Shown here: piece after piece, positions 1 to 36,811 of the stretch | Layout of the letters: each line of letters opens with the position of its first letter | Numbering within the stretch: position 1 is the stretch's first letter | Origin: Massalongia carnosa | Lineage: Eukaryota | Direction: 5' to 3' | NCBI GenBank assembly: GCA_965645245.1 | Contig: OZ287083.1 | Coordinates: forward strand, 1,860,001 to 1,896,811 | DNA length: 36,811 nucleotides | Position numbers and translations under genes: made by a program | Notes under the pieces: generated by a model | The model's input: the letters and a program-made list of their open reading frames with translations, nothing else | Told to the model about the DNA's origin: nothing | Databases searched by the model: none

Positions 1-345
1 CTCGTTTTTGGGGTTCAACGTGCATCCGTTTTATTCCTGCTATTATCCTGTCCAGGACTGGCTGATGGAAATCCTCCAGGTCCCCTAGGCCCATGTCCAA
101 TTGCTTGATCGCACCCTAGCTAGATAGTTTTGATATTTTTGGGACGGAGTCCCCGTTGGCCTAGAGCGGCTATCCACGCCGAAAGTCTTCGAATTGTTGC
201 TGGAAAGGGGAAAATATTCGTCGCCAGCTGACAGTGGGTCGTGTAGCTTTTCGGGGCTGCATCATATAGTCCTCGAGTCCTAATTGCTATGCCCCACCAT
301 AGATATCTGGCTGCCCGACGATCCAGCGGGACCTCATTGTACCAT
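1..345 (-). pseudogene. N-terminal part of a DIRS-type tyrosine recombinase, frameshifted
   Basis: Manual translation: WWGIAIRTRGLYDAAPKSYTTHCQL..FPFPATIRRLSAWIAALGQRGLRPKNIK..DMGL..PVLDRIIAGIKRMHVEPQKRE. It lies directly downstream of RNase H, where the YR sits in DIRS/Ngaro elements. Catalytic residues would be outside the window. Confidence 0.65.
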
Positions 346-376
346 GTTTCTGGAGGGTCGCGGGCGTGTGTCGCCG

Positions 377-2320
377 TTATTTGTCCGATGAAATGCCCTG
401 CAGTTTGGGGTAATTGTCAGCGATTTTCCCAAATAGTACTGGGGACAACCAATCTACTAAGAAGTTTTCTTTGGTCGACAGCCAGTGTAGCTCGATTTCA
501 ATATCATTTATAGCCGCCATCATAGCGATATTCCGAAGAGGGTGCATGGCCCCTCCTCGAATGGAGGTCTTTATGACCCCGGACATTACAGCGAAGCTGT
601 CGCAATAGAGAAGAAGATAGGCTCCCTTGCATAGGGGGAGCCACAGCGGTATAGCGTGCAAGATCGCTGTCATATCCTTCTCATTGATATGTTTGGCTCT
701 GAGCCTAGTGATGTATCGTTCAGACATTACTTGCTCAGCGGGCAGTGTGTGTGTGGTCTGACAACCTAATAGTATGTATGCCCCGATTCCGAAGTCCCCG
801 CTGGCATCCGTCCAGAGACGGAGCAGGGGTCTCGAAGGGCTGATGATGCATATGCCGTTCCATAATGGAAGGAAGTGATACCACCATAAAAGATCAGCTT
901 TTATGTGGGAATTGACATGAATAAATGGGCGCGCGGGCCCGATTTTGTAGTTGAAAAGACGCCGGAGAAAGGTTCTCCAGGGTACAACTACTTTGGCTGC
1001 AAAGGGGTATAACGTTCAGAAACCACTTGCTCAGCGGGCATGTGTGTGGTCTGACCACCTTGAAGTATGTATACCCCGATTCCGAAGTCCCCACTGGCAT
1101 CCGTCCAGAGACTGAGCAGGGGTCTCGAAGGGCTAATAATGTGTATGCCGTTCCATAATGGAAGGAAATGATGCCACCATAAAAGATCAGCTTTTATGTG
1201 AGAATTGTTATGCATAAATAGGCGTGCGGGCCCGATTTTGCAGTTGAAAAGGCGCCAGAGAAAGGTTCTCCCAGGAACCACTACTTTGGCTGCAAAGGGG
1301 TGGTATAACTTTCAGAAACCACTTGCTCAGCGGGCAATGTGTGTTGTCTGACCACTTTGAAGTATGTATGCCCCGATTCCAAAGTCACAACTGGCATCCG
1401 TCCAGAGACGGAGCAGGGGTCTCGAAGGGCTAATAATCTATATGCCGTTCCATAATGGAAGGAAATGATGCCACCATAAAAGATCAGCTTTTATGTGAGA
1501 ATTGTTATGCATAAATGGGCGCGCGGGCCCGATTTTGCAGTTGAAAAGGCGTCGGAGAAAATTTTTTCCGGCACCACCATTTTGGCTGCAAAGCCCAGAA
1601 ATCGCAGCAAGAGTGTCTAGCGTGTTTCTGGTTATCGTGGATTTGTTCAATGTTGTTTGGACGAAATCCTTAGCTTTCTGAAGATTTTTTGCCGGTAGTC
1701 GTGTCTGCATAAGGTGTGTGTCCAGCTTGATGCCCAGGAATTCGACTACCGTGTCTTGTTTATTTTTCTTATCGTTGATTTTAGGCCGAGGTCTGAACAA
1801 CTAATCATCATCCAGTTCAGACCTTTCGCGAATATGTCAAACAAGAAGGGAGACGTCCTGAGGCCGAATTGAAGAAAGCGTTCCATCCAGTAAACCCAGC
1901 AATCACCAATCGCTTTGCGCCACTGGAACGTCCACTGGAACGTGGCGAACGGCATCGGCTGGATCTCGTTTGATCAGTACGCAGTCCTTGCCCATTCTCT
2001 GACGCCGGCGAGGGCTTCGTCGAAAGTGATATATTCCAGAGCGCCCCATTCTTCGGGAATGAAGTCGTTCACCGAATTACCCTCGGGGTGGGAGAGGTGA
2101 TGAATACGGCGCCATCCTCTGTTTACTTTAGGGACGAGACATAAGGGGGAGCATATATATCTGGCTGGTAGGGTGGGTACCTCGGTCAATCGGTTCTTGG
2201 CCTTCTGGTCCTCGACGTCCATGGTCAGAATTTCTGGGGCCGCGTTGGCCGAGGCCAGGTTTTTGCTTAGAATGAACTGAATTATGCCGGTGTAATCAAT
2301 TTTGGCCCCGTACATGATTA
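377..2320 (-). pseudogene. DIRS-type reverse transcriptase/RNase H, fragmented
   Basis: ORFs 1974..2315, 1746..1955, 1438..1800, 988..1281 and 377..727 carry successive RT and RNase H motifs, broken by frameshifts and deletions. Confidence 0.85.
716..1595. repeat. Three tandem ~296-bp copies of the RT-linker/RNase H segment
   Basis: ACTTGCTCAGCGGGCA recurs at 729, 1025 and 1321; each unit encodes ADLLWW.HFLPLWNGI..LWTDAS.DFGIG. Confidence 0.95.
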
Positions 2321-2620
2321 CGAGACCGTGCTATCTCAGAACTGAGATTTTGGAACCGGTTTCAAGTTTTTACGATCGATACAATTCGTAAAAGGTTGTA
2401 AATTTAAAACCACGTATGCAATACAAAATTATCTATTTAATTTCAGGATTGAAATCGAAAAATTGAAAACTTTTCTTAAAATTTCTAAAACTTACGTCTT
2501 GCGAAATTAGCGGAAAATGTCACACTTGATGACCCGGACGATAAATTTTTGATAACACAATAAACTGCTCTCTATTTTGCAATTGAATACATTTTCTAAG
2601 TGACATGATACCCTATATCA

Positions 2621-5450
2621 TCATAAACTTACAGCAGGATTCGTAGGAACATGAGTTATCATGTCATGTTGCGATCGCAGAATAACTTCCGGATATACAA
2701 TGTTATCCGTTTTCCAGTCATTTCGTTCCGGAAACAACATACACAATCGAGACACATCTATAACTCGAGATAATGCCACATATAACTGACCATGAGTAAA
2801 AGGAGGAGCTCGCAAATCGACTCCTATCGTGTCCAATGATTGACCTTGCGACTTGTTGACAGTCATAGCAAAGCACAATCGTATCGGAAATTGTTTGCGA
2901 CTTATGATCCAGGGCAACTCGCCTTCCGTGGTATTAAGAAGAATCCGGGGAATTAATCGCGTTTCACCGTTGAATTCTTATCCCAAAATCTTTCCCTCTA
3001 GACAGGTCCGCGAAATGTGAGTAAGACGTAATCGGGTGCCGTTACAGAGACCAAGTTTGGGATACAAATTCCGCAAAAAAATGATTCGGGCTCCAAGGTT
3101 CAGTTGCAATTGTGAAGGTGGTATAGACGATGTTTGCAAGGGTTGTAAAAACTCGGGAGGAAGAAAGTCTCCTCGTGCCTGCGCCGTATCGTTCTCTATT
3201 TGATCAACAGAGTTCAAGGTGTGCGAACCGCCCTGCAATTTATTCAGTACTGCACCGTTTAACTCCGCGACGATATCGTTCCGCAAAGTCAAAATTGCTC
3301 GACTTGCGAAAGAATCCGCATCCAGATGAGCTTGCCGCAGTCGATCGGAAGGAAAAACGGTGTCCACGAAACTGTCTAAGTTGTTCAGTTGATTGACTTG
3401 TTCCGGTAGCTGAACACGACCGGAAAAAGCAGGATCATAAGACATTTTCCCGATCCAGTCCGCAAACGCCTCATTGGCGACTTCGTTACGAATTCGCATG
3501 ATTTGACGCAAAAACAGTTTTTGAAATCGCGGCCACAGAAGGTGTTTTGAATGTTCGCCACAACGATGGCTTCCCGATTTCCACGGGGAACAACGGGCAA
3601 GATTTGAGCGAAATCTCCGCTTAACACCATCGGAATAACTCCAAAAGGTCGTCATTACCTAAAAGGTCCGGAAAAGTGCGATGTACGGCCATGAAGCATT
3701 GTTTGTGTTGCATCGGCACCTTTTCCCCAATGATTAAGGCTGTGCGTTGCAAAAGACAGTGTAAATGCGTGTTGCGGGTGATATTACACATGCTGTCCTC
3801 ATTTAAATTCAAAGGAATTTTCAACCAGGAATGTGAATTCTGTCCGCTAGGAAGAAGTAAAGCGCAATGCCGGAAGACGCAACGCAAAGAACGATTTTAT
3901 TCTCCGCCCGAATATCATTGCAAAGAGTCTAATATAAAAAAGTCTTACCTGTTCCTGCAGGTCCGTGAACAAAAAAATGCGCCATTCTAGGATAATCTCT
4001 AACTCCCGCAACAATGGTATCAAACAGTATTTCTGATCCGCATTCAATTGAGCATATCGTTCATTTCGTAACGTCGTTTCTTCGTTGAAATCGTAAGTCA
4101 TTTCTGTAACGGTTCGACCATGCGTGGTGCGGACGGCAGGACCTACAGCGAACAAAGCAGGAGTCCCAGTTATAGTAGAATAGAGCTTGGTCTGCGGAAT
4201 AAGTATTGTGCCTTTTGGTCGGGAGGACAGGTGGCGCAATGGTAGAAATCTATTTACTTCTCGCTTCGTCACAATTTCATTTGCGATCAACGGATTTCCA
4301 GTACTCCGACCCCAATCGTATGTAAACAGCGGCATATTCTAATCCTCTAATCGTTTTCCTAAATCCGAAAGACCTCCGTTTAACAAATAAAGGCCGTAAT
4401 CTAAATGCGGACTCATTAAATCGTCAGGAACATCAGTCATTGATCGTAATCGATGCGGTAAATTGTCATATATATCATTTGCGTATCGATTCCATAAGGC
4501 CGTAGGATCCGTAACACGACGATCATCGGTTGTGGCCGCATTCTCCCGCAAAGCCTCGCTGGCGGATTTGTAAAGCCTGATAAAGGGATTCATATTGTGC
4601 AACATCTCTGTTAAACGTTGTACAATATCGGGATCCAATTCTGTATGTTGTCGAGTACGAATCGCGGTTGCTTCGTCGGGATCGTAAAAAACAGTTGAGC
4701 AAAGCGAGGAGAATCGTCAACGGGATCCAAAGGACCTTGCAGGTGATACAGTTCTCCGGGATTTTGAAAACATACCGGTCCACGACCGTTGCGAGGAAGT
4801 CGGCGATCGGGTTTGTAGTTTACGGAGGTGAACGTCAACGTGGAATTATATTTTCGGAGGTTTTTGCGAAATGTGCGGGTTCTAATATTGTCACCAATTA
4901 ACAGTTGCCGTAAATAAGCAGGAGGAGGCTGAAACGGTGGCAACACGACACCACCTCGCTTGCAACAGGATTTGTATACTCGATCTCGTCTTCTGTCACT
5001 CTGAACAGCTTCCGTTTCCCAATGCCACGCACCGCAGTTTCTGCAATGATCTGTCATGTGTTGAAGTCGTTGTATCGCGGATTCGAAAGTGTACTGACTT
5101 TTAAATGCGGCAGGAAAGTTACGATTTGCAGCCGCATGGTCACGGGCTTCAACAGTACGGTCGCGACGACGTGTTCGACGATTTCCTCGTGACTCACGAT
5201 GATTAACAGGTGGAGAAACAGGTCTGGAACTGGCAATGGATGGAGAAATATGTCCGAAATTCGACCTTACGAAACCGCGAGCTCGGTTGTGATTGTACTG
5301 ACCCGCTTCTGCTTCGTTGAGCAGCATTTCTTCCCAAATGTTCGGATTTTCCAACTGCAAATCATTTCGATTTGGCGGGCTTGGCGAGTGGAAAGCCGAC
5401 GATACGGGAGAAACGAAATTCGCTATTGAACTGTTAGGCGAACTCTGCAA
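2621..5450 (-). pseudogene. Helitron Rep-helicase remnant: N-terminal Cys motifs and PIF1-like helicase; HUH Rep core not found
   Basis: CRNCGAWHW..CCKRG and FAQLFF N-terminal motifs; GDFAQILPVV, LRNL..GLCNGTRL, QFPIRLCFAMTVNKSQGQSL and HGQLYVALSRV helicase motifs. Apparent deletion junction near 4515. Confidence 0.9.
4105..4273. mobile_element. Solo LTR (169 bp) inside Helitron copy 1
   Basis: TGTAACG...CGTCACA termini with a perfect 5-bp TSD ATTTC (4100-4104, 4274-4278). Confidence 0.9.
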
Positions 5451-6125
5451 AGATGGAAGAGTGACAGGAGATACAATCGAACTTCTTGGAGGAGCAGGCG
5501 GACGCAGGAAAAGACTAACAGAACGTTTTCGGTGGTCGTAAGCTTAGACGAACGCGTTTTGCGGGAGGATTTTCCGGAGAATTCACTTTATTATGCGGTC
5601 TACGGAGAGAACACCATTTTCGTAACGGAATGGGAAGTCGTGAAACGATTTCTCGAGGAGAAGAGCTAAGCTGCAAAGATATAGCGGTAGTCGTTGTTGT
5701 TGTTGCGAAGAGATCAGATAATTGTTAATGCTAAACCCAATTAAGACTACGTTAAACCGAATCGAGGGTTTTCGCAGGTTTATTGAACGGACGGATTTAG
5801 CGCAGTTTTCGGGAACATCAAAACATGAAAAACGCGAACAACGACCACCTCTCGCGGCCCACAACGAACGTAAAAGAACGTAGTTTTCGCGATACAGACT
5901 GATATCAACAGGATCAGTTGATCTCCGAAGTTTGACGAAGTGAAACGGTCCGGTACGGTCGAGGCAAGAGGGGAATTTTTGGTCCTGTCCGCATGGAGGT
6001 CCTCCCCGCATTATTTGATAATTCAGTACTGTTCCGCAAGCCGCGTTCCCTTTTTCGGGTTCAATCTAACCGAATAAGGTAGTGTTGCCCAAAGTAGCAG
6101 GGGAACTCTTTCAGTACTATATAGA

Positions 6126-6991
6126 TATCGTGAATGGTCTGTTTGTAAATTTTTTTTTTTCGGATAACCTATGAGGTGAAGTTCCTAGCCTTCTTTTCTT
6201 AGAGGCCCTGAGGGTACGATTGCTGATTTATCTATCAGCGGATAGGGGAACCCTTCGGCGATATGATCAAATGGGCCGGCTAGTCAATCTCGTCTGCCAG
6301 TTGACATGAAATTTGGGTTGCTGATATGTGCCTTGAGGCAGTTGTTTTTCGTGTGATGGCCGAAACAGAGACTGCAGACGTGAGGATACCTGCAGTCCTT
6401 GTATTCCCGCCCTGCGTTGTATCAATTGCAGAACATGGGCTTTGATTCAGTGGAGCCGCCTACTGGGAGTGATCCCGTGTGTCTCAGGTGTAGGTGGTGT
6501 AATGTAACAACAAGCGGTCCAGATAGATTTGAAAGGCCCTACAAAGACTGTCTTTTATTCTGGATGATGCCAAATGAAGCAAGACCTGCAAATACAACCC
6601 GAGGCAGCGAATCGGGTGGGGTAGTCCCTTGATATCTCCGTTGGGGACTGTTTTTCCCTCCCTTATGTGCTGAATAGCCGCCAAGTTGTCGGCGATTTGT
6701 TTTTTGAAGGTAACGGGTCTCCTCCTGCCTGAAGACTGTCGCCGTGGCCTCCTGCTGAGCCCTGAGATCCAACAGCAGATCTGGGATTGATTCCGATGTT
6801 CGATGAACGTCTATCACATCGTCCCGAAGTGTTCCCTCAGAACTTTGAGTGTTCGAAGGAGGCTGTGTTTCTGAAACTATGACCCCTCTTCTAGGGGATC
6901 GAGTGGAACGAGTGAAACGTTGACCGGGCCCCGAGGTGTTTTCGAAGTGAACGAAGAGCTTGATGATTCTTTGAGGGCGATGGAAAGGCAT
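6126..6991 (-). pseudogene. gag-like ORF and start of the RT frame of the DIRS-like element
   Basis: ORF 6539..6991, followed by a finger FCN*YNAGREYKDCRYPHVCSLCFGHHTKNNC (~6335-6435); position upstream of RT. Confidence 0.6.
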
Positions 6992-7098
6992 GATGGGCTC
7001 AGTGTGGAGGGTAATATAGAATGAGAGGTGGAGATAATTTGGAATGATGGGGTTGGGGGTGAGTAATTGATAGATGTTTTCAATTTGGGAAAGACTTT

Positions 7099-7170
7099 CA
7101 AAAGACCTTTTGGTGAACTCCGAATCAATTCAGCACCAAAAGACCTTTTAGTGCTGAACTCCGAATCAAT
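7099..7170. repeat. Short imperfect direct duplication with an embedded hairpin
   Basis: CAAAAGACCTTTT..TGAACTCCGAATCAAT at 7099 and 7137; TTCAGCAC (7129) is inverted relative to GTGCTGAA (7151). Confidence 0.8.
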
Positions 7171-7520
7171 AGTAATGATGAGGAGAAGAGTGCCAAAAGG
7201 CTACCTATTTATGCTTTTTTCTCCCGTCCAACATCCGACCTTCGGCCTTCGTCGGCTATCCGCGGCCTGCCTCCACTCGGTCCCGGCATTACCTTTCGCC
7301 CTAGCCGAATTACTACTATCCAGAGACTTCTGGCACTCTGCCACCTATTTTCTGTGCATTGGGTCCATCATTCTCTATCTATCCCTCCTATTCTAAACAA
7401 GAACGCTCCCTTAAATCACATCAATCAGTTCTCTCTTCTGTACACAGCGATTTCTTGTCAGAAGCACAAAAACTGCGTGTTAGAAAGAGCTTGAACACAT
7501 TGATCGTACTACACCGAAGC

Positions 7521-7810
7521 CCTCGGACACCAAAGAGCTTACTAAGCTCAATGGTCGAAGGCACTCAAGTTCTCGGACACCAAAGAGCTTGCTAAACTCG
7601 ATGGTCGAAAGCAATCAAGTCCTCGGACACCAAAGAGCTTGCTAAGCTCGATGGTCGAAGGCAAAAAAAGTATATTGCTGGCCCTGAGCGCCCCATTGGT
7701 TCAAAAATCATCAAAGCGTCAGTTTCACCCGTAGTTGAGTTCTGGACACGCAAAAAATACAAAATCCCTCGGACATCAAAGAGCTTAGTAAACTCATTGA
7801 TCGAAGGCAC
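7521..7810. repeat. 50-bp tandem repeat (3 copies plus 1 detached copy)
   Basis: CTCGGACACCAAAGAGCTT.CTAA.CTC.ATGGTCGAA units start at 7521, 7571, 7621 and, more diverged, 7767. Confidence 0.92.
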
Positions 7811-7882
7811 AAAGACCTTTCTTTTTGGCAATTATGCCTCCTTAAGGCACTAGATGAGATTGTGCGGCAGTTGCCTCTTATT

Positions 7883-7909
7883 ATTTAACCGGCCTAAGGC
7901 CGGTTAAAT
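7883..7909. repeat. Perfect 27-bp palindrome
   Basis: ATTTAACCGGCCT-A-AGGCCGGTTAAAT: 13-bp arms, 1-nt centre. Confidence 0.95.
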
Positions 7910-8155
7910 CAAATTGGAACAACCTTGCGCTCAATTTGCTTTTGGTCAATTGGACCCTTGAAAAAGCCGAAGTTGAAATTCTCATCATGGCAAACAAGCA
8001 TGTTAAGCAAACAGGTTTCTCTGTTGAGACATCAGAGTGGACACTGGCTAAGGAGGGACTGTTTTTTCCTTGTCTATAAGAAAGGTCACAGATCTATATT
8101 CTTTCAGTCACTACTAAGTTTCTCGCCTTGTTCAATTGCTCCCCATTCTCCTATT

Positions 8156-11100
8156 ATGTCTATCTTAGATACGTCACATCTTTTGGAGAAAGCCGAAAGA
8201 TATTCGGCATGGGCAAGCTATACGAAGGGCATTCTGCTCAAGAACAACTGCGAAGGAGCCATTCTGGAGAATTAATCAGAAATCACCACTGAAACCATCA
8301 AGGAAGGTTTAATACAAGCAGGCTTCGACGCCAAAGTTCTTACAGTCAGCATCTTGGTAAAAGAACTGCGTGACTAGAAGAATAGACAGAAGGCCGAGAT
8401 GACCAAGGCTATAGGAATCATTCACGGATTAGTTGCGGGGTGCCATTACAGCCTCATCGACAACAAGAATGTGGCAGAAATGTGGAAAATCCTGAAGAAT
8501 AGATTCCAAGATATAGCAATAATGAGCATCAGCGACATCATTCTGAAGGTTAGTTCCAAGAAGATGACCGACTTCGAGACGACCAGTCTATACTGTGCAT
8601 ATTACGAGAGCGCTTTAAACAAGATTAAAGGAATTCTGGACGACAAGGCGAAAGTGGATGTGCATACCGTGGAGTTTATGCTTAAGGGAATGATGCTGGG
8701 TAACACCAGACGTCTATTCCCCATTGATAGCCCAACTTCGACGAGATTAAACATACGAAACCACAAACCTGTCGGAAGCAATGAAGACCATTTTTGCTTA
8801 TTATGTCAACATGAAAATCACCAAGGCACTTCATATCAGCACACCTGACTCAAGAGGTCGAGCCCCATCAGGGAACTGCACCTTCTCTTAATGTGTCAAG
8901 GGAAATAACACTCGTCATTGGCTAGATACCTGTTTGCAGAAGTTTCCACTGTTAAAAAGACATAGAAGTTCGCTCGAATGCGGAAGAGCAAAGGAACAAA
9001 AGACTACTTCGTTAGAAACGAAGACGGACTTATCTCATACATCAACCAACATTCCAACGACCATTGACACTCCAGATTTGAGGTTACATTTGAGCAAAGT
9101 GGACGAGGATACCTATCAAGGACTGGACGTCATTATTTGTCAAATCAAAACTCACTACATGGCATGGAAGGCTTGGTCATCTCAACATAGCAACCTGTCG
9201 AAAATATCTGAAAACGCTAGACATAACATACGATGACGATATCAACCACGGTTGGTTTTGCCATGCATGCGAAATGGGAAAAGCCAAAAAGATATACAAC
9301 CGAACACGGCAAGAGAAGGCCACAGAGCTCTTTCAAAAGATAAACTCTGACCTAGTGGGACTAATCAAGCCATCAGGACTTCTTGAAGAACTTTACTTCT
9401 TCACTTTCACCTGTGATGCTAGCAGATACACTCATGTTCATACCGGACACAAGAAGAGTAAATGATTTGATCACTTGTTGACATACTACAGCATGGCTCA
9501 AAACAAATCCGGAAAGGGTAAACTCATAAGCAGTTTTCGCACTGACTTCGGCACGGAGCTTCGCAGTCACAAGTCAGACGTTTGGTCGTTGGAACAAGGC
9601 ATAACGTTTGAAACAGCTGCTCCATACTCTTAAGATGAAAACGGAGTCGCGGACCGAATGGGCAGAACCATCATGGACATGACAAGATGCAGTGTCATTG
9701 CCGGAGACATTCCAGACTACTTGTGGACAGAAGTGGTTCTAGCCGTGGTTCACACCAAGAACTTTAGACCAACCAACGCCTTAGCAGGTAAAACCCCGTA
9801 TGAGATCTTCGAGAAGAAGTCACATAAGCTGGATCACCTGAGAATTCTCGGATCTACAGTCTATGCATTAATTCACAAAGAAGAGCGAAAAGGAATAAAC
9901 AGCAAGGCTGCTAAATTTTCTCCGAGGGCTCAGAAAGGAATCCTGTATGGATATGACAGAAGCACCATTTATCGCGTCTTTATGGAAAAAGACTACAAGG
10001 TCATCAGGGTCAAGGACTTACAAATTCATGAAGACGCCACATTCAAAGATGGGACCGATCTACCCATGTACGACTCAAAATATCATCAAGCAATAAACTC
10101 CAAATATGCAAACGAATGGAGTCAGTCTGGGTAATGGATGAGATCAAAAGTCTGCTGGAGAATAAAACCTGGGATACATTACCTACCGAGTCCATGGAAC
10201 CCGGACATATAGTCTTAAGTGGCAAATGAGTATTCAAGCTGAAACGGGACGCAAATGAAAAGATCGTTCGCTTTAAAGCCAGATGGGTTGTCAAAGGATA
10301 TCTCCAACAATACTGAGTAGATTTCGATCAAACCTTTGCATCTATGGTCAAACAATGGCTTTTCGCTTGCTATTCGCGTTAGCTGCTCATCACTATCTGT
10401 ACATCGAGCGACTGGATATAGTGACAGCTTTTCTGAACGGTCTCATTATCAACTCATCTATGTCCACATGCCGAAAGGATATGACACAGCTGGCATGGTG
10501 TGTAGGTTGAACAAAGCCCTCTACGGTTTAAACAGTCTCCGCGTCCCTGGTATGAACAACTGTCAGCTTTTCTATTGAGCAAATTAGGATTGGAGAAACT
10601 CCACGCAGATCATAACATTTTCGTCACACCTCAAGGGATAAAAGGACACATTGTTACCTCTTTCGTTGACGATTTGAACATCATAGGCCCAAAGGGTTCC
10701 CCGATGATCACCGAAGTCAAGAAACAGCTCAAGCTAGCTTTCAAGATAGTAGACATGGGACCAATCAGCTACTATCTAGGCCTTAAAGTCGAACGAGATC
10801 GAGTCAACAAAACCATAAAGCACTCCCATGCGAGAAGGCTGTCTCTTCATCAATAAATTTCAGGACTCTGACAAGGACATAAAGCAATATCAAACCATGG
10901 TCGGATCCATCACTTTCGCAATGATAGAAACCAGGCCAGACATAGCTTTCGCAAAGTCCGTAATCAGTCGACATGCAAAGAATCCAGGCAAAATCCATAT
11001 GGAAGCGGCCAAACACATTCTCAGATACCTTAGCGGTACCAAGAATAGAGACATCACCTTCGACAAATAGCAGCGAAAATCCAACTGGAGTTCTGTGTTC

Positions 11101-11250
11101 ATGCTGAACAGTAGACCAATAAGCTGATGTTCCAAAAGACAAACAACCGTTACATTGTCATCAACCGAAGCAGAGTATATGGCACTCACCTTAGCAGCAA
11201 AGGAGGCAACATGGCTACGTTTACTGATGACCGAACTCGGATTGATGACT
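8156..11250 (+). pseudogene. Ty1/copia polyprotein A (gag, integrase, RT, RNase H start), heavily decayed
   Basis: gag (YSAWASYTKGIL; VAEMWKILKNRF), WHGRLGH/CHAC integrase finger, SDLVG, ENGVADRMGRT, KTPYE, RFKARWVVKG, LNKALYGL, FVDDL, TRPDIAFA and SSTEAEYMAL. The integrase-before-RT order is copia-type. Confidence 0.92.
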
Positions 11251-11272
11251 AAATTCCTTCTATGCCCTGACA

Positions 11273-12985
11273 TATACTTGGTTCGTTTCTTTCCTGATTT
11301 CGTCGTTATTTGTTCGCCCTTTGTTAATTCTGTTAACGATCTCGTCCGTTGCGAAAATCTCGATATAATTCGTCGATAAAAATTCGCAAAGCCTAAAATG
11401 CTTGCACGTCTTTTACGGAGCCTGGGGTTTCCCATTTCAGAATCGCCTCGATTTTCTCCGAGTCCATCTTTATTCCATCGGTGGTAACTATCAATCTAAG
11501 ATACTTTACTTCCGTCACAGAGAATTCGCATTTGTCTATGCCCACTTGCAGTTCTTTCTCCTTCAATCGAGTTAGAACTTTTAAAACTTAGTCGGAATGC
11601 TCTTCTTCCTTTTCGCTATAAATTAGGACATCGTCCAAGTACGCAGTGCAGAAGACGTCTAAGTATTCTCCGACTGTATCGTCAATGAAGCTCTGAAAGG
11701 TTCCCGGAGCGTTGCAGAGACCGAATGGCATTACCAGATATTCGAACTGACCATATCTGGTATTGAAAGCCGTGAGCCATTTGTGGCCTTCCTTCATTCT
11801 CATACGATTGAAAGCGGTAATTACATACAGTTTTGTGAACTTCTTGGCTTGTGATAGTTTTCCCAACGTTTCATTTATCAACGGTATTGGGTACCTGCTC
11901 TTGATCGTGATGGAGTTTAAGGCTCTATAATCTACGCAAAATCTTAAACCACCTCCTGGTTTTCTAACTAAAAGAACGGAAGCTGCTGCGCTTGACGAAC
12001 TTGGACGGATGAAGCCTTTTCCCAGATGCTCGTCGATGTATTTCTTAACCGCGTCCAATTCTTGTTCTGACATGAGTTTATAGTTCCTTACGTACGGAGC
12101 CTCTTTTCCCGCTTCGAGATTTATCTGATGATCCTCCTTCCGGTGATCAGGCAGTTCATCCGCCTTGTGCTTCATGAAAACATCTATTACGCTGTGATAA
12201 GCTGCTGTGACTCTCTTCAATAACTCCTCTCGGGTGTATTCCGGTTTTCCCTTCATGAACTTGTCGTAATCTCCTGATGTCACTGCTCCGGTGGTAGTTG
12301 CGCAGAAGGCCTTCTTTGTTTCTCGAGGAATCCATAGATAGCCATCGTGATCCTTCTTTCTGGCCATTCGAAAGAGGTGTTTTGCGTTGACTGGAAGAAC
12401 TTCGATGTCTTCGTTAGACTCGATCCTATTCTTAACCTTGCTTCCCACAGCGAATTCGGTGCAAGTTATCCCTCGTGTAAGACATCCTTTTTCAAGACAA
12501 TCTGATGAGTTGAACTTCATCGTTCTCTCTTTCCAATTGATCATTGGGTTGTGCGTTTGCAGCCATCCATCCCCTAAAATGACTGCATACGCTTCTAGTT
12601 TTGCCAAATAACATAAGCCTTGCTCTTCGTGATCTCCGATTTTCACGTCGATCAAGGCGGCCTTCGAGAGGAGCTGCACTACCTCTCCATTTCCCAAAGT
12701 AAGTTTCACCATCTTATCCAATTTGGAGATGTTCAATTTGTGTTTACGCACAAAGGATTCGTCAATGAGTTCAGCTTCACTTCTATTATCGATAAGTAAA
12801 CGGGTTTTAATTCCAGCTATGCTAGTTTGAAAAACTAAATGCTTGCCCTCGATTTTCTTTTCAGTATCGCGGACAGCACAAGTAGAGACCCTAACCATTT
12901 TCGTTTCAGTGTCACCATTCCCATTAACAACCTCCTTGTTTATAAGCCCTTGGTCGCGATTTCGATCAAGGACTAGGCTTTTCCC
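11273..12985 (-). pseudogene. Gypsy A pol (protease-RT; RNase H and integrase lost)
   Basis: ORF 11588..12898: LLIDNRSE protease-like motif, LRFCVDYRALN, MPFGLCNAP, YLDDVLIYS. Slippery G GGA AAA at 12985-12979 links gag to this frame by -1. Confidence 0.9.
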
Positions 12986-14481
12986 GCCTCAGATTCCGCT
13001 CCCGAATCTGTTTCTGTTGTCCTCATGGTGCTCAAGTTCTTGTCCCTGTATTGAGGACAAATGGTATCGTTCCCTCGATGTCCTGATCCCCTGCATGCCC
13101 AGCATCGGCGTTGACGGGAGAGGGACTCGCGCTCGTCGTCCTTCAGCTTCTTTGGGTTTGGGTCCGGATCATACCAGGTGCCTACCCAACCGGCCGGTTT
13201 GACTATCGTTGGCATCAGCTTCGCATTTGGCCGATCATCAGATTTCTTGGAGCTGGTTTGATTGATGGAGGATGAGGCGGACTTTCCGCCGGAGGACTGG
13301 GTTGAGGATTGTCCGCCGGAGAAGTTGCTTCGTTGGCTGGAATTCTTCGTTGCGGCTGGTTTATCGGGACGAGGAAAGTGGTGCGCCACATCTTTGCGGC
13401 GGTCTTCGATTCTTCGTGCTTCGTCAAGTAAAGGGCGAAAATCAGTAAAGACTGAACCCATAAGAGAGTTGGAGATGCTAGGCTTTAACGTCACGAGGAA
13501 CTTCTCAATTCGCTCGTCAACGGGAGTTTTAGCTTTCTGCCATAGCTTGAAGATTCGGTGATAATACTCACTGACGCTTTCGCCCCCTTTCATGGTGACG
13601 GTGAGGAGTTCTTTCTTGGCGTCGCGGCTCTGGAAGTTAATGCCCATATAGTGCTCTATCTGTTCGAATAAAGCGTCGGCCGATAGTGAGTCTCCCATAT
13701 CCACAATCCAAGAGTGCATAGCCCCGAAGATCGGCGCTTCCATTTGAGACAGCACGTAACCGACCTTTTCTTCTCATCGGCGTAGAGGGGTGCGTCTGTC
13801 TTCAGTTTATTGCGGACGGAGTACGCCCAAGGGCTATACTACTCCGAGTCCTCACCTTTAAGTGGCTTGCTAGGGTTTAATACACGGGGTCGCCAATTCT
13901 GGGGGTTGGCGTTGGTGCTTCGGGTAGCAACGGTATCTTCTCGTTGATGATGTGGTGTTTCCCGTGTTTCCGCTAACTGGCGGACCAGGGAGTCTATGTC
14001 TTTCTGTAATCTCTCTTTTGCTATAGTCATTGCCTCCAATTCGATATCTCTATGCGAAAGTTCTTCTTGCGCGAGAAGGGCCTCTCGTTCGGCATCGTCT
14101 TTTTCCGTGATGAGACGTTCATGTTCTTGTTTGTAACGTCTGTTGATCTTTTGGCCTCGCCAAGCTTCTCCAAGTCGCCCTGCAAGGAGATGTATTTGTT
14201 TTGTCGTATTCGAGCGCTCTCGCGAGGAAGTCATACCAACGGGGTCCTTCTTTCTCGTCTCGCAAGATGCTCTGCAATTCCTTCAAATTGTGTGCTGCAA
14301 CGTGGGACGGATGATCCGCGGCATCCTTCTCGTAATATGGATGATCGGAGACATCGATCTTCTGAAAAAAACCCTTTTCTTTTTCACGTCCTGCTCTTGG
14401 GGTTTTTTCCCACGTCCCCTCCGTTGTTTCTTTAATCTGTTCGTTCTGGGGTAATTCGGAGTCTTCAATCGTTCCCGGCAT
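12973..14481 (-). pseudogene. Gypsy A gag (frameshifted)
   Basis: ORFs 14119..14481, 13839..14234 and 12973..13755; ESVSEYYHRI capsid-like motif and CWACRGSGHRGNDTIC knuckle variant. Confidence 0.8.
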
Positions 14482-14816
14482 GCTGCTATGCGAGCGAGAC
14501 GAATGGCGGGAGACGGAACGAGCGCGGGTGTTAAATGCTAGGCCGGTCTAGGCCTCTACGGGAGTAGCTACGGCCTTTCTCGCCGTCATGGGCGTTTTTG
14601 AGCTCATGAATAGATTCTGAAAATGGGAAAGCTTGATTCCCTGATTCTAAAAGTTCTGGAAGTTCTGGAATTTGGATCGGTTTGGATTCGCACAAACGAT
14701 CAGTCTGGAAAGTTACTGGAACGGGTTTTCACCCTATCTAAAAGAAAGTTACTAGAACGGGACCTCGTCCCTACTAGAAGTTCTGGAAGAAAGAATACTA
14801 ATAGGTAGATAAATTG

Positions 14817-14996
14817 TGTAAGGAAGCTGTCGTCGATTCTAATCAACCGCTATTAAACTAAAATTTATCTACAAAAGAAGAAAAGAATCATTGTGCGCGA
14901 CTCGCTAGATATATCTGCACCTAGTGTCGCGCTAGCCTCGCGTGCTCCCGTGATCCCCCTTCCATCTCAGCCCTATGTCAGGCTAGGACCCTGACA
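14817..14996 (-). repeat. 5' LTR of gypsy A (180 bp)
   Basis: Minus-strand TGTCAGG...CCTTACA termini, TATA-like GATATAT near 14910, followed by a self-complementary PBS (14815-14805). Confidence 0.75.
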
Positions 14997-15200
14997 CTGG
15001 CCAATAACCCCGTATTACACTCCAGGACCAAGCATATCGACATTCAGCACTACTTTATACGAAACGAAGTGCTAGAAGGAAGAATCGACCTCAGCTATGT
15101 TCCGACCGAAGACATGATTGCAGATGGACTGACAAAAACCCTCACGCACGTCAAGTACATCTCCTTTATCAAACAGCTCAACATGGACAAACAGAGATAA
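14997..15200 (+). pseudogene. C-terminal RNase H of copia A
   Basis: LANNPVLHSRTKHIDIQHYFIR..YVPTEDMIADGLTK..TAA, the canonical copia RNase H end. Confidence 0.93.
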
Positions 15201-15393
15201 AAGGTAAAGAAGTTCAACCACGGTTGAATTATCGATGGAAACAAGTATTGGTAGGACTTGAAGGGGGTTACCAGCACAATGAACACCTATCAGTACGATG
15301 AACATAGCACCCACGGCTGCCCTAGATAGACAGATCATCTACGGAAACCGTTGATGCGGCATTAGGCATAGTCCAAAGATAAGATAAGATCAC

Positions 15394-15771
15394 TGTAATA
15401 GGGTAGGCCTAGTACGCGTTCGTTGAACGTAAGACTGGCCTATGTGGCTATGTGGGATACGTACAGCCAAAACAACCACCAAGACAATAAGGTCCCGCCT
15501 AACCCAGTAAAGCATAGTGTGGGGACTTAACTTATTATGGAGGTGTTTTCGTAGTACACGAAGTATCCCCGCGCCTCGCCTCACCTCCCCTAGCTCGCCT
15601 GCCTAGTCTCATCTACCCGTGTCTTTCGGTGACCGAAGTGTTTCGGTGACCGAAAATACCAGGTAGTATGGGCAAGGTACGGAAGAAGAGCTTAGGTTGT
15701 AGATTGTCCTATACTATATAGATGAATGATCAAGCACTTCAAAAGGGTAGCATTTAGTCTACCCTTTGACA
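15394..15771. mobile_element. Candidate LTR (378 bp) downstream of copia A
   Basis: Imperfect 13-bp terminal inverted repeat TGTAATAGGGTAG...CTACCCTTTGACA and TATATA near 15715. No TSD found. Confidence 0.45.
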
Positions 15772-15889
15772 CGACCCAACCTATTTGTACCTCTAATATG
15801 ACCATCACGTTGTGTAGCCCCTGTGGATCCCATCTTCCGGTAGTGAATGCTTGCTGGGAGAAAGTCTCCCCGTTTCAATCACCTCGCTT

Positions 15890-16073
15890 AGAAGGGGGTG
15901 ACCAGTAATAGGAAAAGATTGCTGCCAAGCAACTTTTATCCTTAATATCACGGTCATACATACCTTTATTATTACATAGCCATATACCTATTGTTATATT
16001 CCTATTTAAACAGTTTTCGTCTTTTTGTATGATTACGATAAGAAGATCTTTCTTGACGTCGAGACTTTAAAAT
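15890..16073 (+). repeat. Candidate polypurine tract and 3' LTR start of copia A
   Basis: AGAAGGGGG followed by TG at 15899; a similar GAAGGGGGT.ACCAG occurs at ~15260. No matching 5' LTR is visible. Confidence 0.35.
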
Positions 16074-16355
16074 TGTTATGATCCACCTAGAGACAAGTCA
16101 TAGGGACACTAGAAATGAATACAATAAAGATGAGGAAAGAAAAAGACAATTGACAACCCGAACCTTCCCCTATATATCTACTATTGCGCTAATACCCATG
16201 TGGTATAGTCGCGATAGAATCTTCTCGTGACTGCTGGAACAAAATCGAAGGTGCGGGAACGAAATCGAAAGTTCCTGCGCGTTCCATCTACGGTTTGCCA
16301 TAGGCGGTGCCGAATTCATCCGAGTGCCGAGGTCGTGCCGAGTAGAATCGTGACA
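16074..16355 (-). repeat. 3' LTR of gypsy B (~282 bp)
   Basis: Starts TGTCACGAT just after the PPT (16370-16359); candidate end ATCATAACA at 16074; TATA GATATATA near 16175. Confidence 0.65.
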
Positions 16356-16864
16356 CTACCCCCCGCTTTAGATCGCGAGTCACCTGACCGCGATAAATCC
16401 GAGTTATCTCCGGGGTTTTATTGTCGAGCTGTTCCTTTTTCGTTCGTTCGTTTTATTACGTGGCAGATTGGATGATCAATTCGATTAGCGATATAGGGGG
16501 GTGGAGCGGTGATACTCTAAATTCAAATTACTAGCGATTCGGGAGTTGGTTCTTTTCGGCTGATACTCGGTAAAGGTAGCGGGGAAGTCAGGTGACAGTC
16601 TTTCTTTTAGTTTAGTTATAGATAGTTCTTTTCCTTTTAGAGCAAGCATGCTCGTAGAAATAAATAGCTACATCACATAGCATCAACACATACAGTTCAC
16701 AGACACGAGGTATCAGGCACGAGGCGCGAGGATTTCAGTGATCAGTCTAGCTATTGTTCTTATTCTATTGTTTTGTTCTTTTCTAGTTTGTTTGTTCTCT
16801 TGCACTCCTAGCAGTAGTGGACCACGCACACCACCCAGTTTATCCTTCCACAGCGTGCAGACGA

Positions 16865-17048
16865 TTATCGTGGCTTCTTCGGGTTTCGTTTGTAAAAGTC
16901 TTCCACTACCTCATTTGCATTTTCGAAGCCTTCTGCATCATACCATGTCAAATCTTCGTCTATTCCCTTCCATTTGACCTTGAATTGAATCTTTCGGTAG
17001 CGTCTTCGTGCATCCAGGATGTCATCTAGGTTCCATTCCTCGTTCCCT
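16865..17048 (-). pseudogene. Chromodomain of gypsy B integrase, separated from pol by the Helitron
   Basis: GNEEWNLDDILDARRRYRKIQFKVKWKGIDEDLTWYDAE; joins in frame to PPPPVVVE at 19447 when the Helitron is removed. Confidence 0.88.
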
Positions 17049-19446
17049 TCTATATTGTACTGAAGTAGTTCCCCTGCTACTTTAGGCAACACTACCTTAT
17101 TCGGTTAGATTGAACCCGAAAAAGGGAACGCGGCCTGCGGAACAGTACTGAATTATCAAATAATGCGGGGAGGACCTCCCTGCTGACAGGACCAAAAATT
17201 CCCCTCTTGCCTCGACCATACCGGACCGTTTCACTTCGTCAAACTTCGGAGATCAACTGATCCTGTTGATATCAGTCCGTATCGCGAAAACTACGTTCTT
17301 TAACGTTTGTTGTGGGCCGCGAGAGGTGGTCGTTGTTCGCGTTTTTCGTGTTTTGATGTTCCCGAAAACTGCGCTAAATCCGTCCGTTCAATAAACCTGC
17401 GAAAACCCTCAATTCGGTTTAACGAAGACTGAATTGGGTTTAGCATTAACAATTATCTGTTCTCTTCGCAACAACAGCAACGACTACCGCTATATCTTTG
17501 CAGCCTAGCTCTTCTCCTTGAGAAATCGTTTCTCGACTTCCCATTCCGTTACGACGATAGTGTTCTCTCCGTAGACCGCATAATAAATTGAATTCTCCGG
17601 AAAATCCTCCCGCAAAACGCGTTCGTCTAAGCTTACGACCACCGAAAACGTTCTGTTAGTCTTTTACTGCGTCCCCCTGCTCCTCGAAGAAGTTCGATTG
17701 TATCTCCTGTCACTCTTCCATCTTTGCAGAGTTCGCCTAACAGTTTAATAACGAATTCCGTTTCTCCCGTATCTACGGCTTTCCACTCGCAAAGCCCGCC
17801 AAATCGAAATGATTTGCAGTTGGAAAATCGGAACATTTGGGAAGAAATGCTGCTCAACGAAGCAGAAGCGGGTCAGTACAATCACAACCGAACTCGCGGT
17901 TTCGTAAGGTCGAGTTTCGGACATATTTCTCCATCCATTGCGAGTTCTAGACCTTTTTCTCCACCGTTAATCATCGTGAGTCACGAGGAAATCGTCCCCC
18001 GCAACACGCATTTACACTGTCTTTTGTAACGCACAGCCTTAATCATTGGGGATGAGGTGCCGATGCAACACAAACAATGCTTCATGGCCGTACATCGCAC
18101 TTTTACGGACCTTTTGGGTAATGACGACCTTTCGGAGTTATTCCGATGGTGTTAGGCGGAGATTTCGCTCAAATCTTGGACGTTGTTCCCCGTGGAAATC
18201 GTGAAGCCATCGTTGCAGCGAACATTTAAAACACCTTCTATGGCCGCGATTTCAAAAACTGTTTTTGAGTCAAATCATGCGAATTCGTAATGAAGTCGCC
18301 AATGAGGCGTTTGCGGACTGGATCGGGAAAATGTCTTATGATCCTGCTTTTTCCGGTCGTGATCAGCTACCGGAACAAGTTAATCAACTGAACAACTTAG
18401 ACAATTTCGTGGACACCGTTTTTCCTTCCGATCGTATGCGGCAAGCTTATCTGCATGCGGATTCTTTCGCAAGTGGAGCAATTTTGACTTTGCGGAACGA
18501 TATCGTCGCGGAGTTAAACGGTGCAGTACTGAATAAATTGCAAGGCTGTTCGCACACCTTGAACTCCGTTGATCAAATAGAGAACGATACAGCGCAGGAA
18601 CGAGGAGACTTTCTTCCTCCCGAGTTTTTACAACCCTTGCAAATATCGTCTATACAACCTTCACAATTGCAATTGAAACTTGGAGCCCGAATCATTTTTT
18701 TGCGGAATTTGTATCCCAAACCTGGTCTCTGTAACGGCACCCGATTACGTCTTACTCACATTTCGCGGACCTGTCTAGAGGGAAAGATTTTGGGATAAGA
18801 ATTTAACGGTGAAACGCGATTAATTCCCCGGATACTTCTTAATACCACGGAAGGCGAGTTGCCCTAGATCATAAGTCGCAAACAATTTCCGATACGATTG
18901 TGCTTTGCTATGACTGTCAACAAGTCGCAAGGTCAATCATTGGATACGATAGGAGTCGATTTGCGAGCTCCTTCTTTTACTCATGGTCAATTAAATGTGG
19001 TATTATCTCGAGTTATGGATGTGTCTCGATTGTGTATGTTGTTTCCGGAACGAAATGACTGGAAAACGGATAACATTGTATATCCGGAAGTAATTCTGCG
19101 AGCGCAACATGACATGAGAACTCATGTTCCTCCGAATCCTGCTGTAAGTTTATGATGATATAGGGTATCATGTCACTTAGAAAATCTATTCAATTGCAAA
19201 ATAGACAGCAAGTTTATTGTGTTGTCAAAAATTTATCGTCCGGGTCATCAAGTGTGACATTTTCCGCTAATTTCGCAAGTCGTAAGTTTTAGAATTAAAA
19301 GAAATTTTTCGATTTCAATCCTGAAATTAAATAGATAATTTTGTATTGCATACGTGGTTTTAAATTTACAACCTTTTACGAATTGTATCGATTGTAAAAA
19401 CTTGAAACCGGTTCCAAAATCTCAGTTCTGAGATGGCACGGTCTCG
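17049..19446 (+). mobile_element. Helitron copy 2 (2.4 kb, larger internal deletion), retaining the helicase C-terminal half
   Basis: Starts TCTATATTGTACTG; hairpin 19419-19434; ends CTCG. T|T junction, no TSD. ORFs 17724.., 18265.. and 18898.. closely match copy 1. Deletion junction ~17995. Confidence 0.92.
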
Positions 19447-22400
19447 TCAACCACTACTGGCGGTGGTGGTTCGTTAATCTGGCCTGGAAGTGGGTCGTCG
19501 GAGGCCTTCCGGAGTAGGCTGGTGTGGAAGACATCATGGATTTTCATTGACGGTGGGAGTTCCAATTGGCAGTAAGATTCTACTAGTTTCTTGACTCTGT
19601 AGGGACCAATAACTTTGTGATCCAGCTTTTTGGCGGTACGCTCCGTCTTGATGTTCTCTGTGGATAGCCACACCATGTCTCCTTCGCTGTACGAGACTTC
19701 AGTTCAATGCCGGTCTGCCGCTATTGCTTGTCGTTCTTGGGATTTCTTCATGCTTTGTTGTACAAAGTCCCATACCTTTTTCATGTCGTCAGTAATGGCT
19801 CTGGCTTTTTCGTTGGCTAGTCTTTCCCTAGTGGAGTCTGCGGAAAGCTCGGTCGGATCGAAGCTCATTCTTGGCTCATACCCTTTGGTGGCCATGAACG
19901 GTGAAAGCCCTGTAGCGGCTGAGGGTGCGTTGTTGGCAGCGAACTCGGCCATTGGAAGCAGGTCCGTCTAGTCATCCTGGCTGTAGTTCACAAAACTCCG
20001 GAGGTGACGCTCCATTTCCTGATTCGCGATTTCGCTTTGTCCGTCTGTTTCTGGGTGATAGGCTGTTGACAGTTTTGCTGTAATATCGAGAATTGTGCAC
20101 CAGGCCTTCCATACTGCTGAGACGAACTGCGGTCCTCGATCGGATAGCATGCTGTTCGGGAGTCTATGAGAGCGCCATACATTGTCGATAAGGAGTTTCG
20201 CTGCGGCCTCTGCTATTGTGCCTTCCTCGCTCCATGTGCACGGGATATAATGTCTTTCCTTTGACATCCGGTCCACTACCATCAGGATAGCGTCATTTCC
20301 TTTGCTTTTCGGGAGTCCGGTCACATAGTCGAGGGTGATATCCTTCCATGGTCTCTCTGGGATGAGCAGTGGCTTCAGTAGTCCATTGTACTTGTCCCGA
20401 GGTGCTTTTGCGCGCCGGCAAACATGACAGTTTCGTACATAGCTATGGATGTCCTTGTTCATGTTTGGCCAATAGTAATTTCGGGAGACTATCTGACTAG
20501 TCCTGGCGATTCCGGGGTGTCCTACTGCTATTTGGTCGTGTATTATCGGAACGACTTCTAGGATCGTTTCTTTCTTTTTCGGGACCTATAAGCGCTTTTG
20601 CTTATATAACAGTCCGTTTTCTACGATGCAATTCTTTATGTCGGGTAACGAGTCGTCGGTGGTGTCGGTTCTTTCTATGGCTTTCCTGATTCTGGTGCAA
20701 AGTTCATCTTCCATGTTTTCCTGTTTTATTCGTTCGTCCAGGGTCGGTGGGTCCTGGTCGGGGGTTTCTTCTGATTTCGTTGCTTCCGGTTCCGTTGCTT
20801 CTTCGATTGGTTGAAGTTCAAATCTTTCAGGGGGTAACAGTGTCTGCAGCTGGTGTTGCTGCCTTTCGTCATCATCGTCCTGGGATTTGTCATTTGATCT
20901 TCGAGTCAGGGCGTCCGCTTTCTCATTCTACTTTCCGGGTCGATATGTAATGACAAAATTGAACTCTGAGAGGAACTCCGCCCAGCGAGCTTGTCGTCTA
21001 TTTAGTTTCTTAGTTGACATGCAATATTCTAGACTTCGGTGATCGGTGAAGATCTTCACTGGCAAGTCCGTACTTTCCAGTTCGGGTTTCCATTGCTCGA
21101 ACCAGCGAATTATCGCTAGCAGTTCCTTGTCGTATATTTCGTAATTACACTCGGCCGGGCTCATGTTTTTCGAAAAGAAAGCCACCGGGTGTAACTCTCC
21201 GTCGTCACCCATCTGGGAGAGCACGCCGCCATTGACATGATCTGATGAGTCCGTTTCCAGATAGCATTGTTTGTTCCGATCGAAATGTATCAGGATTGGG
21301 GCTTCTCCAATCGTTTCTGTAGAGTTCGAAAAGCTATTTCACATGCGGGGGTCCATTTGAATATTCGTTCTTTCTTTGTCAACGCATTCAGCGGTTTGGC
21401 GATCTTGGAAAAACCTCTGATGAACCGGCGATAGAAATTGCAAAAACCAATGAACGAACGAACCTCCCGTAGGCAGGTCGGAATTTCCCATTCCTGAATG
21501 GCCTTGACTTTGGCGGGGTCCATACGAATGCCATCAACATCGATATTCAGTCCCAGATATTTCGTTTCTGTCAAGTGAAACTCGCATTTGTCCACGTCCG
21601 CTTGGATTCCTGCTTCTCGAAGTCTTGATAGAACGGCCCGTACATGCTCCCGATGTTCTTTCAGATTCTTGCTATAAATTAAGATGTCGTCTAGGTAAGC
21701 CGTGCAGAACTTGTCCAGATATTCAAACAACACGTCATTGATAAAGTGCTGCCAGGTCGATGGTCCTCCGGAGAGTCCAAACGGTAATACCTTGTATTTA
21801 TAGGCACCGAAACGGGAGTTAAACGTGGTCAAATCTTCAGATTCCATAGCCATACGGAGTTTGTGAAACGCTTGTCGGATATCGATTTTCGAAAAGATCT
21901 TTGCCTCCTTCAGCTGGGCCAGCGTTTCTCCTATCAGGGGAATTGGATAGCGGTCTTTCTTTGACAACTGGTTCAACCGTCGATAATCGACACAAAAGCG
22001 AAGTCCTCCATTAGGCTTCCTGGCTAGAAGAATCGGGGACGAGCAAGCAGCGTGACTGGCCTCGATAATGTCACGGTACTGCCTCGCTAGCACCCGAATC
22101 GAGTCACGGCGCTAAGGCTTGAATGATAAGCGAGGGCTAGGCTCAGCATGGTTAGCGAGATCAACGGAAAGATTATATCTTTGCTTTCGCTGTTGAGATT
22201 TTCTTTCTTCCTTGTCGAACGTCTTGTAAATATCCGATAGCCTACATATAGCAAAGACTTCGTACCACCTGATCTTATCTCATTGAGTCCTTCTCGTCAC
22301 AGAGAAACCCCTTTCGAAGGTTGTCCTCGAGGTATTTCTTGACGAATTCGAGCTCTCTTTGCGACATTCTCCTAAGTGGGCTATGCCCGTGATCTTTTCC

Positions 22401-23368
22401 TCCTTCCAGAATAATACGATGGTCATAGGGTCGGTGAGGTGCCAGCGTGTCCGATGCTGCCTTGGAAAAGACGTCCAAAAACTCGTTATATTCCGGGGGA
22501 ACTACCGTCTTCGGGTCAGTCGGTGGGCGTTCTTCTTTGTTGAGCTGATACTCGATGTCTTTCAAGGAAATGGAGAATAATTCGACGTCCTTTCGTCTGG
22601 AGAGCAGTCGATACGCAGCAGCCCCTATCATGGCCATCTCTATCGGCTTATCTTCGGTTGAATGTCCATCTACAATTTCGGTAGATGGAAAGTCTGTTAG
22701 TCTTTCTGTTAGTCTAACAACAGCCTTGTCAGCTACCACATTCGACTACATAGACTGTTCTGGTTTGGTCTTTTCGGGTTCTTTCTGTTCTGTCTTTTCT
22801 TCTTGGGTCCGTGTCAATATCTTCATACCTTTCTGGGTTCTGTAGTCTTCGGGGTCTTCGTCATTTCTTGCTTCTGGAGTGATTTGGGTGCGCCTGGATG
22901 GGAACAGTGGCCGGGCCTGAAGATTATCTTGTCCAGGGCCATGTCGATAACTACTCCATGTTTCCTCATCCATGGTTTGCCCAGGATCATCTTATGTTGG
23001 CCTAGTGTGGTGATCAGAAGAGGCGCCACAGTCTCTTTGTGGTCTTGTACGGTCAGGGTGGGGTAGATGGCATGGGTGATGTCTTTACCCCGTTTACCAT
23101 CAAAACCTTTCACCGGTTTCGGTCGTGTCAGTCTCTGAGGGGAGATTTAAAGCTTTTCACAAACTTCACGCGCTGTTGATTCATCAATAAAAGCATGTCC
23201 TGTAGCACCAGTGTCCAACAGTCCCATTACTTTCATTTCTTCGCTGTTACCTAGCCTACACTGTATGACTAGAGGTTCATCCGTAAACAAATCGCCTGGT
23301 AAACAGCTAGATGAAATCAACAAAGGTTCACCTCCATCCGCGCCTTCGGTGGAGGTCATTCTTTTCCC
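19447..23368 (-). pseudogene. Gypsy B pol (PR-RT-RH-IN), fragmented
   Basis: ORFs from 23147..23359 down to 19422..19676 carry the domains in gypsy order; slippery G GGA AAA at 23368-23362. Confidence 0.92.
22069..22301. mobile_element. Solo LTR (233 bp) in gypsy B RT
   Basis: TGTCACG...CGTCACA termini, TSD GATAA/GAGAA (1 mismatch); removal restores RKGFIEAS. Confidence 0.85.
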
Positions 23369-24049
23369 GAGTCGGCAACCTCAGCGATTTCTTGCACTTT
23401 CGCTGGCCGAGTCTTCTTCTCGCAATTTTGGTGCCTGGTCGCCGGTGGCCAATTGTCGTGACATTTCCCAGGAAAGCTTGTACTTCAACTCGCTGATTAG
23501 CGTGGCCTCGTTATGCTCTAACTCAGCTGCTAGGCGCTGGAACTCAGCCCAAAAGGTGTTAAAGTCTTTGCTTCCTTGCTTGAGGGCTCGGAAGCTGTTC
23601 ATGGCGTTTTGTTTTCGGTTGGGGTCGCCGTAGGTGCGTTCCAATTGGTCGAACATTTCTTCGGCCGTCACAAAGGGGCGAATTGCACCTTTTCGGAGTC
23701 GGGGTTCGAGGTGCCCCATGGCTTCTCCTCCGACTCGGTTCTCTACGTACGCCTTCTTCAGCACTTCCGTAGGCATATGGTCCTCGTTGGCCGCTAATTT
23801 ACTCCGCATCTTTGTCAGCCAATGGTCAATAGAAATCTCTTTTCCATCAGTAAAAATGGGAGGTTCAGGGAGGTTCATGGACTTCTTCTTGTCACTGGTG
23901 CCGTCGGTCCGTTGAGTGCTTAGTGTCCGAGAAGGAGAATGAGGGTGAGACTGCTCTCGTGTTTTGTCGGTTGGTGTTTCGGAAGCCTGGCGACGTGCTT
24001 CCCTCAGTTCTTCCTTTTGGTATTCGACAATTCCTTCTAGCTGGTTCAT
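23356..24049 (-). pseudogene. Gypsy B gag fragment (N-terminus and nucleocapsid region missing)
   Basis: ORF 23381..24049: LPEPPIFTDGK..IDHWL, LKQGSKDFNTFWAEFQRL. Confidence 0.8.
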
Positions 24050-24241
24050 TCTTATGAATGGGAAAATGGGCCTTAGGGTCAGGATGGACTTTAGAGATTT
24101 TTTTCAGGGAAACGATCGGGAACGATCTTATCAGGTCAGCGCTCTACCTCTTCTTGTCGTGCGAGCATCGTGGTGGGAGATATAAGGCGCCGAAGGGGGT
24201 AGTGTTCGAGGTGGGATTACCGAAAGCGGCAATCGTGGGGT

Positions 24242-24351
24242 GGCAGAATTCTCCCCGCTTTCCGAATCGGGGTTTTCGGGACATGACGTCAGAGAGGCAG
24301 AATACTTACCGCTTTCCGAATCGAGGTTTTCGGGACACGACGTCAGAGAGG
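24242..24351. repeat. 54-bp tandem duplication, with a partial third copy near 24519
   Basis: GGCAGAAT..CCGCTTTCCGAATCG.GGTTTTCGGGACA.GACGTCAGAGAGG occurs twice. Confidence 0.9.
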
Positions 24352-24963
24352 TACCCAGGCAACCAGAGTTAACAGATATAAAGAAGGTTCGTATATAGGA
24401 TATAGTCATAAGAAGACGCACTATCAATATCCGTAGTTTCTATACCTATAGATGATTTTTTCGCGGGAGTTACACCAAGATATGTGGTTACTAGAAGAGG
24501 GCTCGATACGCTTTGCCAAATCGAGGTTTTCGGGACATCTCCTGTCGGTGCTTTATTTACATTGGCCCGACCCTCTCTTATAGATAATCCATCTATCCTA
24601 ATACTGTACTGGCCCGGATAATGCAGCAATACCTTCGAAGCAGCGTGGCGGGAGGCGCATATAATATACTGATAGCGAGAAAGTGAGAAGAGCAAACACT
24701 AACTGTAAGAGGCGCCACTAACTTCATCCTCCAGGTCTAGCCGACTTCATCACATTCGAGCGATCAATATCGTCCGGAGCTGCTGCCAGCACGCGGCCCG
24801 AGATTGGGCTCCGAATAAGTCTGGATATTTGAATCCCGCCCGACTCTGGTGCTCAAGAACATAATAACAGAGTACCCGATGCTCGATTATCACAATTGCC
24901 CAGCCCATGTCACAGGCTTTGCCTACAAAGCACGCCGGAAGAGGCAGAAGTTATACGATATAT

Positions 24964-25990
24964 TGTAATACGGATGGCGCTAGAGGGATACGTGATCGCC
25001 TATGGCGGTTGCGGGATTAACTAGCGTGGACCATGCCGTAGTACGAAGTCGCATAAGCCGTCGAGGCTGACACACTGCAATCTTGCCCCGAAACTTCGGA
25101 GTTATTGTTATCACGTTCTTGACTACTTACAGATCAAACACCTGTCGAGGCCGTGGTGGTAGATTGCTATGGAGTGTAAGGCGGACTCCTGTGGAGACGC
25201 CGAGGAACTCTATATGGAATCTACTGGCCTACTCGGAGCTACTGGATCTCTTGATGGTTCAAGAGAGGTAGCAGGAGGCCCGGCTCGCTGGACGCAGTTT
25301 GAGCTAGGCTCCCCGGTGTAAACTTCAGCTTCAACGTTTATTACTACGTTGGTAGTGATGTCGGCTGAATGAACCTACATGACCTCGTTGTCAAGACCTT
25401 GTGTCTAGAGGCAGGTCCGCAGTGTAGCGAGGTATTCAGTCGGAGGTAACCTTCCATCACTAGGTAGTGGTGACGGCGAAATGAAGCTACATAGCCTGAG
25501 GCATGTAGTGAGGGATCTAGCCGGGGGTAGAATTGTTCTACCTTGCAAGGGAAGATCTAGAAGGCTGCTCGAGGCTGACTAGATGATCCAGCGAACGCCG
25601 AGTTCGTAGATGGATCCTGCGGGATGGTTGGATGTAATGCGATAAAGTCGGATGTGGATTGCAAGGCTGTAAGGCTCGCAAGGCTCCCAAGGCTTGCAAG
25701 GCTCCTAAGGTTCCAAGGCTCCCAAGGCTATAGGCTTGGGGTGAGTAGGATAAATATCAGAACGAATCTTGTAGTATTCGTTAGCAATTAGTCTTTATTC
25801 TATGAACAACCTACGTTTGGGTCTCGGACGAGATCTCTTGGTCTAAGCACTTCCACTACCTTTAGCTTTGGATCACATATATTCTCGGAGACTAGACGTA
25901 GTAGCTATCTTCCACCTCTCACGCTGAGCATTTCCCCTTTCGAGATCAGTGTCGCTCGTGATTAGCTTACTGGTCTCGTAGCCCATTACA
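24964..25990 (+). repeat. 5' LTR of gypsy C (~1.03 kb)
   Basis: TGTAAT...ATTACA termini; TATA-like ATAAATA near 25750; 9-bp-period AAGGCT repeats at 25661-25737. Confidence 0.8.
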
Positions 25991-26080
25991 ATTCTAATTG
26001 CTCTCATACCCTACGGGTCAGCCAGCCCGTTTGGAGGAAGCTTAGCTAGTGGAGCCATCTGTTCTTGAACTCCGCAAACG

Positions 26081-27239
26081 ATGTCTTCAAGCTCTCGCCC
26101 TCGCAGGAACGTTCGGCAAGGTCCAACAAGATCTCCCCAGGCAGAAGATACTTCAAGGCCTTCGGAAGAGACACCGGCATCAAGCACTGAGGAAGCTATG
26201 GGCCCTGCCATATACACCGAGGAAGATCTGCAGCGAATCACAAAGCTCTGCATGGAGTCGTTCCTCCAGGCACAAGGCAGTCGACATGAAGGCCCCCGAG
26301 AAGGTCAGTTGAAAGCTCGGTTCCCGGATCTCTACTATGGGAAGTCCCATATGGAGTGTTACCTGTTACCATTTCTGCCAACAATGCGAAGACCACTTTG
26401 ACACCGCCGGCGCCACTGGGTCTAACCGTACACCCTTTGCCGCATCTTTCCTTCGTGGCCGGACTAGCTTTCGTTGGCACCAGCACAAACGTCGAAGCCA
26501 AGGCGAAGAGGTAGGACCTTTGTCTTGGATCGAGTTCAAGGCTTTCCTTCGGAAGAATCTTGGAGACTCCAGGGCTTTTGTGGACGCAACCTGGAGTAGG
26601 ATCAAGCGGGACTCCCAGTACCAACAAGAAGAAGTTCAGGATTGGGCTTCTCACCTGGAATATTTGCAATCGATACTCCTGGAGTTTGATGCTGAGGGAG
26701 CTCCAGAGGAGTCGGACCTTATTCGGTTCTTTCGTGAAGGCCTCAAGCCTTCGATAAAGGCCCAGATGGAACAACGAGGAAGGGAACTAGACAGTTGGGA
26801 GGAGCTGGTCGAAAAAGCGATCGATGCTGAGGCAAAAGCTAGCCTGCAGCCGCACTCGATCCTTCGTGAGATGGATCAGCGATGTCCACATGGAAACCGG
26901 CCCGCTCATGCCACTGTGGCCAAACCCCAGACCTCTACTCGAGACCCTCGAGACGAGCCTAGCGAAAAGCCCAAAACTTCGGGTCCGAAGCAACAAAACT
27001 CCTCGCGCCCAGAGAACAGCGAGATTGCCGACAAGAAAGCTCGGAGAGAAAAGAAAAGGCAGCGACGTCTTGATAAAGGTCAAGATCGGAAAGGCTCGGA
27101 GTCTACTCCGGCCACCGGTGCCAACACTTCCAGTGGCACCAGCAAGGACGTGTCCCAAATCACCTGCTTCAACTGCAACAAGAAGGGACACTACGCAAGT
27201 ACTTGTCGCGAACCCAAGAAGGATGCCTCAAAAAACTAG
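26081..27239 (+). pseudogene. Gypsy C gag (one frameshift from a 7-bp TGTTACC duplication)
   Basis: ORFs 26081..26401 and 26337..27239; FPDLYYGKS and CFNCNKKGHYASTC zinc knuckle. Confidence 0.92.
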
Positions 27240-30200
27240 TATCGGTCTTGGCAACCTCCGCGCCTATGACTGGAACTAGTAAGGAGGCTAATCTTGAGCG
27301 GGTTCCTTGTATTCGATATCCGGTCCGTTTGAGGAAGGATCAAGACGAGGTAGAAGCTTTGCTAGATTCCGGCAGCGAGGTCAACGCAATGCACCCCGCT
27401 TATGCCGCGAAACTGGGGCTTCGTGTTAGGGAAACAGATGTTGGGGCGCAGAAGATTGATGGATCTCACCTGGATACCTTCGGTATGGTTATCGCAGGGT
27501 TCTCGGTCGAGGATAAGCTAGGGAAGGTTCGATTCTTCCAGGAAACCTTCTTGTTGGCTAATATTAGCCTGGAGGTGGTCCTGGGAATGCCTTTTTCTTA
27601 CACTCAGCAGTGTGGATATACGCTTCCCAGAGCGAGAGCTTGCCTGGAGAACTTACACAGCTGCCGAGGCTTTACCAACAACCAGACTTGTGGAGATCAT
27701 CGATAAGGAAGAGTTCGCGGAGACGGTCCTTGGAGGAGACGATGAGGCATATGTGGTGCATGTAATGGCCGTAAGCAAGCCATCGTCCATGCCGATCCAC
27801 GCCTCTCGCCAGGCCCAAGTAGCCTCGCTAGTGAGCGAGGAGGCCAATATCCCCGTTGAATATTCCGACTTCTCTGGCGTCTTCTCCCCTGACTCTGCAG
27901 CGGAACTACCGGAGCACACCGGCTTTAACGACCATCCTATCGACCTAGTAGATGGTAAGCAGCCACCTTATGGCCCAATCTACAGTCTAGGTCCTATGGA
28001 ACTAGAGACGCTGAAAACCTATATTGAAACCAACCTAGCCAGCGGTTTTATTAGGCCTTCTCAGTCTCCAGCTGGTGCTCATATACTGTTTATCCGCAAG
28101 AAGGACGGTAGTCTCCGCCTGTGTGTGGATTATCGAGGACTCAATACCCTGACGATCAAGAATCGGTACCCGTTACCCTTGATTGGAGAGTCGCTTGATC
28201 GACTAGGCCGTGCCAAGCGATTTACGCAGCTAGATCTCACGAACGCGTATCATCGGATGCGAATTCGAGAAGGTGACGAATGGAAGACGGCCTTTAGGAC
28301 TCGATATGGTCACTTCGAGTATCAGGTTATGCCCTTCGGCCTTTCCAATGCCCCAGCTAGTTTCCAGGGCTATATCAACAAAGTTCTAGCAGAGAAACTC
28401 GACGTCTTTGTCATCGTATACTTAGATGACATCCTGATCTATACCGAGGACGTAGGCCAAGGCCATGTTGAGGCTGTTAAGTGGGTCTTGGAGAACCTCC
28501 GAAAAAATGGACTTTTTGCCAATCTAAAGAAGTGTCGTTTTCATCAAGATGAGGTTCGCTTCCTAGGCTACGTTGTCTCTGGCCAAGGAATTCGTATGGA
28601 AGAGGAAAGGATTGAAGCTGTCACGAACTGGCTAGAACCTAAGTCAGTACGAGACGTCCAGGTGTTTATGGGATTCGCCAACTTCTACCGGCGGTTCATC
28701 CGGGGGTTCAGCAAGATTGCTGCTCCACTCACCTCAATGCGCAAAACGAACTTGGTCGCCAACACTGGGCCATCCCTAAAGGCGAGGCGCGGAGCGGAAG
28801 AATCTTGTTTCTTAACTCCTGCCGCTAAGTTAGCCTTTGCCCAATTAAAGCAGGCGTTCACTGAAGCACCAATCCTCCGACATTTTGACCCTGAGCGCCA
28901 CATCCGACTTGAGACGGACGCCTCGGGTTACGCCATAGGTGGCGTTCTTAGCCAGCTGGATATCGAAACCGGCCAATGGCACCCAGTAGCGTATTTTTCT
29001 CGGAAAATGATTCCTGCAGAAACTCGTTACGAAACTCACGATGGGGAACTACTGGCCATCGTTGAAGCCTTTAAGAATTGGAGGCATTATCTCGAAGGTT
29101 GTAAGCATGAAGTCCTCGTGCTTACGGACCATAACAACCTGCGGCGATTTATGGATACGAAGAGTTTAAGCCCCCACCAGGTTCGCTGGGCGCAAGAACT
29201 CTCTCGTTACAATTTCCGCATCGATTATCGTCAAGGCAAGGCTAATGGAGCTGCCGATGCTTTATCTCGCTATCCTCAGAGGAGCCAAGGCGAGGAAGAA
29301 GTGCTTCGAGCTGAGAATACTCGAATCCTTCACCGACTGCAGTCCTCGCTGACCAGCGCCAGCATCTCTGGTATCACTAGTACTCAGCATCTCACCCCTC
29401 CACACCACATCATTATCTGTGGAACGCACGTTTTCCCTCAACTACGTCAGTTTTGGGATACGCTCCGCCAAGACTTGACCTCTGAAGGTCCTTACAAAGT
29501 CAGCATTGGTGGCATGAGGTTGAGGTTGCAAGAGTTGCAGGAGGAAGATACCCAAGCTCAGACGATCAGAGCAGAGAAGCTTAGAAAAGATGGCTGGGAA
29601 GACACCGAGGGGATTTTGCATTATCGAAGCCTGCATTATGTCCCTGAGATCCTCAGAACTGAGCTAATCAGTAGGCATCATGATGATCCATTAGCAGGAC
29701 ACTTCGGCATCGAAAAGACGCGAGAACTCATTGCGAGAAAGTACTTCTGGGAGACTCTCCGCCGCGATGTCGAGAGCTATGTCAAGGGTTGCGACGTCTG
29801 CTTATTTTCTAAAGCGGTCAGACACAAGCCTTACGGAGACCTACAGTCACTGCCAGTGCCAACTCATCGCTGGAAAGACTTGTCTATGGATTTTGTGACG
29901 GGGTTGCCAGAATCTGCGGATTGGAAGCACGACAGTTACGATTCGATCCTGGTCATCGTCGACCGGCTTACGAAGATGGTGCACTATGAGCCAGTGCTGA
30001 CAACGATCACTGCGCCATTGCTAGCAGAGGTAATCATAGACGTGGTAGTTCGTCACCACAGCTTACCCGACTCTATCGTCAGCGACCGCGGCTCAGTTTT
30101 CACTTCCAAGTTCTGGTCTTCTTTGTGCTACTTTTTAGGCATCAAGCGACGCCTCTCTACCGCGTTCCATCCACAGACCGATGGGCAGACCGAACGTCAG

Positions 30201-31091
30201 AACAGCACCATGGAAGCCTACCAAAGGGCGTTCGTCAACTACGAACAAGACGACTGGGCGCGCCTGCTTCCGATGGCTGAGTTCGCGTATAACAATGCGA
30301 AAAACGCGAGCACTGGGCATACGCCGTTCGAGCTCAACTGTGGCTACCACCCCCGTGTCTCATATGAGGAAGACATCGACCCCCGCTCCAGGTCCAAGTC
30401 AGCAGATGAACTAGCTGCAGATCTAAAGGACTTGATGGCTATCTGTGAGGAAAACCTTCAGCACGCGCAAGAATGGCAGACAAAGGCCCACAACAAATGA
30501 ACCAAGCCACGGAGCTATGCACCTGGCGACAAAGTTTGGTTGAACAGCAAGTATATTAAAACCAAACGCAATCGCAAGCTAGAGGCTAAGTTCTTTGGGC
30601 CATTCCGTGTCTTGCAACCAGTGGGCAAGCAAGCCTACAAGCTGGAGCTTCCAAAGCGGTGGCGCATCCATGATGTCTTTCATGTATCACTGCTGGAGCA
30701 GGACACCACAAGGAAGGGGCGGGTGGACGAGAAGATCGCGGAACAGCTGGAATTCGAAGCTGGTAACGATGAGGAGTACGAGGTTGAAGGCATTTTGGAT
30801 AGCGCGGTCTATGCTAAGGAGTCAGAAGCTGGCCACCTACCAGGCCTCTACTATCTGGTCTCCTGGAAGGGCTATCCAGAGGATGAAAGTACGTGGGAAC
30901 CGGCGGCAGCGATCATACACCTTCGGAAGATCGTCAAAGCCTACCATGAAAGTAATCCCGCCAAGCCGACAGCAACCTCTCCTCCTATTGACACCGCACC
31001 GCCAATGGCTAAGCCGGCCGTTAATCCTCAAGGTAAGAGGAAACGCGGCCGACCAGCTACCAGCACTCGGAGCAAGAGGGCGAAGAGGTAG
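27230..31091 (+). pseudogene. Gypsy C pol (PR-RT-RH-IN-chromodomain); frameshift ~27595, premature TGA 30498-30500
   Basis: LLDSGS, LCVDYRGLN, YLDDILIY, LETDASGYAIG, HHDDPLAGH..CDVC, TDGQTE, GPF, YEVEGILDS..YLVSWKGY..STWEP; -1 slippery site A AAA AAC at 27230-27236. Confidence 0.95.
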
Positions 31092-31135
31092 TAGCCTCGG
31101 GGTTTTCTCTCCTGCAACTTGCTATGGATCTAGGA

Positions 31136-31330
31136 TCGGTTTTCCCTACGTTTTCCCGTTATCTTATCAGGGTTTTAGGGTTTTTCATCGATCTCGAGAG
31201 TTCGGTTTTCCCTTAGTTCTCCCGTTGTCTTATTAGGGTTTTAGGGTTTTTCATCGATCTCGACAAGTCAGTTTTCCTCCTCAGTTCCCACTGGGTTAGG
31301 AGGTTTTTCATTGACTTCGGAGGCCGGTTT
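31136..31330. repeat. 66-bp tandem repeats in the gypsy C 3' UTR, containing TTAGGG motifs
   Basis: CCCGTT.TCTTAT.AGGGTTTTAGGGTTTTTCATCGATCTCGA at 31155 and 31221, plus a degenerate third unit. Confidence 0.88.
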
Positions 31331-31457
31331 TCCCCCTTGCTATCATACAAGGAAGGAAGTTTTTCACCGCCTGCCATACACATCATACCACCCACCTAAC
31401 GTGTCGTTACTATCCACTACACGCTCGGCGGAGCTCGCGTCCTAGAGGGGAGGCAAT

Positions 31458-31553
31458 TGTAATACGGATAGCGCTAGAAGGATACGTGATCGCCTATGGC
31501 GGTTGCGGGATTAACTGGCGTGGACCAAGCCGTAGTACGAAGTCGCATAAGCC
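31458..31553 (+). repeat. Truncated 3' LTR of gypsy C
   Basis: Direct repeat of 24964-25059; similarity stops abruptly at GCATAAGCC. Confidence 0.95.
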
Positions 31554-32709
31554 ATAATTCCATTGTCCAGTGATACCAGTAGAGAGCCTTTCCCCTCTGT
31601 CGATAACACCTCTCCGGAACCTGTTTCTAAACAGCAATTTTCGCTCCGAAAGGTCCCTTCATGAAAGAGATCTTTAGTGCATATAATGTGCGTGGTGGCA
31701 CCGGAGTCGATCAATAGATCGTGGGCATTCTTGGGGCCTGGGTACAGATTTGCCATACAAGCGGTGTTTCCTGGGTTCTTTTCCCGGAATATTCCCTTAT
31801 TGTACAAACTATTTGGGGTTTCGAGGTTTTATCACCTCCTTTGTCTTCGCAAACTCGTTCCAGGTGGCCGGTCATACCACATTTCCGACATGTGGCGTTA
31901 CTATGCCTGCATTTCCCGGAGTGGTTATAACCACAATATTTACATTTGCTCTTATCCTCTTCAGTGGGGTTCTTATTCTTCTTTGCCTTCAGCATGTTAG
32001 CTATGGAAACAGAGTCCTGGCGCATGCAAGCTTCTTCGTCCTCCAGGTTCTTCAGTAGTCCATCCATCGCAGGGAATTTATCCTCCCGCCGGGCCAGTTC
32101 GTTCAGGATAGTCAGGTAGGTGCTGAATAAACTACCGAGTCCGTTGAGAAGCTTGAGCACCACTATTTGCTCGACAGAGAGGGTAATGTCGGTGATCTCA
32201 GCCTTGATATCTCCGACCAGGCTACCGTACTCCTCAATGGTCTTGCACTTTTTATAATTGATCTCCGCTAGCCGGTTGAAGGTGCTCCATTTAGCACTCC
32301 AGTTCTTCAATGTATAACTGGTCTTCAAATGCTCCCAGAGGTCCTTGGGATTCCAGATCTCACCGTTGGCTAGGTCCATCATCGACAAGAACTCTTGCTG
32401 CACGTCGTCCGTGCACATCTTGCCTATCTTTCCTACTACTCTTTTTTGCTTTTTCTCGAACTCCAGTCGTTCAAGGTCCCGTTGATCACGCTTATCGAGC
32501 TGATCCGGTGTTTCTTCTAGAGAGACTTCGTCATCATCAGAACTCTTTGATGGAAAGGGAATCTCTCGAGGTATTTTCCGGGCCCTAGTAACATAACTCC
32601 AAAGTTCCGTTTCCTGCAGGGCGAAGGCCATGTTTCTGGACCATTTCTTCTTATATTTCCCGCTCACCATCAGTTTCGGGAACGTGTATAGGCTCTCCCC
32701 TTTAGCCAT
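31554..32709 (-). pseudogene. Ty1/copia B gag and protease start, 3'-truncated
   Basis: MAKGESLYTFPKL..WSRNMAFAL, LWEHLK, LLNGL, CRKCGMTGHLERVC knuckle and LLIDSGATTHII protease motif. Confidence 0.88.
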
Positions 32710-32891
32710 GATGCTACAAGGAAGACGAATTGAGAAATAGAGCAGTGACCCTGTGGAATGGACTGATGCTTTGAATTTGGCGCGGACGGAGTTAGGGAAT
32801 ATATATAGTATAGAATGGAGTAGATGGAGGGATGGGGGTAAGTTGGTTGACAATCAATGTGGAGGCTTTTCAGACGTAGCAGAAGTAAGCA

Positions 32892-32904
32892 GGGCTCATA
32901 AACC
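32892..32904 (-). promoter_or_regulatory. Copia primer-binding site of the half-tRNA(iMet) type
   Basis: Minus strand reads CA-TT-GGTTTATGAGCCC, one extra T relative to the GGTTATGAGCC Ty5/copia-type PBS; upstream TATATAAAG near 32990. Confidence 0.7.
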
Positions 32905-33394
32905 AATGAAATATAAATTCACTTTGTAGGTATAGTAGCATGATTGTCATTGAAGGTAATTATCTATGTGGGCTATAAGTCTGCTTTATATAGCAGTCAC
33001 AAAATAGTCACATCTAGGAGCCTAAACGGTCAGACCTTGTCCTCCCATATCTGTTTGTTTAGGCACCCTGAAGATCAGACCTTGACTCTCATATCTGCTT
33101 TTTTTAGGCACTTTGCAAGGCACTTCCCGAATTGCCTGTTAGGCACCTCCTATAGATGCCTGGCAGGTACCCCTGGGACTCACGATGGATGCCTACCTGT
33201 AGAAATCGCCCGTTGTGCGGCGTAACACGAAACGCGAAAGGTGTGATTGGCTGATTTCCCCCCGCTTCGGCGTCGGCACGTACCGCTGCACCGCAAAACG
33301 TGCAGCATAACACGAGAATCCCCGTCGCTGGCAACGCGACCTCCAATCGCCCCACGAGGGAGCTGGGAAGCGGCTAGGGCATAGGGAGAGGATC

Positions 33395-35357
33395 ATGAGC
33401 GCCCGTTTTGTCTATCTGCCGGAATGGCGGGTGCTGGTGTGCGAAGCGTGAGGCTTTGGCCTCCGTCCCGGTCGCGGCGTTTGGGTTCGGCACCTGAGGC
33501 AAGCACCGCATTGCTTGAAGGGCCCCGAGCTCCGGGCCCAGGTCGAGCTGTTCGAGAGCTACGACCTCTGCGCGCCGGAGCCGTAGCTCGCGCAGCTGCC
33601 GGCCCACGCGATCCCCGGATTACGGCTCCTCGATGGTTTCCAGTGCTTGACCTGCGCGGCTGGTCTTACCCAAAGCCTCCAAGCTATCTGTTGCGGAGGC
33701 TACGGATCATAGGGGTGGAAGTAGGAAACAACAGCAACAAGCACGTGCGATGATCAAGCTGATCCAATGGCAGGCTACTAATGATTGATTGAAAATGACT
33801 GAGGCTATCTACGGGGGCATATAGCCCATTATATACCGCTGCCTGCCTTGAGCACGATTCTCCCACTTTCTATGTGATCGGTCAGTCAAATGCTGATATG
33901 TAAGCTCGTCTTTGTCGGAGTTCCAAAGCTGACATATTTGCCTCATTATCAATCCACTGTAGAATGTTCGAATGTCTCCTAGAATATCAGACGCGGGATG
34001 TTGATGATAAATCCCAAGGTGGCCAATCTAAATACTTCCAATAGCTAGTGCGCATTGGGGTTAGTGCCATTTTCTATAAGCAGACATCTCGGCTATCCTC
34101 AACACTATCGAACGGCACGTGTCAAAAGCCCACCAGCTCAAGCCTGCATGGCATCAGAAGAACCCCCTCTGGCGGTCGAGCAAACTCCAGACTTTCTTTG
34201 CCGAGAATCGCTTAGTTTGGTATGTTGTGGTAGAGGATGAGGGAAGAGCAGAGGCGCCAGGGAGCTCCGGATACAGGAGCGCCGATAGCTTGGGTTCAGG
34301 GGACGAAGACTTCTTTAAGCTGCTCGACCAGGACGCCGCTGTTGTAGAGGAGGATGCTAAGGCAGAGGCCAACATTGTTCATGGCTTCGATGGCCACCGA
34401 TCCGCTGTGGTGCCGTGGCTGAGACGGACGGGCATCGAGGAGCACACGCGGGGCTTAAAGAAGGACGAGATGGACGCCTCTTTTGCAGTACCGAAGGCTG
34501 CCGAGAGCGAGCCCGAGCTGTTCCTGATGCTAGAGGTGATGGACGAGATCTTTATAGAGGCGCACAGCTGGTGCTTCGATGGCCCCGACTGCATGCTGAC
34601 CTGGCCACGGCAGCTGGCGTTGAGCCGCTTCCATACTGCCGCTGCCCCAGGGCAGAAGACGCGCGCGTTCGACCCGAAGAAGGAGCCTAATACGCTCAAG
34701 ACCAACTTCGGCTACTGGAAGCAGTTCTTGACCTACAGCTACCGGGTGGCCCACAGGAGCAACCACTTCACCGCGGCCGACAGCGACCAGCGGACCCCCG
34801 AGAGCCATATCCAGCTCACGTGTGCTCAGGAGAAAGCGCGGGAAGTGGCTTTCCAAAGTGCCGTCGATCAAGACGGGCCTGCGCTGAGAAAGGCCATGTC
34901 GGTGCTCTCAATAGCGCTGATCTGCCACGAATTTGGAGGCAATCGGTACAGCTCCTCACTGCTCAGCTTCTGCGCCATGCTCAGCGTCAAGCCACACACC
35001 AAGACTTGGAAGGAGCCGGGCAATTACAATAGCTGCTTGTCTGGCGTAATCTGGATTGTGCAGCTAGTCATCTTCCACGCCAGCGCCTGTCTGGAGAAGG
35101 CGGAGCTAGGTGATACACTAAAGCGCATTGAGCAGTATTGCGGGCAGTTCTTGAAGCAGGACACCGAGACTCGTATGGGCGAGATCCTCGGCTGGCGCTT
35201 GCTGCTGTTTACTGTCTCGAAAGAGGTTGTTGGGCCGCACCAAGCACAGTGGGATGTGGCCGAGAAGGTCCTGACCTACCAAGACGTTGATTTGCATATG
35301 GATCACGTGCCGCGGCTCTTACTCTCCGAGTTCCAGCAAGCCCAGCACCTACTCTAG
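33395..35357 (+). pseudogene. DUF3505-type (C2H2-like) protein resembling the N-terminal part of fungal telomere-linked RecQ helicase genes; LTR-interrupted and 3'-truncated
   Basis: MSARFVYLPEWRVLVCEA*GFGLRP..HLRQAPH, IPGLRLLDGFQCLTC..ERHVSKAH, LQTFF, PWLRRTG, YSSSLLSFCAMLSV, YNSCLSGVIW. No helicase domain in the window. GC-richer than its neighbours. Confidence 0.65.
33689..34104. mobile_element. Solo LTR (416 bp) in the DUF3505-like gene
   Basis: TGTTG...CAACA termini, perfect TSD CTATC (33684-33688, 34105-34109); removal restores QAIERHVSKAH. Confidence 0.92.
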
Positions 35358-35500
35358 GGTTAGGGTTAGGGTTAGGGTTAGGGTTAGGGTTAGGGTTAGG
35401 GTTAGGGTTAGGGTTAGGGTTAGGGTTAGGGTTAGGGTTAGGGTTAGGGTTAGGGTTAGGGTTAGGGTTAGGGTTAGGGTTAGGGTTAGGGTTAGGGTTA
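35355..35500 (+). repeat. Interstitial telomeric tract TAGGG(TTAGGG)23TTA
   Basis: 146 bp of perfect TTAGGG repeats, G-rich strand on +. Confidence 0.99.
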
Positions 35501-36811
35501 TGGGCGATCTGGCCAATCCTCGAGTCGTCAATCCCATGATCAAACCTCGAGACATCTACAATCTCAAGGCTCAACTTCGTCGCGAGGCTTTGGGACCGTT
35601 GACTCCCATACAGGCATTGATTCGAGAGCTTGATCAGAGCGACGATTGGTTGTATCAAATGCAAAAGAATGAGGAGGATCGCAATCAGATAACTCATTTA
35701 TTCTTTGTAAAAGGAAGTTCCCGAACTTTTTTAAAGTCCAACTATGAGGTTCTGATCATGGATTGCACTTATAAAACCAATCGCTACAAATGCCTCTTCT
35801 GATCATCAGCGGTCAAACCGCATTGCATACCATTTTCTATGTGGCTTTTTGCTTCATGGCCAGTGAGACAAAATTTGACTACACCTGGGTTTTGAGGCAA
35901 GTCAAAGCTCTATATTTGCAAATGGAGCTTCCAGATCCGACCGTCATTGTCACCGACATGGAAAGAAGTCTGATGCTTGCTCTTCGTGCGCAATTTCCTC
36001 GTACCAATCATCTGCTTTGCATTTGGCATATCAATAAGAATGTCGTCGCCAATTGCAAAAGACAATTCAGCAAGGAAGAAGAATATCTAGCTACCACCTA
36101 CATTACTCATGTTCAGCATTTCGTAAGATGCTTTACCAATCGAGTACTGCATTTTGACACCACCACTACTTCTCGAGGTGAGGGAGGGCATGCAGTGATC
36201 AAACGTCAATTAGGAACGTCGACCGGAGATCTGAAAACGGTGGTGGACGGAATCAGTCTTTATTGATGAACGAGTATCATAACTATTGGATCAAATTGAA
36301 TGAGGACAAAACGCGATATCTGCTAGATCTTCGGAAATCAATTTTTCAGCAAATATCTCCATTCATCAGTACTAAGGCAATCAGAAGAATTAATTCTCAG
36401 TACGATTTACTGACCGGGAGACCGACGGCTCTGCCAGCATGTACGAATTCTTTTACAACCAGCACCGGACTGCCTTGCAGTCATAGAATTCAGGAAAGAT
36501 TGTATGGCGAAGGAAGTTTATTGCTGGAAGACGTTCATCCACATTGGAGATTTGAAAGAAACGCTCCCGCCAATGATTTCAATCTGCTGATAGTGGAAGA
36601 ACCAGACATTATTCGACCTCATGGACGACCTTCGGGAGCGGAAAACAGAAGAACTCAAGCTTTCAATGCCTCTACGGGTCGACAACCTTCTCAATTCGAG
36701 CGAGTTATTATGGAGACGGCAGAAGATGAAGAGGTGCCAGCGGATGTGGAACGGGTCATTCGTCGGGCGGATCCAGCCCCGAAAAGGGCGCGAGGCAGAA
36801 GAGCTCGAGCT
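35501..36811 (+). pseudogene. Mutator-like (MULE) transposase, 5'-truncated, frameshifted, internally deleted
   Basis: RDIYN, LIMDCTYKTNRY.MPLL, VIVTDME, HLLCIWHINKNV, TTSRGEGGH, C..FT.STGLPCSH (SWIM-like). Confidence 0.92.

Follow-up and report, generated by a model that had tools for sequence, protein, structure and literature searches.

How did a perfect telomeric tract come to lie between a severed gene and a piece of a transposon? This is the question raised at the right end of the window, by which we mean the whole 36,811-nucleotide stretch of DNA analysed. Tandem Repeats Finder, run on the whole window, returned a single array at 35355-35500 on the + strand (period 6, 24.3 copies, 100% matches, no indels), that is, a perfect (TTAGGG)n tract of 146 bp whose G-rich strand runs 5' to 3' away from a helicase gene. 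The motif TTAGGGTTAGGG has 22 matches in the window, every one within this array, where 0.00 are expected from 100 shuffles. The initial annotation was therefore right to describe a perfect 146-bp TTAGGG tract, and it is the only one of its kind in the window. The absence of a TSD and the lack of relationship between the flanks, which had also been claimed, were borne out by a repeat search and by self-BLAST of the window: neither a direct repeat nor a terminal inverted repeat brackets the tract, and neither flank matches the other or the rest of the window. A motif search of the window detected no telomere repeats 5' of the helicase gene. In length, the tract matches native telomeres of fungi.

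On its left side, the tract closes a reading frame. The frame 34080-35357 is open over 425 codons from stop to stop (412 codons from a GTG at 34119), and its stop is the TAG at 35355-35357, the first bases of the tract, exactly as had been noted for a 412-aa ORF. This frame is the middle ('TLH-domain'-like) part of a helicase gene (34080-35356, +) and corresponds to residues 89-512 of P0304, the closest full-length relative (1439 aa), with 81% identity over 425 aa, plus two bases of the next Tyr codon. The N-terminal C2H2/OrsD-type part, equivalent to P0304 residues 1-98, was located at 33395-33688 (+) by tblastn of P0304, P0306, P0001 and P0002, and contains two in-frame stops. Between these parts, DNA alignment and BLASTN coordinates delimited a stretch of roughly 390-420 bp (33689-34079, given no strand) that is without counterpart in loci L001 and L006; it is either an insertion or a copy-specific intron within the helicase gene. 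Altogether, the window retains the N-terminal 36% of the gene, to residue 512 of about 1439. Since the gene is cut at this residue, the RecQ-type core (P0304 876-1195) is wholly missing and the window's copy is a pseudogene.

To which family does the cut gene belong? A phmmer search with the window's helicase frame gave 439 matches. Relatives bear in their sources only the names 'superfamily II DNA helicase RecQ' or hypothetical; the closest named proteins come from Helotiales. Ten long homologues (1238-1747 aa) were scanned for OrsD, DEAD and Helicase_C domains: a helicase domain is present in all ten, and OrsD (PF12013, C2H2-like) forms the N-terminus of nine. Residues 876-1195 of P0304 have as best matches in the PDB RecQ5, BLM, RecQ1, WRN and RecQ. 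The family thus resembles the TLH genes (M. oryzae TLH1, F. oxysporum TLH, S. pombe tlh1/2, yeast Y'-Help1) by its N-terminal C2H2-type motifs, its RecQ-type core, a conserved domain upstream of the helicase, its multiple copies and its place as the last gene before the telomere. Unlike them, the window's copy has lost its helicase core, and the likeness is judged by architecture and position. We consequently class the cut gene as a putative telomere-linked-helicase-like gene (C2H2/OrsD, middle domain, RecQ-type core). P0001, which stops close to the residue where the window's frame does, was considered as another telomere-capped copy and set aside, as a translated telomere repeat is found in 0 of 150 proteins.

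The exact point at which the gene stops is informative. All eight relatives aligned (DNA 78-88% identical) read through the breakpoint as ...CACCTACTC TAC GAC GAG CTG..., whereas the window, after ...CTCTA, switches to GGGTTAGGG where the relatives continue as helicase gene. BLASTN homology stops at 35356 in most of the closest loci, so that the TA at 35355-35356 (+), common to the gene (Tyr codon TAC in the eight aligned relatives) and to the repeat, forms a 2-nt overlap at the addition point. Moreover, the G-rich strand points outward from the retained sequence, which is the orientation of a de novo addition. Because the eight relatives read through and the homology ends at 35356, it is well supported and very probable that a terminal truncation here received a telomere by de novo addition. 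Indeed, the abrupt switch to perfect repeats, the TA overlap in register and the outward G-rich strand are all seen in chromosome healing; a healed end is normally terminal, unlike here, where 1.3 kb lie beyond the tract, but the left junction itself presents no difference. The proposal of the initial annotation, that telomerase healed a break within the gene, perhaps starting from TA and with the G-rich strand facing outward, is strongly supported by these eight relatives.

Insertion-type interstitial telomeres are known in other eukaryotes, and the tract could accordingly have been inserted by telomerase at an internal double-strand break, or could be the leftover of a MoTeR/FoTeR-like retroelement. 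An insertion should leave its two flanks contiguous in relatives. However, they are contiguous in none, the helicase gene goes on for about 920 more codons in the relatives, and the right flank is an unrelated DNA transposon (MULE). As for a retroelement, MoTeR and FoTeR are associated with internal telomere repeats in the relevant passages of PMC8381367, but no reverse transcriptase adjoins the tract, the nearest one belonging to a Ty3/gypsy element that ends about 4 kb upstream. We consider this explanation refuted for practical purposes.

The healed-break reading is also backed by the place of the helicase family in relatives, beside terminal telomeres and in the same orientation. Among 63 metagenome loci of helicase relatives, three carry (TTAGGG)n of at least three units, and in 3/3 the tract is on the gene's strand, at the 3' contig end and downstream of the helicase gene, with the same polarity as in the window. 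The terminal tract lies 2.0 kb (L002) and 2.9 kb (L008) beyond an intact helicase gene; in L037 it sits directly on a helicase gene truncated near residue 600, so that this end, too, is truncated and capped. The position beside terminal telomere repeats, a feature of the TLH family, is thus observed on 3 of the 63 loci; the other 60, many of them short contigs, have no tract of at least three units.

These loci, together with copies of the MULE, also bear on whether the tract belongs to a unit that moves or amplifies, either a helicase block bordered by telomere repeats or a MULE that carries the repeat. For F. oxysporum, the pertinent part of one preprint (bioRxiv 10.1101/2024.02.27.582403) describes helicase-containing regions, full or truncated, that occur in arrays with telomere repeats on both sides, and two helicase paralogues are found in tandem in each of L001 and L003. 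As described there, the F. oxysporum TLH regions resemble our locus in joining a truncated helicase region to a non-terminal telomere repeat; they differ in that the repeats, depicted as a single unit or a few, flank a repeated block on each side, whereas here a single native-length tract stands on the distal side only. The initial annotation had suggested looking for the tract in other copies of either flanking element, and the outcome was negative on both sides. None of the eight aligned helicase relatives has it at this position, and none of the 63 loci has an internal tract; on the MULE side, the copy found in public sequencing runs extends upstream of the junction, by 437 further bases in the 1867-nt contig of run X1, and the protein P0151 has 253 more codons upstream. 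In addition, the window has no telomere repeat upstream of the helicase gene. A mobile unit is in consequence largely refuted and very improbable.

The right flank (35506-36811, +) is a 5'-truncated MULE transposase, identified by PF10551 (E 4.4e-21, Pfam), PF21056 and tblastn. It begins at codon 254 of the 391-aa P0151, a 98% identical protein, and at codon 194 of the 707-aa P0153, extends to about P0153 codon 651, spans three frames and runs off the window end. Given these starting codons, the fragment is indeed headless, and the headless MULE without TIR that had been claimed is confirmed; around the tract we found neither the TIR nor the TSD of a MULE insertion, the fragment's 3' end lying outside the window.

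Is this MULE sequence present elsewhere? Copies about 99.5% identical to the fragment exist in four public runs, a comparison that spanned 35435-36811 with 35435-35508 masked and in which the runs are k-mer contigs that cannot cross the tract. Between 35511 and 36811, the window differs from the public-run copy by three substitutions, two 1-nt deletions and one 111-nt in-frame deletion, so that deletions make up about half of the differences. An A is missing after 35787 and a T after 36258, both as homopolymer contractions (AAAA to AAA, TTTT to TTT), and the 111-bp gap falls between 36080 and 36081. The possibility that the 111 bp are an intron, and the fragment a retrocopy, was rejected because they are 37 in-frame codons (WDTFFAEWKA...YEVV; cf. 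P0153) without GT..AG ends. None of the four public runs compared contains the window's own MULE copy (no 111-bp deletion joint, best word share 0.59), and word shares in runs X2-X13 are only 0.05-0.10. The 111-bp deletion is private to the window's fragment, which represents a distinct copy. An exact 26-mer from the start of the fragment has 0 matches in the metagenome contigs, therefore the window and close MULE copies are absent from that metagenome collection.

Judged by its divergence, the MULE fragment is not old. This weakens another claim of the initial annotation, that a flawless tract beside decayed neighbours makes the event look recent, if it is no misassembly: at the divergence rate of the MULE fragment, only about 0.9 changes are expected in 146 bp (by arithmetic), so the perfection of the tract is weak evidence of recency.

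Between tract and transposon stand five junction bases, TGGGC (35501-35505, +), defined by comparison with P0151, whose WDDPANP aligns with MGDLANP of the window at the junction, and by a 9-mer search. Their origin is uncertain: the MULE could have supplied them, as its Trp-Asp codons minus one deleted nucleotide, or they could be a copy of 35176-35180 in the left flank. The 9-mer TATGGGCGA occurs only at 35174-35182 and 35499-35507, on the same strand and 325 nt apart, where 0.24 are expected per window; this argument is post hoc, with p about 0.01 by arithmetic. The junction of tract and MULE is seamless, with no adapter-like filler.

Only 1311 bp, all of it MULE, separate the tract from the window end. 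The window end is 7, 16 and 49 nt short of public contig ends in three runs, which suggests that 36811 is a contig end. The tract could be a true terminal telomere, the healed break being real and the 1311-bp MULE tail an assembly artefact, made by a ligation-chimeric long read past the telomere or by a de Bruijn path through the telomere-repeat loop into another locus. We hold this to be quite possible. A native chromosome end would show exactly this gene, this orientation and a tract of this length; the tract is 1.3 kb from a window end that matches public contig ends within 7-49 nt; and terminal telomeres are far commoner than internal ones beside this helicase family (3 versus 0 of 63 loci). 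The tail is also rich in deletions and homopolymer frameshifts, none of which is seen elsewhere in the window across about 4.5 kb of open frames. Furthermore, one metagenome assembler in wide use has 141 as its default maximum k. The tract measures 141+5, exactly the maximum without a repeated 141-mer, and no 141-mer is repeated anywhere in the window; its length may for this reason have been set by the assembler. On the other hand, these clues disagree on technology, since k=141 points to short reads and homopolymer deletions to long ones, and a de Bruijn contig requires covered k-mers across the right junction, hence a real junction of tract and MULE somewhere. A clean 111-bp deletion is untypical of read error, the junction is seamless, and its 9-mer is duplicated 325 nt upstream.

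As a whole, the locus is best explained, with a probability of roughly 0.5, by a healed helicase-truncated end that was later joined to a MULE and so became an internal telomere relic. A chromosome end of a Helotiales-like ascomycete very probably lost its tip when the terminal telomere-linked-helicase-like gene was broken or eroded behind codon 512 of about 1439, and telomerase very probably healed it, priming on the TA of the next codon. In the likeliest sequel, for which the odds are about even, the healed telomere would have been joined to a piece of a MULE, a young transposon present in multiple copies, whether through end-joining or because a deprotected end was repaired by copying. The junction bases TGGGC possibly derive from the helicase fragment's own sequence 325 nt upstream. 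The tract would then be an internal 'telomere relic' of native length close to a chromosome end, of the Pyricularia type.

The steps of this reading are not equally firm. That the telomere is now internal rests on the 1311 bp of MULE at the window end, and the chances of it are about even. A real right junction, for which the seamless join, the 9-mer copy 325 nt upstream, the distinct MULE copy and the precedent of Pyricularia speak, is an evenly balanced matter too; against internalisation, the homopolymer deletions also fit low-coverage long-read error. Misassembly, which the initial annotation had itself named as an alternative, is about as likely as a later joining to captured DNA. In its most specific form, which we propose tentatively, the healed, helicase-truncated end captured an internal fragment of an active MULE, with a few bases copied from the same end by template switching.

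Telomere relics were said by the initial annotation to be described in Pyricularia, which is correct. In the passages on internal arrays of Rahnama et al. 2021 (PMC8381367), P. oryzae has native-length internal arrays of 22-34 units near chromosome ends, other sequence is captured onto failed telomeres, and arrays that exceed four units are described as extremely rare at internal positions. Since native-length internal telomeres are already described there, our locus is at best another example. Compared with these passages, it shares a former canonical TTAGGG telomere near a chromosome end followed by sequence present elsewhere in the genome, a number of units (24) inside the range called native, and a telomere-linked helicase gene at the affected end. 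It differs in that the fungus is of a different class, its closest named proteins being from Helotiales, and in that the captured piece is an internal MULE fragment, where the same passages report a subtelomeric tandem repeat or MoTeR. The internal position also has a different basis, assembled sequence alone here and aligned MinION reads there (PMC8381367).

The tract itself probably has no useful role. Judging from Pyricularia, it would act as a fragile site, prone to breakage and renewed healing; in that fungus, such interstitial telomeres are reported to go through this cycle frequently and to drive the turnover of subtelomeres. Should the tract really be internal, it adds a rare case of a native-length interstitial telomere beyond the blast fungus; the locus would then point to instability of this chromosome end and to telomeres that failed recently in another class of fungi. 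Were the capture of a MULE real, the locus would represent a naturally occurring fragile site; it would also indicate that telomeres fail episodically in fungi other than Pyricularia and Fusarium, and that chromosome ends can be patched with transposon DNA. Should the tail instead be artefactual, the end is an ordinary one, though truncated and healed, and it warns that contigs can overrun telomeres. Either way, the helicase family, which is terminal in uncultured relatives, is a handy chromosome-end marker in Leotiomycete assemblies.

In the window we found a single telomere-type array, a perfect TTAGGG repeat at 35355-35500 (period 6, 24.3 units, 100% matches, no indels). All 22 matches of the 12-mer TTAGGGTTAGGG fall within this array, where shuffled sequences give an expectation of 0.00. 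Neither a target-site duplication nor a terminal inverted repeat was found around it, and its two flanks show no match to one another or to any other part of the window. The array, the cut frame and the MULE flank reported in the initial annotation were borne out by repeat, frame, self-comparison and domain (PF10551) analyses.

The frame preceding the array (34080-35357) has 425 open codons, 412 when counted from the GTG at 34119, and is stopped by a TAG made of the first bases of the array. A Pfam search with this frame gave no domain match; phmmer returned 439 matches among the 1.84 billion representatives searched. The frame aligns to residues ~90-536 of long homologues (1238-1747 aa), and among the ten scanned, nine have an OrsD/C2H2-like N-terminal domain and all have DEAD and/or Helicase_C. 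The nearest full-length relative, P0304 (1439 aa), is 81% identical over its residues 89-512; the best solved-structure matches of its core (876-1195) are RecQ5, BLM, RecQ1, WRN and bacterial RecQ. The closest named proteins are from Helotiales (Cadophora, 87%; Tricladium, 84%; also Mollisia). Fungal telomere-linked helicase (TLH) genes are described, in a Fusarium oxysporum preprint (10.1101/2024.02.27.582403), as combining C2H2 motifs at the N-terminus with a conserved domain in the middle and a RecQ core; the family of the cut gene matches this architecture and can be called TLH-like by its organization. The first 98 residues of the gene lie further upstream, at 33395-33688, with two in-frame stops, separated from the remainder by a stretch of ~390-420 bp that has no counterpart in two related metagenome loci, L001 and L006. 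P0304 residues 89-98 find a match both before and after this stretch (region 33395-34110), which could be a duplication produced by an insertion.

We then compared the left junction with eight relatives (78-88% DNA identity). All of them continue CAC CTA CTC TAC GAC GAG CTG ATG across the breakpoint, the window reads CAC CTA CTC TA followed by GGGTTAGGG, and homology stops at 35356. TA is both the beginning of the Tyr codon and part of the repeat; such a 2-nt overlap is as expected if telomerase primed on TA. Comparison with these relatives thus shows, with a probability of about 0.9, that the gene was truncated terminally and then received a telomere de novo. Indeed, the initial annotation had proposed such an addition, possibly seeded by TA, and the uninterrupted gene in 8/8 aligned relatives together with the overlap supports it. 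Readings that require contiguous ancestral flanks were rejected, since the helicase gene of the relatives runs on past the breakpoint and P0304 reaches 1439 aa.

Scanning metagenome contigs with a six-sequence alignment gave 63 loci, with the helicase gene set on the + strand in each. At least three units of (TTAGGG)n were present in 3/63 loci, always at the contig 3' end and on the gene's own strand, and no locus of the 63 has an internal array. The layout of the window, with the gene facing the G-strand tract, is therefore that of a native chromosome end. In L002 (88% DNA identity to the window) the full gene extends to ~3984 and the telomere begins at 6034; the corresponding positions in L008 are ~4511 and 7378. 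The L037 gene breaks off at about residue 600, and a short GTGA-like run and then the telomere follow directly; truncated, re-capped helicase copies do exist in nature. A tract carried within an element was rejected, as the eight aligned relatives read through and internal arrays are absent from the 63 loci. We also observed a (GTGA)n microsatellite just ahead of the TTAGGG repeats in all three telomere-ended loci, including the truncated one (L002, 5990-6033; L008, 7290-7365; L037, 2270-2300); the window's healed end is without it. Two loci carry same-strand, head-to-tail helicase paralogues, one P0039-like and one P0016-like (L001, 14-4351 and 4803-9098; L003, 2981-7249 and 7442-11626).

To the right of the array, the sequence contains a MULE transposase domain (PF10551, E 4.4e-21) and continues off the window end. 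The MULE transposases P0151 (391 aa, 98% identical) and P0153 (707 aa) align to it from residue 254 and from residue 194 to ~651, respectively; the first ~250 codons and the transposon 5' end are therefore absent. Public runs were queried with window 33800-36811; the best word shares were 0.59, 0.59, 0.56 and 0.48, and 0.35 for a lichen metagenome. Four runs were compared over 35435-36811. Their contigs all match from 35511 and share an identical set of differences from the window: three substitutions, an extra A after 35787 and an extra T after 36258, both restoring the reading frame, and 111 extra bases of in-frame coding sequence between 36080 and 36081. The fragment in the window is therefore a private copy, with slight damage, of a MULE that is young and abundant; the window's own strain is absent from these four runs. 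With ~8 changes per 1311 bp in this fragment, only ~0.9 would be expected in 146 bp, so that the earlier argument for a recent event, a flawless tract among decayed neighbours, is weak. The intact-frame copy (35511-36811) has a word depth of 1800 to ~48000 in runs X15 and X17, which are small data sets, and of 470 in a lichen metagenome run of 167 Mb (runs noted: X15, X17 and X1), which suggests that the family is very abundant or else strongly transcribed, and probably active.

Whether the tract is truly internal in the genome appears to us evenly balanced. The public runs consist of k=31 contigs, which cannot cross it. That the MULE tail is an assembly artefact has a real, somewhat less than even chance. 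Only 1311 bp lie past the tract, and the window end is 7, 16 and 49 nt short of the contig ends of runs X15, X1 and X14, which makes 36811 a probable contig end. No 141-mer is repeated anywhere in the window, and 146 bp is exactly the maximum for a period-6 tract under this limit. A common metagenome assembler uses 141 as its largest k by default; the length of the tract, and perhaps also the join, may therefore be assembler-made. The two single-base MULE deletions are homopolymer contractions, resembling low-coverage long-read sequence, whereas ~4.5 kb of other window frames are unbroken. However, these two clues imply different technologies, and at least one must be coincidental. Moreover, a graph contig needs covered k-mers over the tract-MULE junction, which itself implies that the junction exists in DNA; the junction is seamless, and a deletion of 111 bp with clean edges is not typical of read errors. 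On the side of an artefact, terminal telomeres are far commoner than internal ones beside this gene family. The 9-mer TATGGGCGA spans the junction (35499-35507), and its only further copy in the window is on the same strand within the helicase fragment (35174-35182), 325 nt upstream, with 0.24 expected per window; this speaks against an artefact, although the argument is post hoc. The five orphan junction bases, TGGGC, may have been copied from the same chromosome end by a short template switch, or the recurrence may be due to chance. Alternatively, TGGGC derives from the MULE Trp-Asp codons minus one base (WDDPANP in P0151, MGDLANP in the window).

Telomere relics are defined, in the available text of Rahnama et al. 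2021 (PMC8381367), as internalised former telomeres; failed telomeres are mended there by duplicative capture of sequence from elsewhere, most of it subterminal. According to the same text, Pyricularia oryzae has internal arrays longer than four units only extremely rarely, foxtail strains excepted: US71 has eight (6 to 34 units, four of them with 22-34 units, the native length) and Arcadia2 has one (23 units), and MinION reads show that such arrays break and are re-healed. In F. oxysporum, the preprint text describes regions that contain the helicase, complete or truncated, and have telomere repeats at either side. At best, the window holds an internalised telomere of this already described type, in another fungal class and with a MULE fragment as the captured piece; at worst, a healed chromosome end of the ordinary kind, to which assembly has added an overhang.

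Transposon debris makes up the remainder of the window, with three Ty3/gypsy elements, fragments of copia gag and two Helitron-like Pif1-2B fragments in inverted orientation, which fits a subterminal region. The Pif1 2B-domain helicase fragments lie in inverted duplicates that are 95.5% identical (2320-3781 with 17995-19447; 5177-6125 with 17049-17996). A 293-bp unit is repeated three times at 717-1593 (89% matches), and a 66-bp tandem duplication with TTAGGGTT and AGGGTTTT motifs lies at 31136-31277, just beyond a Ty3/gypsy 3' end.
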